Part shown: piece by piece, positions 1 through 64,000 of the stretch
Position numbering within the stretch: the first letter of the stretch is position 1
Layout: every line of letters begins with the position of its first letter
Sequence record: PQ493298
Source of the DNA: Escherichia phage EPIMAM01
Length of the DNA: 64,000 nucleotides
Reading direction: 5' to 3' (one strand)
The notes under the pieces: generated by a model
What the model saw: only the letters and a program-made list of their open reading frames with translations
Database searches by the model: none
Told to the model about the DNA's origin: nothing
Program-made: the position numbers and the translations under genes

Positions 1-38
1 AAGTCGCATCTCGTTTCTAATTTTAAAGGTTAACACAA

Positions 39-1604
39 ATGACTATCAAAACTAAAGCTGAACTTTTGAACAAATGGAAGCCATTACTGGAAGGTGAAGG
101 TTTACCGGAAATTGCTAATAGCAAACAAGCGATTATCGCTAAAATCTTTGAAAACCAGGAAAAAGATTTCCAGACAGCTCCAGAATACAAAGACGAAAAA
201 ATCGCTCAGGCGTTTGGTTCTTTCTTAACAGAAGCTGAAATCGGTGGTGACCACGGTTACAACGCTACTAACATCGCTGCTGGTCAGACTTCTGGCGCAG
301 TAACTCAGATTGGCCCAGCTGTTATGGGTATGGTACGTCGTGCTATTCCTAACCTGATTGCTTTCGATATTTGCGGTGTTCAGCCGATGAACAGCCCGAC
401 TGGCCAGGTATTCGCACTGCGTGCAGTATATGGTAAAGACCCAATCGCTTCCGGTGCTAAAGAAGCATTCCACCCAATGTATGGTCCAGATGCAATGTTC
501 TCTGGTCAGGGTGCTGCTAAGAAATTCGCTGCTTTGAAAGCAAGTGATACTCTTGAAGTTGGAACTATTTACACCCACTTCTTCCAGGAAACTGGTACTG
601 TATATCTGCAAGCTACAGAAGTTAAGCAAATTGATACTAGTGCATCTGACGCAGCTAAATTAGATGCTGAAATTAAGAAACAAATGGAAGCTGGTGTACT
701 GGTAGAAATCGCTGAAGGTATGGCTACTTCTATCGCTGAACTCCAGGAAGGTTTCAACGGTTCTACCGATAACCCATGGAATGAAATGGGCTTCCGTATC
801 GATAAACAAGTTATCGAAGCTAAATCTCGTCAGCTGAAAGCTGCTTACTCTATCGAATTAGCACAAGACCTCCGCGCTGTTCACGGTATGGATGCTGATG
901 CTGAACTGTCTGGTATTCTGGCTACCGAAATCATGTTGGAAATCAACCGTGAAGTTGTTGATTGGATTAACTACTCAGCTCAGGTTGGTAAATCTGGTAT
1001 GACCCTGACTCCGGGTTCTAAAGCTGGTGTATTTGACTTCCAGGATCCGATTGATATTCGTGGTGCTCGCTGGGCGGGTGAATCCTTTAAAGCTCTGTTG
1101 TTCCAGATTGACAAAGAAGCAGTTGAAATTGCTCGTCAGACCGGTCGTGGTGAAGGTAACTTCATTATCGCTTCCCGTAACGTAGTTAACGTTCTGGCTT
1201 CAGTTGATACCGGCATTTCTTATGCTGCACAGGGTCTGGCTACCGGCTTTAACACTGATACTACCAAGTCAGTATTTGCTGGTGTTCTGGGTGGTAAATA
1301 CCGTGTATATATCGACCAGTATGCTAAACAGGATTATTTCACTGTAGGTTATAAAGGTCCGAACGAAATGGATGCTGGTATTTACTACGCTCCATATGTA
1401 GCTCTGACTCCGCTGCGTGGTTCCGATCCGAAGAACTTCCAACCAGTAATGGGATTCAAAACTCGTTACGGTATCGGTATCAACCCATTTGCAGAATCCG
1501 CTGCTCAGGCTCCGGCTTCTCGCATCCAGAGCGGTATGCCTTCTATTCTGAATAGCCTTGGTAAAAACGCTTACTTCCGCCGTGTATATGTTAAAGGTAT
1601 CTAA
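39..1604 (+). CDS. 23: major capsid protein gp23 (precursor)
   Basis: 521 aa ORF; N-terminus MTIKTKAELLNKWKPLLEGEG and length match recalled T4 gp23; ATG at 39; followed by terminator hairpin. Confidence 0.95.
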   Translation: MTIKTKAELLNKWKPLLEGEGLPEIANSKQAIIAKIFENQEKDFQTAPEYKDEKIAQAFGSFLTEAEIGGDHGYNATNIAAGQTSGAVTQIGPAVMGMVRRAIPNLIAFDICGVQPMNSPTGQVFALRAVYGKDPIASGAKEAFHPMYGPDAMFSGQGAAKKFAALKASDTLEVGTIYTHFFQETGTVYLQATEVKQIDTSASDAAKLDAEIKKQMEAGVLVEIAEGMATSIAELQEGFNGSTDNPWNEMGFRIDKQVIEAKSRQLKAAYSIELAQDLRAVHGMDADAELSGILATEIMLEINREVVDWINYSAQVGKSGMTLTPGSKAGVFDFQDPIDIRGARWAGESFKALLFQIDKEAVEIARQTGRGEGNFIIASRNVVNVLASVDTGISYAAQGLATGFNTDTTKSVFAGVLGGKYRVYIDQYAKQDYFTVGYKGPNEMDAGIYYAPYVALTPLRGSDPKNFQPVMGFKTRYGIGINPFAESAAQAPASRIQSGMPSILNSLGKNAYFRRVYVKGI

Positions 1605-1619
1605 TCTTTGACGATTTAA

Positions 1620-1635
1620 GGGACCTTCGGGTCCC
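1620..1635 (+). terminator. rho-independent terminator after gene 23
   Basis: GGGACC-UUCG-GGUCCC stem-tetraloop followed by TTT, immediately 3' of gp23 stop. Confidence 0.7.
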
Positions 1636-1652
1636 TTTAGTTGTTTTTATGG

Positions 1653-1660
1653 TATAAATA
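1653..1660 (+). promoter_or_regulatory. T4 late promoter (TATAAATA) for gene 24
   Basis: exact TATAAATA about 27 nt upstream of gp24 ATG. Confidence 0.65.
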
Positions 1661-1687
1661 AATCATATAAACCAAAAGGAAAGCGCA

Positions 1688-2971
1688 ATGGCTAAAATCA
1701 ACGAACTTCTGCGCGAATCAACCACAACGAATAGCAACTCAATCGGTCGCCCAAATCTCGTTGCTTTGACTCGCGCTACCACTAAATTAATATATTCTGA
1801 CATTGTAGCAACGCAAAGAACTAATCAACCTGTTGCTGCTTTTTATGGTATCAAATACCTTAACCCGGATAACGAATTTACATTTAAAACTGGTGCTACT
1901 TATGCTGGCGAAGCTGGGTATGTAGACCGAGAACAAATCACAGAATTAACAGAAGAGTCTAAATTAACTCTCAATAAAGGCGATTTATTCAAATATAATA
2001 ATATCGTTTATAAAGTATTAGAAGATACACCATTTGCTGATATTGAAGAAAGTGATTTAGAATTAGCTCTTCAGATTGCAATTGTTCTTTTAAAGGTTCG
2101 TCTATTTTCTGATGCTGCAGTAACAAGCAAATTTGAAAGCTCTGATAGTGAAATTGCGGATGCTAGATTCCAGATTAATAAATGGCAAACCGCAGTTAAA
2201 TCTCGTAAACTTAAAACTGGCATCACAGTCGAATTAGCACAAGATTTAGAAGCAAATGGATTCGATGCTCCTAATTTCTTGGAAGATTTGCTTGCAACTG
2301 AAATGGCGGATGAAATCAATAAAGATATTCTACAGTCTTTGATTACAGTATCAAAACGCTATAAAGTTACAGGAATTACTGATACTGGATTCATTGATTT
2401 GAGTTATGCATCTGCACCTGAAGCTGGTCGTTCATTATACCGAATGGTGTGTGAAATGGTTTCACATATCCAGAAAGAATCAACTTATACAGCAACGTTC
2501 TGTGTTGCTTCAGCTCGCGCCGCTGCGATTCTTGCTGCATCAGGTTGGTTAAAACATAAACCAGAAGATGACAAATATCTTTCACAAAATGCCTACGGGT
2601 TCTTAGCTAATGGTTTACCGCTTTATTGCGATACCAACAGTCCATTAGATTATGTAATCGTTGGCGTAGTAGAAAATATTGGTGAAAAAGAAATTGTTGG
2701 ATCAATTTTCTATGCTCCGTATACAGAAGGTCTTGACTTAGATGACCCTGAACATGTAGGTGCATTTAAAGTTGTAGTTGATCCAGAAAGTTTGCAGCCA
2801 TCTATCGGTTTATTAGTTAGATATGCTTTATCTGCAAATCCTTACACTGTAGCAAAAGATGAAAAAGAAGCAAGAGTAATTGATGGTGGAGACATGGATA
2901 AAATGGCGGGTCGTTCAGATTTGTCTGTTTTATTAGGTGTTAAGCTACCAAAAATTATCATTGATGAATAA
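1688..2971 (+). CDS. 24: capsid vertex protein gp24
   Basis: 427 aa, same length as T4 gp24; gp23-like fold paralog directly after gene 23. Confidence 0.9.
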   Translation: MAKINELLRESTTTNSNSIGRPNLVALTRATTKLIYSDIVATQRTNQPVAAFYGIKYLNPDNEFTFKTGATYAGEAGYVDREQITELTEESKLTLNKGDLFKYNNIVYKVLEDTPFADIEESDLELALQIAIVLLKVRLFSDAAVTSKFESSDSEIADARFQINKWQTAVKSRKLKTGITVELAQDLEANGFDAPNFLEDLLATEMADEINKDILQSLITVSKRYKVTGITDTGFIDLSYASAPEAGRSLYRMVCEMVSHIQKESTYTATFCVASARAAAILAASGWLKHKPEDDKYLSQNAYGFLANGLPLYCDTNSPLDYVIVGVVENIGEKEIVGSIFYAPYTEGLDLDDPEHVGAFKVVVDPESLQPSIGLLVRYALSANPYTVAKDEKEARVIDGGDMDKMAGRSDLSVLLGVKLPKIIIDE

Positions 2972-2977
2972 AACAAA

Positions 2978-2993
2978 GGGACCTTTCGGTCCC
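2978..2993. terminator. bidirectional terminator between gene 24 and rnlB
   Basis: GGGACC-TTTC-GGTCCC hairpin flanked by A-run and T-run between convergent genes. Confidence 0.65.
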
Positions 2994-3000
2994 TTTTTAT

Positions 3001-4005
3001 TTAACTTACCAATTCAATCCAAGCCGGACGAAGTACATCTTGTACCATTTTAACTAATTCCTTCTTAATCAAAGAAGGATTATCCGCTTGAGTTAGAGTA
3101 ATACCTTCACGAGAAGTTTCTTCCAAAATATCTTGAACCGTTAGTCCCATCACCTTTCCAAAATCTTTTGGACCGATTTCGCCAATTTTAGAAATAACGT
3201 TATTTACTCGGTTCAGTGTAACGTAACAAGCTAAAATTCCAACCAATTTGTTATCAGCTTCTGACAGTTCAACTTTAGCTTTAATAGGCTTATCAGACTT
3301 TTTCTTTTCACTAAATTTAGAGTTCTTGCATTTGATAGCTACGCGATTGCCATTAGGCATCCAAGAAGGATAACAAGGTTTCAATACATATCCTTCAGCG
3401 GTAAATACTTCGCCTTTTACTTCAGCATTCCAAACGCATTTATTCGCATCAACTAATCCAGCATGGTCTACTGTAAAATTATAATCTTGGACGACAGAAT
3501 CTAAATCATTTGGCAATTTAATAAGCTCTTCAAATTTACCGCGACCTAAAAGTGGAGCCATTTTAAATTTAAATGTATTACAGAATGATTCCATCATATA
3601 ATCATCGACATAAGTCACATCACCACTTTCTGTAGTAACAATAATGTCAAATACATAAAAATCTTTATCGCCATAATCGACATTCTTCTGAATGCCAGGT
3701 CCGGCAAATTCACCGAAGACTTGATAAGATACAACCGCTGAAGTTTCCATAATATCTTGTACTGCTTTAATGGAATCAGCGTAATTCTTCAAAATAATTT
3801 CATACCCAAAGAAATCTTCAGCAGGAAGAATAGGACCAGTGCGTTTAGCACAAGTTACTTTATCACGCTCAATAATTAATGAGAAATTTGTGCCATGAAT
3901 CTTTTCACGAGCTACCCAATCGCCGCCAGTCAATCCTAAACTATAAAGTTTTTCAATGAATTTAGAATTGTAATGATTTTCAAGACTGCTATACTTTTTA
4001 AACAT
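3001..4005 (-). CDS. rnlB: RNA ligase 2 (Rnl2)
   Basis: 334 aa; N-terminus [42 protein letters not shown] carries the ligase KxHGxN motif; position after gene 24 as in T4. Confidence 0.9.
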
Positions 4006-4014
4006 AATTAATCC

Positions 4015-4293
4015 TCAAAATGTAATTTCTAACCAATCACCATCACGCTGATCACTATTGACTTTAAAGCTAAATCCTTCTTTTCTCAGCCAATCACCAA
4101 TTTCTTCAGTAATCAATTTATCGCGAGCAGTACAATAATAACTAAAATATGTTTTACCTTGTTCAGCTGCTTTATTAGCAAGTTCCGAAAAATCTTTAAT
4201 AAAACACTCTAGCTTAAACTGTTTACTTTTAAGTGCTTTTTCGCGTAATCGATTAGCAAAAGATTCATTTTCATAAAGATCATACTGTTCCAT
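4015..4293 (-). CDS. hypothetical protein (T4 24.2 position)
   Basis: 92 aa ORF, translationally coupled, synteny only. Confidence 0.5.
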   Translation of the reverse strand: MEQYDLYENESFANRLREKALKSKQFKLECFIKDFSELANKAAEQGKTYFSYYCTARDKLITEEIGDWLRKEGFSFKVNSDQRDGDWLEITF

Positions 4294-4296
4294 TTT

Positions 4297-4494
4297 TCAC
4301 CTTTTATTAATATGTCTTTTTCTATAGACAACTTTTTCTCGAGTTTCAAATTTATTCTTAGCAGTCATAGCTCGAGCCCATAATACAGCCACTTCTTTCA
4401 CCTGTAAGTTTAATTCACGAGCAATTTCAATGAATGACTTTCCAGACTCATGAAGAGTAAACACCACAACCTCAGTTCTCATAATCAATCTCAT
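4297..4494 (-). CDS. hypothetical small basic protein (T4 24.3 position)
   Basis: 65 aa ORF, basic C-terminus; synteny only. Confidence 0.45.
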   Translation of the reverse strand: MRLIMRTEVVVFTLHESGKSFIEIARELNLQVKEVAVLWARAMTAKNKFETREKVVYRKRHINKR

Positions 4495-4563
4495 GTTATC
4501 GAGTTGATGCCATTATATACATCATTTTCTGAGTATGTTTTGTGTGCTTTCAAAATGAAGAAA

Positions 4564-4577
4564 GGGGCCGAAGCCCC
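4564..4577 (-). terminator. terminator hairpin 3' of hoc
   Basis: GGGGC-CGAA-GCCCC stem-loop just downstream of hoc stop on minus strand. Confidence 0.55.
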
Positions 4578-4589
4578 TTATGATTATGA

Positions 4590-6014
4590 TTATGGATAGG
4601 TATAGATGATACCAGTTTCTAAAGCAGTTTTATGAATGATGTATCCATTGCGTGATTCTTGAACATCAACTTCTGGATAGTCTTTCATCATCTTCTGAAG
4701 AGTGTAACGATGCAGGTAGTATTTACTGTCTGGATCTTCAGTTTTCCAATCTTTACCTTCTTCGGTCATTTTTTGGATTTCATCCATAACCCACCAACCG
4801 CACCAGATATAAGCAGAAGTACGATGTGGAAGAGGATGAACATAAGGCAATTCACCTTCTGGTTCCGGAGCAACTTTATCAGTTACCTGAACTTGGCCTG
4901 TTGCTTTAACTGTTTTACTATCATAGTCGGTTGCTGTAACGACAGCAGTAACTTCAATAGTTTGACTTCCAATAGATGAGGTGTCAACGGTGTATACGTT
5001 AGTTGACCCTTCTACAGGAGAAGAATCTTTCTTCCATGAATAAGTAATTTGTGCTGCTTCAGGTGCTCCAGTAACATTAGCCGTAAATGTAGCCGAAGCA
5101 TCTTGCTGAACGTTAATAGAAGGAGGAGTCAATGTAACCTGTGGATTCATTGTCTTCTTATTAACTGTCAATGATACTTCATTAGAAGTAACTTCCTTTT
5201 CATTGTAATTTTCTGCAGTTACTTGCGCTACACATTTAATTCTTTTTACTCCACTTGTAGTTGGAGTATAGTTAAATGTAGAGTTAGTTTCTCCACCAAT
5301 TTGAGAATCATCTACATACCACTTATATGTAGCAGACGCTCCATCAGGTTGAGAAGCTAAGGCAGCAGTAAATTGAACTGGAGTTCCAATTACTCCAGCT
5401 GAAGGACTATTAGGAGTTACAACTAAAGTAGTCGCTTGGGTTTTCTTGTTAACAGTCAGCGACACTTCGTCAGAAGTAACGGTCTTTGTATCATAATCTG
5501 TCGCAGTTACTTGAGCTACACACTTAATTTTTTTAACTCCGCTTGTGGCAGGAGTATAGTTAAATGTAGCGTCAGTTGCTTCTCCCACAGGAGAACCGTC
5601 GACGTGCCATTGATACGTAGCAGATGCACCTGGCGGCTGTGAATCTAAGGCAGCGGTAAATTGAACAGCTGTTCCGATTACTCCTTCCGAAGGACTATCA
5701 GGAGTTACTGTTATTGTAGTAGTCTGTGTCTTATTTTGAACTGTGATAGTTGTCGTAGTTTCTGCTGTTTCAGGTTCAGCTTCAGATTCTGGAACTGTAT
5801 TTGTTGCAACTACTTTAATAGTCTTTTGACCTGCAGGTCCTTTTAGTACATAGCTAAAAGTTGCTTCAGCTCCATCCTGTGGAACATTATCTACACTCCA
5901 AGCATAGGTAATAGTTCCACCTTCAGTTTGACCACTGGGTGTAGCAGTAAACTGCTTGGTTTCATCAATAACTCCTGTTGGGGTTTTAGGAGTTATATCA
6001 ACTGTAAAAGTCAT
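4590..6014 (-). CDS. hoc: Hoc, highly immunogenic outer capsid protein, with four Ig-like domains
   Basis: 474 aa; N-terminus MTFTVDITPKTPTGVIDETKQFTATPSG and C-terminal capsid-binding region match recalled T4 Hoc (376 aa); about 98 aa longer because of an extra Ig-like domain. Confidence 0.9.
   Translation of the reverse strand: MTFTVDITPKTPTGVIDETKQFTATPSGQTEGGTITYAWSVDNVPQDGAEATFSYVLKGPAGQKTIKVVATNTVPESEAEPETAETTTTITVQNKTQTTTITVTPDSPSEGVIGTAVQFTAALDSQPPGASATYQWHVDGSPVGEATDATFNYTPATSGVKKIKCVAQVTATDYDTKTVTSDEVSLTVNKKTQATTLVVTPNSPSAGVIGTPVQFTAALASQPDGASATYKWYVDDSQIGGETNSTFNYTPTTSGVKRIKCVAQVTAENYNEKEVTSNEVSLTVNKKTMNPQVTLTPPSINVQQDASATFTANVTGAPEAAQITYSWKKDSSPVEGSTNVYTVDTSSIGSQTIEVTAVVTATDYDSKTVKATGQVQVTDKVAPEPEGELPYVHPLPHRTSAYIWCGWWVMDEIQKMTEEGKDWKTEDPDSKYYLHRYTLQKMMKDYPEVDVQESRNGYIIHKTALETGIIYTYP
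5154..5729 (-). repeat. diverged tandem duplication (2 x ~288 bp) encoding Hoc Ig-like domains 2 and 3
   Basis: translated repeats TQTTTITVTPDSPSEGVIGTAVQFTAAL... and TQATTLVVTPNSPSAGVIGTPVQFTAAL... are about 80 percent identical over 96 aa. Confidence 0.8.
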
Positions 6015-6023
6015 AAGTTATCC

Positions 6024-6704
6024 TTATTTTAATGTTACGAAAGAAGAATTACGTGTTTCACGAATTAGAACTGATCCGTCGCGATTAATGTAATAAATTA
6101 AGCTAAATAAAGTTTGGTGCGCCGACGCGTGTTCAAAACTAGTTGGGTGAGATTTCCAATCCGGAGTTTCAGCAATCCATTGGTAAATCCACCAAGGAAC
6201 AGTGCAGAATCCTGGATTTTTTCCAATCAGCTGAAGATTTGGGCTAAAGTTTTCCGGAAGAGTAAATACAGACGGCTTTTCAGATTCAATAATCTCAGCT
6301 ACAGCCTGTTCGAATTTTTCTTCAACAAAAGGAGTATCTTCAATCAAAACATCGGTATTTTCAGGAATTTTATCCGTTTCTACTACTTTAATTTTAATGT
6401 CAGATTTAACCGGAGAATCAATCAGAAGTGCTGCCTCTGGATTGACTTCTTCATCGTCATATTTTAATCCGTCTGCGGCATCAGCAGCATCGATTAAGTC
6501 TTTAATAGATAACCCATCAGTCTCTGGCATAGGTTCACTAGCGAGCTTCTGGAGGGCTTCTTCAATATCATTAACGATATTATCAAAAGATTTATTCTTT
6601 TTGACCTTTATACCAAACTGTTCAGCATATTCAGCTAATTTAGCTTTAGCTTCTTTATTATCATCAAGAGCCTTCAGCTCTGCAATATAATCTTTATCTA
6701 TCAT
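6024..6704 (-). CDS. inh: Inh, inhibitor of prohead protease gp21 (acidic protein)
   Basis: 226 aa acidic ORF between hoc and uvsW, the T4 inh position; assignment by synteny and size. Confidence 0.7.
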   Translation of the reverse strand: MIDKDYIAELKALDDNKEAKAKLAEYAEQFGIKVKKNKSFDNIVNDIEEALQKLASEPMPETDGLSIKDLIDAADAADGLKYDDEEVNPEAALLIDSPVKSDIKIKVVETDKIPENTDVLIEDTPFVEEKFEQAVAEIIESEKPSVFTLPENFSPNLQLIGKNPGFCTVPWWIYQWIAETPDWKSHPTSFEHASAHQTLFSLIYYINRDGSVLIRETRNSSFVTLK

Positions 6705-6717
6705 AATATTTCCTCAG

Positions 6718-6725
6718 TATAAATA
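6718..6725 (+). promoter_or_regulatory. T4 late promoter TATAAATA upstream of uvsW
   Basis: exact TATAAATA about 30 nt upstream of uvsW ATG in the divergent inh/uvsW intergenic region. Confidence 0.55.
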
Positions 6726-6754
6726 TAGATATATTTATTACATGGTATTTAGAC

Positions 6755-8266
6755 ATGACTGACATTAAAGTACATTTTTATGATTTTAGTCACGTGAGAA
6801 TTGATTGCGAAGAAAGTACATTTCATGAACTCCGTGATTTCTTTAGCTTTGAAGCTGATGGGTATCGTTTTAATCCGAAATACAAATATGGCCACTGGGA
6901 TGGACGAATCCGTCTTTTAGATTATAATCGTCTTCTTCCATTCGGCTTAGTCGGGCAAATTAAAAAGTTCTGCGATAACTTTGGCTATAAAGCCTGGATT
7001 GACCCACAGATTAACGAAAAAGAAGAATTATCAAGAAAAGATTTTGATGAATGGCTTTCTAAATTAGAAATCTATTCAGGAAATAAAAGAATTGAACCGC
7101 ATTGGTATCAAAAAGATGCAGTGTTCGAAGGATTAGTTAATCGTCGTAGAATTCTTAATCTTCCAACATCCGCAGGTAAATCTTTAATTCAAGCTTTGCT
7201 TGCTCGGTATTATTTGGAAAATTATGAAGGCAAAATTCTTATCATTGTTCCAACAACTGCTCTGACAACTCAGATGGCTGATGACTTTGTTGACTATCGT
7301 TTATTCAGTCATGCAATGATAAAGAAAATCGGCGGTGGAGCATCAAAAGATGATAAATATAAAAATGATGCACCAGTCGTTGTTGGTACATGGCAAACTG
7401 TAGTAAAACAACCAAAAGAATGGTTCTCACAGTTTGGAATGATGATGAATGATGAATGCCATCTTGCTACAGGAAAAAGTATTTCATCTATCATATCAGG
7501 TTTAAATAACTGTATGTTTAAATTTGGTTTGTCTGGTTCATTGCGCGATGGCAAAGCTAATATCATGCAGTATGTTGGAATGTTTGGTGAAATATTTAAG
7601 CCAGTAACGACTTCTAAATTAATGGAAGATGGACAAGTAACTGAGTTAAAAATTAATAGCATTTTTCTTCGCTATCCCGATGAGTTCACTACTAAATTAA
7701 AGGGAAAAACTTACCAAGAAGAAATAAAAATTATTACTGGGCTCAGTAAAAGAAATAAATGGATCGCTAAATTAGCTATTAAGCTTGCGCAAAAAGATGA
7801 AAACGCTTTTGTCATGTTTAAACACGTATCGCACGGTAAAGCTATTTTCGATTTAATTAAAAATGAATACGATAAAGTTTATTACGTATCAGGGGAAGTT
7901 GATACCGAAACCCGCAATGTAATGAAAACCTTAGCTGAAAACGGTAAAGGAATAATTATAGTAGCTAGTTATGGTGTATTTTCTACTGGTATTTCAGTTA
8001 AAAATCTGCATCACGTTGTTTTAGCACACGGTGTTAAATCTAAAATTATTGTATTGCAAACAATAGGTCGCGTATTACGTAAACATGGTTCTAAAACAAT
8101 CGCAACAGTCTGGGACCTCATAGATGATTGCGGTGTTAAGCCAAAATCTGCTAATACGAAAAAGAAATACGTTCATTTGAACTATCTTTTAAAACACGGC
8201 ATTGATCGTATTCAGCGCTACGCAGATGAAAAATTTAATTACGTAATGAAAACAGTTAATTTATAA
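6755..8266 (+). CDS. uvsW: UvsW DNA/RNA helicase
   Basis: 503 aa; Walker A LPTSAGKS and DECH box (MMNDECHLA); length matches T4 UvsW. Confidence 0.92.
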   Translation: MTDIKVHFYDFSHVRIDCEESTFHELRDFFSFEADGYRFNPKYKYGHWDGRIRLLDYNRLLPFGLVGQIKKFCDNFGYKAWIDPQINEKEELSRKDFDEWLSKLEIYSGNKRIEPHWYQKDAVFEGLVNRRRILNLPTSAGKSLIQALLARYYLENYEGKILIIVPTTALTTQMADDFVDYRLFSHAMIKKIGGGASKDDKYKNDAPVVVGTWQTVVKQPKEWFSQFGMMMNDECHLATGKSISSIISGLNNCMFKFGLSGSLRDGKANIMQYVGMFGEIFKPVTTSKLMEDGQVTELKINSIFLRYPDEFTTKLKGKTYQEEIKIITGLSKRNKWIAKLAIKLAQKDENAFVMFKHVSHGKAIFDLIKNEYDKVYYVSGEVDTETRNVMKTLAENGKGIIIVASYGVFSTGISVKNLHHVVLAHGVKSKIIVLQTIGRVLRKHGSKTIATVWDLIDDCGVKPKSANTKKKYVHLNYLLKHGIDRIQRYADEKFNYVMKTVNL

Positions 8267-8278
8267 GGGCTTCGGCCC
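8267..8278 (+). terminator. terminator-like hairpin after uvsW
   Basis: GGGC-TTCG-GCCC followed by TTT; also places GGAG Shine-Dalgarno for uvsW.1. Confidence 0.5.
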
Positions 8279-8291
8279 TTTGGAGAAAAAG

Positions 8292-8522
8292 ATGTTACTA
8301 GAATTTAAACAATTTCTTTATGAAGCTTCTATTGATGAATTTATGGGTAAAATTGCCTCTTGTCAAACAATAGAAGGTCTAGAAGAACTTGAAGCTTATT
8401 ATAAGAAAAGAGTTAAAGAAACTGAATTAAAAGATACTGATGACATCTCAGTCAGAGATGCTTTGGCAGGAAAAAGAGCTGAATTAGAAGATTCAGACGA
8501 TGAAGTAGAAGAAAGCTTTTAA
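8292..8522 (+). CDS. uvsW.1: UvsW.1 small acidic protein
   Basis: ORF track start 8280 is TTG; first ATG at 8292 with GGAG upstream gives 76 aa, the T4 UvsW.1 size. Confidence 0.7.
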   Translation: MLLEFKQFLYEASIDEFMGKIASCQTIEGLEELEAYYKKRVKETELKDTDDISVRDALAGKRAELEDSDDEVEESF

Positions 8523-8577
8523 ATTAAAAAAGGCCCAACCAAAAAGGAAGGGCCAAAACTATAGACTAAAGGTCACA

Positions 8578-8745
8578 CTATAGCAAAAGTTGTGTTTCAT
8601 TTAATTGTTCTTCCGAACTTTCTGAAACTGGTAGTTCTTTAATGTAATTATAACAAGGCCCAGGATGTACAGGACCTTTGTCTGTTTCAACAACCAATGC
8701 AGAATCGATTGGAGTTTTACAGACAACACAAATCTTATCTGACAT
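8578..8745 (-). CDS. hypothetical Cys-rich small protein (T4 uvsY.-2 position)
   Basis: 55 aa ORF translated by hand: MSDKICVVCKTPIDSALVVETDKGPVHPGPCYNY...; not in ORF track (below 60 aa). Confidence 0.4.
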   Translation of the reverse strand: MSDKICVVCKTPIDSALVVETDKGPVHPGPCYNYIKELPVSESSEEQLNETQLLL

Positions 8746-8773
8746 GATTGTCTCCTCTAAATTATATATCTAT

Positions 8774-8998
8774 TTATATAACTCTCATATGCATATCAAT
8801 GCCCATATCTTTGGAATAAAAATATTCATCAAGATATCCAGCAAATTTTCCTTTAACATAAAGTACATCTTCACCGCATGGATGGTCGGCCAGGATACGA
8901 ATATCCTGACGCTTGAGATTATACTTTTTCATTAAGAATTGAATTTCCGTTTCGAATTCTTCTTCATAATTAAAAGCATCATCAATGCTATATTTCAT
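8774..8998 (-). CDS. hypothetical protein (T4 uvsY.-1 position)
   Basis: 74 aa ORF, stop overlaps uvsY start region; synteny. Confidence 0.5.
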   Translation of the reverse strand: MKYSIDDAFNYEEEFETEIQFLMKKYNLKRQDIRILADHPCGEDVLYVKGKFAGYLDEYFYSKDMGIDMHMRVI

Positions 8999-9411
8999 TA
9001 TTTTCCAGCCTCAAATGCTCGCATGTCTTGAATATGCTTAATAGCAAATCCGCGTGATTTAATAGCATCAAGAGCTCCGCTACAGAAATCCAATAAAATT
9101 CCCCAATACTGCAATGAAGTATCAACTTTTAAAACATCCTTATCAGCTGATAGAACTGTCTTCATTTCTGATTTCTCATAACGGTCCATACTAAATTCAT
9201 CACCATCTCCTCGTCCCGAGTAGTAGTCTAATTTAGCTTTAAGAGCAACTTTTTTCTGTGCTTCAATTCTAAGCATTTCCTTTTTAATACTTGAATGCTT
9301 ATTGAGCCATTTACTATATAACATCACATTATTAGCTGCTTCATACTGTAATTTAGTCGAATCTATAAACACATCTTTCTTCAATTCTTCTTGAAGATCT
9401 TCTAATTTCAT
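8998..9411 (-). CDS. uvsY: UvsY recombination mediator protein
   Basis: 137 aa; N-terminus MKLEDLQEELKKDVFIDSTKLQYEAANNVMLYSKWL; length equals T4 UvsY. Confidence 0.9.
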   Translation of the reverse strand: MKLEDLQEELKKDVFIDSTKLQYEAANNVMLYSKWLNKHSSIKKEMLRIEAQKKVALKAKLDYYSGRGDGDEFSMDRYEKSEMKTVLSADKDVLKVDTSLQYWGILLDFCSGALDAIKSRGFAIKHIQDMRAFEAGK

Positions 9412-9477
9412 ATTGTTCTCTATTCAATTGTTATTGGATGGACTTAGATTCATTATACCACGTTTATACGTGAAGCA

Positions 9478-9876
9478 TTATACTCTGTTACTGGAAGCCA
9501 GTTGTAGTTTTATCTGCTCAATATCATCAGGGTTATCGATGACTGAAAAGCGTATTTCTACTATCAGAGTATAATCATCATAAACCGGTATTACATTAAC
9601 TGCTAATTTATCAATACGTGGCTCGTAGTTTCTTACTGCGCTTTCAATGTTACGCTCAACAGTATCAGCAGTAAGAGGAGTCATATTCTCAAAAAGTTGA
9701 TCAGATAAATCGCATCCAAATTCTGGGTCAAATGGCCTTGACCCTTTCCTGGTTGTAATAATTCCTAAAAGGCTATTTTTAATTGACCTTAATCCAAGAG
9801 ATCTTGAAACATCTTTGTCCCAATCCATTTTCATTTCTGGGTCAATGTCAGAATAAAGCTTATTAATATTTGCCAT
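9478..9876 (-). CDS. 25: baseplate wedge subunit gp25
   Basis: 132 aa, same as T4 gp25; position between uvsY and gene 26. Confidence 0.88.
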   Translation of the reverse strand: MANINKLYSDIDPEMKMDWDKDVSRSLGLRSIKNSLLGIITTRKGSRPFDPEFGCDLSDQLFENMTPLTADTVERNIESAVRNYEPRIDKLAVNVIPVYDDYTLIVEIRFSVIDNPDDIEQIKLQLASSNRV

Positions 9877-10502
9877 TACAATAGCTCAAAGAATTCTTTG
9901 AGTCCTCTTATTACATGAGCGTGAGTTTTTCCACACTCTGGACACTTAATTGGAACAGCCAAATAAACAGTAGGCTTTAAAAGCATATCTTTTATAGCTA
10001 CAATATCTGACTCTGTGATGATAGAATATAAATCTTCCAATTCTTTTTCATTTAAGTCTTCAACTGGAATGCTTTCACCATTAGCATGAATCGTTTCTAT
10101 GCATGATACTATCATGTGGGCTATATTTTTATCATCAAAAATTTTAGGGTAATGGAACTTAATTTTAATGTCACCCAGTGTATACCAGAGGTCTTCTGGT
10201 GCATCTATTTGTGTATGTAATAGATTTATATGGGTTGGTATTTCAGTTCCACAGGTGCACTTCCAGGAGTTTTCATGATTAACTTCTCCAAGAGAATGCG
10301 CCCATAAATGAATCAGCAGTAGTTCTGATTCTTGACGGTTTAAATCTTTTGCATTTGTGCATTCTTTGATTAGCTTTTTAACGATCTCTTCTACTGAACC
10401 GTTCTTTTTAGCAGTAATAAGCTCTAGATATTCTTTAAGAGTAAATGCGCGACAGTTGATTATTTTAGAACCAACTCTCACATCAAATTTGTATTCATAC
10501 AT
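9876..10502 (-). CDS. 26: baseplate hub subunit gp26
   Basis: 208 aa as in T4; Cys/His-rich C-terminus; synteny. Confidence 0.85.
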
Positions 10503-10527
10503 ATTTAGCTCCTTTATTTATCATATT

Positions 10528-10535
10528 TATAAATA
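10528..10535 (+). promoter_or_regulatory. T4 late promoter TATAAATA for gene 51 operon
   Basis: exact TATAAATA 18 nt upstream of AAGGAG SD and gp51 ATG. Confidence 0.65.
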
Positions 10536-10552
10536 GAATAAAAGGAGCATCT

Positions 10553-11305
10553 ATGGCAAACATTATTCGTTGTAAATTACCAGATGGTGTTCATCGTTTT
10601 AAACCATTTACGGTAGAAGATTATCGAGATTTTTTGTTAGTTCGAAACGATATAGAACATCGGTCACCACAAGAACAAAAAGAAATAATTGCTGATTTAA
10701 TTGCCGATTATTTTGGAGACTATCCGAAGACTTGGCAACCATTTATATTTTTGCAGGTATTTGTAGGGTCAATAGGTAAAACTAAAGTACCGGTCACATT
10801 TGTATGTCCAAAATGCAAAAAAGAAAAGACAGTTCCATTTGAAATATATCAAAAAGAATTAAAGGAACCTGTTTTTGATGTAGCTAATGTTAAAATTAAA
10901 TTAAAGTTTCCTTCTGAGTTTTATGAAAATAAAGCAAAGATGATTACTGAAAATATTCATTCCGTTCAAGTAGATGAAATGTGGTATGATTGGAAGGAAA
11001 TTAGCGAATCGAGTCAAATAGAACTTGTTGATGCCATCGAGATAGAAACATTAGAAAAAATTCTCGATGCAATGAATCCTATTAATTTAACACTGCATAT
11101 GTCGTGTTGTAATAAGTATGTAAAAAAATACACTGATATAGTAGATGTGTTTAAGCTATTAGTTAATCCAGATGAGATATTTACTTTTTATCAAATTAAT
11201 CACACACTTGTAAAAAGTAATTATAGCTTAAATTCAATAATGAAAATGATTCCTGCTGAGCGCGGATTCGTATTAAAACTGATTGAGAAGGATAAACAAC
11301 AATGA
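10553..11305 (+). CDS. 51: baseplate hub assembly catalyst gp51
   Basis: 250 aa; divergent from gene 26 as in T4. Confidence 0.85.
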
Positions 11306-12477
11306 GTATGTTGCAACGCCCCGGATATCCAAATCTCAGCGTTAAATTATTTGAGAGTTATGACGCTTGGAGTAATAATAGATTTGTTGAATTAGCTGCT
11401 ACTATTACCACATTAACTATGCGGGATTCTCTTTATGGTCGAAATGAAGGAATGCTGCAGTTTTATGATTCTAAAAACATCCATACAAAAATGGATGGAA
11501 ATGAAATAATTCAGATTTCTGTAGCTAATGCAAACGATATTAATAATGTTAAAACACGAATTTATGGATGTAAGCACTTTTCCGTATCGGTAGATTCAAA
11601 GGGTGATAACATCATTGCTATTGAATTGGGAACTATTCATTCTATAGAAAATCTTAAATTTGGCAGACCGTTTTTCTCTGATGCAGGCGAATCTATAAAG
11701 GAAATGCTTGGTGTCATTTATCAGGATCGCACATTATTAACTCCAGCAATAAATGCTATAAATGCTTATGTTCCTGATATTCCATGGACTAGCACATTTG
11801 AAAACTATTTGTCGTATGTCAGAGAAGTTGCTCTAGCTGTAGGAAGTGACAAATTTGTATTTGTATGGCAAGACATCATGGGAGTTAACATGATGGACTA
11901 TGATATGATGATAAATCAAGAACCATATCCAATGATTGTCGGTGAGCCATCTTTAATAGGTCAATTCATCCAAGAATTAAAATATCCATTAGCATATGAT
12001 TTCGTTTGGTTGACTAAATCGAATCCTCATAAACGCGACCCAATGAAAAATGCTACTATTTATACTCATTCATTTTTAGATTCTTCATTGCCAATGATTA
12101 CTACAGGAAAGGGCGAAAACTCTATTGTAGTGTCAAGGTCAGGTGCTTATTCTGAAATGACTTATAGGAATGGGTATGAAGAAGCTATTCGTCTTCAAAC
12201 TATGGCGCAATACGATGGCTATGCTAAATGTTCTACTGTCGGTAATTTTAACTTGACTCCTGGCGTTAAAATTATTTTTAATGATAGTAAAAACCAATTT
12301 AAAACAGAATTTTACGTTGATGAAGTTATCCATGAATTATCCAATAATAATTCAGTAACTCATCTATATATGTTCACTAATGCAACGAAACTGGAAACAA
12401 TAGACCCAGTTAAGGTTAAAAATGAATTTAAATCTGATACTACCACTGAAGAAAGTAGTTCTTCCAATAAACAATAA
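11302..12477 (+). CDS. 27: baseplate hub subunit gp27
   Basis: 391 aa, T4 gp27 length; ATGA overlap with gene 51. Confidence 0.9.
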
Positions 12478-12955
12478 AGAAGTTTCTATTCCTAAAATGG
12501 GTCTTAAACATTATAACATTTTAAAAGATGTTAAAGGTCCTGATGAAAATTTAAAACTTCTTATTGATTCTATTTGTCCGAATTTATCACCAGCAGAAGT
12601 TGATTTCGTTTCCATTCATTTATTGGAATTTAATGGAAAGATTAAATCCCGTAAAGAAATAGATGGTTATACTTATGACATTAATGATGTTTATGTGTGC
12701 CAAAGATTAGAATTTCAATACCAAGGAAATACATTTTATTTTAGACCTCCTGGAAAATTTGAGCAATTTTTGACAGTAAGCGATATGTTATCTAAATGCT
12801 TGCTTAAGGTCAATGATGAAGTTAAAGAAATTAATTTTCTTGAGATGCCAGCATTTGTATTAAAATGGGCAAATGATATTTCTACAACTTTAGCAATTCC
12901 TGGCCCTAATGGTCCAATAACTGGAATTGGTAATATTATTGGATTATTTGAATGA
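12422..12955 (+). CDS. 28: baseplate hub distal subunit gp28
   Basis: 177 aa, T4 gp28 length; overlaps gene 27 3' end. Confidence 0.85.
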
Positions 12956-14724
12956 AAAAGCCACAAGAAATGCAAACGATGCGTAGAAAAGTTATTTCAG
13001 ATAATAAACCAGTTCAGGAAGCGGCTAAATCCGCTTCTAATACTTTATCTGGACTTAACGATATATCTACGAAATTGGATGATGCTCAAGCTGCTTCTGA
13101 ATTAATTGCTCAAACTGTCGAAGAAAAATCGAATGAAATAATTGGAGCAATTGACAATGTAGAAAGCGCAGTGAGTGATACTACTGCTGGTTCTGAGTTA
13201 ATTGCTGAAACTGTTGAAATTGGCAATAATATTAATAAAGAAATCGGCGAATCGCTCGGGAGCAAATTAGATAAATTAACAAGTTTACTAGAGCAAAAAA
13301 TTCAGACAGCTGGAATTCAACAGACTGGAACTAGTTTAGCCACGGTTGAAAGCGCTATTCCTGTTAAAGTTGTTGAGGACGATACAGCTGAATCTGTTGG
13401 TCCTTTATTACCGGCTCCTGAAGCGGTTAATAATGATCCTGATGCTGATTTTTTCCCTACCCCTCAGCCAGTTGAACCTAAACAAGAATCGCCAGAAGAA
13501 AAACAGAAAAAAGAAGCATTTAATTTAAAATTATCTCAAGCTTTAGATAAATTAACAAAGACTGTTGATTTTGGATTTAAAAAATCCATTTCAATTACTG
13601 ATAAAATATCAAGTATGCTATTTAAGTATACTGTCAGTGCTGCTATTGAAGCTGCTAAAATGGTTGCATTAATAATGGCTGTTGTTATTGGAATAGACCT
13701 ACTGATGGTTCATTTTAAATATTGGTCAGATAAATTTTCAAAAGCCTGGGATTTGTTTAGCACTGATTTTAAAACTTTTTCAAGCGAAACCGGAACTTGG
13801 GGTCCTTTATTACAGAGCATCTTTGAATCTATTGATGAAATTAAAAAGTTCTGGGAAGCTGGAGACTGGGGTGGATTGACAGTAGCTATTGTGGAAGGAC
13901 TTGGAAGTGTTCTTTATAATTTAGGAGAACTTATTCAACTTGGAATGGCTAAATTATCAGCAGCAATTCTTCGAGTTATTCCTGGTATGAAGGATACCGC
14001 TGATGAAGTAGAAGGAAGAGCATTAGAAAATTTCCAAAATTCTACTGGAGCATCTCTCAATAAAGAAGACCAAGAAAAAGTAGCAAATTATCAAGATAAA
14101 CGAATGAATGACGATCTTGGTCCAATAGCAAAAGGATTAGATAAAATTGCTAATTGGAAAACCCGTGCATCTAACTGGATTCGTGGTGTTGATAATAAAG
14201 AAGCATTGACAACCGATGAAGAACGCGCAGCAGAAGAAGAAAAATTAAAGCAACTTTCACCAGAAGAAAGAAAAAACGCTTTAATGAAGGCTAATGAAGC
14301 TCGTGCTGCGATGATTCGTTTTGAAAAATATGCCGATTCAGCTGATATGAGTAAAGACTCAACAGTTAAATCAATTGAAGCCGCTCATGAAGACCTTAAA
14401 AAACGGATGAATGACCCGGATTTAAATAATTCACCTGCAGTTAAAAAGGAGCTTGCTTCTAGATTTGCTAAAATTGATGCTACTTATCAAGAGCTTAAGA
14501 AAAATCAACCTGAGGCCAAACCTGAAACTTCTGCTAAATCGCCAGAAGCAAAACAAGTCCAGGTAATAGAAAAGAACAAAGCGCAACAAGCTCCTGTTCA
14601 ACAAGCATCTCCTTCAATCAATAATACTAATAATGTTATTAAGAAAAATACTGTCGTTCATAATATGACACCCGTAACGAGCACAACTGCTCCTGGTGTA
14701 TTTGGCGCGACTGGAGTTAATTAA
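12952..14724 (+). CDS. 29: tail tube tape-measure / baseplate hub protein gp29
   Basis: 590 aa, T4 gp29 length; low-complexity, helical, Ala/Glu/Lys-rich. Confidence 0.9.
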   Translation: MKKPQEMQTMRRKVISDNKPVQEAAKSASNTLSGLNDISTKLDDAQAASELIAQTVEEKSNEIIGAIDNVESAVSDTTAGSELIAETVEIGNNINKEIGESLGSKLDKLTSLLEQKIQTAGIQQTGTSLATVESAIPVKVVEDDTAESVGPLLPAPEAVNNDPDADFFPTPQPVEPKQESPEEKQKKEAFNLKLSQALDKLTKTVDFGFKKSISITDKISSMLFKYTVSAAIEAAKMVALIMAVVIGIDLLMVHFKYWSDKFSKAWDLFSTDFKTFSSETGTWGPLLQSIFESIDEIKKFWEAGDWGGLTVAIVEGLGSVLYNLGELIQLGMAKLSAAILRVIPGMKDTADEVEGRALENFQNSTGASLNKEDQEKVANYQDKRMNDDLGPIAKGLDKIANWKTRASNWIRGVDNKEALTTDEERAAEEEKLKQLSPEERKNALMKANEARAAMIRFEKYADSADMSKDSTVKSIEAAHEDLKKRMNDPDLNNSPAVKKELASRFAKIDATYQELKKNQPEAKPETSAKSPEAKQVQVIEKNKAQQAPVQQASPSINNTNNVIKKNTVVHNMTPVTSTTAPGVFGATGVN

Positions 14725-14732
14725 GGAATAAT

Positions 14733-15827
14733 ATGGCAATTGTTAAAGAAATAACTGCTGATTTAATCAAAAAGTCCGGTGAGAAAATTTCAGCCGGACA
14801 GAGTACTAAATCAGAAGTAGGAACTAAAACATACACAGCCCAGTTTCCAACTGGGCGTGCTAGTGGGAATGACACTACAGGGGACTTCCAGGTAACAGAT
14901 CTATATAAGAATGGATTATTATTTACTGCATACAATATGTCATCTAGGGATTCTGGAAGTCTCAGAACGATGAGATCTAACTACTCTTCTTCATCTTCTA
15001 GTATTTTACGTACAGCCAGAAACACTATCAGTAATACAGTATCAAAGCTGTCAAATGGATTAATATCAGATAATAATTCAGGAACAATAAGTAAAGTTCC
15101 TGTTGCAAATATTCTTTTACCGAGATCTAAATCCGATGTTGATACATCATCACATAGATTTAACGATGTTCAAGATAGTCTTATTACAAAAGGTGGAGGT
15201 ACTGCTACTGGCGTGTTAAGCAATATGGCTTCAACTGCAGTATTTGGAGCACTGGAAAGTATAACACAAGGTATAATGGCTGATAATAATGAACAGATTT
15301 ATACGACAGCCAGAAGTATGTATGGTGGTGCCGAGAATAGAACTAAAGTGTTCACTTGGGATTTGACTCCGCGTTCCACAGAAGATTTAATGGCTATTAT
15401 TAATATCTATCAATATTTTAACTATTTTTCTTATGGTGAAACGGGTAAATCTCAATATGCTGCTGAAATAAAAGGATATCTAGATGAGTGGTATCGCTCT
15501 ACTTTTATTGAGCCATTAACTCCAGAAGATGCAGTTAAAAATAAGACGTTATTTGAGAAAATGACATCGAGTTTAACTAACGTTCTTGTAGTTTCAAACC
15601 CGACAATTTGGATGGTTAAAAACTTTGGCGCAACTTCTAAATTTGACGGAAAAACAGAAGTGTTTGGACCGTGTCAAATTCAAAGTATTAGATTTGATAA
15701 AACTCCGAATGGTAATTTTAACGGATTAGCTATTGCTCCAAACCTCCCTAGTACATTTACTCTTGAGATTACTATGAGAGAAATTATCACGTTAAATCGT
15801 GCTTCTTTATATGCGGGGACCTTTTAA
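14733..15827 (+). CDS. 48: baseplate tail-tube junction protein gp48
   Basis: 364 aa, T4 gp48 length; synteny. Confidence 0.9.
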   Translation: MAIVKEITADLIKKSGEKISAGQSTKSEVGTKTYTAQFPTGRASGNDTTGDFQVTDLYKNGLLFTAYNMSSRDSGSLRTMRSNYSSSSSSILRTARNTISNTVSKLSNGLISDNNSGTISKVPVANILLPRSKSDVDTSSHRFNDVQDSLITKGGGTATGVLSNMASTAVFGALESITQGIMADNNEQIYTTARSMYGGAENRTKVFTWDLTPRSTEDLMAIINIYQYFNYFSYGETGKSQYAAEIKGYLDEWYRSTFIEPLTPEDAVKNKTLFEKMTSSLTNVLVVSNPTIWMVKNFGATSKFDGKTEVFGPCQIQSIRFDKTPNGNFNGLAIAPNLPSTFTLEITMREIITLNRASLYAGTF

Positions 15828-16792
15828 TGTATTCTTTAGAGGAATTTAATAATCAAGCAATAAACGCAGATTTCCAACGTAATAATATGTTTAGCTGCGT
15901 TTTTGCGACAACTCCATCAACTAAAAGCTCTTCGTTGATAAGTTCAATTAGCAACTTTTCTTATAATAATTTGGGTCTAAATTCAGACTGGTTAGGATTG
16001 TCTCAAGGCGATATTAATCAGGGAATTACCACGCTAATTACTGCTGGCACACAAAAACTGATAAGAAAATCAGGGGTTAGTAAATATCTTATTGGTGCCA
16101 TGAGTCAACGTACAGTTCAAAGTTTATTGGGCTCATTTACAGTTGGTACATATTTAATTGACTTCTTTAACATGGCATATAACTCATCTGGGTTGATGAT
16201 ATATTCTGTAAAAATGCCAGAGAATAGATTATCCTATGAAACTGACTGGAACTATAATTCTCCTAATATTCGTATAACTGGGAGAGAATTAGACCCTTTG
16301 GTTATTTCATTTAGAATGGATTCAGAAGCTTGTAACTATCGTGCAATGCAAGACTGGGTTAACGCTGTTCAAGACCCAGTAACTGGACTGCGTGCTTTGC
16401 CACAAGATGTCGAGGCAGATATTCAGGTTAATCTTCATGCTCGTAATGGATTACCTCATACTGCGGTGATGTTCACCGGATGCATTCCAGTGTCAGTGAG
16501 CGCTCCTGAGTTATCATATGATGGAGATAACCAAATAACTACATTTGATGTTACTTTTGCATATAGAGTCATGCAGGCTGGAGCAGTTGATAGACAAGCT
16601 GCCCTTGAATGGCTTGAATCTGCTGCTATAAACGGTATTCAAAGCGTTCTCGGAAATAGTGGAGGTGTCACTGGATTATCTAATTCGCTTTCACGACTTA
16701 GTAGATTAGGGGGAACTGCTGGAAGCATTTCAAACATTAATACTATGACGGGAATTGTCAACTCGCAAAGTAAAATATTAGGAGCAATATAA
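15827..16792 (+). CDS. 54: baseplate tail-tube initiator gp54
   Basis: 321 aa; TAATG coupling to gene 48; synteny. Confidence 0.9.
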   Translation: MYSLEEFNNQAINADFQRNNMFSCVFATTPSTKSSSLISSISNFSYNNLGLNSDWLGLSQGDINQGITTLITAGTQKLIRKSGVSKYLIGAMSQRTVQSLLGSFTVGTYLIDFFNMAYNSSGLMIYSVKMPENRLSYETDWNYNSPNIRITGRELDPLVISFRMDSEACNYRAMQDWVNAVQDPVTGLRALPQDVEADIQVNLHARNGLPHTAVMFTGCIPVSVSAPELSYDGDNQITTFDVTFAYRVMQAGAVDRQAALEWLESAAINGIQSVLGNSGGVTGLSNSLSRLSRLGGTAGSISNINTMTGIVNSQSKILGAI

Positions 16793-16796
16793 CAAT

Positions 16797-16814
16797 GGGG
16801 ACCTTTTGGTCCCC
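16797..16814. terminator. terminator hairpin after gene 54
   Basis: GGGGACC-TTTT-GGTCCCC followed by ATATTTTTATTT; between convergent genes 54 and alt.-3. Confidence 0.7.
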
Positions 16815-16820
16815 ATATTT

Positions 16821-17111
16821 TTATTTACGGAATGAAATAAAAGCAGCAACTGAAGCAACTAAACTGTCTTCAATATAAACTTCAATTTTTACCGGAGCTT
16901 CTGACTCAAATTTACCTGTTACTACACCTTGGAAAATGCTTTCAGTCTGTTCTGGCTTTGAAAAATTTTCAGAAGGAAAAATTCCGAACTTTTTATCTGT
17001 TCCAAAAATTTTGATAAATTCATCATAAACTGCTTCATTAAAAGCGTTATCAGCAGGAATAACGCCTTCAACTACAAGTTCTTGACCTAAAAAGCGTAAA
17101 GAAGATTTCAT
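16821..17111 (-). CDS. hypothetical protein (T4 alt.-3 position)
   Basis: 96 aa ORF preceded by early promoter and SD. Confidence 0.5.
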   Translation of the reverse strand: MKSSLRFLGQELVVEGVIPADNAFNEAVYDEFIKIFGTDKKFGIFPSENFSKPEQTESIFQGVVTGKFESEAPVKIEVYIEDSLVASVAAFISFRK

Positions 17112-17139
17112 TTTGTGTTCCTCATGTTATGTCAGTAAG

Positions 17140-17171
17140 ATTATTATAACACAGCACGAGGGACTTGTAAA
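17140..17171 (-). promoter_or_regulatory. T4 early-type promoter (GTTTAC -35, TATAAT-like -10) upstream of alt.-3
   Basis: minus-strand GTTTACAAGTCCCTCGTGCTGTGTTATAAT; near-identical cassette recurs upstream of alc. Confidence 0.6.
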
Positions 17172-19229
17172 CTACATCTTGAACTTTTTAGACATTCCGT
17201 TGATGTTAACCAAAGAAGCCAAGATTTGAGAAACTTCGTTTTCCTCTTCTTTTGATTCTTCTACAAGGAATTGATTAAACCCAGCCATTGGACGAACTTC
17301 ACCAGTTTCCATTAGATGATCGCCATCATATACCGATTCTTCTAATTGTTCAGAAGGAGGAACGATTGTGCCTTCAATTAGATACTTGTTATAAGCAGTT
17401 TCTTTCATCATGTACGTGCTCACTTTATTAATCTTCAGCAAAATTCCACGCGGTAGAATAACTTCAGCTTCTGATGGAAATCCTGATAAATGACCTGGAA
17501 CGATAACTTTGATTCGCTCAGCCCCTTTAATTACCATACCTACGCTAGCTTCAGCATCTTCATTAGCATATGCAGAATGACTACCCATATGCATTAAATC
17601 TTCAGCATCAACAGAACCTTCTCCTTCACCAGAAAATACTGCGCCGGAATCATCTAGAGCCATATAGTTTTTACCATGCTCACCGAAGATATTTGGTTTA
17701 AGCGATGTTGATACGAAGTTCTTGAAATAGAACATTTTATTTTCAATATTATGGCGTAAAGTTTTAAAAGTAACTTCTTGACCACGATAAAGCGTAGTTC
17801 CCGGAGGAAGAACTGATCCTTTGGCGAATGCAGAATCCATTGTCTCGATGTGTTTAATAGCTCGTTCCATGTATTCTTCACGGGTAGAATCCGGTTTACC
17901 TAAAAGGAACGAGTTCATTTCAACATATGAATCTGCACAATAATCTTCAATTACATCAGACTCAGCCTGAGTTAATCCTTTTGGAGTTACTTCGGTGCTT
18001 GCGTATTCATATGCCTGAGCAGCAGATTCATTAATCAATTTATAAATGCCATTCATGACAAATTGAATAATAGCTACCTTTTCGTCTGGTGCGGCTTTAG
18101 AACCTTTAACTAAATCATTGATAATTTTCTTAATAACATCAAAGCTATTAGAAATATTAATGTCAGCGAGATCGCTCAAAATTTTATCGGTTTTATAATC
18201 AAAGAATTCTTTATTCTTTAAATATTCTTGAGAACCTTGATGTGTTATATCGCTCTGCAGTCTGATAGACGGATCACGTAAACGTGCATGGGCCAATGCA
18301 ATATGATTTCGGAAGCTTTCTAGTTCATAATCGTTAGATTTAAAACGAGAAGCACTTCTCATACCACCGATAGCTCCTTTGCCGAAGTTTGAACCAATCT
18401 GAATAACGCCAGAGTTCATTGGTCCTTCTGCTTTATATACCGGAACTTTAGATTCAAACTCTTGATATTTCTTAGCGGCGAAGCTATCACCCTGAAGTGA
18501 AGCATCGACAGTAGAATATTGAGCTTGTGCTGCTAATCGACGACTAATTTTAGTTTTCTGAATAACAGCTTGATCCGTGCGCTTATCATTTTCTAAAGCA
18601 ATAGAAGCAGCTACAGCAACAGCTTTAGGAACAGCATTACCTGTTTTAACATCTACATAAACATCACCAACCTTTGATTCAACTTTTGTGAATAACTCAG
18701 TTGAAATAGGAGGTACACCTGGAATGTCTTCTAAATTGGCATTTTTACGGTAAACCATAATATATGCATACTTTTTATCGTAATCCCAGATTTCCTTTAA
18801 AAGAACATATCGACCTGCTCCTTTAGTACGTACTAAACGGTCAGCAATAACTTGCATTTGACGAGCTGCGCCATTTGTTTTACTTTTTAGTACGCGGAAT
18901 AGGCATGCATCAATTTTATACTGTTTCATTGTTTGAAGAGCAGTATCAAAAACAGCATTAATGACACCAATTGGATTTCCACCCAAGTTTTTAAGTTTAA
19001 CTAATGATAGTTTCTCATTAACACCTATCATTACGATATGCATCATTTTATCACCTGGCTTAACGTTTTTATTTGTATCACCGCCAGAGGTGTATGTACA
19101 AAATCTAAATCCAGGAAGCACGCTTTCTTCACCGGCTTGAATAGCAAAAATTTGAGGTATTTTATGCTTAGGATTTAAGTTAACAACCGGCGCCGAAGCG
19201 CCGTCAAATAATTCTGTAATAAGTTCCAT
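17172..19229 (-). CDS. Alt-like ADP-ribosyltransferase paralog (second copy)
   Basis: 685 aa; N-terminal about 220 aa highly similar to adjacent alt; C-terminal ART-type R...STS...ExE signature (YRGQ, FVSTS, SEAEVILPRG). Confidence 0.8.
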   Translation of the reverse strand: MELITELFDGASAPVVNLNPKHKIPQIFAIQAGEESVLPGFRFCTYTSGGDTNKNVKPGDKMMHIVMIGVNEKLSLVKLKNLGGNPIGVINAVFDTALQTMKQYKIDACLFRVLKSKTNGAARQMQVIADRLVRTKGAGRYVLLKEIWDYDKKYAYIMVYRKNANLEDIPGVPPISTELFTKVESKVGDVYVDVKTGNAVPKAVAVAASIALENDKRTDQAVIQKTKISRRLAAQAQYSTVDASLQGDSFAAKKYQEFESKVPVYKAEGPMNSGVIQIGSNFGKGAIGGMRSASRFKSNDYELESFRNHIALAHARLRDPSIRLQSDITHQGSQEYLKNKEFFDYKTDKILSDLADINISNSFDVIKKIINDLVKGSKAAPDEKVAIIQFVMNGIYKLINESAAQAYEYASTEVTPKGLTQAESDVIEDYCADSYVEMNSFLLGKPDSTREEYMERAIKHIETMDSAFAKGSVLPPGTTLYRGQEVTFKTLRHNIENKMFYFKNFVSTSLKPNIFGEHGKNYMALDDSGAVFSGEGEGSVDAEDLMHMGSHSAYANEDAEASVGMVIKGAERIKVIVPGHLSGFPSEAEVILPRGILLKINKVSTYMMKETAYNKYLIEGTIVPPSEQLEESVYDGDHLMETGEVRPMAGFNQFLVEESKEEENEVSQILASLVNINGMSKKFKM

Positions 19230-19232
19230 GAT

Positions 19233-21329
19233 TTATCCTTGAACGAACTTGTAAGGCATGTTTGTAATATCTATGCAAGACGCAATAATTCCAAGAGATG
19301 ATTCGACTTTCTGTTTAACATTTGATGAAACAAATGATGCAAAATCAACTCTGTCTTCTATTTCAATATCACCTGTCATTGCAACTACTTCACCAGTTTC
19401 CATTAGACGGTCACCGTCATAAATTACTGATTCGGTGAGTTCTTCCGTAGTCATAACTTCAGCTTGAATGAGTTTTGTATTATTAGATGTTGTTCCGTCA
19501 TTATTAGAAGCATCAGTTATTTTATTAACTTTGACCATCAATCCGCGTGGTAGAATAACTTCAGCTTCTGTTGCTATTCCGAGACTTCCTGGATATACAA
19601 CATTAACTTTATGAGCTCCATCAATTGCCCATCCTATTTGAACTTTAACGTATTCAGGATTTTCTTTATACGCTCTTATTTCATTTGGATTAATAGTTAT
19701 TCCTTCTTCATTTTTATCAACTGTCAATTCATTACGAGCTTCTGGTTCTAAAAGACCAATACCAGCATGTGTAATTCCAAAACGTCCAAAAATGATAGGA
19801 GTTAAAGAAGTAGATACAAAATTTCTGAAATAGAACACTTTATTTTTAACTAGTGCTTCGTATATAGGAGCAGTCATGCTTTGAGCACGATAAACTGTAA
19901 TGCCTTCTGGTATACGGTCACCATTTTCAAAAGCTGAATCTAAGTTATTTATAGCAGATTCAATTTCTTTTTCACTCATTACATCATATCGTTCTGGATT
20001 GTAGCGTCCTAAAAGAAGATTATTGATGTCAGTATATCCTGAACCACAATACTCTCTAATGCCGCGCTTTTGTGATGGAGTATATTTAGAACCATCACGG
20101 GCAATAGTAATATCAATCATTGGACCTGCACCAATTCCAGAAAAACTATAAATCATTCTTTTGAGGAATTTAGTTTTTGCTGCGTTCCAGGAAGTTTTAG
20201 TTATTTCTTCCCAGACTTCATCTGGCTGTCCTTTACGTGTTTTATTATGTTTATCAAGCCAATTATCTTTATATTCTTCAAAGAGTTGATTAACGGCTGC
20301 TGCGTATTTCTCTAAACATTTTATTGAAGTAGTTGGTTCATTTTTAATCGCATTAAGAATTACATCTTTAATCTTTTCAGAAACTTCATCAACCTCACTT
20401 TTTGAAAAGAATTTATAATCATAATGAAGTTCATTTGCGGTTCCTTCGGCAATAATTTTTGCTGCCTTGGTTTTAGAAGCTAATGAATTAATTCCAAGTT
20501 TCATTTCTTCCGCTTCGGGAATTAAAGGAGCGGTAGCAGGTTTATTGAAATTAGCTGCGGTAGATTCATACTTCTGGAATAATTCACTTTCAAATCTAGA
20601 AGATTCCAATGACTGACTTTGCGCAATTGCTCTACGGGAAATTTTAACTTTAACGATTACGGCTTGATCAGAACGTTTATCGTTTTCTTGCGCAATAGAT
20701 GCTGCAATTGCCTCATTTTTAGTTACTTGAGCTCCAGTATCTTTATTGATATAAACATCACCGACCTTCGATTCAACTTTAGTAAAGAGCTCGGTACTAA
20801 TTTCCGGAACTCCTGGAATGTCTTCTAGCGATACATTTTTGCGATGTATAAGAATATATGCGTACTTTTTATCGTAATCCCAGAGTTCCTTAAGAAGGAC
20901 GTATCTGCCACCTGAACGACTGCGGATAAGTCTATCAGCAATAAGTTGAATTTGTCGAGCTTGACCAGCAGTTTTAGACTTAAGAATACGGAGCATACAG
21001 GCATCAATTTTATACTGACGCATCGTTTGCATTGCAACTGTAAAAACTGAATTGATATAATTAATTGGGCTTGGACCGAGACCTTTTAATTTAGCAATTG
21101 AACCTTTAGCAGTTAATGTAAAAGGAACAATATGCATCATTTTATCGCCCATCTTTAAATCGCGATTAGTATCACCTCCAGATGTGTAGGTACATAAACG
21201 AAAGCCTGGTTGTTCAATTGCGTCATCAACATGAACTGAAAAAATTTGCGGTATTTTCTTCTTTGGATTTAAGTTTGTAATCGGAAGAGTAGTATCTTCG
21301 TCAAATAATTCTGTAATGAGTTCCATCAT
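19233..21329 (-). CDS. alt: Alt ADP-ribosyltransferase (capsid-packaged)
   Basis: 698 aa; adjacent to gene 30 as in T4; R-STS-ExE motif (YRAQ, FVSTS, TEAEVILPRG). Confidence 0.85.
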   Translation of the reverse strand: MMELITELFDEDTTLPITNLNPKKKIPQIFSVHVDDAIEQPGFRLCTYTSGGDTNRDLKMGDKMMHIVPFTLTAKGSIAKLKGLGPSPINYINSVFTVAMQTMRQYKIDACMLRILKSKTAGQARQIQLIADRLIRSRSGGRYVLLKELWDYDKKYAYILIHRKNVSLEDIPGVPEISTELFTKVESKVGDVYINKDTGAQVTKNEAIAASIAQENDKRSDQAVIVKVKISRRAIAQSQSLESSRFESELFQKYESTAANFNKPATAPLIPEAEEMKLGINSLASKTKAAKIIAEGTANELHYDYKFFSKSEVDEVSEKIKDVILNAIKNEPTTSIKCLEKYAAAVNQLFEEYKDNWLDKHNKTRKGQPDEVWEEITKTSWNAAKTKFLKRMIYSFSGIGAGPMIDITIARDGSKYTPSQKRGIREYCGSGYTDINNLLLGRYNPERYDVMSEKEIESAINNLDSAFENGDRIPEGITVYRAQSMTAPIYEALVKNKVFYFRNFVSTSLTPIIFGRFGITHAGIGLLEPEARNELTVDKNEEGITINPNEIRAYKENPEYVKVQIGWAIDGAHKVNVVYPGSLGIATEAEVILPRGLMVKVNKITDASNNDGTTSNNTKLIQAEVMTTEELTESVIYDGDRLMETGEVVAMTGDIEIEDRVDFASFVSSNVKQKVESSLGIIASCIDITNMPYKFVQG

Positions 21330-21362
21330 ATCCTCTCTAGTGTTTATTCTATTTATAAAATT

Positions 21363-21380
21363 AAAGGCCCGAAGGCCTTT
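21363..21380 (-). terminator. terminator-like hairpin between 62-aa ORF and alt
   Basis: AAAGGCC-CGAA-GGCCTTT palindromic stem-loop. Confidence 0.5.
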
Positions 21381-21567
21381 AATAATCTATTGGTAAGAGA
21401 GTACGATATATTTCAAACTTTGGACCTTTTTCATAGGTATCAAATGTTTCTGTGAATTTATTATAAGCATATGCATCTATAAATTCAATCATAATTTGTG
21501 ATACAGAAGTAGAAACATCTCCACCTTCTTTTTGAGCCACGACAATTGTTTCTAAGTAAGCTTTCAT
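21379..21567 (-). CDS. hypothetical protein
   Basis: 62 aa ORF coupled to 3' end of gene 30. Confidence 0.4.
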   Translation of the reverse strand: MKAYLETIVVAQKEGGDVSTSVSQIMIEFIDAYAYNKFTETFDTYEKGPKFEIYRTLLPIDY

Positions 21568-23024
21568 AGACCAGTTACCTCATGAAAATCACCAAATACA
21601 TCCTCGAATGTATTAGCTTTAGTTTTATCTTCACGTAAACGAATCGCAATCGGAAGAAATAATTTAACGTAATCAGTGCGGCCATCAGATTTTAACCAAC
21701 CATTGCATTCGCACTCTAGAATTTTTCCAATATAATAATTTTGGTTTTCCATAATGCGAGTACGGTCAAGTTCATGCGATTTTACACCGGCTTTATCTTT
21801 TAAGCCTGAACCAGCATTTACTTTAATTTTTCCACACTCTGATTCAAGAATAAATCCACCTGCTTTAGTAGGGTCTTTACGGTGAGGATAAATTCCTACA
21901 ATTTTTAAATCAACATCAATTACTTCTTTAAATTTATATAGATTTTTTGAACGAGAATTTTCCCATAATCCATCAATATTTTTGAGAATAATACCTTCAA
22001 GACCTTGGTCAATATACTTTTTATAAATTACCTTAGCTTCATCTAGGTTATTTACTATCTGGTTTTCAATTAAAATTACTTTATCATATCCTAATGTCAT
22101 TTGTTCTAGTTTAGAAAAACGTACATCATATTTTAAACGAAACGCCGGAAGACCGTATATTTCTACCAACGGAACATAATCCCAGACCTGAAACTTCATG
22201 CATTTGGCTTCTTTTTCTGAAATAGTTCCCTTTAAAGATTTATTGGCGATTCCATTAGAAGCAGTACGCGATTCAGCTACTTCGGAAAACTCTTTAGCTT
22301 TACTGATTTCAGGAGCATCAAAAAGAAAATCTAGGCCTTCTGGCTCCTTTTCAACTTGCTCATGGTATACCAATTCGCCATCAATTAACACGCCTTCTGG
22401 ATGAATCTGGCGAGCTTCAGCAGTCATTTTGATTAACTCTTCCTTAAGAAGATCTAATCCTAGATATTCATTACCAGCTCGTGATAAAAGACGAACATCA
22501 TCTAATTCATCGCCTCGGACTTCAGCAAAACACCGAGCTCCATCTGCTTTTAACTGTGCAAAAGCTGGAAATTTGATATTCTTACTAATGCCTTTTTCAT
22601 CATAAGAACTTGCCAGCATTTGAGGTTGTTCAGGAATTAAACCTGGCCAAACTTTATTTGCGATAGATACTGAAGCACCGCATTCAAGATCTCGCATCAT
22701 AACTCGACGCAAAACTTCAACATCATCCTTTTTACCATCAGTGATATATCCAGTTAATTCCTCAATTGCAGCATTTCCAGTCAATTTCCGAGTAGCTAAC
22801 GTGAATTCAATGAAGTCAAGCATATCGGTAATAGTCAGCATTCCAAAACTCTGGGTAGCAATACCAGGTTTAGGCCATTTCTTGATATAATACTGTAACC
22901 CACGAGAATAAGTCAGACGATATACTCGTTTAAGCAATTCATTATCTTTATTCTTTTCAAGAATTGCTTGCTTCTGCTTAGTTGATCCAATAGATGCTAT
23001 TTCATTCAGAATTTTAAGAATCAT
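21564..23024 (-). CDS. 30: ATP-dependent DNA ligase gp30
   Basis: 486 aa; N-terminus MILKILNEIASIGSTKQKQAILEKNKDNELLKRVY; adenylation motif around KADGAR; T4 ligase is 487 aa. Confidence 0.95.
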   Translation of the reverse strand: MILKILNEIASIGSTKQKQAILEKNKDNELLKRVYRLTYSRGLQYYIKKWPKPGIATQSFGMLTITDMLDFIEFTLATRKLTGNAAIEELTGYITDGKKDDVEVLRRVMMRDLECGASVSIANKVWPGLIPEQPQMLASSYDEKGISKNIKFPAFAQLKADGARCFAEVRGDELDDVRLLSRAGNEYLGLDLLKEELIKMTAEARQIHPEGVLIDGELVYHEQVEKEPEGLDFLFDAPEISKAKEFSEVAESRTASNGIANKSLKGTISEKEAKCMKFQVWDYVPLVEIYGLPAFRLKYDVRFSKLEQMTLGYDKVILIENQIVNNLDEAKVIYKKYIDQGLEGIILKNIDGLWENSRSKNLYKFKEVIDVDLKIVGIYPHRKDPTKAGGFILESECGKIKVNAGSGLKDKAGVKSHELDRTRIMENQNYYIGKILECECNGWLKSDGRTDYVKLFLPIAIRLREDKTKANTFEDVFGDFHEVTGL

Positions 23025-23290
23025 TGTTCATCCTTCAGAGTTTGATTTACAGCTCTATTATAAATCAATTCATCATTAAGCTCAGTTAAAGACCTATGAT
23101 ATGTAGTTCTAACTTTATTTCCTTGCATCCAGTGCTTGACGTAAATGAAACCTTGCTCTACACATTTTTTAAAAATTCGTTCATCTTTTTGAGCTCGGAA
23201 TTCTGGATTGCATCTAAAAAATTGATTTACGTGACCGTAATCACGTGTAGTATTACCTTCATTTTCATAAATAGTGTGAACGACAAACAT
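23021..23290 (-). CDS. hypothetical protein (T4 30.1 position)
   Basis: 89 aa ORF, ATGA-coupled. Confidence 0.5.
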   Translation of the reverse strand: MFVVHTIYENEGNTTRDYGHVNQFFRCNPEFRAQKDERIFKKCVEQGFIYVKHWMQGNKVRTTYHRSLTELNDELIYNRAVNQTLKDEQ

Positions 23291-24153
23291 TAGAATGCTC
23301 CTTGGAAAATATTATCACCACTAGTAAATCTATTAAAATACCCTGCATCACCAGGCTTAGTATAACTCCACGTATGGAATGGATTCATATGATACGGGTG
23401 TGTATAATATGGATTATATGGATGTGTATAATATGGATTATACGGATTAAATCCAGGAGTTCTCCAGGTAGTGTTCCAAGGAAAAGAATCGTTTTTAACC
23501 ATCTTCTCAATTAAATCTTTTATAGCTTTTTCACTATCAAAACTTTCTTTATTTTCCTTCGGCGAAAAAAGCTTATTTTCTACATCATTCCATGTATAAA
23601 CTCGCTGGGCAGTTTTTGGAATATTGTCACGCTCTCCTCGAGCCATCCAATAAACTGGAACATTTAATATTTCACTCGCATGATCGCAGTGGTGAGCGAG
23701 ATCGTCAATATAACAAATTACGTTATATTTCTCTTTTGCCTTTTTGAATAACTCTTCTTTTGAAGAATCATGACCACACATCATTACTTCTGAGAAGGCA
23801 CCAGGAAAAAGAGCATTCAAATTAAATTGACGATTCAACAGAGCGTCAATAGAATCACCCAATGCTGTGACAGCTACAAAATTATAATCTTCTTTTAATT
23901 TGTTAATTACACACAGGGCATCTTTATATGGAGACAAGTAACGAATAAAATCTGATCGATTGTATTTTTCAATTAGCTTGACACCAAGTTCTTCATCACA
24001 ATTAAAGAGTTTACCTGGAGAAATAAATTTCTCATCTTGGATCATTTTTAAAATATGTTCTAACGGAAGATTATATTTCTGAGCAAAATAAGGAAGACCT
24101 GATTGCCAGCTTAAACATACTCCATCAATATCAGTTAAAATAGTAGGCTTCAT
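23290..24153 (-). CDS. HAD-like hydrolase with C-terminal NPY/YTHPY repeats (T4 30.2 position)
   Basis: 287 aa; N-terminal DIDGV motif typical of HAD phosphatases; C-terminal tandem NPYNPYYTHPYNPYYTHPY. Confidence 0.55.
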   Translation of the reverse strand: MKPTILTDIDGVCLSWQSGLPYFAQKYNLPLEHILKMIQDEKFISPGKLFNCDEELGVKLIEKYNRSDFIRYLSPYKDALCVINKLKEDYNFVAVTALGDSIDALLNRQFNLNALFPGAFSEVMMCGHDSSKEELFKKAKEKYNVICYIDDLAHHCDHASEILNVPVYWMARGERDNIPKTAQRVYTWNDVENKLFSPKENKESFDSEKAIKDLIEKMVKNDSFPWNTTWRTPGFNPYNPYYTHPYNPYYTHPYHMNPFHTWSYTKPGDAGYFNRFTSGDNIFQGAF

Positions 24154-24614
24154 AGAGAGTCTCTTAATAGGTTTAACACATCAATAAATTCAGCTTCAGT
24201 TAGTATTGTATCATCTTTTGTTAGACCACTAGCCATGCTGTGCTTCAAAACTTTTCCTTTCGAGGCTTGTAATGCATCACGAAAGCCCCTGTTTTGGATC
24301 GCTGCTTCAAAATATGCATTTGTGTATAATTCTTTCCACGCTGAGGAGTATCTTGAAAACGGAACTCCAAGCCAGAAGAGGGTCCCACGGTCCTGAGCTC
24401 TAGCATAAGCTCGTCCAGCTTGTTGGGCGGCAAGCCCGGATAACCCAAATATACGACGTTGCTGTTCAACATTTTTCACCTTACACCCTTGGAGGAATCC
24501 TTCGAGACCTCCAAATTGAATGCCATCCATAACGAAAGGCCATTGGGCGAAATTACTTAATGCACATGATGGCCATTTAAAATTGCTTCTTATCTCTAGC
24601 TCAGACATTTTCAA
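24150..24614 (-). CDS. NADAR/YbiA-like domain protein (T4 30.3 position)
   Basis: 154 aa; SNFAQWP...DG...F pattern resembles the YbiA/NADAR signature; inference from motif only. Confidence 0.5.
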   Translation of the reverse strand: MKMSELEIRSNFKWPSCALSNFAQWPFVMDGIQFGGLEGFLQGCKVKNVEQQRRIFGLSGLAAQQAGRAYARAQDRGTLFWLGVPFSRYSSAWKELYTNAYFEAAIQNRGFRDALQASKGKVLKHSMASGLTKDDTILTEAEFIDVLNLLRDSL

Positions 24615-24807
24615 TACTTATAATTTCAACATCAGCCCAATGACCATAGCAAGGAAGACGAAATTCAACTGGCCAGTTAGGGTCCTTTTCTAATATAATA
24701 GACTGAACTTGTGGCTCTTCATATTCATCGGTATACGGACCTTTATACGTTACTTTATATGTGACCTTAATGTACTTAATTCCAAAAATCTTATTAATTA
24801 TATTCAT
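24601..24807 (-). CDS. hypothetical protein
   Basis: 68 aa ORF in the 30.x cluster. Confidence 0.4.
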   Translation of the reverse strand: MNIINKIFGIKYIKVTYKVTYKGPYTDEYEEPQVQSIILEKDPNWPVEFRLPCYGHWADVEIISIENV

Positions 24808-25001
24808 ACTAATTCCTTTAATCCGTAAATAGGAGATAATTCATCACCCATACGAAGGTCTTCATTTCCATCTACCCAGGAAACAATATAAGCCTCTTTT
24901 ATTTGAATACCACTCCATTTAAATGGAGGTAGAACCTTAGAAATTAATCCAGGTATACCAACTCCCTTTAATTCAACAGTTTGACCTAAAAAGAATTTCA
25001 T
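24804..25001 (-). CDS. hypothetical protein
   Basis: 65 aa ORF, coupled. Confidence 0.4.
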   Translation of the reverse strand: MKFFLGQTVELKGVGIPGLISKVLPPFKWSGIQIKEAYIVSWVDGNEDLRMGDELSPIYGLKELV

Positions 25002-25288
25002 TAGAACCTCATCTGAAAGCCATGCGATTTAACATTACCGCCGCCAATATCAGAAATATTAATTTCACGCGCAATTGAAGGGTCAATGTCAATTTCACGA
25101 TTGAGTTTAGTGATAGCTAAAGTATCGCGCCCATTTACAGTACGGAACTCTAAAGGACATACTACATTAACGTAGTTTTTAATCGATTCACTGGTAGGTT
25201 GCAAATGAGCAGGAAGGTCTTTAGGTGCCTTTGAGAAAACCACTTCACAGAAATTTTTGCGGGTATCAAAATAAGTAGTCATAAACAT
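25001..25288 (-). CDS. hypothetical protein
   Basis: 95 aa ORF. Confidence 0.45.
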   Translation of the reverse strand: MFMTTYFDTRKNFCEVVFSKAPKDLPAHLQPTSESIKNYVNVVCPLEFRTVNGRDTLAITKLNREIDIDPSIAREINISDIGGGNVKSHGFQMRF

Positions 25289-25305
25289 AGTATTTTCCTC
25301 AGTAA

Positions 25306-25319
25306 GGGGCCGAAGCCCC
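25306..25319 (-). terminator. terminator-like hairpin
   Basis: GGGGC-CGAA-GCCCC between 121-aa ORF stop and 95-aa ORF start. Confidence 0.45.
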
Positions 25320-25329
25320 TCATTTTATT

Positions 25330-25695
25330 TTAAATATCAAATTCGTTAAGAACTACATCAAAGATTGCTTCAAGATGCTCAGGTTTAGCTCTGTTACTCA
25401 GAATATGACGAATCCAAGTTTTAACCAGAAGCTTGCGATTAACGCCATTCCAGCAAGGATGAGTCCCTAAATCGCGTTGACGAAAATCATCATCCAAAGC
25501 GATTTTGAAGTTGGAACCTTCCATTGTGATTGAAACCGTGATGCCATTTTCAAATCGCATATAAACGTAGTTAGGAGTCATATACTGTTCAATTTCGCAT
25601 ACTGATCCATTTTGATGTTTCCAAAGGCAAATAGTATCAATAGAACCTGCAATACCATTAGAAACATATTTACGTTCAAAGTTGATGTAGTTCAT
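25330..25695 (-). CDS. hypothetical protein
   Basis: 121 aa ORF in 30.x cluster. Confidence 0.5.
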   Translation of the reverse strand: MNYINFERKYVSNGIAGSIDTICLWKHQNGSVCEIEQYMTPNYVYMRFENGITVSITMEGSNFKIALDDDFRQRDLGTHPCWNGVNRKLLVKTWIRHILSNRAKPEHLEAIFDVVLNEFDI

Positions 25696-25763
25696 TTTTA
25701 TTCTCCGAGATGTTTAATTGCGGTACAGGTATATAATATCATATCCTGTACCAAAGTAAACAA

Positions 25764-26096
25764 TTATTTTACTACTTTCCAGTGCTGCATGTCAAGTTTA
25801 CCAACTTTTTTCATCTTCTCAATTAAGCGTTCGGCGCGTTGGCGAGCTGTAACATAATACCATTCACCCAATTCATTTTGTTCAATTTTTCCAACGATTA
25901 CTGTGTTCAATTCATAAATCCAACCAGTAAAGAAATTATGAACTTGAATTGTAAAGGTGAAATCTGTTCCCATACCTTCTGTTGTTTCTACTTCAATAAT
26001 ATTACCTTCAACTGCCATTAAGAACCACATAGTTTCATCATATTTACCATTGAAGCATTTAGTTTTAACTGTAGCGTTCAGATTAATCGTTTTCAT
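25764..26096 (-). CDS. hypothetical protein
   Basis: 110 aa ORF preceded by SD GGAG and early promoter. Confidence 0.5.
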   Translation of the reverse strand: MKTINLNATVKTKCFNGKYDETMWFLMAVEGNIIEVETTEGMGTDFTFTIQVHNFFTGWIYELNTVIVGKIEQNELGEWYYVTARQRAERLIEKMKKVGKLDMQHWKVVK

Positions 26097-26119
26097 TTTA
26101 TTCTCCTTTGTTTGTGTAA

Positions 26120-26153
26120 GATAATACTATCACAAAGGAACCATACTGTAAAC
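26120..26153 (-). promoter_or_regulatory. T4 early-type promoter
   Basis: minus-strand GTTTAC at 26153-26148 with downstream TATTAT-like -10, upstream of 110-aa ORF. Confidence 0.45.
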
Positions 26154-26183
26154 AACTTTGTGCAATCTTTGGAAAATAAAAAA

Positions 26184-26201
26184 GGACTCCCGAAGGAGTC
26201 C
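26184..26201 (-). terminator. terminator hairpin
   Basis: GGACTCC-CGAA-GGAGTCC flanked by A/T runs, 3' of 72-aa ORF. Confidence 0.55.
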
Positions 26202-26206
26202 TCAAC

Positions 26207-26425
26207 TTATGCTTTCTGCTTACCAAAACGAGAAGCATCATCTCGAAGAACCGCACGTGCTCGGCGCATGATCTTCTCAACAGTTTGATTGATACGAGAG
26301 TTCGACCCACGCTTGTAACCAGCGCGTTTAGAATCACCAACTTTCTTTTCAACTGCTTTCTTTGCTTTAGCTTGTTTTGCCATTATAAATTCTCTTTTAA
26401 ATGAAAATGCAGGACTTATTGGCAT
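26207..26425 (-). CDS. small basic protein (T4 30.9 position)
   Basis: 72 aa, Lys/Arg-rich. Confidence 0.5.
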   Translation of the reverse strand: MPISPAFSFKREFIMAKQAKAKKAVEKKVGDSKRAGYKRGSNSRINQTVEKIMRRARAVLRDDASRFGKQKA

Positions 26426-26502
26426 TGCCTGCGAAAGCCCTCAAGGGGTACTTAGGTTTTGAATATTTACCGACAGGATAACCATAAACCTCGTCAACAT
26501 AA

Positions 26503-26751
26503 TTACTTCAGTGTTACCACAAAGTGACGAACTGCTTTTCGTGCGGCAGAAGCCAGAGGCTTAGCATATTTAAGTTCATCTTTTTCCTGAAGCTCAGCAG
26601 CTAATGCAGTTTGAGCAGGATTCAGATGTTTGAAATAACGCAGGATTTCAAGAGCTTCGGCTTCAACATCAATAGATGCGCCATAGTTTTCGTGACCATT
26701 ATTCCATGCGTTTCGTTGCAGTTCAAGAGCGTGTTGTAATTGTTTAATCAT
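26503..26751 (-). CDS. rIII: rIII lysis-inhibition accessory protein (antiholin cofactor)
   Basis: 82 aa, equal to T4 rIII; located between 30.x cluster and gene 31. Confidence 0.88.
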   Translation of the reverse strand: MIKQLQHALELQRNAWNNGHENYGASIDVEAEALEILRYFKHLNPAQTALAAELQEKDELKYAKPLASAARKAVRHFVVTLK

Positions 26752-26898
26752 TTAAAAATTCTCGTTAGAGATTAAAACTCGGTAGTCACGTTCTTCTGAA
26801 TTTCATCTTCTTTCGACAGATCTCTCAGTTGTAGACTACCACATAGAATTGTTCGGTTAACTTATTATTCCGACACCCAATTCATATTATTATTTATA

Positions 26899-27234
26899 TC
26901 ACTTATAAAGACACGGAATAGCTTTATAGTGACAGGTAACGAATTTTTGTTTAATTTCTTTTGGCTGCTTAAGACCCAGAGCTACAAAAGGATGCGGAAC
27001 GTTTCGAATTTGACCAACTGGAAGAGAAGTCAAATCACCAACTTCACAGAAACCTTCAGGAACATCAGGACCAACAGAGTGAACTACACACAGTTCAGGA
27101 ACTTCACCTTGAACACGTTTACCGATAATAAGTCCTGATTCTGTAACTTCTTCATCACCGGCTTGTGCAGGTTCAGAAACTAAAATAACATATTCACCGA
27201 CAGCACGAATTGGTAGCTGTTGTACTTCAGACAT
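26899..27234 (-). CDS. 31: gp31 GroES-like co-chaperonin for capsid folding
   Basis: 111 aa, T4 gp31 length; GroES-like mobile loop region. Confidence 0.92.
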
Positions 27235-27290
27235 CGTTTTTCCTTTTTGTTAACAGATGAATTAATAATAACAAATAATTCTTAAAGCAT

Positions 27291-27599
27291 TTATTTACCA
27301 ATAAATTGAAGCAAATGCTCAGCTTTCATACCATTAACGGAAATCAATTTGTCAATAGAAAAACCTCGCCATGCACCAAGCTCAACATCAAATACTGGAA
27401 TCATATCAGTAGATTCTTTCCGAGCAGATTCAGTCAATTTACCAGTTTGCATGGTTGGCATAAAGTCCGCATCACGAGTGCATTTCATAGTACGAATAGT
27501 ACCATCAGACTTTTCAAAAACTACGTTTGAAACCCCCATGGACAATTTAGTTTTCAAAATTTCACGAATTGCTACTTTCTGTTCAGTTGTCAGTTTCAC
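27291..27599 (-). CDS. hypothetical protein (T4 31.1 position)
   Basis: 102 aa ORF. Confidence 0.5.
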   Translation of the reverse strand: MKLTTEQKVAIREILKTKLSMGVSNVVFEKSDGTIRTMKCTRDADFMPTMQTGKLTESARKESTDMIPVFDVELGAWRGFSIDKLISVNGMKAEHLLQFIGK

Positions 27600-27836
27600 T
27601 TATTTACCTATTACAGTTTTAATATGGGTTGTTCCACGTTCTTTAAGAGTGGAAAGCAATTTTTGGCATTTTTCTAAATCAGATTTCCAACTATACGGCC
27701 TATCAATACTAGTCCAATCAGTTTTATAATACTGTTTCCATTTAGAGAAAAAATATTTCTTATACTCTACAGCAAATGAAATGTTCTCGTTGGAATAAGA
27801 ACTAATTGCTGTGAGCTGTACCAAACGAAATTTCAT
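27600..27836 (-). CDS. hypothetical protein (T4 31.2 position)
   Basis: 78 aa ORF. Confidence 0.5.
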   Translation of the reverse strand: MKFRLVQLTAISSYSNENISFAVEYKKYFFSKWKQYYKTDWTSIDRPYSWKSDLEKCQKLLSTLKERGTTHIKTVIGK

Positions 27837-28417
27837 TATTCACCACAGAATTCGTTGATATTTTCCCAGTTTAACTTATTCAAGTTTTTCTTAGGAACAT
27901 TAAACACTTCAATACCTGCATTTCGCAGAATATCATCCCAGCCAGGTTTATTTTTATCGTATGTTTCGCAATAAACCAGCTTTTTAATACCAGATTGAGC
28001 TATCGCTTTTGCGCAATCTGGGCAAGGAGAAAGTGTTACATACATAGTAGCACCTTCAATTGAAGAACCGTTTCGTGCAGCAAACAAAATCGCATTTAGT
28101 TCAGCATGAATTTCATTTTTAGACGACCATTCAGAGTGCGCGCTACGGTGTTCTTTCGCCAAGACAAAACGATCAGTTGAACCAAATGATACACATTCAG
28201 GCTTATGACCTTGAATGATAGTATGTTTAGGCTTATTCAACAACCAACCTTGCTCAGCAGCATAATCACAACAGTTCACACCCCCGGCAGGTGAACCATT
28301 ATATCCGGTAGAAATAATACGTCCATTCTTTTCAATTACTGCTCCTACCTTCCAGGAGCAACATTTTGATTCTTGCGATACTAAATATGCAATTTGAAGT
28401 ACTGTACTCGCTTTCAT
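27836..28417 (-). CDS. cd: dCMP deaminase
   Basis: 193 aa; zinc-binding HAELNA and PCPDC motifs of cytidine/dCMP deaminases; T4 Cd is 193 aa. Confidence 0.93.
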   Translation of the reverse strand: MKASTVLQIAYLVSQESKCCSWKVGAVIEKNGRIISTGYNGSPAGGVNCCDYAAEQGWLLNKPKHTIIQGHKPECVSFGSTDRFVLAKEHRSAHSEWSSKNEIHAELNAILFAARNGSSIEGATMYVTLSPCPDCAKAIAQSGIKKLVYCETYDKNKPGWDDILRNAGIEVFNVPKKNLNKLNWENINEFCGE

Positions 28418-28752
28418 TTCATAATCACCAGATAAGCAGATTTAGCAGTTTCAACACGATAAATTTCGTGACGAAGTTTAGTTATACTTTTAATAACAGA
28501 ACTAATTATATTCTGCCCATCTTTAAAGCGGTTTTTCTTATCAATAAAAATTGCACCAGCCATCTTTTTGTGAAGCTCAACTGGATACTTCGTCACAATA
28601 ATAGCATCATACACAGAAGGATGAATACTGTTCACCAGAGTATCGTTCATTAAAGTTATTCTAATGAACTGTGCTGTTTCAGAATCAAGCGCTCTATGAT
28701 CGCCAGTATCATTTTCAAGACAATTATCAATTATATCAGTTAAATTCATCAT
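28414..28752 (-). CDS. hypothetical protein (cd.1)
   Basis: 112 aa ORF, ATGA-coupled. Confidence 0.45.
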   Translation of the reverse strand: MMNLTDIIDNCLENDTGDHRALDSETAQFIRITLMNDTLVNSIHPSVYDAIIVTKYPVELHKKMAGAIFIDKKNRFKDGQNIISSVIKSITKLRHEIYRVETAKSAYLVIMK

Positions 28753-28985
28753 AGTACGCCATACACCCTTTGTGCTTCAACTAATCCATCAAAATCCAGT
28801 TTAAGATGTGTTATTTGGTCACCATCACCTGGATTCACAATTACTAATACTGAACGAGGAGTTTCGGTAATAACGCGAACCGATGTTTCTGGAAATCGTT
28901 CAGAAACCTTATTTACCAATTCCTGAGCAAATAGTTTAACTTTTTCTTGGAATTCTTTGACAGTAATTGGTTTTTCACTTAGCAT
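28749..28985 (-). CDS. hypothetical protein (cd.2)
   Basis: 78 aa ORF. Confidence 0.45.
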   Translation of the reverse strand: MLSEKPITVKEFQEKVKLFAQELVNKVSERFPETSVRVITETPRSVLVIVNPGDGDQITHLKLDFDGLVEAQRVYGVL

Positions 28986-29509
28986 GTTGATCCCAGCTCC
29001 TTACTTTCAACGTTTTTGACTAATTTAACAGAAACTAATTCAGCATCTTGTGTAATCATTACCGGGCCTTCTTCATACTCTTCAAGATATTCTAGAGCTT
29101 TCTTTTTAGCTTCTTCCTTCGTATCAGTTTGAGCATAGATATAAAACATGCAACCACCAGTAATACCTACTACTTTCCACTTAATTTCTTTATCAGTTTT
29201 AATTTCAAATTTACTGACAGAATCATCTTTTTGAACTTCTTCGAAAAAAGAATATTCTAACATATAAGCAATTGAAAATAGCGGGCTAACTTTATAGGAT
29301 TCGCCCATTACATCAACAGCTTTATACCAGCGGTCATCAATTTCGCGTTTAATGCTAATAACATTTTTCGCAGGATCTATTTTTACTTTAAATGAATTTT
29401 CCCCAATAAACTGGGCAATTCGTTTATTAGCCCCGCAAGTTTCATTAAAAATATCTTTATATCCAGCTTTAAAGCGATAAACCTTATCTTCTTCAAACCA
29501 TTCGCTCAT
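28979..29509 (-). CDS. hypothetical protein (cd.3)
   Basis: 176 aa ORF. Confidence 0.45.
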   Translation of the reverse strand: MSEWFEEDKVYRFKAGYKDIFNETCGANKRIAQFIGENSFKVKIDPAKNVISIKREIDDRWYKAVDVMGESYKVSPLFSIAYMLEYSFFEEVQKDDSVSKFEIKTDKEIKWKVVGITGGCMFYIYAQTDTKEEAKKKALEYLEEYEEGPVMITQDAELVSVKLVKNVESKELGSTC

Positions 29510-29534
29510 TTCAATTTCCTCATTTGTTTTGGTA

Positions 29535-29569
29535 GAGCTATAATATCACAACTCTACCATAAAGTAAAC
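29535..29569 (-). promoter_or_regulatory. T4 early-type promoter
   Basis: minus-strand GTTTAC (29569-29564) then TATAAT-like -10 (TATAGC/ATTATA), upstream of 176-aa ORF. Confidence 0.45.
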
Positions 29570-29571
29570 TA

Positions 29572-29847
29572 TTAAATTGCTTTGAATTCTGATGTCTGCG
29601 ATTCAAAACGAATATCACCTTTGATGACTAGCTCAGCGTCAAGACCGAATACGACAATGATATGCGCGGAACCTGGATACAGCGTAATGGCAATAGAATC
29701 CACCTGGTCTGGAAGCAAAGTGTTCAATACATGAGTCACTTGAGCATGAATTCGAAGCTCGGCAGCGTTATCAAGCTTTTCAAACATATTATTAGCAATA
29801 ATTTGGCTAAACACTACTTCTACGATTTTAGAATAAGTCGGAAACAT
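29572..29847 (-). CDS. hypothetical protein (cd.4)
   Basis: 91 aa ORF. Confidence 0.45.
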   Translation of the reverse strand: MFPTYSKIVEVVFSQIIANNMFEKLDNAAELRIHAQVTHVLNTLLPDQVDSIAITLYPGSAHIIVVFGLDAELVIKGDIRFESQTSEFKAI

Positions 29848-29849
29848 AT

Positions 29850-30050
29850 TTACCTCACATAATTTTCTTCAAGCCAATCAATAACATCCAACGCATTATC
29901 AAAAGTTGAACCATCTACTTTGTCTTCTGTTTCATAATCAAGAACATCTAAGCCTACTCTTCCATCAACAATAGGCCATAAACAAAATAGATATTTCTTT
30001 TCTTTTTCAATTTTATCACAAAGCCGATAAATCTTTTCTATGTTATTCAT
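29850..30050 (-). CDS. hypothetical protein (cd.5)
   Basis: 66 aa ORF. Confidence 0.45.
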   Translation of the reverse strand: MNNIEKIYRLCDKIEKEKKYLFCLWPIVDGRVGLDVLDYETEDKVDGSTFDNALDVIDWLEENYVR

Positions 30051-30236
30051 AAGTTTTCCATGGTAAAGGCAGTTTAGTTTTCTTTACTGTTAGTTCAACA
30101 TCAGGATTCTTTTCTCTTAATTTAAGGCATTCCTCCCAAGCTCTGATTTCACTAGTGAATACACAAAATTGCCCATTACTAGTACCAACTAAACCGCTAT
30201 TTACAATAATAGCCCAAGTTTCATGATGCCACGCCA

Positions 30237-30237
<1 letters not shown>
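30043..30237 (-). CDS. hypothetical protein
   Basis: ORF track extends to 30267 into pseT; first ATG that gives TAATG coupling with pseT stop is at 30237 (64 aa). Confidence 0.4.
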
Positions 30238-31462
<1,225 letters not shown>

Positions 31463-31465
31463 TTA

Positions 31466-31690
31466 TTATTTCTCAACCAATGATTGAATATAATCATGTA
31501 AGTCTTTAGATGCTTTACCCCACTTATTTTGGTATTCATTTTTAAGATTAGCACGAGATTGAGCTAATAAAACATCATTAGTTGGAGGTAAAGATTCTAA
31601 CCGCTGAATCTGGCGTCCGTAAATCATTGCAGCCATCTCGGATTCATAAATCAATCCTTTGAGATGTTCAAATTGATGCCATGAAATCAT
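31466..31690 (-). CDS. hypothetical protein (pseT.1-like)
   Basis: 74 aa ORF. Confidence 0.5.
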   Translation of the reverse strand: MISWHQFEHLKGLIYESEMAAMIYGRQIQRLESLPPTNDVLLAQSRANLKNEYQNKWGKASKDLHDYIQSLVEK

Positions 31691-31986
31691 TTACATTTAT
31701 CCTCTTTTAACTCTTGACGATAATAACATATCATAGTTTTCTGATCATGTACATATCGTTTTACATCATTAAGCCAAATACGAAATTCCTGGGAATCTTC
31801 GAATGGCATACCGACCCAAGCTTTACCATCAATAACTTTAACTTGCCAGGATAGTTTAGCTTCATCGTATGACTTTATTTGTACTGGCCAATTAGGATGA
31901 ACTGTTTCTTTCTTTACTTCTAGAGGCTTTGTCGAACAACCAACTAGAAGACCAATAGATAATATTACTGCTGATAGTTTAATCAT
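31687..31986 (-). CDS. o-spanin-like outer membrane lipoprotein (T4 pseT.2 equivalent)
   Basis: 99 aa; signal peptide with lipobox LLVGC|S; adjacent to i-spanin-like ORF. Confidence 0.65.
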   Translation of the reverse strand: MIKLSAVILSIGLLVGCSTKPLEVKKETVHPNWPVQIKSYDEAKLSWQVKVIDGKAWVGMPFEDSQEFRIWLNDVKRYVHDQKTMICYYRQELKEDKCK

Positions 31987-32336
31987 TTAGAAAGGTCCTG
32001 GATGTCTTCTGCGAACTTGTTGAAGGAGTTGTTGATTTGTTTTTCAACCAATCCTGGCTTATGAGCCACCACATCCGCCTTCTTTGCGTCTTTGCGCAGT
32101 TTTTCATTTTCACGCTCAATAGCAGCAATTGCCTCACGATTTTTATTATTCATCGCATCAATATAATTATACTGAATTCGCAAATTATTTAATGCTAAAG
32201 CGTTTTCATTGGCCGTTTTTGTAATTTCTACAACAGACGTTTCTAATCTTTCAATTTTATTTTTTAAAATTAAAGAAGTTCCGCCCAATGCAATTACAAT
32301 TAATAGCAAACCTGTTGTCGTATTACTTAATTGCAT
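31983..32336 (-). CDS. i-spanin-like protein (T4 pseT.3 equivalent)
   Basis: 117 aa; N-terminal transmembrane segment LLLIVIALGGTSLIL followed by coiled-coil periplasmic domain. Confidence 0.65.
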   Translation of the reverse strand: MQLSNTTTGLLLIVIALGGTSLILKNKIERLETSVVEITKTANENALALNNLRIQYNYIDAMNNKNREAIAAIERENEKLRKDAKKADVVAHKPGLVEKQINNSFNKFAEDIQDLSK

Positions 32337-32833
32337 AAAGTTTTAATAACCTCTATAATATCGTCTTGAGAAAGACCGTTAATTAAAATATGATGTTCAG
32401 CCGGAGATTTAGAAATTTTAAAGCATGCCTCAACATCTTCTGCCATATCTGATGCGCTACGATTTGGATTACTAATTCCAAGACGATGTTTTCCCGTTAA
32501 AGGATTAACGATGATATAGCATTTACAGTTGTTAATATGAACATTAGGTTGAGTCTGATTAATGAATACATCACAATCATATTTCGCAAGCTGATTTTCT
32601 AAAAAGACTTTCATCTCCTCAACCGCATCAGGAAGCATATCACGAGCTTGCTCAAGACGACGATTTCGATATTCTTTAATGGTCGTTTTCCGCTTGACTT
32701 GTTTAGCTAAATCTTTCTTAAGATCGGTGATATATCCAACTCGACGATTTCCTTTAAATACAGAAATCCCATCTGTAGTATCACCGTATGCTTCAACGAC
32801 CATCTCAGTAGTAATAAGCTGCAAATCCATCAT
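32327..32833 (-). CDS. alc: Alc, inhibitor of host transcription on cytosine-containing DNA
   Basis: 168 aa (T4 Alc 167); synteny pseT-alc-rnlA. Confidence 0.85.
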   Translation of the reverse strand: MMDLQLITTEMVVEAYGDTTDGISVFKGNRRVGYITDLKKDLAKQVKRKTTIKEYRNRRLEQARDMLPDAVEEMKVFLENQLAKYDCDVFINQTQPNVHINNCKCYIIVNPLTGKHRLGISNPNRSASDMAEDVEACFKISKSPAEHHILINGLSQDDIIEVIKTLCN

Positions 32834-32859
32834 AAAGTCCTCATGTTATGTCAGTAAGA

Positions 32860-32891
32860 CTACTGTAACACAACACGAGGGACTTGTAAAC
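32860..32891 (-). promoter_or_regulatory. T4 early-type promoter plus conserved leader upstream of alc
   Basis: minus-strand GTTTACAAGTCCCTCGTG... then CTGACATAACATGAGGA leader; about 50 bp nearly identical to the cassette at 17112-17171. Confidence 0.6.
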
Positions 32892-32894
32892 AGC

Positions 32895-34482
<1,588 letters not shown>

Positions 34483-34490
34483 AATAAAAT

Positions 34491-34504
34491 GGGCCTTGCG
34501 GCCC
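34491..34504 (-). terminator. hairpin between nrdB and denA
   Basis: GGGCC-TTGC-GGCCC immediately 3' of nrdB stop. Confidence 0.45.
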
Positions 34505-34509
34505 ACTCC

Positions 34510-35688
34510 TTAAAAATATTTTTTAAAACTCATCATAACTTTATCATCAACATCATTATCAATCTGTGCTACAAGATAAGATGAAAGTTCTACTTCTTGT
34601 GGCGCGGATTGAACATTATCAGAATTAAGGTATTCACGAATCCAAGGATACGGATGTTTAACCGGAGCATCGGTAATTGGGCATGGAAGACCACACTGTT
34701 TCATACGAGATACAGTCAAGTAATCAATAAAGTTCCACATGCTATTTGTATTTAATCCAGGAACATCGCCATCTTTAAATAAATGAACTGCCCAGTCTTT
34801 TTCTTGACGGTTAACTTCCATGAAAATATCAACTGCTTCTTGTTCACACTCTTGGGCGATTTTAACCCATTCATCACCATCAGTGCCAAGTTGAAGTTGA
34901 CGAATAATATATTGGGTGCCTTTAAGGTGAAGCTGCTCATCACGTGCAATGAACTTCATAATCTTGGCATTACCTTCCATGATTTCCATGTTCTTATGGA
35001 AGTTAAAGGTACATGCAAAAGATACATAAAAACGAATAGCTTCCAATGCGTTGATTACATGCAGACAAAGGTAAAGAGAACGCATTAGTTCGTATTTGCA
35101 TTCTTCTACATGCATAAGGCTATTTGAATATGCGTCCAAATCATATTCATTCTCTGAAAAACACCTAAAAATTTCTTTTGCGTTTTCCCATTCACGAGTT
35201 TTCTCAATAACATCATCATAATAACGACCAATAGATTCAGCACGTTTCATGATAGCTTTATCTAATACAATCTCATCAAATACCTTTGACGGATCAGTAT
35301 AAAGATTTCGCATGATATGAGTATATGAACGACTGTGAATAGTTTCGCTAAAAGTCCATGTAGCAACCCATGTATCAAGGCTTGGATCTGAAATTAATGA
35401 CATAAGTACAGCAGACGGTGCACGACCCTGAATGCTATCCAAAAGTGATTGATACTTCAGGTTATTAGTAAAAATATCTTGCTGATACTGGGGAAGCTTG
35501 TTAAATTGTGCAGCATCCATCATCAAGTTTACTTCTTCAGGACGCCAGAAAAATGACAACTGCTTTTCGGTTAAATCTTCAAAAACTTTATGACGTTGAA
35601 TATCATAACGCGCAATACCAAGACCTGAACCGAAGAACATAGGTTCTTTTAAAACATCAACTGGATTTGTATTAAAAACTGTGCTCAT
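34510..35688 (-). CDS. nrdB: ribonucleotide reductase small subunit (uninterrupted)
   Basis: 392 aa continuous ORF with the NrdB-like conserved core; no intron interrupts the reading frame. Confidence 0.92.
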   Translation of the reverse strand: MSTVFNTNPVDVLKEPMFFGSGLGIARYDIQRHKVFEDLTEKQLSFFWRPEEVNLMMDAAQFNKLPQYQQDIFTNNLKYQSLLDSIQGRAPSAVLMSLISDPSLDTWVATWTFSETIHSRSYTHIMRNLYTDPSKVFDEIVLDKAIMKRAESIGRYYDDVIEKTREWENAKEIFRCFSENEYDLDAYSNSLMHVEECKYELMRSLYLCLHVINALEAIRFYVSFACTFNFHKNMEIMEGNAKIMKFIARDEQLHLKGTQYIIRQLQLGTDGDEWVKIAQECEQEAVDIFMEVNRQEKDWAVHLFKDGDVPGLNTNSMWNFIDYLTVSRMKQCGLPCPITDAPVKHPYPWIREYLNSDNVQSAPQEVELSSYLVAQIDNDVDDKVMMSFKKYF

Positions 35689-35739
35689 AAATTTTCCGCT
35701 TAGTTAATAGATAGTGACTCGTCCGTGAGTCAAATTATA

Positions 35740-38004
35740 TCATAATTTACAGGATGAACAATCTTCAGCTTTTGGAGTTTCTATTTCATAATCATCAGTA
35801 CCAGAACCGTCACGGGTATTATGATAATAGAAATTTTTTCCGCCAAAATACCAAAAATACAAAAGGTCATCAATCATTATTGACATTGGAACCTTTCCTT
35901 TTGGAAAAATCTGCGGGTCATAATATGTATTCGCTGAAGCTGATTGACACACCCATTTCAGCATAATAGCTACTTGCGTAAGATAAGGTTTATTGCCTTT
36001 CTTAGCTAATTTCCATGTATAATCATAGAGGTCTATGTTGTGCTCAATATTGGGCACGACTTGATTAAAGGAGCCCTCTTTTGATTCTTTAACAGAGACT
36101 GGTCCACGTGGAGGCTCGATACCGTTTGTACTGTTAGAAACTTGGGAAGATGACTCACATGGCATAAGTGCTGATAATGTGCTATTACGGATGCCAAAGA
36201 GCTTAAGGTCTTCCCGCAGCGACGACCAGTCACAAACGTATTTTGGAGCTGCGATTTGGTCAATCTTTTTATTGTACCAGTCGATAGGTAATTCGCCTCG
36301 AGACCAACGAGTGTCTGAATAATATTCGCAAGGTCCTTTTTCTTTGGCGAGCTTAATGGATGCTTTAATGAGTCCATACTGTAGTCTCTCAAATAGTTCA
36401 TGTGTTAAATCGTTAGCATCTTCATAAGAAGCAAAATTACTTGCCAGCCAAGCTGCATAGTTAGTAACACCTACGCCAAGGTTTCGACGTTTTTTAGCTT
36501 TTTCTGCTTCAGGAACTGGATATCCTTGGTAATCCAAAAGATTATCAAGAGCACGAACTTGGACTTCTGCCAATTCATTAATTTTATCTTGGTCTTGCCA
36601 ATCGAAGTTATCTAACACAAATGCAGATAACGTACACAATCCAATTTCAGCATCAGGACTATTCACATCATTTGTTGGAATAGCAATTTCACAACACAAG
36701 TTGCTCTGACGAATAGGTGCCTTTTCACGAATAAACGGAGTATAGTTATTCGTATTATCAATGAACTGTACATAAATCCTTGCTGTTCCTGAGCGTTCAG
36801 TCATGAGCAATTCAAACAGTTCACGGGCTTTAATACGCTTTTTACGAATATTAGGGTCTTTTTCTGCAGCTTCGTATAATTCACGGAAACGGTCTTGGTC
36901 TTTAAAATAAGAATAGTAAAGTTCGCCACCCATTTCATGCGGACTGAACAAAGTAATGTAATCATTCTTTCCAAATCGTTCCATCATCAAATCATTCAGC
37001 TGGACGCCATAATCCATATGACGGATACGGTTTTCTTCTACACCTTTGTTATTTTTCAAAACGAGAAGATTTTCAACTTCCAAATGCCAAATAGGATAAT
37101 AAGCAGTAGCAGCGCCGCCACGAATTCCACCCTGTGAGCATGATTTAACAGCAGTTTGAAAATGTTTCCAAAAAGGAATAACACCAGTATGACGCACTTC
37201 ACCCATTCCAATCTTAGAACCTTCGGCACGAATCATACCAACGTTAATACCAATTCCAGCGCGTTTGGAGATATATTCAACAATTGAAGCGGAAGCCTTA
37301 TTGATAGACTTTAATGAATCACCTGCCTCAATAACAACGCATGAACTAAACTGCCGAGTTGGAGTACGGCAACCAGCCATAATAGGAGTTGGCAGTGAAA
37401 TCTGTCGAGTAGATACTGCTTCATAAAAACGAATAACATGTTTTAATCTATCAACAGGTTCATCTTGATGCAATGCCATTCCAATAGTCATAAATGCAAA
37501 CTGTGGAGTTTCATAAATTTGACCAGTGGTTTTATCTTTAACTAGATATTTTTCTTTTAATTGCATCGCCCCGGAATAAGTAAATTCCATATCCCGTTCG
37601 TGCTTAATTTTTGATTCTAAAAATGTAATTTCTTCTGCTGAATATTTTGACAACAATTCAGGGTCGTATTTACCTTCATTTACACAGTAAGAAATATGGT
37701 CAATAAATGAACGTGGTTCATACTGCCCGTAAACATGCTTACGAAGAGCGAACATTAAGCAGCGTGCAGCTACATATTGATAATCAGGCTCTTCAACTGA
37801 AATAGAATTCGCAGCAGCCTTAATTACAATGGTTTGAATGTCATCAGTTGTCATTCCATCACGGAGATATGATTTAATATTTTCATATAATTCATAAGGA
37901 TCTACAGATGTTCCTTCAGCTGCCCAAGATAAAACTTTAATAATTTTTTGTGGGTCAAAGCTCTGAGAAACACCACTACTTTTGATAACATTAATTAATT
38001 GCAT
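35740..38004 (-). CDS. nrdA: ribonucleotide reductase large subunit
   Basis: 754 aa, T4 NrdA length; ATP-cone N-terminus; class I RNR catalytic core. Confidence 0.95.
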   Translation of the reverse strand: MQLINVIKSSGVSQSFDPQKIIKVLSWAAEGTSVDPYELYENIKSYLRDGMTTDDIQTIVIKAAANSISVEEPDYQYVAARCLMFALRKHVYGQYEPRSFIDHISYCVNEGKYDPELLSKYSAEEITFLESKIKHERDMEFTYSGAMQLKEKYLVKDKTTGQIYETPQFAFMTIGMALHQDEPVDRLKHVIRFYEAVSTRQISLPTPIMAGCRTPTRQFSSCVVIEAGDSLKSINKASASIVEYISKRAGIGINVGMIRAEGSKIGMGEVRHTGVIPFWKHFQTAVKSCSQGGIRGGAATAYYPIWHLEVENLLVLKNNKGVEENRIRHMDYGVQLNDLMMERFGKNDYITLFSPHEMGGELYYSYFKDQDRFRELYEAAEKDPNIRKKRIKARELFELLMTERSGTARIYVQFIDNTNNYTPFIREKAPIRQSNLCCEIAIPTNDVNSPDAEIGLCTLSAFVLDNFDWQDQDKINELAEVQVRALDNLLDYQGYPVPEAEKAKKRRNLGVGVTNYAAWLASNFASYEDANDLTHELFERLQYGLIKASIKLAKEKGPCEYYSDTRWSRGELPIDWYNKKIDQIAAPKYVCDWSSLREDLKLFGIRNSTLSALMPCESSSQVSNSTNGIEPPRGPVSVKESKEGSFNQVVPNIEHNIDLYDYTWKLAKKGNKPYLTQVAIMLKWVCQSASANTYYDPQIFPKGKVPMSIMIDDLLYFWYFGGKNFYYHNTRDGSGTDDYEIETPKAEDCSSCKL

Positions 38005-38321
38005 AAGTCCTCAACTTGAAAATCGTCTTTAAACAATCGGTTAACTATATGAGCTATTATATCACCATGACACGGCTTTGGTTTACATGTGCATCCTAGC
38101 CTCATTCCACGTAAAGGCTCTAAATGTGCTTTAGTTATTTCTCCGGATTTAATTCGACGTATAAAATCTTTTTTGAATAATTCAATGGCAGCCTCCCGGC
38201 TGCCAGCATCTTTACCGACGTAATTTCCCCAAAATGTACCACGGTGAATATTAACATCAAAGTCGGATTTATATTTATTCACTACCTGACATAGACGGCC
38301 CGCGCGGTGATAATTCGTCAT
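37995..38321 (-). CDS. hypothetical conserved protein (nrdA.1-like)
   Basis: 108 aa ORF with Cys/His cluster ([11 protein letters not shown]). Confidence 0.5.
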
Positions 38322-38538
38322 ATTGTTTTTCCGTTAAAACAGTAATATCATAATAACAATCAGAAGAAGTTTTAACTGTAGAAATTTTATTATCAAAATA
38401 CTCACGAGTCATTTTATGAGTATAATATTTTTTGCCATAAATGATAATAGGCTGATTTGGTCCTGGAACTTCTAACTCGCTTGGATTAGGAAGTGTAAAA
38501 AGAACTACACCAGAAGTATCCTTAAATCGTAAAATCAT
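38275..38538 (-). CDS. hypothetical protein (nrdA.2-like)
   Basis: ORF-track start at 38550 is TTG; ATG at 38538 with GAGAGGA SD gives 87 aa. Confidence 0.45.
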
Positions 38539-38561
38539 ATATCCTCTCAATTAAATTAAAA

Positions 38562-39421
38562 TTACACCGCCATCTTTCCTTTAATTGGCGGGTGAGATAC
38601 ATAGTTGTTAAGAACAAAATTATGCGGCTTTGCGAATTGACTCAACCAAAATACCTGCGATTCTGTGTCCCATTCATCAAATTCATCTGGAAATTTTAAT
38701 TGTAATTCGCATAAATCCATAGGTTCACGACGCAAAATTTCTTTACATTGTTCTACGTGATTCATATAGATATGAGTATTACCACCAGAAAATATCAAAT
38801 CTCCTGGAATAAGATTACACATCTTAGCTACAATATGAACTAACGTAGCATATGATGCAATATTAAATGGAAGACCGAGGAAAACATCTACCGAACGTTG
38901 ATACCACTGCAAATCCAAATAACCATTACGCACATTAAATTGATAGAACATATGACAAGGTGGTAATGCCATTTGCTTGAGTTCAGCTGGATTCCATGCT
39001 GAAACAATTTGACGTCTATCATTTGGCAGTTTTTTAATACGATCAACAACTTCTATAATTTGGTCTACACCACCAAAATCACGCCACTGTTTTCCATAAA
39101 TTGGACCAAGTTCACCACTATGGTATCCTAAATCTTTTGCTTGATTTTCGTAATTTTCATCCCAGACTGTTTTGCCTTGAATTAATGAATCATGTTGAAT
39201 TAATCGCAAATCATTGACATTTGTGCTTCCCGATAAAAACCATATTAGCTCAGCAATGCAAGCTTTCCAGGCAAGCTTCTTAGTCGTTACTGCAGGAAAA
39301 CCTTTAGTTAAATCCCAGCGTAATTTAGTACCGAACAAAGCAATTGTTCCTGTGCCTGTTCGGTCATCGGTTTCATAACCGTTTTCCAGGATATCTTTAA
39401 TTAAAAATTGGTATTGTTTCA

Positions 39422-39422
<1 letters not shown>
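38562..39422 (-). CDS. td: thymidylate synthase (uninterrupted)
   Basis: 286 aa from ATG 39422 (MKQYQFLIKDILENGYETDDRTGTGTIALFG...); ORF-track 5' extension starts at TTG; continuous, so no group I intron. Confidence 0.93.
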
Positions 39423-40451
<1,029 letters not shown>

Positions 40452-40461
40452 GTTATTTTCC

Positions 40462-40704
40462 TTAAACAGACTTTTTCACAATTTTCCAATCAGCTTTAAA
40501 CTGATCGACGTCAGAATGGTAAATCCAGAATCCTGCGCTTTCTCCATCTTCATAAAGAGGACATCCATCACATTCATCTTCCCATCCCATATCACGCAAA
40601 AGACGTTCAGCTTTTTCAATGAGTTCAGAATCTTTACCGATGATATTAAAATACCATTTACCTCTAACTTCTGAATCTTTAATGCTCTGACGTTGTAATC
40701 TCAT
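40462..40704 (-). CDS. hypothetical protein (frd.2-like)
   Basis: 80 aa ORF. Confidence 0.5.
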   Translation of the reverse strand: MRLQRQSIKDSEVRGKWYFNIIGKDSELIEKAERLLRDMGWEDECDGCPLYEDGESAGFWIYHSDVDQFKADWKIVKKSV

Positions 40705-40724
40705 TTTATTCTCCTTAGTTGATA

Positions 40725-40759
40725 GGGTAATAGTATCACACTACTACCCTACTGTAAAC
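40725..40759 (-). promoter_or_regulatory. T4 early-type promoter
   Basis: minus-strand GTTTAC at 40759-40754 with TAGTAT/TATTAC -10-like region, upstream of 80-aa ORF. Confidence 0.45.
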
Positions 40760-41139
40760 TACTTTTTGAATGTTTTTCGCAAAAGTTCAATGATTTCGTC
40801 TACATTGTTTTCGTCAACAATGCAATGAATTTTTGTTACGCCAGAAACCTTGTCTTTGACTTCATCTTCTTCAGAAGTCGGTTCTTTATACTCACGAAAA
40901 CAATGAAATTCATCTTCGCAAATTTCTAAAAGTCTATCTTTAAGGTAAAAATGCTTTCCATTTGCGCATTCAATGTGTTTTACTGCTTTATATCCATTAG
41001 CGACGGAAACTTCTTTAACTTCAAACCATCCGCCATTATCTCGAATAGCTTTAACTATTGATGAATTGGAACGTGGGCTATAATTAATAAATGTATCAAT
41101 AAGTCTTGGAACAAGTTCATACTTTCGACCAGTATACAT
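40759..41139 (-). CDS. hypothetical protein (frd.3-like)
   Basis: 126 aa ORF. Confidence 0.5.
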   Translation of the reverse strand: MYTGRKYELVPRLIDTFINYSPRSNSSIVKAIRDNGGWFEVKEVSVANGYKAVKHIECANGKHFYLKDRLLEICEDEFHCFREYKEPTSEEDEVKDKVSGVTKIHCIVDENNVDEIIELLRKTFKK

Positions 41140-41183
41140 TGTGTTTTCCTCATTTTAATAGGGGCTTTATAACCCCTTGATAA

Positions 41184-41432
41184 TTATTGTTCAATCAATC
41201 CCATGTAAAATTCTGTGTCTTCAGAATCCATACCATCACAATATTCATTAGCCATAAAGCGGGTGAGGTCTTCAAGAGGACCTTCAATAACGATTTGAAT
41301 ACTCCAAAACTTAGAATCTTGTACGCTTATGATATTAAGTTCAGGATAACGATTACGAATAATTTCTTCAAAATATTCGTAATCAATAACATCAATATCA
41401 ACTTTAGCCATATTGTTTTCCTCTTTAATCAT
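41184..41432 (-). CDS. hypothetical acidic protein
   Basis: 82 aa ORF downstream of early promoter. Confidence 0.45.
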
Positions 41433-41446
41433 CAGCAGTATTGCCG

Positions 41447-41484
41447 ATAGTTGTATAGTACCATAGTTCTTGTGGCATGTAAAC
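41447..41484 (-). promoter_or_regulatory. T4 early-type promoter with A/T-rich UP element
   Basis: minus-strand GTTTAC (41484-41479) then TACTATAC -10 region; upstream A/T block; about 75 bp shared with 58282-58350. Confidence 0.55.
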
Positions 41485-41515
41485 CGTTTTGTGAAAAAAT
41501 TTTTGAAATAAAAAA

Positions 41516-41534
41516 GGGGACCTCTAGGGTCCCC
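41516..41534 (-). terminator. rho-independent terminator of gene 32
   Basis: GGGGACC-TCTAG-GGTCCCC followed on minus strand by TTTTTT. Confidence 0.7.
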
Positions 41535-41556
41535 AATTAATTAGTAATATAATTTA

Positions 41557-42465
41557 TTAAAGGTCATTCAAAAGGTCATCCAGGTCCGTGTCATCAGCAC
41601 TAGATGAACTGCCAGAGCTTGAGCTCATAAAATCATCTTCAGTTTTTGTATTGAAGTCATCAACATTGAATGCATCCAAATCATCAGCAACTTTATCAGC
41701 TTTCTTAGCGGCAGTCGCTGCGGCACCACCCATAGCAGAAGTTCCCATAACTTGACTGAACTTAGTGCTCAGTTCTTCAAACGATTTGAATTTATCTTTA
41801 GAAGTCATTTCAGAAAGGTCAACCATTTGTTCAAACAGTTCTTTCTGGAAAGATTCATCATCAATGTTTGGAATCGCAGATTGATTCAGGAATTTAGATT
41901 CGTCGTAGTTACTAAAACCAGAAACTTGTTTAACTTTCAGTACAAAGTTAGCACCTTCCCACGGACAAGTTACATCAACCGGAGTTTCACCCATTTCAAC
42001 ATCAACTGCAATCATTGCATTGATTTTATCCCAGATTTTCTTACCGAAACGGTATTTAAATACTTTACCTTCATTTTCTGGAGCAGCTGGGTCTTTTACT
42101 ACAAGAATGTTAGCCCAGTAAGAAGTTTTACGTTTAACAAGACCGTACTCTTTATTGTCAGTGTTGTACAAATCATTTTTACTGATGTACTGACATACTG
42201 GACAAGAATCGTAATCACCGTGGGTAGATGAACAGTTTTCAATATACCATTTACCATTTTTCTTGAAACCGTGATTTACAAGAATTGCGAATGGTGCTTG
42301 TTCATCATTTTTAGACGGAAGAAAACGAATTACTGCTTGACCGTTACCCGCATTATCGAGTTTCAGTTTCCACTCGCCTTTATCTTCAGAAGAAAAACCA
42401 CCTTTATTTCCAGCCAGTTTAGCCATTTGTGCAGCGAGTTCAGCAGTAGATTTACGTTTAAACAT
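41557..42465 (-). CDS. 32: single-stranded DNA-binding protein gp32
   Basis: 302 aa; Zn-binding Cys/His cluster (C...H...C...C) and acidic C-terminal tail [21 protein letters not shown]. Confidence 0.95.
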
Positions 42466-42548
42466 TTTTATTTCCTTTTTAATTTAATTAACAGTTGGTG
42501 CTATGACGATGTATGACCTCATAGCTGGTCAGTGAGATAATTATAATC

Positions 42549-42556
42549 TATTTATA
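42549..42556 (-). promoter_or_regulatory. candidate late promoter (TATAAATA on minus strand) upstream of gene 32
   Basis: plus-strand TATTTATA in 59/32 intergenic region, about 85 nt upstream of gp32 ATG. Confidence 0.4.
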
Positions 42557-42564
42557 ATAAGCAA

Positions 42565-43218
42565 TTAATACTTGCAAGATTTCACAGTTTCAATGAAAAC
42601 ACTTTTAGCTTTCTGTGAATCAATATTTAAAATTTTTCTATAAGCCTTTAACTTTATAGAATAATTATTCCAGACTAAATTATCAGTCTGTTCATCATGT
42701 TTATCGATTATATTTAAAAACGAATCAAGCAAGATAAACGTCTCAAACGAAATTATATTCGATTGAAGTAGTTTAAAAATATAACTTGATTGAACTTTTG
42801 GATTATACTCAAAGATTTCTTTAAAAGCAGAAACTTCAACTTTTTTACTAAAATAATAAATGTTGCGAATATCTTCTTCAAACTTAAATTTAATTTGCTT
42901 TAAGCGTCCGATATATTCACGATAAAACACAAGTGCATCAGCGTCAGAGATGTCACCAATCCAAGCATCTTGGTTAGCAACCAGATTGCTTATAAAGATT
43001 AAAGCAAGTTCCTTTAATTTATATTTTTCTGATAACTTCTGGAAAAAATACTTATCCCTTCGCTTTTGATAAGCGGCATCAGACACCCGCATGCACCAAT
43101 TATACTTAATTACATCATACTTTCCATTCATATGTTGTTTTATCATTAAGTATAATTTATAAACTGATTTACCATCAATGTATCTTTCACCACCAGCAGG
43201 CATGCGGAGTTTAATCAT
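42565..43218 (-). CDS. 59: gp59 helicase loader
   Basis: 217 aa, T4 gp59 length; synteny 33-59-32. Confidence 0.88.
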   Translation of the reverse strand: MIKLRMPAGGERYIDGKSVYKLYLMIKQHMNGKYDVIKYNWCMRVSDAAYQKRRDKYFFQKLSEKYKLKELALIFISNLVANQDAWIGDISDADALVFYREYIGRLKQIKFKFEEDIRNIYYFSKKVEVSAFKEIFEYNPKVQSSYIFKLLQSNIISFETFILLDSFLNIIDKHDEQTDNLVWNNYSIKLKAYRKILNIDSQKAKSVFIETVKSCKY

Positions 43219-43553
43219 AGTAGAAAATCTAATGTATTAGTTTTTTCACAACGAACAACAGAAGGACGTAAAAGATTTTCGTCAATAGCTTCTGACTGAA
43301 TTTTTTCAATTATACCCGAAGGAATAAATTTAGCAAATTGAGTTTCAGGAATAGAATTTTCTTCTAAGAATGCTGTTGTAGCTTCAAGATAACTCATTCC
43401 AAACTCTTCTACCATTTTTTCAATAATAAATCCATTTTCTTGGCGGTCAAGAAGCTTTGCAATTTCATCCTTTTCTTTCTTAATTGAAAGTTCTTTTTCT
43501 GAAAGACCGGTCTCATCGACCGGACGAATATCATTTAGAGAAAACTGTGTCAT
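43215..43553 (-). CDS. 33: gp33 late-transcription co-activator
   Basis: 112 aa from ATG 43553 (MTQFSLNDIRPVDETGLSEKE...); ORF-track start 43562 is TTG. Confidence 0.85.
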   Translation of the reverse strand: MTQFSLNDIRPVDETGLSEKELSIKKEKDEIAKLLDRQENGFIIEKMVEEFGMSYLEATTAFLEENSIPETQFAKFIPSGIIEKIQSEAIDENLLRPSVVRCEKTNTLDFLL

Positions 43554-43800
43554 AAAGTTCAACTACCTCTTCAGTTTCAGCTTCAAACACATCACGGTTA
43601 TCTTTATGATACAAAGCTAACAGGCGATTAAACATCTTACCATCAACACCAAGTTCATCTTTGGCGCGAATTCGAATATCTTTAATCAATTCATTATAAC
43701 CAGAAATTTTCAGTTTATGATCAGATGCTTCTTTAATAAATTTAGCCAAGTCTTCGCCATGAATAGCTTCATCAAATTCAACCATTTCTTTTTTAGCCAT
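43531..43800 (-). CDS. dsbA: DsbA double-stranded DNA-binding protein
   Basis: 89 aa, T4 DsbA length; synteny. Confidence 0.8.
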   Translation of the reverse strand: MAKKEMVEFDEAIHGEDLAKFIKEASDHKLKISGYNELIKDIRIRAKDELGVDGKMFNRLLALYHKDNRDVFEAETEEVVELYDTVFSK

Positions 43801-43808
43801 TATTCACC

Positions 43809-44726
43809 TCAAAATTCATTAATGCTATTAGTTAATTTAGAAAGACCCGCTTTTACAAAATATGAATAAATTTTGCCACGCGGTGGTAATTTATATGAAT
43901 TATAGTAATTCACAATGTTTGAAGCAATATTATCAGGAATATAATCAAAATCAATTAGAACTAAATTTTCTTTATATCGATTATATTCAGATTCAGTGAG
44001 AAGCACCTTAGCTTGCTCGCGGTCATTAGCAATAGCTTCAACAATAGAGGTTTTCATTGAAGGAGTTCGTTCACCTTCAACTCTGGTAAACCAAAAGTCA
44101 GATCGTACTTTAACTGAAGCAACGTTATCCTTTTTGTCGCCTTTAAGGATTTTAGTCATACAGTCAATTTCAGCAGAACCGCTTTTAATTTTAACCCATT
44201 TCTTGTGCATCGGTGACCATTGCTTAACATTTGGGTATTTGTGAAGTTGAGTAAAGTCACCATCCGACGAAATGATTAAAATCTTGTGTCCTTCTAAAGA
44301 GAACTTTTTAACAAGAACAGCGATATGGTCATCTGCTTCATACTTATCAATATCCATAACGATGTATGGCATATAAGCTTTCAATTCATCTATAACTTTA
44401 TGACTGGATTCAAAATAACCTTCCCAGTCCCAAGTAGATTCTTCTCGTGCTTTTCCACGGTTTTTCTTATAATAATAAGCGAAATCACGACGCCAGTATC
44501 CAGATTTCGCGTTATCAATACACAATACAATTTTAGTGTATCCAAGAGTTTTTGCTTTTTTAACATTGAACTTAATTGAGTTCAATATCAAATGACGAAC
44601 CATTGATAAATTAATTTTTTCTTTATCTGGGAAGTTTACCAGAGCAGTTGAAAGCGCAATCTGACTAAAGTCAATTAAGCAAATTCCTTCTTTGTAATCT
44701 TCATCCAGCATCATTTCTAAATCCAT
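43809..44726 (-). CDS. rnh: RNase H (5'-3' exonuclease, FEN-1 family)
   Basis: 305 aa from ATG 44726 (MDLEMMLDEDYKEGICLIDFSQIALST...), matching recalled T4 RNase H. Confidence 0.93.
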   Translation of the reverse strand: MDLEMMLDEDYKEGICLIDFSQIALSTALVNFPDKEKINLSMVRHLILNSIKFNVKKAKTLGYTKIVLCIDNAKSGYWRRDFAYYYKKNRGKAREESTWDWEGYFESSHKVIDELKAYMPYIVMDIDKYEADDHIAVLVKKFSLEGHKILIISSDGDFTQLHKYPNVKQWSPMHKKWVKIKSGSAEIDCMTKILKGDKKDNVASVKVRSDFWFTRVEGERTPSMKTSIVEAIANDREQAKVLLTESEYNRYKENLVLIDFDYIPDNIASNIVNYYNSYKLPPRGKIYSYFVKAGLSKLTNSINEF

Positions 44727-44788
44727 ATGAACCTCGTTCAATTAGTGAGATTTCTATTATATACTATCTAAATCTTAAAGTAAACAAG

Positions 44789-44796
44789 TATAAATA
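44789..44796 (+). promoter_or_regulatory. T4 late promoter TATAAATA for gene 34
   Basis: exact TATAAATA about 35 nt upstream of gp34 ATG. Confidence 0.65.
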
Positions 44797-44830
44797 CTTA
44801 TTATTGAAAACACAATAGGAGCCCGGGAGA

Positions 44831-47800
44831 ATGGCCGAGATTAAAAGAAAGTTCAGAGCAGAAGATGGTCTGGACGCAGGTGGCGATAAAATAATCAACG
44901 TAGCTTTAGCTGATCGTACCGTAGGAACTGACGGTGTTAACGTTGATTACTTAATTCAAGAAAACACAGTTCAACAATATGATCCAACTCGTGGATATTT
45001 AAAAGATTTTGTAATCATTTATAATAATCGTTTTTGGGCAGCAACGGATAATATTCCAAAACCTGCTGGAAGTTTTAATAGAATTCGTTGGAAAGCATTA
45101 CGTACTGATGCTGTATATACAACCGTATCATCTGGACCGTATCAATTAAAATCCGGAGAAGCAATTTCAGTAGATACATCAGTTGGTAATGACATTGAGT
45201 TTACTTTACCACCTTCTCCGCTCGATGGAGAAACAGTAATAATTCAAGATATCGGTGGAAAACCTGGTATAAATCAGGTTAAAATAAGTTCTTCAAATCA
45301 GAGCATTGTTAATTTTAGAGGTGAACAAGTACGTTCAGTTTTAATGACTCATCCAAAGTCACAGATGATATTCATTTTTAATAATCGTTTGTGGCAAATG
45401 TATGTTGCTGATTATAGCAGAGAAGCTGCAATTGTTACTCCATCGACTGCATATCAAGCACAATCTAATGATTTTATCGTGCGTAGATTTACTTCCGCAG
45501 CGCCGATTAATATTAAACTTCCGAGATTTGCTAATCATGGCGATATTATTAATTTCGTTGATTTAGATAAATTAAATCCACTTTATCATACAATTGTCAC
45601 GACATATGATGAAACAACTTCAGTACAAGAAGTTGGAACTCATTCCATTGAAGGCCGTACATCGATTGACGGTTTCTTGATGTTTGATGATAGTGAAAAA
45701 TTATGGAGATTGTTTGACGGGGATAGTAAAGCACGTTTACGCATTATAACGACTAATTCAAACATTCGTCCAAATGAAGAAGTTATGGTATTTGGTGCGA
45801 ATAATGGAACAACTCAAACAATTGAGCTTCAGCTTCCAACTAATATTTCTGTTGGTGATACTGTTAAAATTTCCATGAATTACATGAGAAAAGGACAAAC
45901 AGTTAAAATCAAAGCTGCCGGTGAAGATAAAATTGCTTCTTCAGTTCAATTGCTGCAATTCCCAAAACGCTCAGAATATCCACCTGAAGCTGAATGGGTG
46001 ACTGTTCAAGAATTAGTTTTTAACGGTGAAACTAATTATGTTCCAGTTTTACAGCTTGCTTATATTGAAGATTCTGACGGAAAATACTGGGTTGTACAGC
46101 AAAACGTTCCAACTGTTGAAAGAGTCGATTCTTTAAATAATTCTACTAGAGCAAGATTAGGCGTAATTGCTTTAGCTACACAAGCCCAAGCTAACGTCGA
46201 TTTAGAAAATTCTCCACAAAAAGAATTAGCAATTACTCCAGAAACATTAGCTAACCGTACTGCTACAGAAACTCGTAGAGGTATCGCAAGAATAGCAACT
46301 ACTGCTCAAGTAAATCAGAACACTACATTCTCTTTTGCTGATGACCTTATCATCACTCCTAAAAAGCTGAATGAAAGAACTGCTACAGAAACTCGCAGAG
46401 GTGTTGCTGAAATTGCTACGCAGCAGGAAACTAATACAGGTACTGATGATACTACAATCATCACTCCTAAAAAGCTTCAAGCTCGTCAAGGTTCTGAAAC
46501 ATTATCGGGTATTGTAACTTTTGTATCTACCGCAGGAGCTACTCCAGCCTCTAGTCGTGAATTAAATGGTACAAATGTTTATAATAAAAATACTAATAAT
46601 TTAGTTGTTTCGCCTAAAGCACTGGATCAGTATAAAGCTACTCCAACGCAACAAGGTGCAGTAATTTTAGCAGTTGAAAGTGAAGTAATTGCTGGACAAA
46701 GCCAAGAAGGATGGGCAAATGCGGTTGTAACACCAGAAACGTTACATAAAAAGACATCAACTGATGGAAGAATTGGTTTAATTGAAATTGCTACGCAAAG
46801 CGAAGTTAATACAGGAACTGATTATACTCGCGCAGTCACTCCTAAAACTTTAAATGACCGTAGAGCAACTGAAAGTTTAAGTGGTATAGCTGAAATTGCT
46901 ACGCAAGTTGAATTCGACGCAGGCGTCGACGATACTCGTATCTCTACACCATTAAAAATTAAAACTAGATTTAATAGTACTGATCGTACTTCTGTTGTTG
47001 CTCTATCTGGATTAGTTGAATCAGGAACTCTCTGGGACCATTATACCCTTAATATTCTTGAAGCAAATGAGACACAACGTGGTACACTTCGTGTAGCTAC
47101 ACAAGTTGAAGCTGCTGCAGGAAAATTAGATAATGTTTTAATAACTCCTAAAAAGCTTTTAGGTACTAAATCTACCGAATCGCAAGAAGGTGTTATTAAA
47201 GTTGCAACTCAGTCTGAAACCGTGACTGGAACGTCAGCAAATACTGCTGTATCTCCAAAAAATTTAAAATGGATTGTGCAGAGTGAACCTACTTGGGCAG
47301 CCACTCCAGCCATAAGAGGATTTGTTAAAACTTCATCCGGTTCAATTACATTCGTTGGTAATGATACAGCTGGTTCTACGCAGGACTTAGAGCTATACGA
47401 GAAAAATAGTTATGCAGTATCACCATATGAATTAAACCGTGTATTAGCAAATTATTTGCCGTTAAAAGCAAAAGCTGCTGACGCAAATTTATTAGATGGT
47501 CTAGATTCATCTCAGTTCATTCGTAGGGATATTGCCCAGACAGTTAATGGTTCACTAACCTTAACCAAACAAACGAACCTGAGTGCCCCTCTTGTATCAT
47601 CTAGTACTGCTACGTTTGGTGGATCAGTTTCAGCAAATAGTACACTAACTATTTCTAATACTGGAACGGCAACTCAATTAATTTTTGAGAAAGGACCTCA
47701 AACTGGAACAAACCCGACTCAAACAATGACTGTAAAAGTGTGGGGAAATCAATTTAGCGGGGAGTCAGACACAACACGTTCTACTGTATTTGAAGTTAGT

Positions 47801-48700
47801 GATGAAACTTCTAGTCATTTTTATTCTCAGCGTAATAAAGCTGGTAATATAACATTTAATATCAACGGTACAGTAACACCGATAAATGTGAATGCTTCAG
47901 GAACATTGAATGCGAATGGCGTTGCAACATTTGGTAATTCAGTCACTGCAACTGGTGAAATTATTTCTCGAAGCGCAAATGCTTTCCGTGCTATTAATGG
48001 AAATTACGGTTTCATTATTCGTAATGACGGGTCAGTAACGAATTTTATGCTTACTGCATCAGGCAATCAAACTGGTGGATTTAATGGATTGCGTCCATTG
48101 TCCATTAATAATCAATCTGGGCAGGTCACAATTGGTGAAAGCTTGATCATTGCTAAAGGTGCTACTATAAATTCAGGTGGTTTAACTGTTAACTCGAGAA
48201 TTCGTTCTCAAGGTGTTAAAACATCTGATTTATATACCCGTGCGCCGACATCTGATACTGTAGGATTCTGGTCAATCGATATTAATGATTCAGCCACTTA
48301 TAACCAGTTCCCGGGTTATTTTAAAATGGTTGAAAAAACTAATGAAGTTACTGGACTTCCATACTTAGAACGTGGCGAAGAAGTTAAATCTCCTGGTACA
48401 TTGACTCAGTTTGGTAACACACTTGATTCACTTTACCAAGATTGGATTACTTATCCAACGACTCCAGAAGCACGTACCACTCGCTGGACACGTACATGGC
48501 AAAAAACTAAAAACTCTTGGTCAAGTTTTGTTCAGGTATTTGATGGAGGTAACCCTCCTCAACCTTCGGATATAGGAGCAATTCCATCTGATAATGGAAT
48601 AATAGGTAATCTTACTATTCGTGATTTCTTACGAATTGGTAATGTTCGCATTATTCCTGACCCAGTGAATAAAACTGTTAAATTTGAATGGGTTGAATAA
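44831..48700 (+). CDS. 34: long tail fibre proximal subunit gp34
   Basis: 1289 aa, T4 gp34 length; repetitive beta-rich fibre sequence. Confidence 0.93.
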   Translation: MAEIKRKFRAEDGLDAGGDKIINVALADRTVGTDGVNVDYLIQENTVQQYDPTRGYLKDFVIIYNNRFWAATDNIPKPAGSFNRIRWKALRTDAVYTTVSSGPYQLKSGEAISVDTSVGNDIEFTLPPSPLDGETVIIQDIGGKPGINQVKISSSNQSIVNFRGEQVRSVLMTHPKSQMIFIFNNRLWQMYVADYSREAAIVTPSTAYQAQSNDFIVRRFTSAAPINIKLPRFANHGDIINFVDLDKLNPLYHTIVTTYDETTSVQEVGTHSIEGRTSIDGFLMFDDSEKLWRLFDGDSKARLRIITTNSNIRPNEEVMVFGANNGTTQTIELQLPTNISVGDTVKISMNYMRKGQTVKIKAAGEDKIASSVQLLQFPKRSEYPPEAEWVTVQELVFNGETNYVPVLQLAYIEDSDGKYWVVQQNVPTVERVDSLNNSTRARLGVIALATQAQANVDLENSPQKELAITPETLANRTATETRRGIARIATTAQVNQNTTFSFADDLIITPKKLNERTATETRRGVAEIATQQETNTGTDDTTIITPKKLQARQGSETLSGIVTFVSTAGATPASSRELNGTNVYNKNTNNLVVSPKALDQYKATPTQQGAVILAVESEVIAGQSQEGWANAVVTPETLHKKTSTDGRIGLIEIATQSEVNTGTDYTRAVTPKTLNDRRATESLSGIAEIATQVEFDAGVDDTRISTPLKIKTRFNSTDRTSVVALSGLVESGTLWDHYTLNILEANETQRGTLRVATQVEAAAGKLDNVLITPKKLLGTKSTESQEGVIKVATQSETVTGTSANTAVSPKNLKWIVQSEPTWAATPAIRGFVKTSSGSITFVGNDTAGSTQDLELYEKNSYAVSPYELNRVLANYLPLKAKAADANLLDGLDSSQFIRRDIAQTVNGSLTLTKQTNLSAPLVSSSTATFGGSVSANSTLTISNTGTATQLIFEKGPQTGTNPTQTMTVKVWGNQFSGESDTTRSTVFEVSDETSSHFYSQRNKAGNITFNINGTVTPINVNASGTLNANGVATFGNSVTATGEIISRSANAFRAINGNYGFIIRNDGSVTNFMLTASGNQTGGFNGLRPLSINNQSGQVTIGESLIIAKGATINSGGLTVNSRIRSQGVKTSDLYTRAPTSDTVGFWSIDINDSATYNQFPGYFKMVEKTNEVTGLPYLERGEEVKSPGTLTQFGNTLDSLYQDWITYPTTPEARTTRWTRTWQKTKNSWSSFVQVFDGGNPPQPSDIGAIPSDNGIIGNLTIRDFLRIGNVRIIPDPVNKTVKFEWVE

Positions 48701-48708
48701 GAGGTATT

Positions 48709-49824
48709 ATGGAAAAATTTATGGCAGAGTTTGGACAAGGATATGTCCAAACGCCATTTTTATCGGAAAGCAATTCAGTAAGATATAAAATAAGCATAGC
48801 GGGCTCTTGCCCGCTTTCTACTGCAGAGCCATATGTTAAATTTCAGGATAATCCCGTTGGAAATCAAACATTTAGTGCAGGTCTTCATTTAAGAGTTTTT
48901 GACCCTTCTACGGGAGCATTAGTTGATAGTAAGTCATATGCTTTTTCTGCTTCAAACAATACAACATCTGCCGCTTTTGTCAGTTTTATGAATTCTTTGT
49001 CAAACAATAGACTTGTTGCTATATTAACTAGCGGAAAGGTTAATTTTCCTCCTGAAGTGGTATCTTGGTTAAGGGGAGCAGGAACTTCAGTTTTTCCATC
49101 AGATTCAGTATTGTCAAGATTTGACGTATCATATGCTGCTTTTTATACTTCTTCTAAAAGAGCTATTGCATTAGAGCATGTTAAACTAAGTAATAGAAAA
49201 AGCACAGATGATTATCAAACTATTTTAGATGTTGTATTTGATAGTTTAGAAGACGTCGGAGCTACGGGATTTCCTAAAAGAACATATGAAAGTGTCGAGC
49301 AATTTATGTCAGCGGTTGGTGGAACTAACAACGAAATTGCGCGATTGCCAACTTCAGCTGCTATAAGTAAACTATCTGATTATAATTTAATTCCTGGTGA
49401 TGTTCTTTATCTTAAAGCACAGTTATATGCTGATGCTGATTTACTTGATCTTGGAACTACAAATATATCTATCCGTTTTTATAATGCATCAAATGGATAT
49501 ATTTCTTCAACACAGGCTGAGTTTACTGGGCAAGCTGGGTCATGGGAATTAAAGGAAGATTATGTAGTTGTTCCTGAAAATGCAGTCGGATTTACTATAT
49601 ATGCGCAGAGAACTGCTCAAGCTGGTCAAGGCGGACTGAGGAATTTAAGCTTTTCTGAAGTATCAAGAAATGGCGGCATTTCAAAACCTGCCGAATTTGG
49701 CGTCAACGGTATTCGCGTTAATTATGTCTGTGAATCGGCTTCACCTCCAGATATAATGGTACTTCCTACACAAGCCTCTTCTAAAACTGGCAAAGTGTTT
49801 GGGCAAGAATTTAGAGAAGTTTAA
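48709..49824 (+). CDS. 35: long tail fibre hinge (knee) protein gp35
   Basis: 371 aa; synteny. Confidence 0.88.
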   Translation: MEKFMAEFGQGYVQTPFLSESNSVRYKISIAGSCPLSTAEPYVKFQDNPVGNQTFSAGLHLRVFDPSTGALVDSKSYAFSASNNTTSAAFVSFMNSLSNNRLVAILTSGKVNFPPEVVSWLRGAGTSVFPSDSVLSRFDVSYAAFYTSSKRAIALEHVKLSNRKSTDDYQTILDVVFDSLEDVGATGFPKRTYESVEQFMSAVGGTNNEIARLPTSAAISKLSDYNLIPGDVLYLKAQLYADADLLDLGTTNISIRFYNASNGYISSTQAEFTGQAGSWELKEDYVVVPENAVGFTIYAQRTAQAGQGGLRNLSFSEVSRNGGISKPAEFGVNGIRVNYVCESASPPDIMVLPTQASSKTGKVFGQEFREV

Positions 49825-49829
49825 ACTGA

Positions 49830-49847
49830 GGGAGCCTTCGGGTTCCC
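49830..49847 (+). terminator. terminator hairpin after gene 35
   Basis: GGGAGCC-TTCG-GGTTCCC followed by TTTTT. Confidence 0.65.
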
Positions 49848-49855
49848 TTTTTCTT

Positions 49856-49863
49856 TATAAATA
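49856..49863 (+). promoter_or_regulatory. T4 late promoter TATAAATA for genes 36-38
   Basis: exact TATAAATA 23 nt upstream of gp36 ATG. Confidence 0.65.
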
Positions 49864-49886
49864 ATATTAAAATAAAGGGGCATATA

Positions 49887-50537
49887 ATGGCTGATTTAAA
49901 AGTAGGTTCAACTGTGGGTGGATCTGTCATTTGGCATCAAGGAAATTTTCCATTGAATTCAGCCGGTGACGATGTACTCTACAAATCATTTAAAATATAT
50001 TCAGAATATAATAAACCACAGGCAGCTGATAACGATTTCGTTTCTAAAGCTAATGGTGGTACTTACACCGGTCCAATTACTATTAATTACGGGGTAAATA
50101 GTTATCTTCAATTAAGTAATAATGAAACCCCCATTCGAATTCGTTCTGGTGGCGGTACCGGCAATACTCTTGTAGTTGGCGGCTCTTCTGGCGGTATTAG
50201 TTTTAGACCTGCAGGTAGTGAAATCACTACTGGACAAATTACTATTACGCCAGAAGGTTTGACAACATTTACCAGGGCTGTAACGGCTCCATCTGTAACT
50301 GTTACATCTACTCCTTCAGCAGCATCTGATGTTACTCGTAAAGATTATGTCGATGGAGCAATAAATACTGTTACGGCAAATGCGAATTCTAGAGTTTTGC
50401 GTAAAGGTGACACCATGACAGGTAATTTAACAGCGCCAAACTTTTTCTCGCAGAATCCTGCATCTCAACCCTCGCATGTTCCACGATTTGACCAAATCGT
50501 GATTAAGGATTCTGTTCAAGATTTCGGCTATTATTAA
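49887..50537 (+). CDS. 36: long tail fibre distal subunit gp36
   Basis: 216 aa; synteny. Confidence 0.88.
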
Positions 50538-50545
50538 GAGGACTT

Positions 50546-53530
50546 ATGGCTACTTTAAAACAAATACAATTTAAAAGAAGCAAAACTGCAGGTCAACGTC
50601 CTGCTGCTTCAGTATTAGCCGAAGGTGAATTGGCTATTAATTTAAAAGATAAAACAATTTTCACAAAAGATGACTCAGGCAGTGTTATAGAATTAGGTTT
50701 AAAATATGGAGGAACAATTGATGGTTCTTTAACTGTTAATGGAAGTATAATTGGAAATTTAACAGGTAACGCTGCAACTGCAACGAAATTGCAAACACCT
50801 AGGAAAATTAATGGTATATCTTTTGATGGGTCAAAGGACATTACCTTAACTCCATCTGACATAAATGTCAATAGCACAACGTTTATAAAAAATAACGGCG
50901 AATTACCGGTTGATGCTAATTTAGATGAGTATGGGCCTGTTGAAGAATATCTTGGAGTTTGGTCGAAAGAAACTTCAACCAACGCTCAACCAGCAAATAA
51001 ATTTCCAGAAGAAAATGCTGTAGGTGTGCTAGAAGTATTTGTGGCCGGTCAATTTGCTGGTACTCAGAGATATACAACCAGATACGGAAATGTTTATATT
51101 CGTTCCTTGACTGCTACATGGAACGGAGTAAATGGTCCGTGGAGTGTGTGGCGAAATATTCAATCCGGTACTCGTCCACTGTCAACAACAATTGATCTTA
51201 ATGATCTAGGAGGTGCTGAACACTTTGGCTTGTGGAGGAATAGTTCAAATTCCATTGCTACCTTTGACAGAAATTTCCCAGAAGAGGGGTCGTCCGCTCA
51301 AGGTCTTTTGGAAGTATATGAAGGTGGAAACTATTCTCGTACGCAAAGATATACAACCAGATTTGGTGTTGTTTATACTCGCTGTCTTACTGCTGCGTGG
51401 AATGCTTCTGCGCCTAAATGGGGACCGTGGCAACAAGTCGGTAATGTCACACCGGCGACTTTCTATGACGGAGACCTGAATGATTTTAAAACTCCTGGGT
51501 TATATAATATTTTAGGTACTGATGCCGTTATTAACTGTCCTACAGGTGAAGGTTTACCAGCCGTTATTGTTGGTTTGCTGGAAGTTAAACAGCGTGCTTC
51601 TGGTGGTGCTATTTTCCAAAAATTTACTACTGCCGGAACAGGTACAACTACTCGCGGACGTATTTTTGAGCGTGCATACACTAATGGTGTTTGGGGTACA
51701 TGGAACGAAGTATATACATCTTATTCTCTGCCAATTACTTTGGGTATGGGTGGTATTAAAGCTCAATTAGCGGAGTTAGATTGGCAAGCCTTTGATTTTG
51801 TCCCTGGTAGTATGTTTAGCGTTCCTTTGAATAAAATAAAGAACATGCCAGCAAATATGGATTGGGGGACGATTGATGGAAACTTGGTTATGTTTTCTGT
51901 CGGTCCTAGCGAACATACTAGCACAGGGCGTACTGTTCAGGTTTGGCGTGGTACTGTATCCCAGACAAACTACCGTTATTTTGTCGTTCGTGTATTCGGT
52001 AATTCAGGAAATAGAACTTGCACAGTTCGTCGTGTTGTTCTTGAAGATGGTCGCCACAAATGGACAGCGCAGCAAGATTTTAATGGCGCAGTTAACTTCG
52101 GTGCTCCTACCAATTTTAACTCTACTGTTAACCTTAATAACACTACCACTTTTAAAACAGAAGTTAAATTCCGCTCATTGAATGCATTTAAAATGTACGG
52201 CGGTAAGTTTGGCGCAATTTTCCGTAATGATGGAGAGAGTCTTTATATTCTTTCCACCGACGAAGATGATCAAGATGGAAACTTTAATACAAATAGACCT
52301 TTCCGTTATGAATTGAGAACTGGTGATGTTACTTTAGGTGGTACTAGTGGTGCTAACGTTTTAAAATTAAAACGTGATTCTCTCACCGCATTTTTTGGTG
52401 GTGATATTAATATAAAAGGCTTGATGACTTTTGACGCTGGACGTTTAGGATCACGAGATTATTTTAAATTTAACCATTGGGGTGATAGTAATAATGCGCG
52501 TGATAACATTATTCAGTTAGAAGACAGCAAAGGAGTTCATTTTTCTACTGAACGTACTTTAGCGACTGGTGCAATTAAAACTAAATTCTTTGGTGAAGTT
52601 GAATCCGATGGTAGATTGATTATTAAACGTCCGGGTGATTCTATTGTATTATCAGCACCTGCTAGTAATTCTTTGCATATTCGTGGTGACGTAGACGGGA
52701 CTAATAACTGGTATATTGGTAAGGGTGGTGATGATAATGGATTAGCGTTCTATAGTTATGCTACTAATGCTGGTGTATACATTACAAACGCAGGAGATAT
52801 CACGCTAAGTCCAAAAGGCGTCGAAATGGCTCATGTTAATAACGTTCGATTATATGTTCATGGTGAACGTTGGACCGCTAGTCAACCAGGTGATTGGGGC
52901 AACCAATGGCGAGTAGAAGCGCCAATATTCGTCGATCATGGTTATGTTGGACCAGATAGTTATTATCCAATTATTAAAGGAAGAAGTGTAGTCACCAATC
53001 AAGGGTTTGTAACTGCCGTCGATCTTGGTATTCGTCGTATCCCTAATAATTGGGGACAAGCAATTATTCGTGTTGGATCTGCGGAGGCTTCTCCTGATGC
53101 TGGTCATCCTAACGCGATATTCGAGTTCCACTATGATGGGTTCTTTTATGCACCAGGAAATGGAAGTTTTAATGATGTGTATATTCGTTCCGATGGTCGT
53201 CTTAAGATTAATAAAAAAGAGCTAGAAAACGGAGCGGTTGAAAAAGTTTGCCGACTGAAAGTTTATACTTACGATAAAGTTAAGTCTATTAAAGACCGTA
53301 GTGTTATTAAACATGAAGTTGGTATTATTGCGCAGGATCTTGAAAAGGAATTGCCAGAAGCTGTATCTAAAGTTGAAGTTGATGGATCTGATGTTCTGAC
53401 AATTTCTAACTCTGCTGTGAATGCTCTTTTAATTAAGGCCATTCAGGAAATGAGCGAAGAAATTAAAGAATTGAAAACACCTTTCTTCACTAAAATTGCT
53501 CGTAAAATTAGCAATTATTTTAAATTCTAA
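50546..53530 (+). CDS. 37: long tail fibre distal subunit gp37 with C-terminal intramolecular chaperone domain
   Basis: 994 aa; N-terminus [42 protein letters not shown] (gp37 and gp12 share this); C-terminal [16 protein letters not shown] fits the S74-type autoproteolytic chaperone motif. Confidence 0.9.
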
Positions 53531-53536
53531 CAACAA

Positions 53537-53549
53537 GGGGCTTTGCCCC
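53537..53549 (+). terminator. hairpin after gene 37
   Basis: GGGGC-TTTG-CCCC followed by TTT; probably an attenuating structure since gene 38 follows. Confidence 0.4.
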
Positions 53550-53562
53550 TTTGGAGAAAATT

Positions 53563-54490
53563 ATGGCAGTAGTTGGTGTTCCTGGTTGGATTGGAAGTTC
53601 ATCCGTAAATGAAACAGGACAACGATGGATGAGTCAAGCGGCTGGTCAATTAAGATTGGGTGTTCCTTGCTGGATGAGTCAATTTGCAGGTCGCTCAAGA
53701 GAAATTATTCACACACTTGGAGCAGACCATAACTTCAATGGTCAATGGTTCCGAGATAGATGTTTTGAGGCAGGTAGTGCACCTATAGTGTTTAATATCA
53801 CCGGAAATTTGGTATCATATTCTAGAGATGTTCCTTTATTCTTCATGTATGGAGATACACCAAATGAATATGTTCAGTTGAATATTAGCGGTGGAGCTCA
53901 TATGTGGGGCAGAGGTGGACAAGGTGGATGGACTCATTCTGGTGGGGATGGTAATGGTCAACAGGGTGGGCATTGTATTCAAAATGACATTGGTGGTCGA
54001 TTAAGAATTAATAATGGTGGAGTAATTTGTGGCGGTGGCGGCGGTGGCGGCGGTATCGCTTCTCGTCCTCACTCTGGTGCAAACTGGAAAGATATTGGTG
54101 GCGGTGGAGGAAGACCATTTGGCCCAGGAGGTGGCGGTGGTTATTCAGGAGGCGCTGCTTCTTGGCGGCGGTGGCGGCGGTATCGCTTCTCGTCCTCACT
54201 CTGGTGCAAACTGGAAAGATATTGGTGGCGGTGGAGGAAGACCATTTGGCCCAGGAGGTGGCGGTGGTTATTCAGGAGGCGCTGCTTCTTACGATGGCCC
54301 AGGAGGTGGTTATAATTATGGTAATGCTCACTCCGGTCAGGGTGGTGATGCTGGTGCAAATGGACAAAATGCCTGGTATGATGGCGGTAAAGTACTAAAA
54401 GTCGGCGCTGGCGGCGCTGCTGGTTATGCCGTCATAGGATCAGCACCAACATGGCAAAATGTTGGAATAATATATGGTCCAAGAGTATAA
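53563..54490 (+). pseudogene. 38: gp38 receptor-binding adhesin (glycine-rich-motif type), reading frame broken by internal 127-bp tandem duplication
   Basis: ATG at 53563 ([13 protein letters not shown]...); frame 1 runs into W/R-rich nonsense after ...YSGGAAS and stops at 54315; the authentic C-terminus (…[25 protein letters not shown]…IYGPRV) continues in the +1 frame to 54490. Confidence 0.85.
54037..54290 (+). repeat. perfect 127-bp direct tandem duplication (2 copies) within gene 38
   Basis: 54037-54163 and 54164-54290 identical base for base; boundary ambiguous by 1 nt. Confidence 0.95.
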
Positions 54491-54521
54491 TTTTGAATAA
54501 ATATCCTTAAAAGGAGGGTCT

Positions 54522-55178
54522 ATGGCAGCACCTAGAATATCATTTTCGCCCTCTGATATTCTGTTTGGTGTTCTAGATCGCTTGTTCAAAGATAACGCTA
54601 CCGGGAAAGTTCTTGCTTCCCGGGTAGCTGTCGTAATTCTTTTGTTTATAATGGCGATTGTTTGGTATAGGGGAGATAGTTTCTTTGAGTACTATAAGCA
54701 ATCAAAGTATGAAACATACAGCGAAATTATTGAAAAGGAAAGAAATGCACGCTTTGAATCTGTCGCCCTGGAACAACTCCAGATAGTTCATATATCATCT
54801 GAGGCAGACTTTAGTGCGGTGTATTCTTTCCGCCCTAAAAACTTAAACTATTTTGTTGATATTATAGCATACGAAGGAAAACTACCTTCAACAATAAGTG
54901 AAAAATCACTTGGAGGATATCCTGTTGATAAAACTATGGATGAATATGCAGTTCATTTAAATGGACGTCATTATTATTCAAACTCAAAATTTGCTTTTTT
55001 ACCAACTAAAAAGCCTACTCCCGAAATAAATTACATGTACAGTTGTCCATATTTTAATTTGGATAATATCTATGCTGGAACAATAACCATGTACTGGTAT
55101 AGAAATGATCATATAAGTAATGACCGCCTTGAATCAATATGTGCTCAGGCGGCCAGAATATTAGGAAGGGCTAAATAA
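54522..55178 (+). CDS. t: holin t
   Basis: 218 aa, T4 holin length; single N-proximal TMD (VAVVILLFIMAIVWY) and large periplasmic domain. Confidence 0.92.
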   Translation: MAAPRISFSPSDILFGVLDRLFKDNATGKVLASRVAVVILLFIMAIVWYRGDSFFEYYKQSKYETYSEIIEKERNARFESVALEQLQIVHISSEADFSAVYSFRPKNLNYFVDIIAYEGKLPSTISEKSLGGYPVDKTMDEYAVHLNGRHYYSNSKFAFLPTKKPTPEINYMYSCPYFNLDNIYAGTITMYWYRNDHISNDRLESICAQAARILGRAK

Positions 55179-55451
55179 TTATTTGTTCGTATACATCTCT
55201 AGATATCGATATACACCCTCAAAACCCTCGTTGAATTCGTCGATGAGGGTTTTCTTATCTTCTTGAGTTAATTCAGAAACAATTTTACGGAATGAATTCT
55301 GATTTAACTTTCTACCTTCATGCGTTACTCCAATCTCATTCAGAAATGCAATAAAATTAGCGCGATTCTCAACAATATCTTCTCTGGAAAATTTAATCAA
55401 AATAGACGCAACAGTAATAATTTCACGAACTGTATCAATATTTTTATTCAT
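55179..55451 (-). CDS. asiA: AsiA anti-sigma70 factor
   Basis: 90 aa; N-terminus MNKNIDTVREIITVASILIKFSREDIVENRANFIAFLNEIG matches recalled T4 AsiA. Confidence 0.93.
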   Translation of the reverse strand: MNKNIDTVREIITVASILIKFSREDIVENRANFIAFLNEIGVTHEGRKLNQNSFRKIVSELTQEDKKTLIDEFNEGFEGVYRYLEMYTNK

Positions 55452-55463
55452 TAACTATACCAC

Positions 55464-55616
55464 TCAATTAGTTGACTTTGTTATAATATCATCAGACGCT
55501 TGATTTGTAAACTGGTCTGTGGTATTTTCTTCAAAAATTTTTTCTACGAATTCCTTGAACGACTTACGTTCCTGAGCTACATTATGCTCGATTACTTTTT
55601 CAAGATTATGACTCAT
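55464..55616 (-). CDS. hypothetical small acidic protein
   Basis: 50 aa ORF, ATGA-coupled to arn stop; overlaps putative asiA early promoter, so uncertain. Confidence 0.3.
   Translation of the reverse strand: MSHNLEKVIEHNVAQERKSFKEFVEKIFEENTTDQFTNQASDDIITKSTN
55483..55512 (-). promoter_or_regulatory. candidate early promoter for asiA
   Basis: minus-strand GTTTAC (55512-55507), 17-18 nt spacer, TATTAT. Confidence 0.4.
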
Positions 55617-55891
55617 TCGAAATAATCTTCAATTTCATAATCAAGGACATAAATCATTATAGTTTTTAATACATCATCAATACTTTTTCCTGGAGCTGGA
55701 ATTACGTAAAAATATCCCGCCTTTGAGTTATCTTTATAAGTTCCAATCAAGAAATCATTATTCCCAAGATGTAGTTCTTCAACTAATTCATTAACAATTG
55801 AGTGGTATAAATTTGGTAGAAACTTGTATAGCTTTTCTAGAATATCAATTTTGATTGTGTATTGAACCACAGATTGAGAATCAATAATCAT
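55613..55891 (-). CDS. arn: Arn anti-restriction protein (DNA mimic)
   Basis: 92 aa, T4 Arn length; acidic; position between asiA and motA. Confidence 0.85.
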   Translation of the reverse strand: MIIDSQSVVQYTIKIDILEKLYKFLPNLYHSIVNELVEELHLGNNDFLIGTYKDNSKAGYFYVIPAPGKSIDDVLKTIMIYVLDYEIEDYFE

Positions 55892-55968
55892 AGACCTTCC
55901 CCTTATGTTTCTGTTTGCGATTAGATTCTTTAAACGCTTTCTTCTTATCCTTATGGACAGAAGCTTTA

Positions 55969-56193
55969 TTAAAATTGTGTTTTGCGACTAAATTGTTCAT
56001 AGTGCTGAATTACCTCTCTCAAACACTTGCATGTGAATGAAAACTTTTTAGCTACACCACATTCAAATATATGTTCTCTTAAATCACGTGTGTCAGTATA
56101 TCCCATCTCAACAATAAAATGTCTTATTAGATTTTTATCTTTATCATTGAGAGAATTAAAATAATCGGATTTTGAATTAATTTCCCTGGCCAA
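55969..56193 (-). CDS. hypothetical protein
   Basis: 74 aa ORF. Confidence 0.45.
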   Translation of the reverse strand: MAREINSKSDYFNSLNDKDKNLIRHFIVEMGYTDTRDLREHIFECGVAKKFSFTCKCLREVIQHYEQFSRKTQF

Positions 56194-56473
56194 ATTGAAT
56201 AACCTTTAGTTGACGTTTTAGTTCTTTTATCATTTCTTCGTTCATCGCAATATAAAGATCGCGTAAAGTAGGTTTTAGCATTCCATTTACTGGAGAACTA
56301 AATGGACATACATAATCTTTTCCTACGAGCTTTTTGGTGAATTCCATATCACAGAACTGAAATGCCGGTTCATTGGCATAAATTCCCCAATTAGATGACA
56401 TCATTTTATTGGCATATTCCAACGCCTGGATTTGATTCTTAATTCCATCAATTTGAAACTTTTTAATATTCAT
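56177..56473 (-). CDS. hypothetical protein
   Basis: 98 aa ORF. Confidence 0.45.
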   Translation of the reverse strand: MNIKKFQIDGIKNQIQALEYANKMMSSNWGIYANEPAFQFCDMEFTKKLVGKDYVCPFSSPVNGMLKPTLRDLYIAMNEEMIKELKRQLKVIQFGQGN

Positions 56474-56934
56474 TAGTAAAGGTCCTCAGAGTAAAGTTCT
56501 TTTTCACTACCACCGCGTTCAATACGTACTTGTCCGGCGTAAGTTGCAATAATCATTGCTTCTTCACGTGTCCAGTAATTGCTATACTGATCAATAAACC
56601 CTTGGTCATCATCACAAACTTGCTGAGTAACTAATTGAGGTTTAACTACATCTAAAACTTCTGCCATATCTTTAGAATAATGACGAGCACCTGGAATAAC
56701 AAGAGTTCGTCCATCTTTTAATTTAAAACGGTTGGCGGCACAAACAATTCGTCGTTGATACTTTTGGTTTTCATCCCAGTATGCGGTCTGCCAACAGATT
56801 TCAGGAACTTCTTTCAGAATATCTTCTTCTGTGCATTTATAACCATGTGCTTTAAATTTTTCAACAAGACTTTCTGGAGTTTCACGAGATAAAGGAACAT
56901 TCAGCATTTTTAAACGATTAATAAATGGGTTCAT
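56473..56934 (-). CDS. hypothetical protein
   Basis: 153 aa ORF. Confidence 0.5.
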
Positions 56935-57260
56935 TTAAACCATCCTTTAATACGCTGCCACAAAGTTTTCTGTTGAGCTTTGTTAACACCAATTGAGCGA
57001 ATAACTGGTTGAGATTCCTGGAATTCTTTATAATCAGCAAGGTAAATTTCGTAAGCTGCATCCGTAAATGAACTTATCGCCGCCATAAAATTATTGCGAA
57101 TACCTACTGGTGCATCTTTACTTTCACGAATAATCATGTATTTACCAGTCTTAATCTTTACGATAGTTCCAAGATAAGCTCCATGATACCAGATATCCCA
57201 CCCCTCTTGAGTGGGTTCTGCACAACGACGAAGTTCATTAACAATTTCTAACTTGTTCAT
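56931..57260 (-). CDS. hypothetical protein (motA.1-like)
   Basis: 109 aa ORF coupled to motA. Confidence 0.5.
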
Positions 57261-57270
57261 TATTTATTCC

Positions 57271-57906
57271 TCACAGTTCAGATGCTACGGTGATTACTGC
57301 TTCAATGTTTTCTGCCGAGCGTTTAATGTCAAGATACACATTGCCGTTTTTAGCGATTTTACATGACATTCCAATATTAGTAAATTTCTGAATATGGTGT
57401 TCCATCATTTTGTATCCAAAAATTCGCATATTTCCATTGTTATTAATTTCAAAATTACGAATTCCGTGAGTGCGTTTTTCTAAAATAGCAAGATAGTTAC
57501 TGCGGTAAGTTTCAACCTTTTTAAGAACAAATCCATTTTCATCTAAAAGTTTTAGCATAAGGTCTTTATCTTCTTCCATATCGGAAGTAATCTCACGAGC
57601 TTTACGAGTTGCTCGTTTTTTCAGTAGTTCAGGAGCATTTTCCTGTGCATATAAAGTTGCTGCATTTGAAATAATATCCTGAGCTTCTCCTGTAATGATT
57701 AATCCATCACCAGATTTCTCTACCAGACCTTTTTTAATCAATACCCCAATATTACTATTAACTACTGCATTACCTAAATCTGGATGCACCTCACGAACTT
57801 CTGCGGCTGTAATGAAATCTTTCTTAGCAATGGTAATTAAAATCGCAGCAGTTTTTTCATTCAGAACATCGTTAGAAGCTTTGATGATGTAAGTTACTTT
57901 AGACAT
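57271..57906 (-). CDS. motA: MotA middle-transcription activator
   Basis: 211 aa, T4 MotA length; N-terminus MSKVTYIIKASNDVLNEKTAAILITIAKKDFITAAEVREV. Confidence 0.93.
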   Translation of the reverse strand: MSKVTYIIKASNDVLNEKTAAILITIAKKDFITAAEVREVHPDLGNAVVNSNIGVLIKKGLVEKSGDGLIITGEAQDIISNAATLYAQENAPELLKKRATRKAREITSDMEEDKDLMLKLLDENGFVLKKVETYRSNYLAILEKRTHGIRNFEINNNGNMRIFGYKMMEHHIQKFTNIGMSCKIAKNGNVYLDIKRSAENIEAVITVASEL

Positions 57907-57939
57907 TTTAATCTCCGTTTCAGTTCATTTATTTGATAG

Positions 57940-57972
57940 GTCTATAGTATCATGTTTAAAGCAGAAGTAAAC
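57940..57972 (-). promoter_or_regulatory. T4 early-type promoter for motA
   Basis: minus-strand GTTTAC (57972-57967) with TACTATAG -10-like region and GGAG SD before motA ATG. Confidence 0.55.
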
Positions 57973-58010
57973 ACTTTTTGCACTCTTTTTCAAGAGCTCT
58001 AATAAAGTAC

Positions 58011-58238
58011 TTACTTAATGTTCAGATTACGAACTTCGATTTCGTCTTCATGGGCAAAATCAAACTGTTTGAATTCTGTGTCACCTTTAAATTTAAAAAT
58101 CATTGTGAAGAAAGTCAGAACACCAGGTTTTTCTTCACGAACTCCACAGATGTCATATTCAATACCATCTACAACCAGTTTGTTAGCAGTCAGAGCATTT
58201 TTAGCTTTAACGATTTCGTTTTCGATTTTAAATTTCAT
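58011..58238 (-). CDS. hypothetical protein
   Basis: 75 aa ORF downstream of early promoter at 58280-58316. Confidence 0.45.
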   Translation of the reverse strand: MKFKIENEIVKAKNALTANKLVVDGIEYDICGVREEKPGVLTFFTMIFKFKGDTEFKQFDFAHEDEIEVRNLNIK

Positions 58239-58279
58239 TTTTGTATCTCCGGGTTGTTTGTTTCAGTTCATTTATTTGA

Positions 58280-58316
58280 TAGTTGTATAGTACCACAGTA
58301 TGCTTTGGTTGTAAAC
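58280..58316 (-). promoter_or_regulatory. T4 early-type promoter with UP element
   Basis: minus-strand GTTTAC (58316-58311), TACTATAC -10; 40 nt upstream block identical to 41479-41518. Confidence 0.55.
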
Positions 58317-58347
58317 CGTTTTGTGAAAAAATTTTTGAAATAAAAAA

Positions 58348-58367
58348 GGGAGAGCCTCGGCTCTCCC
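58348..58367 (-). terminator. rho-independent terminator of gene 52
   Basis: GGGAGAGC-CTCG-GCTCTCCC followed on minus strand by TTTTTTAT. Confidence 0.7.
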
Positions 58368-58518
58368 TAAAATTACTGCATGACTGTGATAACTGTCATG
58401 ATAACACGTTGAATTCCGAACGCAAGAAGACCTCCTGCTACGGCAGGAACAACACCTAAACCCGCCAGTAAAATGCCACCAGATACTAATGCAGCGCTTG
58501 TAATACCTATGAATGGAC

Positions 58519-59847
58519 TCATTTGATTTCCTCTAAATCTTTGGTGTATTCTGTAACTACATCAGTAGTTTTCCAATATTCGTTTTCTTCTTTTTTAGCT
58601 TTAGCTTCTTCAGCAAGTTTCTTTGCTTCGTCGGAAGTCATATGAAAAATATTCATTCCAACTAGTTTATCAACATAAGAAGAATACATATCAATTTTAG
58701 AAAGTTCTTCGGTCAGTTCTTTGCGAGTTTTACCTTGTACAACAATTTCACCTGAAATTACTTTCTTAATGAAATGCGCCTTGGCAAAGGCTAAACGAAA
58801 TGCTGATTCAGTTTCTTTGATTTTGTTATCAATTCGTTTTTGGACATAAGTTTTACGAACTTCAACGAAGTCTTTGATTAAATCAACTACGTTATCGTAA
58901 ACTTGTAGTTTTCCTTTCTCATTAATAACGGTAATATTCTGGGAACGACGCTCAATCAACCCGAAGTCTTTCATAATTTTTGCATGGCGTTCTTCTTCGT
59001 TATCGCTCAAGGAATATTCTTTACGGAATTTAACTTTGAAGCCAAAACCATGCTCACCACAAGCATCATCCCATGTAATGAAGCCTTTATCTTCAAGCGG
59101 GTCTAAGATTTTACTCACATAAGTTTCACGATCATACTTATACGGAATCTCAGTGATATGCATTTGAGTTCGTGAAGTAAACTTGTACGTTCCACGAATT
59201 TCATATTGACCGTCAATTTCAACGACTTCACCGCGAAATTCTGGAAATTCTACCTTCGGTTTAGTTACTTTCTTTCCTTGAAGAGCTTGCAATACAGCTT
59301 TCTTGACAGAAGAAACACTATGAGGAAGAATATAAGTTGCATAACCAGTTGCAATACCGGAAACACCATTAAGAAGAACAGTAGGAATAATAGGCAAATA
59401 GAAAGCAGGCGGAATGTGTTCTTTATCTTGATGTACCGGAGCATATTCAGTATCTTTATATACGCTATAGAAATTTTTACTTACACGAGCAAAAATATAA
59501 CGACTTGCCGCTGCTTTTTGAACGGTACGAGAACCAAAGTTTCCTTGACCATCTAACAGAGGAAAGTTATTATTCCAAGTATTAGCCATCAAAGCACCTG
59601 CGTCTTGTGCAGAGTTTTCACCATGATGATATCCAAGGTCTGCTACACCACCTGCAATAGAAGCGAGTTTGTGAAACTTATCTTTATTTCCTCGTGCCAA
59701 ATCAAGAGCTCGAGCAATAACAAATCGTTGAACTGGCTTAAATCCATCAATCATATTTGGGATAGCACGATTTTCAACCGTGTACATAGCATAAGCCAAT
59801 GCTTCGTTATCAATGATACTTTTTAAATCGCGATTATTCAGTTGCAT
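58519..59847 (-). CDS. 52: DNA topoisomerase II medium subunit gp52
   Basis: 442 aa, T4 gp52 length; GyrA-like N-terminus with active-site region. Confidence 0.93.
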   Translation of the reverse strand: MQLNNRDLKSIIDNEALAYAMYTVENRAIPNMIDGFKPVQRFVIARALDLARGNKDKFHKLASIAGGVADLGYHHGENSAQDAGALMANTWNNNFPLLDGQGNFGSRTVQKAAASRYIFARVSKNFYSVYKDTEYAPVHQDKEHIPPAFYLPIIPTVLLNGVSGIATGYATYILPHSVSSVKKAVLQALQGKKVTKPKVEFPEFRGEVVEIDGQYEIRGTYKFTSRTQMHITEIPYKYDRETYVSKILDPLEDKGFITWDDACGEHGFGFKVKFRKEYSLSDNEEERHAKIMKDFGLIERRSQNITVINEKGKLQVYDNVVDLIKDFVEVRKTYVQKRIDNKIKETESAFRLAFAKAHFIKKVISGEIVVQGKTRKELTEELSKIDMYSSYVDKLVGMNIFHMTSDEAKKLAEEAKAKKEENEYWKTTDVVTEYTKDLEEIK

Positions 59848-59851
59848 AAAT

Positions 59852-59992
59852 TTACCATACTAGTGAATGTAGTGCCATAATAACATCAGAAATGAAAAGC
59901 ACGACTTGAATTAATCCGAACATTACTCCATAATATAGTGCTACCAATAAAGTAGCAAGGGCTAATGAATAGCCCAAGATTTTCTTAATCAT
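59852..59992 (-). CDS. small hydrophobic membrane protein (52.1-like)
   Basis: 46 aa hand-translated: [46 protein letters not shown]; below ORF-track cutoff. Confidence 0.4.
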   Translation of the reverse strand: MIKKILGYSLALATLLVALYYGVMFGLIQVVLFISDVIMALHSLVW

Positions 59993-60143
59993 TAGTAGAT
60001 AACAACACAAATGTTAAATATGCACACATACCCTGAGATAAAGCTTGTGAAAACACGCTGTTAGCATCGGTGCAGATAGTTAAAACACATGCTACTATCC
60101 AACAAATCATTGAAATAATTCCAATAATTTTCGTAATATTCAT
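59985..60143 (-). CDS. ac: Ac-like small membrane protein (acridine sensitivity)
   Basis: 52 aa hand-translated: [52 protein letters not shown]; SD GGAG upstream; size and position fit T4 ac. Confidence 0.5.
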
Positions 60144-60240
60144 AATATTCTCCTCGATTGTTTTTAAAACCTAAAACACCGAAATTTTTAAGATTGTTAC
60201 GATAGAACTGCATCACATGTTCGTTATGGAAATTACTCAT
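60061..60240 (-). CDS. stp: Stp (activator of host PrrC anticodon nuclease), C-terminally extended variant
   Basis: first 18 aa [18 protein letters not shown] identical to recalled 26-aa T4 Stp; here the frame stays open for 59 codons and overlaps ac; TAATG-coupled to ndd. Confidence 0.55.
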
Positions 60241-60695
60241 TAGTATACCTGCAAAACAAATTTAAAGTTATCAGCCAACATACGGTTCATTTCTTCAAGT
60301 GTTTGATACTCAGAATGATGATTACGAGTAAACGCTAAAGCTAACTGACCTTTTCCAAATCCAGTCGTTAGAGGTTTCATCTTAGAAGCAGGCAAATAAA
60401 ATACTGTGTATGGAACACTATTATTTGCAATAGTACGCGCAAGCTGAGACCGACGTTGACGAATATGACTTAGAACTGCACTGAACCCTTGCTTAGAACG
60501 CTGATTACCTACATAAAATCGCGCAGATACACATGGACTATCAAATGGACCACCAAATTTGCTCACTAAAAAGTAAAATCCAGGTTTAGACAAAATGTCT
60601 TTATGTGGAGTTCCAAAAACCCATTCACCGCCCTTGATTGTACCAATAACAGTTGCGCCTGCATTATTCAGATCAGTAACAGTCATGTATTTCAT
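60240..60695 (-). CDS. ndd: Ndd nucleoid disruption protein
   Basis: 151 aa from ATG 60695 ([25 protein letters not shown]...), matching recalled T4 Ndd; ORF-track 5' extension rejected. Confidence 0.92.
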
Positions 60696-60755
60696 ATTAA
60701 TTTCCTCTAAATTATTTTCTACTCCAAGGCCGCATGAATACACACGGCCGATAAA

Positions 60756-60971
60756 TTAATCGTCGCAGTCGACGCTCAATTCCCAAAACTCTTCTACGGT
60801 ATATGTTTCAGTATCATTTTCAATACAGAAACGTTTATTACTGTTGTTTTCTAAAGTAGCGTTAACTGTCATTTTCTCGCTAGTGCTCTTAAGAGGTGAA
60901 ATACGAATTAACTGATCACCATTATCTAAACAAAAAATTTCACCAACTTTTACATCTTTAAAAATTTTCAT
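60756..60971 (-). CDS. hypothetical protein (ndd.1-like)
   Basis: 71 aa ORF. Confidence 0.45.
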   Translation of the reverse strand: MKIFKDVKVGEIFCLDNGDQLIRISPLKSTSEKMTVNATLENNSNKRFCIENDTETYTVEEFWELSVDCDD

Positions 60972-61086
60972 AATTCACCTCAAGGAGTATAAAATCCGAA
61001 TGCAGTTGTTGACCATCCCATCCAATACGGAAAATTTGCACCAATGTAAAACATGAGAATATAAAACCAACCGCTCAGCAAATTCA

Positions 61087-61284
61087 TCATTTTACACCAT
61101 TCCAAATTGTTTCAACTACAGATTTTAAGCCATTTTGGTGAATATCCATTCCGACAACTGCCATCAAATAAATTCCAACTACAACTGAACCTAAGGCGAA
61201 AATCAGCATGAAAATGAATAAAGCCGGAAAAATATTATCAAAAAACCATTCAACAAATGTAAAAGCACTGCGTTTACGCTTCAT
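61087..61284 (-). CDS. small membrane protein
   Basis: about 65 aa from ATG 61284 with GAGG SD; hydrophobic core FPALFIFMLIFALGSVVVGIYLMAVVG. Confidence 0.4.
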   Translation of the reverse strand: MKRKRSAFTFVEWFFDNIFPALFIFMLIFALGSVVVGIYLMAVVGMDIHQNGLKSVVETIWNGVK

Positions 61285-61291
61285 ATTTTCC

Positions 61292-61405
61292 TCACATAAA
61301 TCCAAAGTAAGCGTTTAATACATCAATCATTAAAACGATTGGGAATATACTCAAAACTACTAGTATTATAACTACATTCCATATAGCTTTAACAATCTTT
61401 TTCAT
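61292..61405 (-). CDS. small membrane protein
   Basis: 37 aa from ATG 61405 with GGAGG SD; ORF-track 82-aa version starts at TTG and would run through the promoter. Confidence 0.35.
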   Translation of the reverse strand: MKKIVKAIWNVVIILVVLSIFPIVLMIDVLNAYFGFM

Positions 61406-61429
61406 TTTCTGTTCCTCCGTAGTTGATAG

Positions 61430-61463
61430 GGTAATAGTACCACAGAGGAACAGTCTTGTAAAC
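61430..61463 (-). promoter_or_regulatory. T4 early-type promoter
   Basis: minus-strand GTTTAC (61463-61458), TACTATTAC -10-like; same sequence family as 40725-40759. Confidence 0.5.
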
Positions 61464-61648
61464 AACTTTTTTAAAAATATTCGTAATAAATGTGAATACC
61501 AATTACTACCGCTGAAACTTGTGCAACCCACCACACACAAGCAATAAGCACAGAATTCAAAATTTTCATAATAACCTCATTACAAAAGTAAATGTTAAAC
61601 AAATTAATGGAATACTAATTAACCAAACAAAACACCACCACAATGAAC

Positions 61649-61912
61649 TCATAGTTCAATCTCAGCGATTTTCATTTCATTACTATTAATAGCCACTTTA
61701 AGACTATCTGAAAGAATTACACACCAGTGGTCATTCATATGACCATTAACTAAACGTGTAATTTCTTCGGGAGTTGAAAAATAAGGCGTATCAGACTCCC
61801 AATGCGATAATCCCAAGCGAGTATAAATCATACCTTCATCATCGCTAGAATATTCAACTGACACAAACTCATCAGTTATTTTATGTTTAGCGTAATAAAA
61901 TTTAAATTTCAT
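61649..61912 (-). CDS. hypothetical protein
   Basis: 87 aa from ATG 61912 (MKFKFYYAKHK...) with GGAGG SD; ORF-track extension to 62005 overlaps denB and the promoter. Confidence 0.45.
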   Translation of the reverse strand: MKFKFYYAKHKITDEFVSVEYSSDDEGMIYTRLGLSHWESDTPYFSTPEEITRLVNGHMNDHWCVILSDSLKVAINSNEMKIAEIEL

Positions 61913-61934
61913 TTTTACTCCTCCGTAGCTGATA

Positions 61935-61969
61935 GTTGTATAATACCACAGTCCTTGCGGTATGTAAAC
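61935..61969 (-). promoter_or_regulatory. T4 early-type promoter with UP element
   Basis: minus-strand GTTTAC (61969-61964), TATTATAC -10; A/T-rich upstream block. Confidence 0.5.
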
Positions 61970-61986
61970 CATTTTGTGAAAATTTT

Positions 61987-62544
61987 TTAAATGGAAAGAT
62001 ACCATCCGTTGTAGTTGCTTTTTCTTACAACCTTACGAAGGTCTTCTCTATCACCGATGAACTTCGGAGTGTACTGGATGACACCTGGATGAATTTCTTT
62101 AGTGTTGAATATAATTATACAGTCAGCGACCTGATGATTCAGAATGGGCCCTAGATTTATTCCAGAACCGTATGGATACTCTCCGCTGCATCCTGTTGTT
62201 ACAGAAATCCAACGTGAGTCAGTTTGATGTGTCTTAACTTCTACACGAAGCCCGCAGTATCTTGGATGCGCCAATACATCCCATGCGTATGTATACGGGT
62301 CATTAACATCCTCTTGGCCTTTGTTAACATACCCGCTTAGCCAATCTGCTACAAAAAACTCTGCGTACACCGCGATACGGCATCTTTCGATGACTTCTGC
62401 TTTATCCTGATTAGGATTTTGTTTTAAAGAGTATCTTGCTGTATCAGCAATTTTGACCTTCATTTCACTAGTCAAGTCACTGTTCGATAGGGTAAATGTC
62501 GGAATCTGAAATAGTCTCTGTAAACCCGGATTCGTTTTCTGCAT
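61987..62544 (-). CDS. denB: endonuclease IV (cytosine-DNA specific)
   Basis: 185 aa, T4 DenB length; position between ndd cluster and rIIB. Confidence 0.85.
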   Translation of the reverse strand: MQKTNPGLQRLFQIPTFTLSNSDLTSEMKVKIADTARYSLKQNPNQDKAEVIERCRIAVYAEFFVADWLSGYVNKGQEDVNDPYTYAWDVLAHPRYCGLRVEVKTHQTDSRWISVTTGCSGEYPYGSGINLGPILNHQVADCIIIFNTKEIHPGVIQYTPKFIGDREDLRKVVRKSNYNGWYLSI

Positions 62545-62806
62545 TTAGACTTTCCTTTTTACCGCTGAGATAAGCGTTATATACTTTAAGAGTGCCGTAA
62601 TAAATTCGGTCATTTTCATCTAAAGACTCACGGTCAAGTTCATCGAGTTCCTTTTTATCCATGACTATAACATCATTGCAGTAAAGAAACCCAAGTTTTT
62701 CGTGACCAAACTCAAATTTATTGCAGTACACAATATTAGCGTGATGATTTCCGTGTAGATTAATCTCTTTTATGTCGGAATCACCGATATTCATACAATA
62801 AATCAT
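62477..62806 (-). CDS. hypothetical protein (denB.1-like)
   Basis: about 109 aa from ATG 62806; ORF-track start 62854 would place a terminator hairpin inside the CDS. Confidence 0.45.
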   Translation of the reverse strand: MIYCMNIGDSDIKEINLHGNHHANIVYCNKFEFGHEKLGFLYCNDVIVMDKKELDELDRESLDENDRIYYGTLKVYNAYLSGKKESLNAENESGFTETISDSDIYPIEQ

Positions 62807-62825
62807 AATTTCCCTTAAAACAAAA

Positions 62826-62837
62826 GGGCCGAAGCCC
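62826..62837 (-). terminator. terminator-like hairpin
   Basis: GGGCC-GAA-GCCC; 26-nt block including it repeats at 63048-63073. Confidence 0.5.
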
Positions 62838-63032
62838 TTATTTAAATTGTGCAATTCTTTTTTCTAAACAATCTGCGTAAGATTTCATTGAGATGAACTG
62901 TGAAAGCAGTAATTCTTGCTCAACTTCATTAATCGTTAGAAACTTTGTGCTTTCTAAAAATTTGCTCAGTGCATTAATTTTGAGCATTAATTGATCGTAT
63001 TCTTCTTTTACTCGTGCTTGATAACCTAACAT
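62838..63032 (-). CDS. hypothetical protein
   Basis: 64 aa ORF with AAGGAAAA SD. Confidence 0.45.
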   Translation of the reverse strand: MLGYQARVKEEYDQLMLKINALSKFLESTKFLTINEVEQELLLSQFISMKSYADCLEKRIAQFK

Positions 63033-63048
63033 AATTTTCCTTAGTTAA

Positions 63049-63060
63049 GGGCCGAAGCCC
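63049..63060 (-). terminator. terminator-like hairpin after rIIB
   Basis: GGGCC-GAA-GCCC immediately 3' of rIIB stop. Confidence 0.55.
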
Positions 63061-63999
63061 TTATTTAAATTGTTCAGTAACGTCTTCAACTACTTCGTAT
63101 TGGCAGGTACGCATTTTAGCATCGTTGTAATCAATCGGAATTGATACTACATCACGCGGATGCACTTTAACTTTTACAACTCGACTGGTTGAACTGCCAA
63201 AGTGACGAATATAAGATTTAGAACACACATGCAGACCACGAGAACAAGTTTGTGTATCATCGTCATTCACACGAGTACGTGGCATTTTAACTACTTTACC
63301 GGGACTGTTATCAAAAGTATTTGAATGACAGTCAAAGTAATTGCTGCGAACTACTTTCCAAGCATAGAAGTAACCATCTTCTGTAATTTCAATATCGTTT
63401 GCTACCAAGAAATCAAAGAGTCGAGATACCGCTTTTTGGCTTGGGTTTTCCAACAGATTTTCCAAGAACGGAAAATAAAATTCAAAGTTTTCGCCTTTTT
63501 CCATCGAATCGAGAATACGATCAACTAAACCAGACCGCAATTCAATATTTTGATAGAACAAGCTTCCACCTTCAATTCGAACATCACCGGAAATATATTT
63601 TTCAACAGCACGACGAACATTAATTTTTTGTGCCGCTTCTTCCAATTTATCTGCAACAAGCAGATTAAGAATTTCCTGGAAGTTTGAATGAGTATTAGGA
63701 GTTGCGTTATAAGTTACACCGTCAACAGTAATTGAAATGAATTTTTTAGATGCATTCCAAATAATGTCAGATTTAGCAACTGGAGCAATAACTGCATCGC
63801 TATTAACTTTAACTGTAATATCACCGCTAATAGTAACTTTGGAGCGCTCAGCTTCTTCAGCATTTTTCAAAACACGACGGATTGTGTCAACCGATACACC
63901 TTGCCAATCAGCCAATTCCTGTTGGGTATAATTACCACTTGAATACAGTTTGACAATTTCAGCTTGTTCGTTTTTGGTCAGGCATTTAATATTGTACAT
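63061..63999 (-). CDS. rIIB: rIIB rapid-lysis (RexAB exclusion resistance) protein
   Basis: 312 aa; N-terminus MYNIKCLTKNEQAEIVKLYSSGNYTQQELADWQGVSVDTIRRVLK; the window ends exactly at its start codon. Confidence 0.95.
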   Translation of the reverse strand: MYNIKCLTKNEQAEIVKLYSSGNYTQQELADWQGVSVDTIRRVLKNAEEAERSKVTISGDITVKVNSDAVIAPVAKSDIIWNASKKFISITVDGVTYNATPNTHSNFQEILNLLVADKLEEAAQKINVRRAVEKYISGDVRIEGGSLFYQNIELRSGLVDRILDSMEKGENFEFYFPFLENLLENPSQKAVSRLFDFLVANDIEITEDGYFYAWKVVRSNYFDCHSNTFDNSPGKVVKMPRTRVNDDDTQTCSRGLHVCSKSYIRHFGSSTSRVVKVKVHPRDVVSIPIDYNDAKMRTCQYEVVEDVTEQFK

Positions 64000-64000
64000 A

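Follow-up and report, generated by a model that had tools for sequence, protein, structure and literature searches.

Hoc is the basis of the phage-adherence-to-mucus model and the main display scaffold of T4 nanoparticle vaccines, and most work on the protein assumes the three-Ig form found in T4. In T4 every gp23* hexamer carries a single Hoc molecule at its centre, and the phage can grow without the protein; the capsid-binding domain at the C-terminus has been solved on gp23* hexamers (PDB 5vf3/8t1x), and the capsid bears 155 fibres of 180 Å with four domains (PMC10385173). That the number of Ig-like domains varies is already published: it differs among 650 Hoc homologues, with up to 10, in Serratia phage Muldoon (PMC10385173), PNJ-9 Hoc is without D3 (PMC11853027), and that of Klebsiella phage PMBT63 contains a further Ig-like domain compared with T4 (PMC13435897). 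The Hoc proteins of RB49 (PDB 3SHS), Muldoon and PNJ-9 resemble the protein studied here, going by their literature descriptions, in that a conserved capsid-binding domain carries several Ig-like domains strung together; their sequences are distant, RB49 Hoc being reported as ~22% identical to that of T4 (PMC10385173; PMC11853027). The literature that we searched, with partial coverage, gave no explicit description of a 472/474-aa Hoc class in Tequatrovirus, of chimeric alleles or of unequal crossover in hoc.

We analysed a 64,000-nt stretch of Escherichia phage EPIMAM01 (PQ493298), referred to below as the window. Its hoc coding sequence occupies 4590–6014 on the minus strand (ORF list) and specifies 474 aa plus a stop codon at 4590–4592, against 376 aa for T4 Hoc (PDB chain 5vf3_Z and NC_000866), so that both lengths given in the original prediction, made from the letters of the window, were right. 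In a phmmer search of PDB sequences T4 Hoc (5vf3_Z) matched the window protein over its full length (E = 3.8e-217), but the alignment came in two pieces, pairing query residues 1–109 with T4 1–107 and query residues 192–474 with T4 94–376; about 96 residues, roughly aa 96–191, are therefore without a T4 counterpart. The T4 protein (376 aa; PDB 5VF3, 8T1X, 8T9R; NP_049793) is the product of the same gene, which in T4 too lies between 24.3 and inh. Window ORFs at 3001–4005, 4015–4293, 4297–4494, 4590–6014 and 6024–6704, all on the minus strand, agree with the T4 annotation, the gene order rnlB–24.2–24.3–hoc–inh–uvsW is the same in T4, and Pfam labels at homologous loci agree with the order from rnlB to inh. 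A consensus scan placed a GC hairpin with a T-run behind it, resembling a terminator, at 4562–4579 (minus strand), 11 nt past the hoc stop, and phage OE5505 has a terminator annotated at the equivalent position. The T4 late-promoter motif (TATAAATA) was absent from the minus strand in the sequence immediately upstream of hoc and of inh, and a scan for sigma-70 promoters gave matches at chance level.

All parts of the protein are encoded on the minus strand. The first Ig-like domain (D1, aa 1–95, 5730–6014) aligns to T4 residues 1–93 and is two residues longer than T4 D1 (PESEAEPE versus SEGGPE). Two D2-like Ig/PKD modules follow, which are the copies of the repeat: m1 (aa 96–191, 5442–5729), of alpha type and without a T4 equivalent, and m2 (aa 192–287, 5154–5441), of beta type and closest to T4 D2. 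The third Ig-like domain (D3, aa 288–383, 4866–5153) is matched by Pfam Ig_3 at 291–357 and by I-set at 291–376, and the capsid-binding domain at the C-terminus (aa 384–474, 4593–4865) shares 97.8% amino acid identity with T4 286–376. The best Pfam stretches are Ig_2 at 109–180 and BiPBP_C at 129–167 in m1, and PKD at 197–269 in m2; the bit scores (cut-offs in brackets) of PKD, 38.6 (23.5), Ig_3, 30.5 (30), I-set, 25.0 (23.7), and BiPBP_C, 30.2 (26.8), all pass. Amino acid identity to T4 is 77% for m1 against D2, 86.5% (87.5% at the nucleotide level) for m2 against D2 and 87.5% for D3, and D1, m1/m2 and D3 are related to one another at ~30–42% pairwise identity.

Structure prediction agrees with these boundaries. 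An AlphaFold2 model, for which 41 Hoc sequences gave a shallow alignment, has four separate beta domains over residues 1–380 with a pLDDT of ~90 or more (block means mostly 85–96); by part, the pLDDT is 85–93 in the D1 strands, 92–96 in m1 and 39–60, hence of low confidence, in the C-terminal domain. One strand pattern is shared by m1 and m2 in this model. The best Foldseek matches in the PDB are four-Ig fragments, namely the N-terminal part of Dscam1, ICAM-5 D1–D4 and Sidekick-2 Ig1–4 (E ~1e-13, probability 1.0), with low TM-scores (0.15–0.25 for the whole model) that reflect differences in inter-domain angle. Sequence and model together thus indicate that window Hoc is built as D1-m1-m2-D3 on a capsid-binding domain, compared with D1-D2-D3 in T4, the difference being one extra D2-type module (m1) and a D1 longer by 2 aa. 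The four Ig-like domains of the original prediction are upheld by Pfam, the AlphaFold2 model and Foldseek alike, its capsid-binding C-terminus by the identity to T4, and the alignment to T4 that it had named as a check returned three Ig-like domains for T4, not the same count.

A direct-repeat search detected the pair as two adjacent 288-nt copies at 5152–5439 and 5440–5727, 75% identical at a spacing of 288 nt; in codon register these become m2 and m1 at the coordinates given above, tandem, of equal length, in frame and free of gaps. The residues assigned to the two modules by the original prediction (96–191 and 192–287, at 5154–5729) match exactly, although its identity of about 80% was slightly high: the tandem likeness is real, at 71 of 96 residues (74%) and 75.3% of nucleotides. 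When m1 was compared without gaps to 18,204 other 288-nt windows of the 64 kb, identity averaged 25.8% (sd 2.9, maximum 38.9%), so the observed value corresponds to z = 17 and excludes a chance resemblance. With no more than two copies, 75% identical, the m1/m2 pair went unreported by Tandem Repeats Finder. Differences between the modules are enriched in the loops of the model (15 of 40 non-strand against 10 of 56 strand positions, Fisher p = 0.036).

The divergence of the two copies speaks to their age. By the Nei-Gojobori method m1 and m2 differ at a dS of 0.96 and a dN of 0.17 (ratio ~0.17), with 58% identity at third positions, while the window and T4 differ at a dS of 0.22 in D1, 0.31 between m2 and T4 D2, and 0.38 in D3 plus the C-terminus. 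The synonymous divergence of the pair is 2.5 to 4 times that between the window and T4 in the same gene, and the paralogues must therefore have split well before the hoc alleles of window and T4; the low dN/dS shows that selection maintains both copies. We also clustered 162 D2-type modules cut from 118 Hoc proteins, which are 90%-identity cluster representatives from a single homology search. Window m1 fell into one cluster with 28 of 29 first modules of four-Ig proteins and 8 of 8 of five-Ig proteins, and window m2 into another with 26 of 29 second modules of four-Ig proteins. The modules group by position and not by genome, as an old duplication predicts. These comparisons show m1 and m2 to be old paralogues under purifying selection and no fresh duplication.

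The allele is also widespread. Its closest relatives, at 99.7% nucleotide identity over hoc, are in Shigella phage Sf21, Escherichia phages REP2 and REP3 and Yersinia phages PYps32T and PYps47T, followed at 98.2–98.6% by wV7, O157 typing phage 7 and AR1; all of these have the same 1425-nt, 474-aa, four-Ig layout as the window, with m1 99.7–100% and m2 100% identical and only a few point differences. At the nucleotide level m1 is 100% identical in AR1, wV7, O157 typing phage 7, ES26 and ESh32; a search with m1 returned 13 records at 99% or above and a next best of just 90%, whereas m2 matched 561 phage records. Beyond hoc the window reaches at most about 97% identity to any single record across its first 25 kb. 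For an estimate of prevalence, 60 records were drawn at even steps from the 656 phage records with a match; in these, hoc spanned 1419–1425 nt in 23, 1131–1137 nt in 29 and 1704 nt in 1, the rest being partial matches; the four-Ig layout is thus carried by ~38% of matching phage records in this sample. Allele lengths step by whole units, at 1131/1137, 1419/1425 and 1704/1713 nt, or 376/378, 472/474 and 568/570 aa. Given this prevalence and these length classes, the four-Ig form is a major Tequatrovirus allele class and no oddity of this genome. Within Tequatrovirus hoc has a standing polymorphism in length, its alleles having 3, 4 or 5 Ig modules. The protein is known and so is the window allele, whose extra module is real but neither recent nor unusual.

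Two other readings of the repeat have to be set against these data. A D2 duplication within this phage lineage, its copies only starting to diverge, would account for modules that are exactly tandem, in frame and equal in length without a single indel, and it is how the original prediction had described the pair. We consider it most improbable, since near-identical synonymous sites, and copies that are sisters relative to their orthologues, would be expected of such an event, and what was found is a dS of 0.96 with clustering by position; each copy has same-position orthologues in ~29 other four-Ig protein clusters, and a layout present in ~38% of matching records likewise speaks against it, as well as against any distinctiveness of this Hoc. 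That the repeat is an assembly artefact, mis-assembled or falsely expanded, can be given practically no credence, having nothing in its favour but the risk common to all repeats: m1 and m2 differ at 25% of positions, so that reads place uniquely, and the same gene occurs at 98–99.7% identity in the independently sequenced Sf21, REP2/3, PYps32T/47T, wV7, AR1, typing phage 7 and ESh32.

Loss of one module of the pair has also left traces. The sample contains nine Hoc proteins of 378 aa, and every one has the 95-aa D1 of the window and a single module that is m1-like N-terminally and m2-like C-terminally, with switch points after module residues 11–14, 21–28, 54–60 or 67–76; in P0088 and P0098 there is an additional m2-like patch. 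One of these proteins, P0065, shows 0 mismatches to the window protein with one module deleted, and its gene on ERZ16268256 scaffold_29 differs from the corresponding chimera of the window at 1 of 1137 nt, the switch falling after module nt 160–179. The hoc genes of Escherichia phage OE5505 and Shigella phage ESh25 are respectively 6 and 16 of 1137 nt away from such a chimera (one of the 16 within the module), with switches after module nt 54–59 and 21–30. Nucleotide patterns read site by site reveal one clean m1-to-m2 switch in each of the three, which keep the flanking domains of the window but have one module fewer, with an m1 head and an m2 tail. The crossover interval of ERZ16268256 coincides with the longest in-register run of identity between the modules, the 19 nt CTACATTTAACTATACTCC (module nt 161–179; 5551–5569 in m1 and 5263–5281 in m2, minus strand). 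At least four crossover points can be distinguished in this way, and up to six if intervals known from protein only are included. The 472-aa lineage has its own examples, the 376-aa proteins P0070, P0114/P0117 and P0059 being near-exact chimeras of P0035, P0012 and P0026 (3–5 mismatches). The direction of change is from four Ig domains to three, because deletion by misaligned recombination yields only an m1 head with an m2 tail, and because a pair that is 25% diverged could not be restored by duplication of a chimeric module. The four-Ig allele of the window has thus contracted several times in nature via misaligned recombination between m1 and m2. The neighbouring homing endonuclease gene segE was considered for a link to contraction and set aside, as ESh25 has segE while OE5505 and ERZ16268256 are without it, giving no consistent association.

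Evidence for change in the other direction is less direct. Five-Ig alleles (568–570 aa) are present in Escherichia phages UGKSEcP1 and UGKSEcP2 and, by a 1704-nt match, in CCU7; their D1, D3 and C-terminal domain are like those of the window, with three 96-aa D2-type modules between. We tried to rebuild the five-Ig alleles by expansion from one or two of the sampled four-Ig proteins, but the best chimeras still had 14–37 aa mismatches. Expansion would be expected to leave the reciprocal hybrid, with an m2 head and an m1 tail, as the middle unit; in UGKSEcP2 this unit resembles m2 over most of its length and m1 in some segments. Five-Ig alleles probably arise by the reciprocal of contraction. 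The original prediction had further proposed the repeats as a substrate for expansion or contraction; contraction, which of all its proposals has the best support, is borne out by the natural single-crossover deletion alleles, and expansion only indirectly, as five-Ig alleles exist but are not derivable from the sampled four-Ig proteins. The T4 D2 module was itself tried as a contraction product and rejected, the best chimera having 27 mismatches. It combines a beta-type core with an alpha-type tail, and this mosaic indicates that in-register recombination also shuffles D2 modules. The modules are so heavily mosaic that no residues other than 47, 50 and 51 separate m1-type from m2-type by position in every allele, three residues being too few for fine mapping.

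Two histories that start from three-Ig parents deserve consideration. The 378-aa chimeras could be in-register recombinants of D1-m1-D3 and D1-m2-D3 parents and not deletions from a four-Ig gene. T-even phages do recombine very frequently, and choosing 378-aa proteins fixes the 95-aa D1 flank and so biases the left side of the module to m1, but we find this account improbable: nine of nine alleles have the m1-head/m2-tail arrangement, the sole orientation possible by deletion, ERZ16268256 lies only 1 nt in 1137 from the window chimera with flanks 98.8% identical across 3 kb upstream, and pure three-Ig parents were not found, whereas the four-Ig parent is present in 13 records. A second possibility concerns the pair itself, which might have been formed on co-infection, when out-of-register recombination joined an alpha-type and a beta-type three-Ig allele at the TVNKKT/TVQNKT boundary. 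Single-module alleles occur with either core, alpha-type in 58 cases and beta-type in 15 (T4 included), each window module has single-module alleles that resemble it more (up to 94% aa) than its partner does (74%), and the domain boundaries share a short similarity (TVQNKTQ, TVNKKTQ, TVNKKTM). Yet the closest single-module relatives are m1/m2 chimeras and not pure parents, no pure m1 single module turned up as the m1 search dropped directly from its 13 records at 99% or above to 90%, and the boundary homology extends over only a few nucleotides, which leads us to regard such a joining as unlikely. This reading concerns only how the pair arose and does not conflict with contraction as a mechanism.

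Our preferred account, which we hold to be very probably correct as a whole, is that of a four-Ig hoc allele class with old paralogous modules, in which misaligned recombination changes module number. Each gp23 hexamer would have one Hoc anchored at its centre through the C-terminal domain, and the string of Ig-like domains, here D1-m1-m2-D3, would project outward. Tandem in-frame 288-nt modules with short identical runs could misalign in homologous recombination, and a crossover between m1 and m2 would then delete exactly one module and leave a three-Ig gene whose single module has the head of m1 and the tail of m2, while the reciprocal exchange would lead to five-Ig alleles. A comparable duplication is found in Klebsiella phages: a scan of viral contigs returned Hoc proteins of 471–472 aa with four Ig-like modules in phage Marfa and a related contig, whose relatives have three-Ig and two-Ig versions. 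They share a tandem Ig duplication with the window but are only ~50% identical to it, and the duplicated pair (58–78% identical between copies) is D3-like, not D2, so that the same process has acted independently on another module.

As regards function, it is reasonable to infer that the fibre would be longer than that of T4 by one Ig domain, or roughly 45 Å. In PNJ-9 Hoc, residues S183/L184/T185 of D2 are needed for binding to MUC2, and these residues are conserved in PNJ-6 (PMC11853027). We located them, in PNJ-6 Hoc, as the SLT of a module-ending EVSLTVNKK motif, and the SLT of this motif occurs twice in window Hoc, at 185–187 and 281–283. The additional module may thus plausibly bring a second copy of the D2 surface, SLT included, as a putative binding surface. 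A bolder proposal, which we advance as a doubtful one, is that the length polymorphism in D2 modules switches rapidly under selection and does not merely turn over neutrally. Were it true, unequal recombination between old, diverged modules would let otherwise near-identical phages toggle between three-, four- and five-Ig fibres, and the switching would adjust both the reach of the fibre and how many D2 glycan-binding surfaces it presents (two SLT motifs in the window protein) to different mucosal environments, or might instead aid escape from anti-Hoc antibody; the polymorphism of the D3 duplication in Klebsiella phages would then be convergent evidence of selection on fibre length.

These results are relevant to comparisons of mucus adherence among therapeutic phages, to the design of Hoc fusions and to annotation, as about four in ten sequenced Tequatrovirus genomes have a four-Ig fibre and module number shifts by simple unequal crossover. 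The general understanding of Hoc is unchanged, and the interest of the locus, which is modest, is as clear natural evidence of unequal recombination changing the number of modules in the protein.

Relatedness to other phages differs along the window. For positions 1-25000 the closest phage record, PYps47T, reaches only 96.9% identity, whereas hoc alone is 99.7% identical to several phage records, a mosaic relatedness typical of T-even phages. The surroundings of the gene also differ between phages. Both T4 (5058-5675 of its retrieved locus) and ESh25 (144-761 of its locus) carry the homing endonuclease gene segE between inh and uvsW, while the window phage lacks segE at this site in the immediate neighbourhood of hoc, its inh-uvsW gap being only 50 nt (6705-6754). 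Among the genomes compared, no consistent association was observed between the presence of segE and the loss of a hoc module. On the other side of hoc, 11 nt past the stop codon (minus strand, 4562-4579), there is a strong GC hairpin, AAGGGGCTTCGGCCCCTT, with a T-run after it; this element fits a terminator at the end of the inh-hoc late transcript.

Apparently disrupted hoc reading frames occur in several public genomes. In the three-Ig contraction allele of Escherichia phage vB_EcoM_OE5505 (MK373785.1; 1501-2637 of the retrieved locus), codon 226 is an in-frame stop, and two CDSs are annotated for this gene; the product may be a truncated Hoc without the capsid-binding domain, or else a sequencing error in the record may be responsible. 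Two CDSs are likewise annotated in SfPhi01 (hoc span of 1420 nt), Ec_YwIITB1 (1430 nt), vb_GEC_SH_GT (1420 nt) and ACG-C40 (1132 nt), all of which deviate by at least 1 nt from the usual span classes. The off-class spans together with the split CDSs suggest either frameshifts in a dispensable hoc or homopolymer sequencing errors. Some Hoc proteins, the homology search hits P0012 and P0078, are filed under bacteria (Shigella sonnei, Salmonella enterica) and labelled 'endonuclease', apparently because annotations were carried over and bacterial assemblies were contaminated with phage.

Klebsiella T4-like phages have a four-Ig Hoc of their own, found at 1001-2416 of the locus from Klebsiella phage Marfa (MN044033.1) and at 1001-2419 of a related contig. 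Here the tandem-duplicated module is D3-like, and its copies are 58-78% identical. Relatives with three-Ig and two-Ig versions are present among the records, and match spans for this type of hoc are approximately 1358-1416, 1076-1134 and 794 nt.

In the window Hoc, pairwise local alignments of D1, m1/m2 and D3 (4866-6014) gave approximately 30-42% mutual identity. The entire Ig string appears to have arisen through serial tandem duplication, of which m1/m2 would be the youngest pair.

Follow-up and report, generated by a model that had tools for sequence, protein, structure and literature searches.

The window analysed here, a stretch of 64,000 nucleotides from Escherichia phage EPIMAM01 (record PQ493298), derives from a Tequatrovirus that is T4-like but not T4 itself, and around the alt locus it keeps the T4 gene order, gp29-48-54 followed by alt.-3-alt2-alt-alt.1-gp30. 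The initial annotation had placed two adjacent minus-strand open reading frames of 698 and 685 amino acids (aa) at this locus, and both were recovered at these positions (Table 1). The upstream frame, alt, measures 698 aa (19233-21329) when counted from its first ATG. We preferred the second ATG (21326) as the start, on the grounds of its Shine-Dalgarno spacing and of the annotated orthologs; the resulting protein has 697 aa and begins MELITELFD. The downstream frame, here termed alt2, is found as "alt.-2" or "Alt-like" in the records of relatives.

Table 1. Features of the alt-alt2 locus of EPIMAM01 (positions in the window; ART, ADP-ribosyltransferase).
Feature	Position	Strand	Description
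Bidirectional terminator	16795-16816		After alt.-3
alt.-3	16821..17111	-	Downstream neighbour, 96 aa, DUF5498
Early-type promoter TTTACA-17-TATAAT	17143-17171		Own promoter of alt.-3
alt2	17172..19229	-	Second ADP-ribosyltransferase, 685 aa
Alt2 parts	N-domain 18516-19229; helical centre 17985-18515; ART 17355-17984; C-terminal tail 17175-17336	-	
Alt2 catalytic codons	R482 17784-17786; S507 17709-17711; E587 17469-17471; E589 17463-17465	-	
Alt2 gp21 motifs	E6 19212-19214; E631 17337-17339	-	ITE-6; LEE-631
Direct repeat CTAAAAAGT, downstream copy	17183..17191	-	9 bp; right end-point of T4 deletion
Direct repeat CTAAAAAGT, upstream copy	18882..18890	-	9 bp; left end-point of T4 deletion
A5 run	19066..19070	-	alt2 codons 54-55; T4 has A4
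alt2 Shine-Dalgarno AAGGA	19236..19240	-	6 nt before alt2 ATG
alt	19233..21326	-	Alt ADP-ribosyltransferase, 697 aa, second ATG; mechanical ORF reaches 21329
Alt domains	N-domain 20610-21326; helical centre 20088-20609; ART 19443-20087	-	
Alt catalytic codons	R480 19887-19889; S505 19812-19814; E587 19566-19568; E589 19560-19562	-	
Alt gp21 motifs	E6 21309-21311; E632 19431-19433	-	ITE-6; LTE-632
Late-promoter motif TATAAATA	21350..21357	-	T4-type; 24 nt upstream of alt start codon
GC-rich hairpin AAAGGCC-TTCG-GGCCTTT	21363..21380	-	Terminator-like, overlaps alt.1 stop codon, upstream of alt; read from sequence
alt.1	21379..21567	-	Upstream neighbour, 62 aa, Pfam Phage_blade; between DNA ligase gp30 and alt

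A terminator ahead of alt is conserved according to Nolan 2006 (PMC1524935), and a terminator-like hairpin stands there in EPIMAM01 as well. The two coding sequences are separated by a gap of 3 nt that holds no terminator, and the alt stop codon TAA (19233-19235) sits between the AAGGA and the ATG of alt2. The motif TATAAATA ahead of alt corresponds to the T4 late-promoter consensus, from which we take it to have promoter function, and it is likely the promoter of a late alt-alt2 transcript. This assignment is based on position and on knowledge of T4 rather than on statistics: across the window, TATAAATA was seen 12 times against 8.4 expected, which is no enrichment, and the copy inside alt (19946-19953) is a chance-level match. 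A scan for sigma-70 promoters likewise stayed at chance level, with 18 matches against 18.5 expected.

Both proteins follow one plan, an N-terminal alpha/beta domain of ~238 aa, a helical centre of ~180 aa, a mono-ADP-ribosyltransferase (ART) domain of the R-S-E type and a C-terminal tail of ~55 to 65 aa. Alt and Alt2 matched the Pfam family PF03496 (ADPrib_exo_Tox) with E values of 2.3e-37 and 4.4e-20, respectively, and PHROG 802 (phrog_802) from end to end with E values of 4e-272 and 2e-255. Precomputed Pfam assignments list PF03496 together with the N-terminal PF26846 on all full-length homologs; our local Pfam scan reported no PF26846 for Alt or Alt2. By BLASTP, the two paralogs are 41% identical over their full length (E = 1e-156), and Alt2 and T4 Alt share 42% identity across 100% of the length of Alt2 (P0113). 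The highly similar N-terminal part and the diverged central regions that had been noticed at the outset were both borne out by the alignment, with 67% identity across the N-terminal ~238 aa (56 to 76% per 50-residue block), ~12 to 20% in the centre and ~35 to 40% in the ART region. The R-STS-ExE signature ascribed to both C-terminal parts is also present, as R480, S505-T-S and E587-A-E589 in Alt and R482, S507-T-S and E587-A-E589 in Alt2, so that catalytic residues are lost in neither copy. In an alignment of 21 homologs, these residues are invariant.

The gp21 processing motifs known from T4 Alt, ITE-6 and an L-x-E located ~63 aa before its C-terminus, occur, as sequence motifs, at aligned positions in both proteins; in Alt2, the N-terminal MELITE and, at the aligned C-terminal site, LEE followed by SVYDGD are both kept. 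Between the alt and alt2 lineages, BLASTP detects no similarity in the central segments, which may be either extremely diverged homologs or replacements. The ARTT-loop residue at position -3 from E-x-E is aromatic (F or Y) in the alt2 lineage only and I, P, H or S elsewhere. This loop was compared with those of C3 and iota toxin by residue number rather than by structural alignment.

The AlphaFold (AF2) model of Alt2 (mean pLDDT 74.7) comprises an alpha/beta N-domain, a helical centre and an ART core, with pLDDT mostly between 55 and 91 per 10-residue block in residues 480 to 622 and a tail that is disordered from residue ~629, the place of the cleavage motif. Foldseek matched the ART core to the toxins Vis, C3, VIP2, CDTa and Certhrax (E values from 4e-7 to 1e-4, probability 1.00, target TM ~0.6). 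Queried with Alt2, the PDB gave no sequence match at an E value of 0.01 or below, and the link to the solved toxins comes from the fold search alone. For the N-domain and the helical centre, no solved relative was seen in the PDB sequence and Foldseek searches.

That T4 has one intact alt plus short alt.-1 and alt.-2 genes, as the initial annotation stated, agrees with the reference genome (NC_000866), in which alt encodes 682 aa and the fragments alt.-1 and alt.-2 encode 61 and 67 aa; the pair of intact genes is therefore not found in T4. T4 Alt (gpAlt, NP_049811), a head-packaged NAD(+)--arginine ADP-ribosyltransferase, is the ortholog of the upstream gene of the window. Both genes lie between alt.1/gene 30 and alt.-3/gene 54 with a late promoter and a hairpin upstream, the proteins have the R/S-T-S/E-x-E and gp21 motifs in common, and identity is ~99% over the first 240 aa and 94% over the C-terminal tail, with 94.5% over the first ~800 nt of the gene. 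In contrast, the centre (28 to 49% aa identity) and the ART domain (46 to 64%), with dS above 1, place the window's alt in a different allele class, and the proteins differ in length (697 versus 682 aa).

The T4 fragments alt.-1 and alt.-2 (NP_049810 and NP_049809) are near-identical to the first ~116 codons of alt2 and share its position, and their PHROG families match Alt2 (E = 2e-40 and 3e-38) better than Alt (1e-21 and 2e-19). Judged by sequence, they are the decayed ortholog of alt2, a gene that is intact in the window, whereas in T4 an A-run carries a -1 frameshift and 1699 bp are deleted. The shortened A-run of T4 produces the alt.-1 stop and the alt.-2 restart. As to the deletion, its two end-points fall on copies of the direct repeat CTAAAAAGT that lie 1699 bp apart. 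This 9-mer is not rare, with 4 matches in the window, a count reached by 7 of 100 shuffles, and its significance therefore derives only from the coincidence with both end-points. Flanking sequence and blastn coordinates served to locate the T4 junction; a global MAFFT alignment misplaced the deletion as an end gap. According to the T4 record, alt.-1 and alt.-2 represent a duplicated "first part" of alt. Contrary to such a partial duplication, the sequences show a full-length gene that was truncated later.

An intact Alt2 ortholog with at least 90% aa identity was found in 401 phage records, and the segment deleted in T4 was covered to at least 80% in 401 records, while the T4-type junction occurs in 91 (T4 and 90 others). 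An intact second copy is hence the majority state in Tequatrovirus, and the window's Alt2 is 99.7% identical to its EPIMRB01 ortholog and 97 to 99% identical to hundreds more. The usual record annotation reads "Alt-like RNA polymerase ADP-ribosyltransferase (x2)", tandem alt duplications were described by Nolan 2006 (PMC1524935), and a 2026 paper (PMC13600099) reported a 6phi13/SHFML-11 paralog pair with 43% identity and suggested functional divergence. The unusualness implied by the initial annotation thus does not hold: the two-paralog tandem, like its reading as functional divergence, is already published and normal for the genus, T4 being the exception, and the finding itself is of little weight, two Alt-like genes being the standard annotated state. 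Our search of the literature on the second copy, which included virion proteomics and functional work, returned genome descriptions only, with nothing direct on expression, packaging, cleavage, ejection or catalysis of Alt2.

The Alt2 orthologs of eight phages are all 685 aa long, with a mean dN of 0.009, a mean dS of 0.21 and a dN/dS of 0.043 (~0.01 in the N-domain, ~0.10 in the centre and ~0.04 in the ART part), and purifying selection of this strength argues that Alt2 is functional. We put at roughly 80% the probability that the window carries two functional Alt-family ADP-ribosyltransferase genes, an ordinary situation for the genus. N-terminally truncated alt2 variants are found in the databases (P0006, P0008 and P0010), and alt itself is dispensable, at least on laboratory hosts (PMC9026906). 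Since alt2 is gone from T4 and 90 further records and truncated variants exist, Alt2 is dispensable too, at least on such hosts.

Each T4 head contains ~40 copies of Alt, which gp21 cleaves at ITE-6 and LTE-619 (PMC5694885, PMC9026906). By analogy, the TATAAATA promoter ahead of alt would drive late transcription of alt and alt2, their products would be incorporated in the prohead core, and the gp21 protease would cleave each of them behind ITE-6 and again behind the L-x-E near residue 631/632. Alt and Alt2 would then leave the head with the DNA and ADP-ribosylate host proteins at the first moments of infection, and the target spectrum of Alt2 may well differ from that of Alt. That Alt2 is packaged and ejected appears probable from this analogy. 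E-x-E is the arginine-specific form of the R-S-E family, and arginine specificity is predicted for Alt and Alt2 from this motif type only. A target of NAD-dependent arginine ADP-ribosylation by T4 Alt is R265 of the RNA polymerase alpha subunit. We give about even odds to a target set of Alt2 distinct from that of Alt, an idea that gains some support from the central segments without BLASTP similarity and from the lineage-specific ARTT-loop residue.

Alternatively, Alt2 could be a redundant back-up or dosage copy, packaged, active and directed at the host proteins that Alt also modifies, RNA polymerase alpha among them. Family, architecture, type of E-x-E motif and processing motifs are indeed common to both proteins, and T4 and ~90 other records manage without alt2. 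We nevertheless consider redundancy unlikely, as the copies have long been distinct, with ART domains only ~35% identical and centres devoid of detectable similarity, as each lineage is conserved across genera in the comparisons with QL01_199 and QL01_201 given below, and as strong purifying selection on each copy is not expected for a redundant duplicate. Less probable still is that Alt2 is not injected and either has a late role inside the producing cell or belongs to the prohead core as a structural, non-catalytic part. Such a role would suit a gene that is driven, if at all, by a late promoter, but Alt2 retains from packaged T4 Alt the MELITE propeptide at the N-terminus, the N-domain in full and, at the C-terminal cleavage site, L-x-E followed by S-V-Y-D-G-D, and the invariant catalytic residues and the low dN/dS of the ART part speak against a non-catalytic protein. 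Finally, although T4-type decay shows that this locus can erode and truncated alt2 variants exist, we regard it as extremely improbable that one copy is a decaying, T4-like pseudogene in EPIMAM01, where neither frame is shortened or interrupted by a stop or frameshift, the motifs are intact and alt2 is under selection, features that also ruled out a catalytically dead paralog.

Direct Alt2 orthologs of 685 aa occur at the same position in ime09 (alt.-2, YP_007004572), RB18 (YP_010067078), AR1 (AR1_201) and PP01 (PP01_203) with 97 to 99.7% aa identity, and the window's Alt2 shows no material difference from the second Alt-like genes of Tequatrovirus, of which it is an ordinary member. Tandem alt paralogs are known elsewhere in the Tevenvirinae, namely, 44RR ORF187c/188c and RB49 ORF183c (Nolan 2006, PMC1524935), and in a Dhakavirus the same locus holds a tandem array of full-length Alt-family genes, QL01_199, QL01_200 and QL01_201. 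By position and sequence, QL01_199 is the counterpart of Alt2 (centre 44% identical, ART domain 59%) and QL01_201 that of Alt (64% in the centre and 95% in the ART domain at the aa level, 78.7% at the nt level), the centre and ART class of the window's Alt being nearer to QL01_201 than to T4 alt. N-domains cluster by genome and centre-plus-ART parts across genera, at a locus that holds one to three copies in the Tevenvirinae. Copy number differs accordingly, with three genes in QL01, one in Mosigvirus F31 and two in the window, and across genera the N-domains are only 42 to 47% identical, though the effector parts correspond.

The domain mosaic suggests that target specificity is located in the helical centre, the ART insert and the ARTT loop. 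A broader reading, which we advance tentatively and at somewhat less than even odds, is that the alt locus of the Tevenvirinae is an array of exchangeable injected-effector cassettes with genome-homogenised N-domains, in which Alt2 is an effector with a target of its own that T4 has lost. Centre-plus-ART modules may be flanked by an N-terminal packaging domain specific to the genome and by a C-terminal tail that is cleaved off; the modules may form old, separately conserved lineages (the alt-T4, alt-window/QL01_201, alt2/QL01_199 and QL01_200 types) and may recombine between genera. Instead of RNA polymerase, Alt2 would possibly target a protein of defence or stress response. If this is true, the classical T4 model under-represents the injected ADP-ribosylation repertoire of the genus. 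T4, the model behind all Alt biology, has lost by deletion a second capsid-type ADP-ribosyltransferase that is strongly conserved, and this offers a lead for work on host takeover and anti-defence by T-even phages.

Compared with the toxins of the R-S-E clade (Vis, C3, VIP2, iota/CDTa and Certhrax), the Alt family has the catalytic fold and the R/S-T-S/(E/Q)-x-E site in common, at a sequence identity of only 14 to 20%. Unlike these toxins, the phage Alt proteins carry an insert of 68 to 100 aa between S-T-S and E-x-E and have a phage-specific N-domain, a helical centre and a tail, predicted to be cleavable, added to the catalytic core.

The minus strand of this region carries, in order, alt.-3 (DUF5498), alt2, alt, alt.1 (Pfam Phage_blade) and the gene for DNA ligase gp30, with gp29, gp48 and gp54 encoded on the plus strand, and these neighbours identify it as a T4-type alt locus. 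The two large minus-strand frames, alt and its downstream paralog alt2, lie exactly where the initial annotation had placed them. The alt frame opens with ATG-ATG; a GAGG Shine-Dalgarno sequence is spaced 5 nt from the second of these codons but just 2 nt from the first. Because of this spacing, and because the second ATG is the annotated start in orthologs (ime09, RB18, PP01 and others), Alt is most likely a protein of 697 aa with the N-terminus MELITELFD.

Coordinates of features and protein parts at the alt locus (positions in the window unless another genome or a protein is named)
Feature	Position	Strand	Remark
alt ORF	19233-21329	-	698 aa counted from first ATG
alt2 ORF	17172-19229	-	685 aa
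Hairpin	21363-21380		upstream of alt, followed by late-promoter motif
T4 late-promoter motif TATAAATA	21350-21357		upstream of alt
Second TATAAATA motif	19946-19953	-	inside ART-coding part of alt, ~720 nt upstream of alt2 start
alt-alt2 gap	3 nt		AAGGA Shine-Dalgarno ahead of alt2
Early-type promoter TTTACA-17-TATAAT	17143-17171	-	directly after alt2 stop; 11/12 matches plus upstream TG, near-consensus
Bidirectional terminator, 9-bp stem	16795-16816		separates alt.-3 from convergent gene 54
A5 run in alt2	19066-19070		codons 54-55; A4 in T4, giving a -1 frameshift
9-bp direct repeat CTAAAAAGT	18882-18890 and 17183-17191		coincides with end-points of T4 deletion
alt centre plus ART	19443-20609		compared with T4 (L001), AR1 (L004) and QL01 (L009)
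N-domains	18516-19229 and 20610-21326		compared with QL01 tandem genes
Tandem alt genes, Dhakavirus QL01 (L009)	864-7124		three copies
Single alt gene, Mosigvirus F31 (L010)	3995-6082
Alt/Alt2, N-terminal domain	~238 aa		67% identity
Alt/Alt2, centre	~180 aa after N-domain		about 12% identity
Alt/Alt2, ART region			about 35% identity
Alt/Alt2, C-terminal tail			42% identity
Alt2 model, alpha/beta N-domain	about residues 15-215
Alt2 model, all-helical centre	about residues 250-470
Alt2 model, beta-rich ART core	about residues 480-622
Alt2 model, disordered tail	from residue ~629		coincides with cleavage motif

Over their full length Alt and Alt2 share 41% identity (BLASTP, E 1e-156), unevenly distributed, confirming them as tandem paralogs with similar N-domains and diverged helical centres. 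Both match the ADP-ribosyltransferase exoenzyme family PF03496 (E 2.3e-37 for Alt, 4.4e-20 for Alt2) and the full-length family PHROG 802, "Alt-like RNA polymerase ADP-ribosyltransferase." The R / S-T-S / E-x-E signature is likewise kept in both, at R480, S505-T-S and E587-A-E589 of Alt and R482, S507-T-S and E587-A-E589 of Alt2, so that neither copy has lost its catalytic residues, which are invariant in a 21-sequence alignment of homologs with identity down to 42%. A sequence search of the PDB with Alt2 gave zero matches; the ADP-ribosyltransferase (ART) core of its AlphaFold2 model (mean pLDDT 74.7) resembled Vis, Certhrax, C3, VIP2 and CDTa (Foldseek against the PDB, E 4e-7 to 1e-4, target TM about 0.6).

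The T4 head holds about 40 copies of Alt, which the gp21 prohead protease cuts after ITE-6 and LTE-619 to a 68.2-kDa mature form (PMC5694885, PMC9026906). The MELITE N-terminus is kept in both Alt and Alt2, as is, at the aligned C-terminal position, L-x-E followed by S-V (LTE-632 in Alt, LEE-631 in Alt2), and the predicted mature masses are 70.1 kDa and 69.0 kDa, respectively. If they behave like their homolog T4 Alt, Alt and Alt2 would be made late in infection, incorporated into the prohead core, cleaved by gp21 at either end and released from the head with the ejected DNA, to carry out NAD-dependent mono-ADP-ribosylation of host-protein arginines at the onset of infection.

It is plausible that the target set of Alt2 differs from that of Alt, and three observations point to this. 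Firstly, the centres fall into two groups: those of the alt lineage (~185 aa; window, T4, F31 and QL01_201, one of the tandem QL01 genes) can all be aligned with one another (E 1e-16 to 1e-93), and those of Alt2 and QL01_199 match each other (E 1e-51), while BLASTP detected zero similarity between the two groups. Secondly, the ARTT-loop residue at -3 from E-x-E is F or Y in the alt2 lineage and I, P, H or S in the others; this position, which we liken to C3 F209 and iota toxin Y375, presumably contributes to substrate recognition. Thirdly, each lineage has been kept across genera.

Judged from sequence, alt2 is a coding gene under strong purifying selection. In eight orthologs (window, ime09, RB18, AR1, ESH35, PP01, UFV11 and ZN18), all of 685 aa and without stops, mean dN was 0.009, dS 0.21 and dN/dS 0.043 (Nei-Gojobori), with ratios of about 0.01 for the N-domain, 0.10 for the centre and 0.04 for the ART. 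Counting against an essential role are the records lacking an intact alt2 (T4 and about 90 others), the dispensability of T4 alt itself (PMC9026906) and shortened Alt2 variants. N-terminally shortened Alt2 proteins with 97 to 98% identity occur on long phage contigs (P0006, 624 aa; P0008, 528 aa; P0010, 415 aa, 14 contigs), suggesting either further independent truncations or frameshifts of alt2 or mis-called starts.

In agreement with the initial annotation, T4 has one intact alt (682 aa) followed by alt.-1 (61 aa) and alt.-2 (67 aa), two small ORFs that its record (NC_000866) traces to an ancient duplication of the beginning of alt. Together they are nearly identical to Alt2 residues 1 to ~116, and their PHROG families match Alt2 far more strongly than Alt, indicating that they are the decayed ortholog of the full-length gene. 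Relative to the window, T4 lacks 1699 bp and retains one copy of CTAAAAAGT, a pattern typical of deletions that arise at short direct repeats. The NC_000866 wording understates the loss of a whole gene; with respect to this widespread second Alt-type enzyme, T4 is a naturally occurring deletion mutant. The T4 state can be derived from the window by two events, the repeat-flanked deletion and a -1 slip in the A5 run.

The implied unusualness of two intact copies was not borne out: the arrangement is ordinary and previously described. In megablast searches the 4.8-kb locus was found in 542 phage records (320 at >=80% coverage, mostly at 95 to 99% identity), many annotated "Alt-like RNA polymerase ADP-ribosyltransferase (x2)." The segment absent from T4 was present in 401 records at >=80% coverage, and Alt2 at >=90% amino acid identity also in 401 (tblastn; including RB3, RB18, RB27, AR1, PP01, ime09 and Shfl2), while only 91 of 499 records matched without a break across a query centred on the T4 junction. 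These counts make the intact pair the majority state in Tequatrovirus and T4 the minority. The T4 record and Nolan et al. (2006) already cover alt.-1/alt.-2 as well as side-by-side duplicates of alt in RB49 and 44RR, one of them full-length (PMC1524935); the second gene is annotated in hundreds of RefSeq and GenBank genomes; and a 2026 paper on phage 6phi13 reports two paralogous Alt-like proteins (43.29% identity) there and in SHFML-11, suggesting functional divergence after duplication (PMC13600099). Both the finding and its interpretation were thus already known. No experiments on the second copy were found in the literature searched.

The expression signals, consensus matches read in context and without statistical weight, would fit a late alt-alt2 operon, and no terminator-like site was found between the two genes. 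The second TATAAATA motif could be there by chance (its count over the window shows no enrichment) or could serve alt2 as an internal late promoter. The early-type promoter past the alt2 stop is predicted to serve alt.-3.

Within Tequatrovirus, alt itself falls into two deeply diverged allele classes, one in T4 and AR1 (682/684 aa), the other in the window, ime09, RB18, PP01 and others (697 aa). They are ~99% identical over the first 240 aa and 94% over the tail; window and T4 share 94 to 100% identity in these two parts, 28 to 49% in the centre and 46 to 64% in the ART, and between classes dN is 0.66 with dS above 1 in the centre and 0.26 with dS about 1.1 in the ART. Since AR1 pairs a T4-type alt with an intact alt2, the alt-class and alt2-loss polymorphisms are independent.

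Comparison across genera showed N-domains clustering by genome (67% within the window pair, 66 to 89% among the three of QL01, 42 to 47% across genera) and effector parts clustering by position. The alt domains therefore have incongruent histories, as would be expected if phages exchange effector modules or if N-domains are homogenised inside each genome; the clustering of N-domains points to gene conversion or to joint adaptation of these domains and the prohead core of the phage concerned. The number of full-length alt genes at the locus is one in Mosigvirus F31, two in most Tequatrovirus and three in Dhakavirus QL01, where QL01_199 carries S-A-S rather than S-T-S and has 100 aa inserted between S-A-S and E-x-E. 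The centre and ART of the window alt are nearer to Dhakavirus QL01_201 (78.7% nucleotide identity over nt 681-1937; 95% amino acid identity in the ART) than to T4 alt (73% nucleotide identity).

Follow-up and report, generated by a model that had tools for sequence, protein, structure and literature searches.

An exact 127-bp tandem duplication in gene 38 of an Escherichia phage record is very probably an assembly artefact

The stretch of DNA analysed here, 64,000 nucleotides from the sequence record of Escherichia phage EPIMAM01 (the window), contains an exact tandem duplication of 127 bp within gene 38, the gene for the gp38 adhesin. The duplication is very probably an artefact of assembly and finishing and not a feature of the phage DNA. 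The phage itself most likely has one copy of the duplicated unit and an intact gp38 adhesin of 266 aa, and the deposited sequence probably exceeds the true one by 127 bases. A preliminary description of the window had listed an assembly error among several possible origins of the duplication; this option is now strongly favoured on two grounds that were absent from that description, the k-mer length used by the SPAdes assembler and the rotation of the record.

The duplication and the gene beneath it

Direct string comparison demonstrated that bases 54037-54163 (copy 1) and bases 54164-54290 (copy 2), both on the plus strand, are identical at 127/127 positions, with no spacer and with the join between 54163 and 54164. 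Positions 53400-54700 were read, and Tandem Repeats Finder detected one array at 54036-54290, with a period of 127, 2.0 copies, 100% matches and 0 indels. Both methods therefore agree with the original observation of two adjoining, identical 127-bp copies. The period-127 identity extends by 1 base leftward and by 0 bases rightward. An exact match of 127 bases cannot arise by chance, and no other long exact repeat was present in the 64-kb window. The duplicated unit spans gp38 codons 159-201, from the end of the GGGGGGGG run in GRM2 through HVS2 and GRM3 to the start of HVS3.

Since 127 is 3x42+1, the duplication results in loss of the reading frame after gp38 codon 201. As it stands in the window, gene 38 (53563-54315, plus strand) consists of 201 authentic codons, followed by 49 out-of-frame codons rich in W and R and a stop codon; the frame that opens at the ATG at 53563 encodes authentic gp38 up to ...GGYSGGAAS and then the W/R-rich tail, which ends at the stop at 54315. 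The authentic 3' end of the gene (54291-54490, plus strand; ...IYGPRV) is out of frame and belongs to a second ORF (54029-54490), in which the authentic gp38 C-terminus is encoded. Removal of one copy brings this 3' end back into frame and restores a single gp38 ORF of 266 aa. The ORF analysis was thus in full agreement with what had been read from the sequence beforehand, namely a broken frame from ATG 53563 with a W/R-rich tail and a stop at 54315, an authentic C-terminus in another frame that ends at 54490, and a 266-codon adhesin on deletion of one copy.

The gene underneath the duplication is an ordinary T2-type gp38, as had been proposed. Restored gp38 contained the Pfam domains Gp38_N (PF21721) at residues 1-42 and GP38 (PF05268) at residues 47-266, the latter matching profile positions 1-218 of 218, whereas the gp38 ORF as written matched GP38 profile positions 1-152 of 218 only. 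The restored protein was also similar to receptor-recognition proteins in the PDB (9v85, E=3e-72; 6f45, E=2e-49). The position of the gene is that of T2-type gp38. It is preceded by gene 37 (50546-53530, plus strand), which encodes the 994-aa distal long-tail-fibre subunit with the C-terminal Peptidase_S74 intramolecular chaperone typical of the T2-type arrangement, and it is followed directly by an intact gene t, encoding the holin (54522-55178, plus strand). Between genes 37 and 38, a GC-rich hairpin, AAGGGGCTTTGCCCCTTT, is found at 53535-53552, right after the gene 37 stop codon and ahead of the gene 38 ribosome-binding site; it resembles a terminator or an RNA-stability element.

The version of gp38 encoded in the window lacks GRM4, HVS4, GRM5 and the conserved C-terminal motif. 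Trojet et al. reported that amber mutants of T6 gene 38 truncated just upstream of GRM3 or GRM5 neither adsorb nor form plaques, and that loss of a single GRM or HVS was not recovered among 220 recombinants (PMC3157838). Given the segments lost and the phenotype of the T6 amber mutants, the allele as written should be null. Since the T6 truncations can neither adsorb nor form plaques, a propagated isolate could hardly carry the broken allele as its consensus sequence.

Assembly as the source of the second copy

The genomes of T4-like phages are circularly permuted and terminally redundant, and 127 is the largest k-mer in SPAdes. A 127-bp overlap generated by SPAdes on phage contigs has been described in four phage genome papers (PMC5923482, PMC7372960, PMC8104045, PMC9009655), two of which concern terminal repeats of 127 bp on such contigs (PMC8104045, PMC9009655). 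In the work describing CheckV, the lengths of terminal repeats were found to cluster at k-mer values, and assemblers were reported to open circular templates at random positions, leaving a repeat as long as k (PMC8116208).

In the mechanism that we propose for the duplication, a de Bruijn graph assembler would close the circularly permuted, terminally redundant genome into a circle and then write it out linearly from an arbitrary break, giving a contig whose first k bases equal its last k bases. With SPAdes run at its largest k-mer, k would be 127. If the contig break fell inside gene 38, and later rotation to the T4 origin left the overlap untrimmed, two identical 127-mers would lie head to tail within gene 38; an end-to-end join of two contigs adjacent in the graph, again untrimmed, would have the same outcome. 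Copy 1 would then represent the k-mer at the 3' end of the original contig, and copy 2 that at its 5' end. From the length of the repeat alone, we infer the use of SPAdes or of some other assembler with k=127, and the reads would presumably support one copy only. The duplication resembles a SPAdes k-mer end overlap in being 127 bp long, exact and arbitrarily positioned in a circularly permuted phage genome. Unlike the reported overlaps, which are found at contig ends and are trimmed, the two copies in the window are internal and adjoining, a position that would arise if the contig had been rotated or joined before trimming.

The end of the window bears on this rotation. The window was classed as Tequatrovirus (T4-like) and has 95-98% identity with many phages of Escherichia, Shigella and Yersinia. 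Its final bases, ...TTGTACAT|A, end 1 base past the start codon of rIIB, which lies on the minus strand; positions 63997-64000 comprise this start codon (CAT on the plus strand) and one further A, which corresponds to T4 position 1. The T4 record (NC_000866; 168,903 bp) and records that follow the T4 convention, such as that of fFiEco06, end exactly at the rIIB ATG. For an arbitrary 64-kb slice of a genome of ~167 kb, the chance of ending within a base of the rIIB point is ~2 in 100,000. Because an end at the rIIB ATG is so rarely expected by chance, the source record appears, from its terminal sequence, to have been re-originated to the T4 convention, at the rIIA/rIIB boundary, after assembly. 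Re-origination after assembly is the step required to bring an end overlap into the interior of a record.

The boundaries of the duplicated unit were then compared with each other. The left boundary lies inside the GGCGGCGGTGG run of GRM2, and the right boundary (...GCTTCTT|ACGATGG) lies in Ser-Tyr codons, outside any repeat. Upstream of copy 1 the sequence reads ...TTTGTGGCGGT, the unit itself ends in ...GCTGCTTCTT, and these two have the final T alone in common; the start of the unit (GGCGGCGG...) has nothing in common with the sequence past the unit (ACGATGGC...). This junction microhomology of 1 nt is about what chance gives. A 15-bp direct repeat, TGGCCCAGGAGGTGG, occurs at 54120 and 54295 and would have allowed an unequal exchange to happen naturally, but it is not an endpoint of the duplication. 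The lack of junction homology, together with the failure to use this 15-bp repeat, fits an arbitrary break and contradicts slippage or unequal recombination. It had been suggested that both copy boundaries fall on glycine-codon repeats, and this is correct for the left boundary, which is in the GGCGGCGGTGG run, but not for the right boundary, in its Ser-Tyr codons. Slippage or unequal recombination between such repeats, which had been offered as the origin of the duplication, was accordingly rejected in view of the single shared nucleotide, a right end outside any repeat of this kind and the unused 15-bp repeat.

The relatives examined were found to carry one copy of the unit. When a 1,301-base query was compared with 50,697 phage records, 40 of the 40 full-length matches listed spanned ~1,174 bases against the 1,301 of the query; the two lengths differ by 127, and the listed relatives are therefore single-copy. 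PBM-1 (PV029540) was the closest record among the listed matches, and the closest contig was a Logan contig (L007, SRR31305024) that was found via the exact gp35 protein of the window; both encode an intact gp38 of 266 aa. With one copy removed, the window gave a single collinear alignment with PBM-1 (99.74% over 13.2 kb) and with the Logan contig (99.81% over 18.3 kb). Judged by their sequences, the contigs with an identical gp35 are close relatives (<=99.8%) and belong to other phages, and they show the single-copy state for relatives only. In the best-matching phage records, a 120-base probe centred on the junction aligned only as two pieces, which fall on opposite ends of one unit.

Searches of wider collections gave similar results. 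The junction 40-mer was absent from IMG/VR and from JGI metagenome contigs, and neither complete E. coli genomes nor PLSDB plasmids yielded a match to the 501-base stretch that spans the repeat (53900-54400). Exact look-up of gp37, and of gp38 in both its broken and its restored form, gave no hit in a collection of 15 billion proteins. Among 100 or more relatives, no copy-number variation was detected at the gene 38 site, and relatives encode one uninterrupted gp38 of 260-266 aa.

As an artefact, the duplication would be without biological significance and would matter for data quality. Annotation would show the host-range determinant of the phage as a pseudogene or in two fragments, and this misannotation would mislead the prediction of receptors and host range, comparisons of gp38, pseudogene counts and machine learning on tail fibres. 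In phage or plasmid records that have been rotated, errors of this type could be flagged simply and generally by an exact tandem repeat, internal to the record and 55, 77, 99 or 127 bp long.

Biological explanations of the duplication

An improbable alternative is that the duplication is real and recent, was generated by illegitimate recombination or replication slippage, and was present in the sequenced population, for instance in a defective variant that persists through co-infection or in a transitional form in the evolution of host range. The location of the unit lends this explanation some weight, as the left boundary in the GGCGGCGGTGG run of GRM2 is near a natural mosaic breakpoint and gp38 evolves via recombination at GRMs (PMC3157838). 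Further, the unit holds the only two differences between gp38 and its nearest relatives, both of which are non-synonymous and located in HVS2, suggesting that the segment is under diversifying pressure. However, a real duplication would have to coincide exactly in length with the SPAdes k-mer, and would have formed with 1 nt of junction homology and a right end outside any repeat. It would also be out of frame, with loss of GRM4, GRM5 and the C-terminus, and would have to reach fixation as a lethal frameshift. Comparable truncations in T6 neither adsorb nor form plaques, and no such duplication was seen in the relatives or collections searched. That the duplication is physically in the stock, with, for example, complementation in high-multiplicity passages maintaining it at a high frequency, is quite improbable. 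If this were true, the duplication in the stock would be an unstable intermediate in the evolution of the adhesin, or the phage would infect without a complete gp38.

As a tandem copy in the receptor-recognition region of a tail-fibre gene, the duplication is similar to the T-even host-range duplications in T4 gp37 that Tetart et al. are said to have described. Work of this kind, including recombination at conserved motifs, is cited in PMC3157838. Those duplications reportedly keep the reading frame, have their endpoints in short motifs that are conserved, and give viable phages whose host range is altered. In contrast, the duplication in the window shifts the frame and lacks homology at its junction, and the resulting allele is predicted to be null.

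It is highly improbable that gene 38 is under the control of a reversible ON/OFF switch, in which gain or loss of a 127-bp copy by homologous recombination would toggle gp38. T4 recombination readily collapses perfect tandem repeats, and the two copies in a recombination-proficient T-even phage would be reversible in principle. However, the T6 amber mutants indicate that a virion in the OFF state would be unable to adsorb, which would keep it from propagating and reverting (PMC3157838), and the boundaries are without the extended homology that would regenerate the duplication recurrently. Phase-variable repeat loci have copy-number variation and a viable OFF state; unlike these loci, the gene 38 site was invariant in copy number among the relatives examined. 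The preliminary description had raised both a switch of this kind and a host-range intermediate, and both conflict with the T6 amber phenotype (PMC3157838) and with the single copy present in relatives.

It is barely conceivable that both copies are real and that gp38 is expressed by programmed frameshift or as two polypeptides, a reading that has in its favour the second ORF with the authentic C-terminus and nothing further, and that is opposed by the uninterrupted gp38 of relatives and by a PGII-type fold that needs all GRMs in one chain, as in the full-length alignments with 6f45 and 9v85.

Natural variation in gene 38 and other sites in the window

With one copy removed, gp38 of the window differed from that of PBM-1 and the Logan contig at two nucleotides only, 54062 and 54088, the twins of which in the second copy are 54189 and 54215. 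Both differences result in non-synonymous changes in HVS2, S167 in the window versus Y and K176 versus Q in PBM-1 and the Logan contig. These residues may reflect host-range adaptation, and they are the biologically relevant feature of the gene 38 locus. Population polymorphism at the two HVS2 sites was also considered as the factor that placed the break in the assembled circle, and it gained no support, as the vertex positions expected for a k=127 bubble miss the unit. The PBM-1 record (PV029540.1; L001) is labelled 'complete genome' and is 121,301 bp long, ~46 kb under the 165-170 kb typical of Tequatrovirus, and may be incomplete or mis-assembled.

More extensive variation was present in L003, L004, L006 and L008, four related contigs that are 98-99% identical to the window elsewhere and encode 260-aa variants of gp38. 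In these relatives, megablast homology ends at 54056, in GRM2, and resumes at 54406. From the alignments, this break would be a natural modular swap that exchanges HVS2-HVS4 as a block and has its breakpoints at conserved motifs, in line with the description by Trojet et al. (PMC3157838). The natural mosaic break at 54056 is within 20 bases of the left boundary of the duplicated unit.

A 15-mer, ATCGCTTCTCGTCCT, is shared between the gp38 unit, where it includes the window-specific Ser167 codon, and the minus strand at 33804-33818, and it encodes IASRP at both sites. The second site is inside an unrelated 386-aa ORF (32895-34055), and its flanks are unrelated to the gp38 unit. A shared 15-mer was found in 0 of 100 shuffles, and by our own estimate ~0.01 would be expected; the sharing is probably a coincidence.

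An extra ORF is located between the genes for gp32 and gp59 in L004 (1804-2436) and L005 (1796-2257), encoding 210 or 153 aa with no Pfam hit, and it is absent from the window near 42530-42560. This ORF is probably a mobile, homing-endonuclease-like insertion polymorphism.

The window also contains families of direct repeats of 70-100 nt, at 26105-26176, 40711-40782, 41446-41543, 58278-58375, 61415-61486 and 61921-62028. These repeats have conserved GATAG..TATAGTACCA...TGTAAAC cores, which read GTTTACA...TATAC on the minus strand, and they resemble early promoters of the T4 type accompanied by upstream elements.
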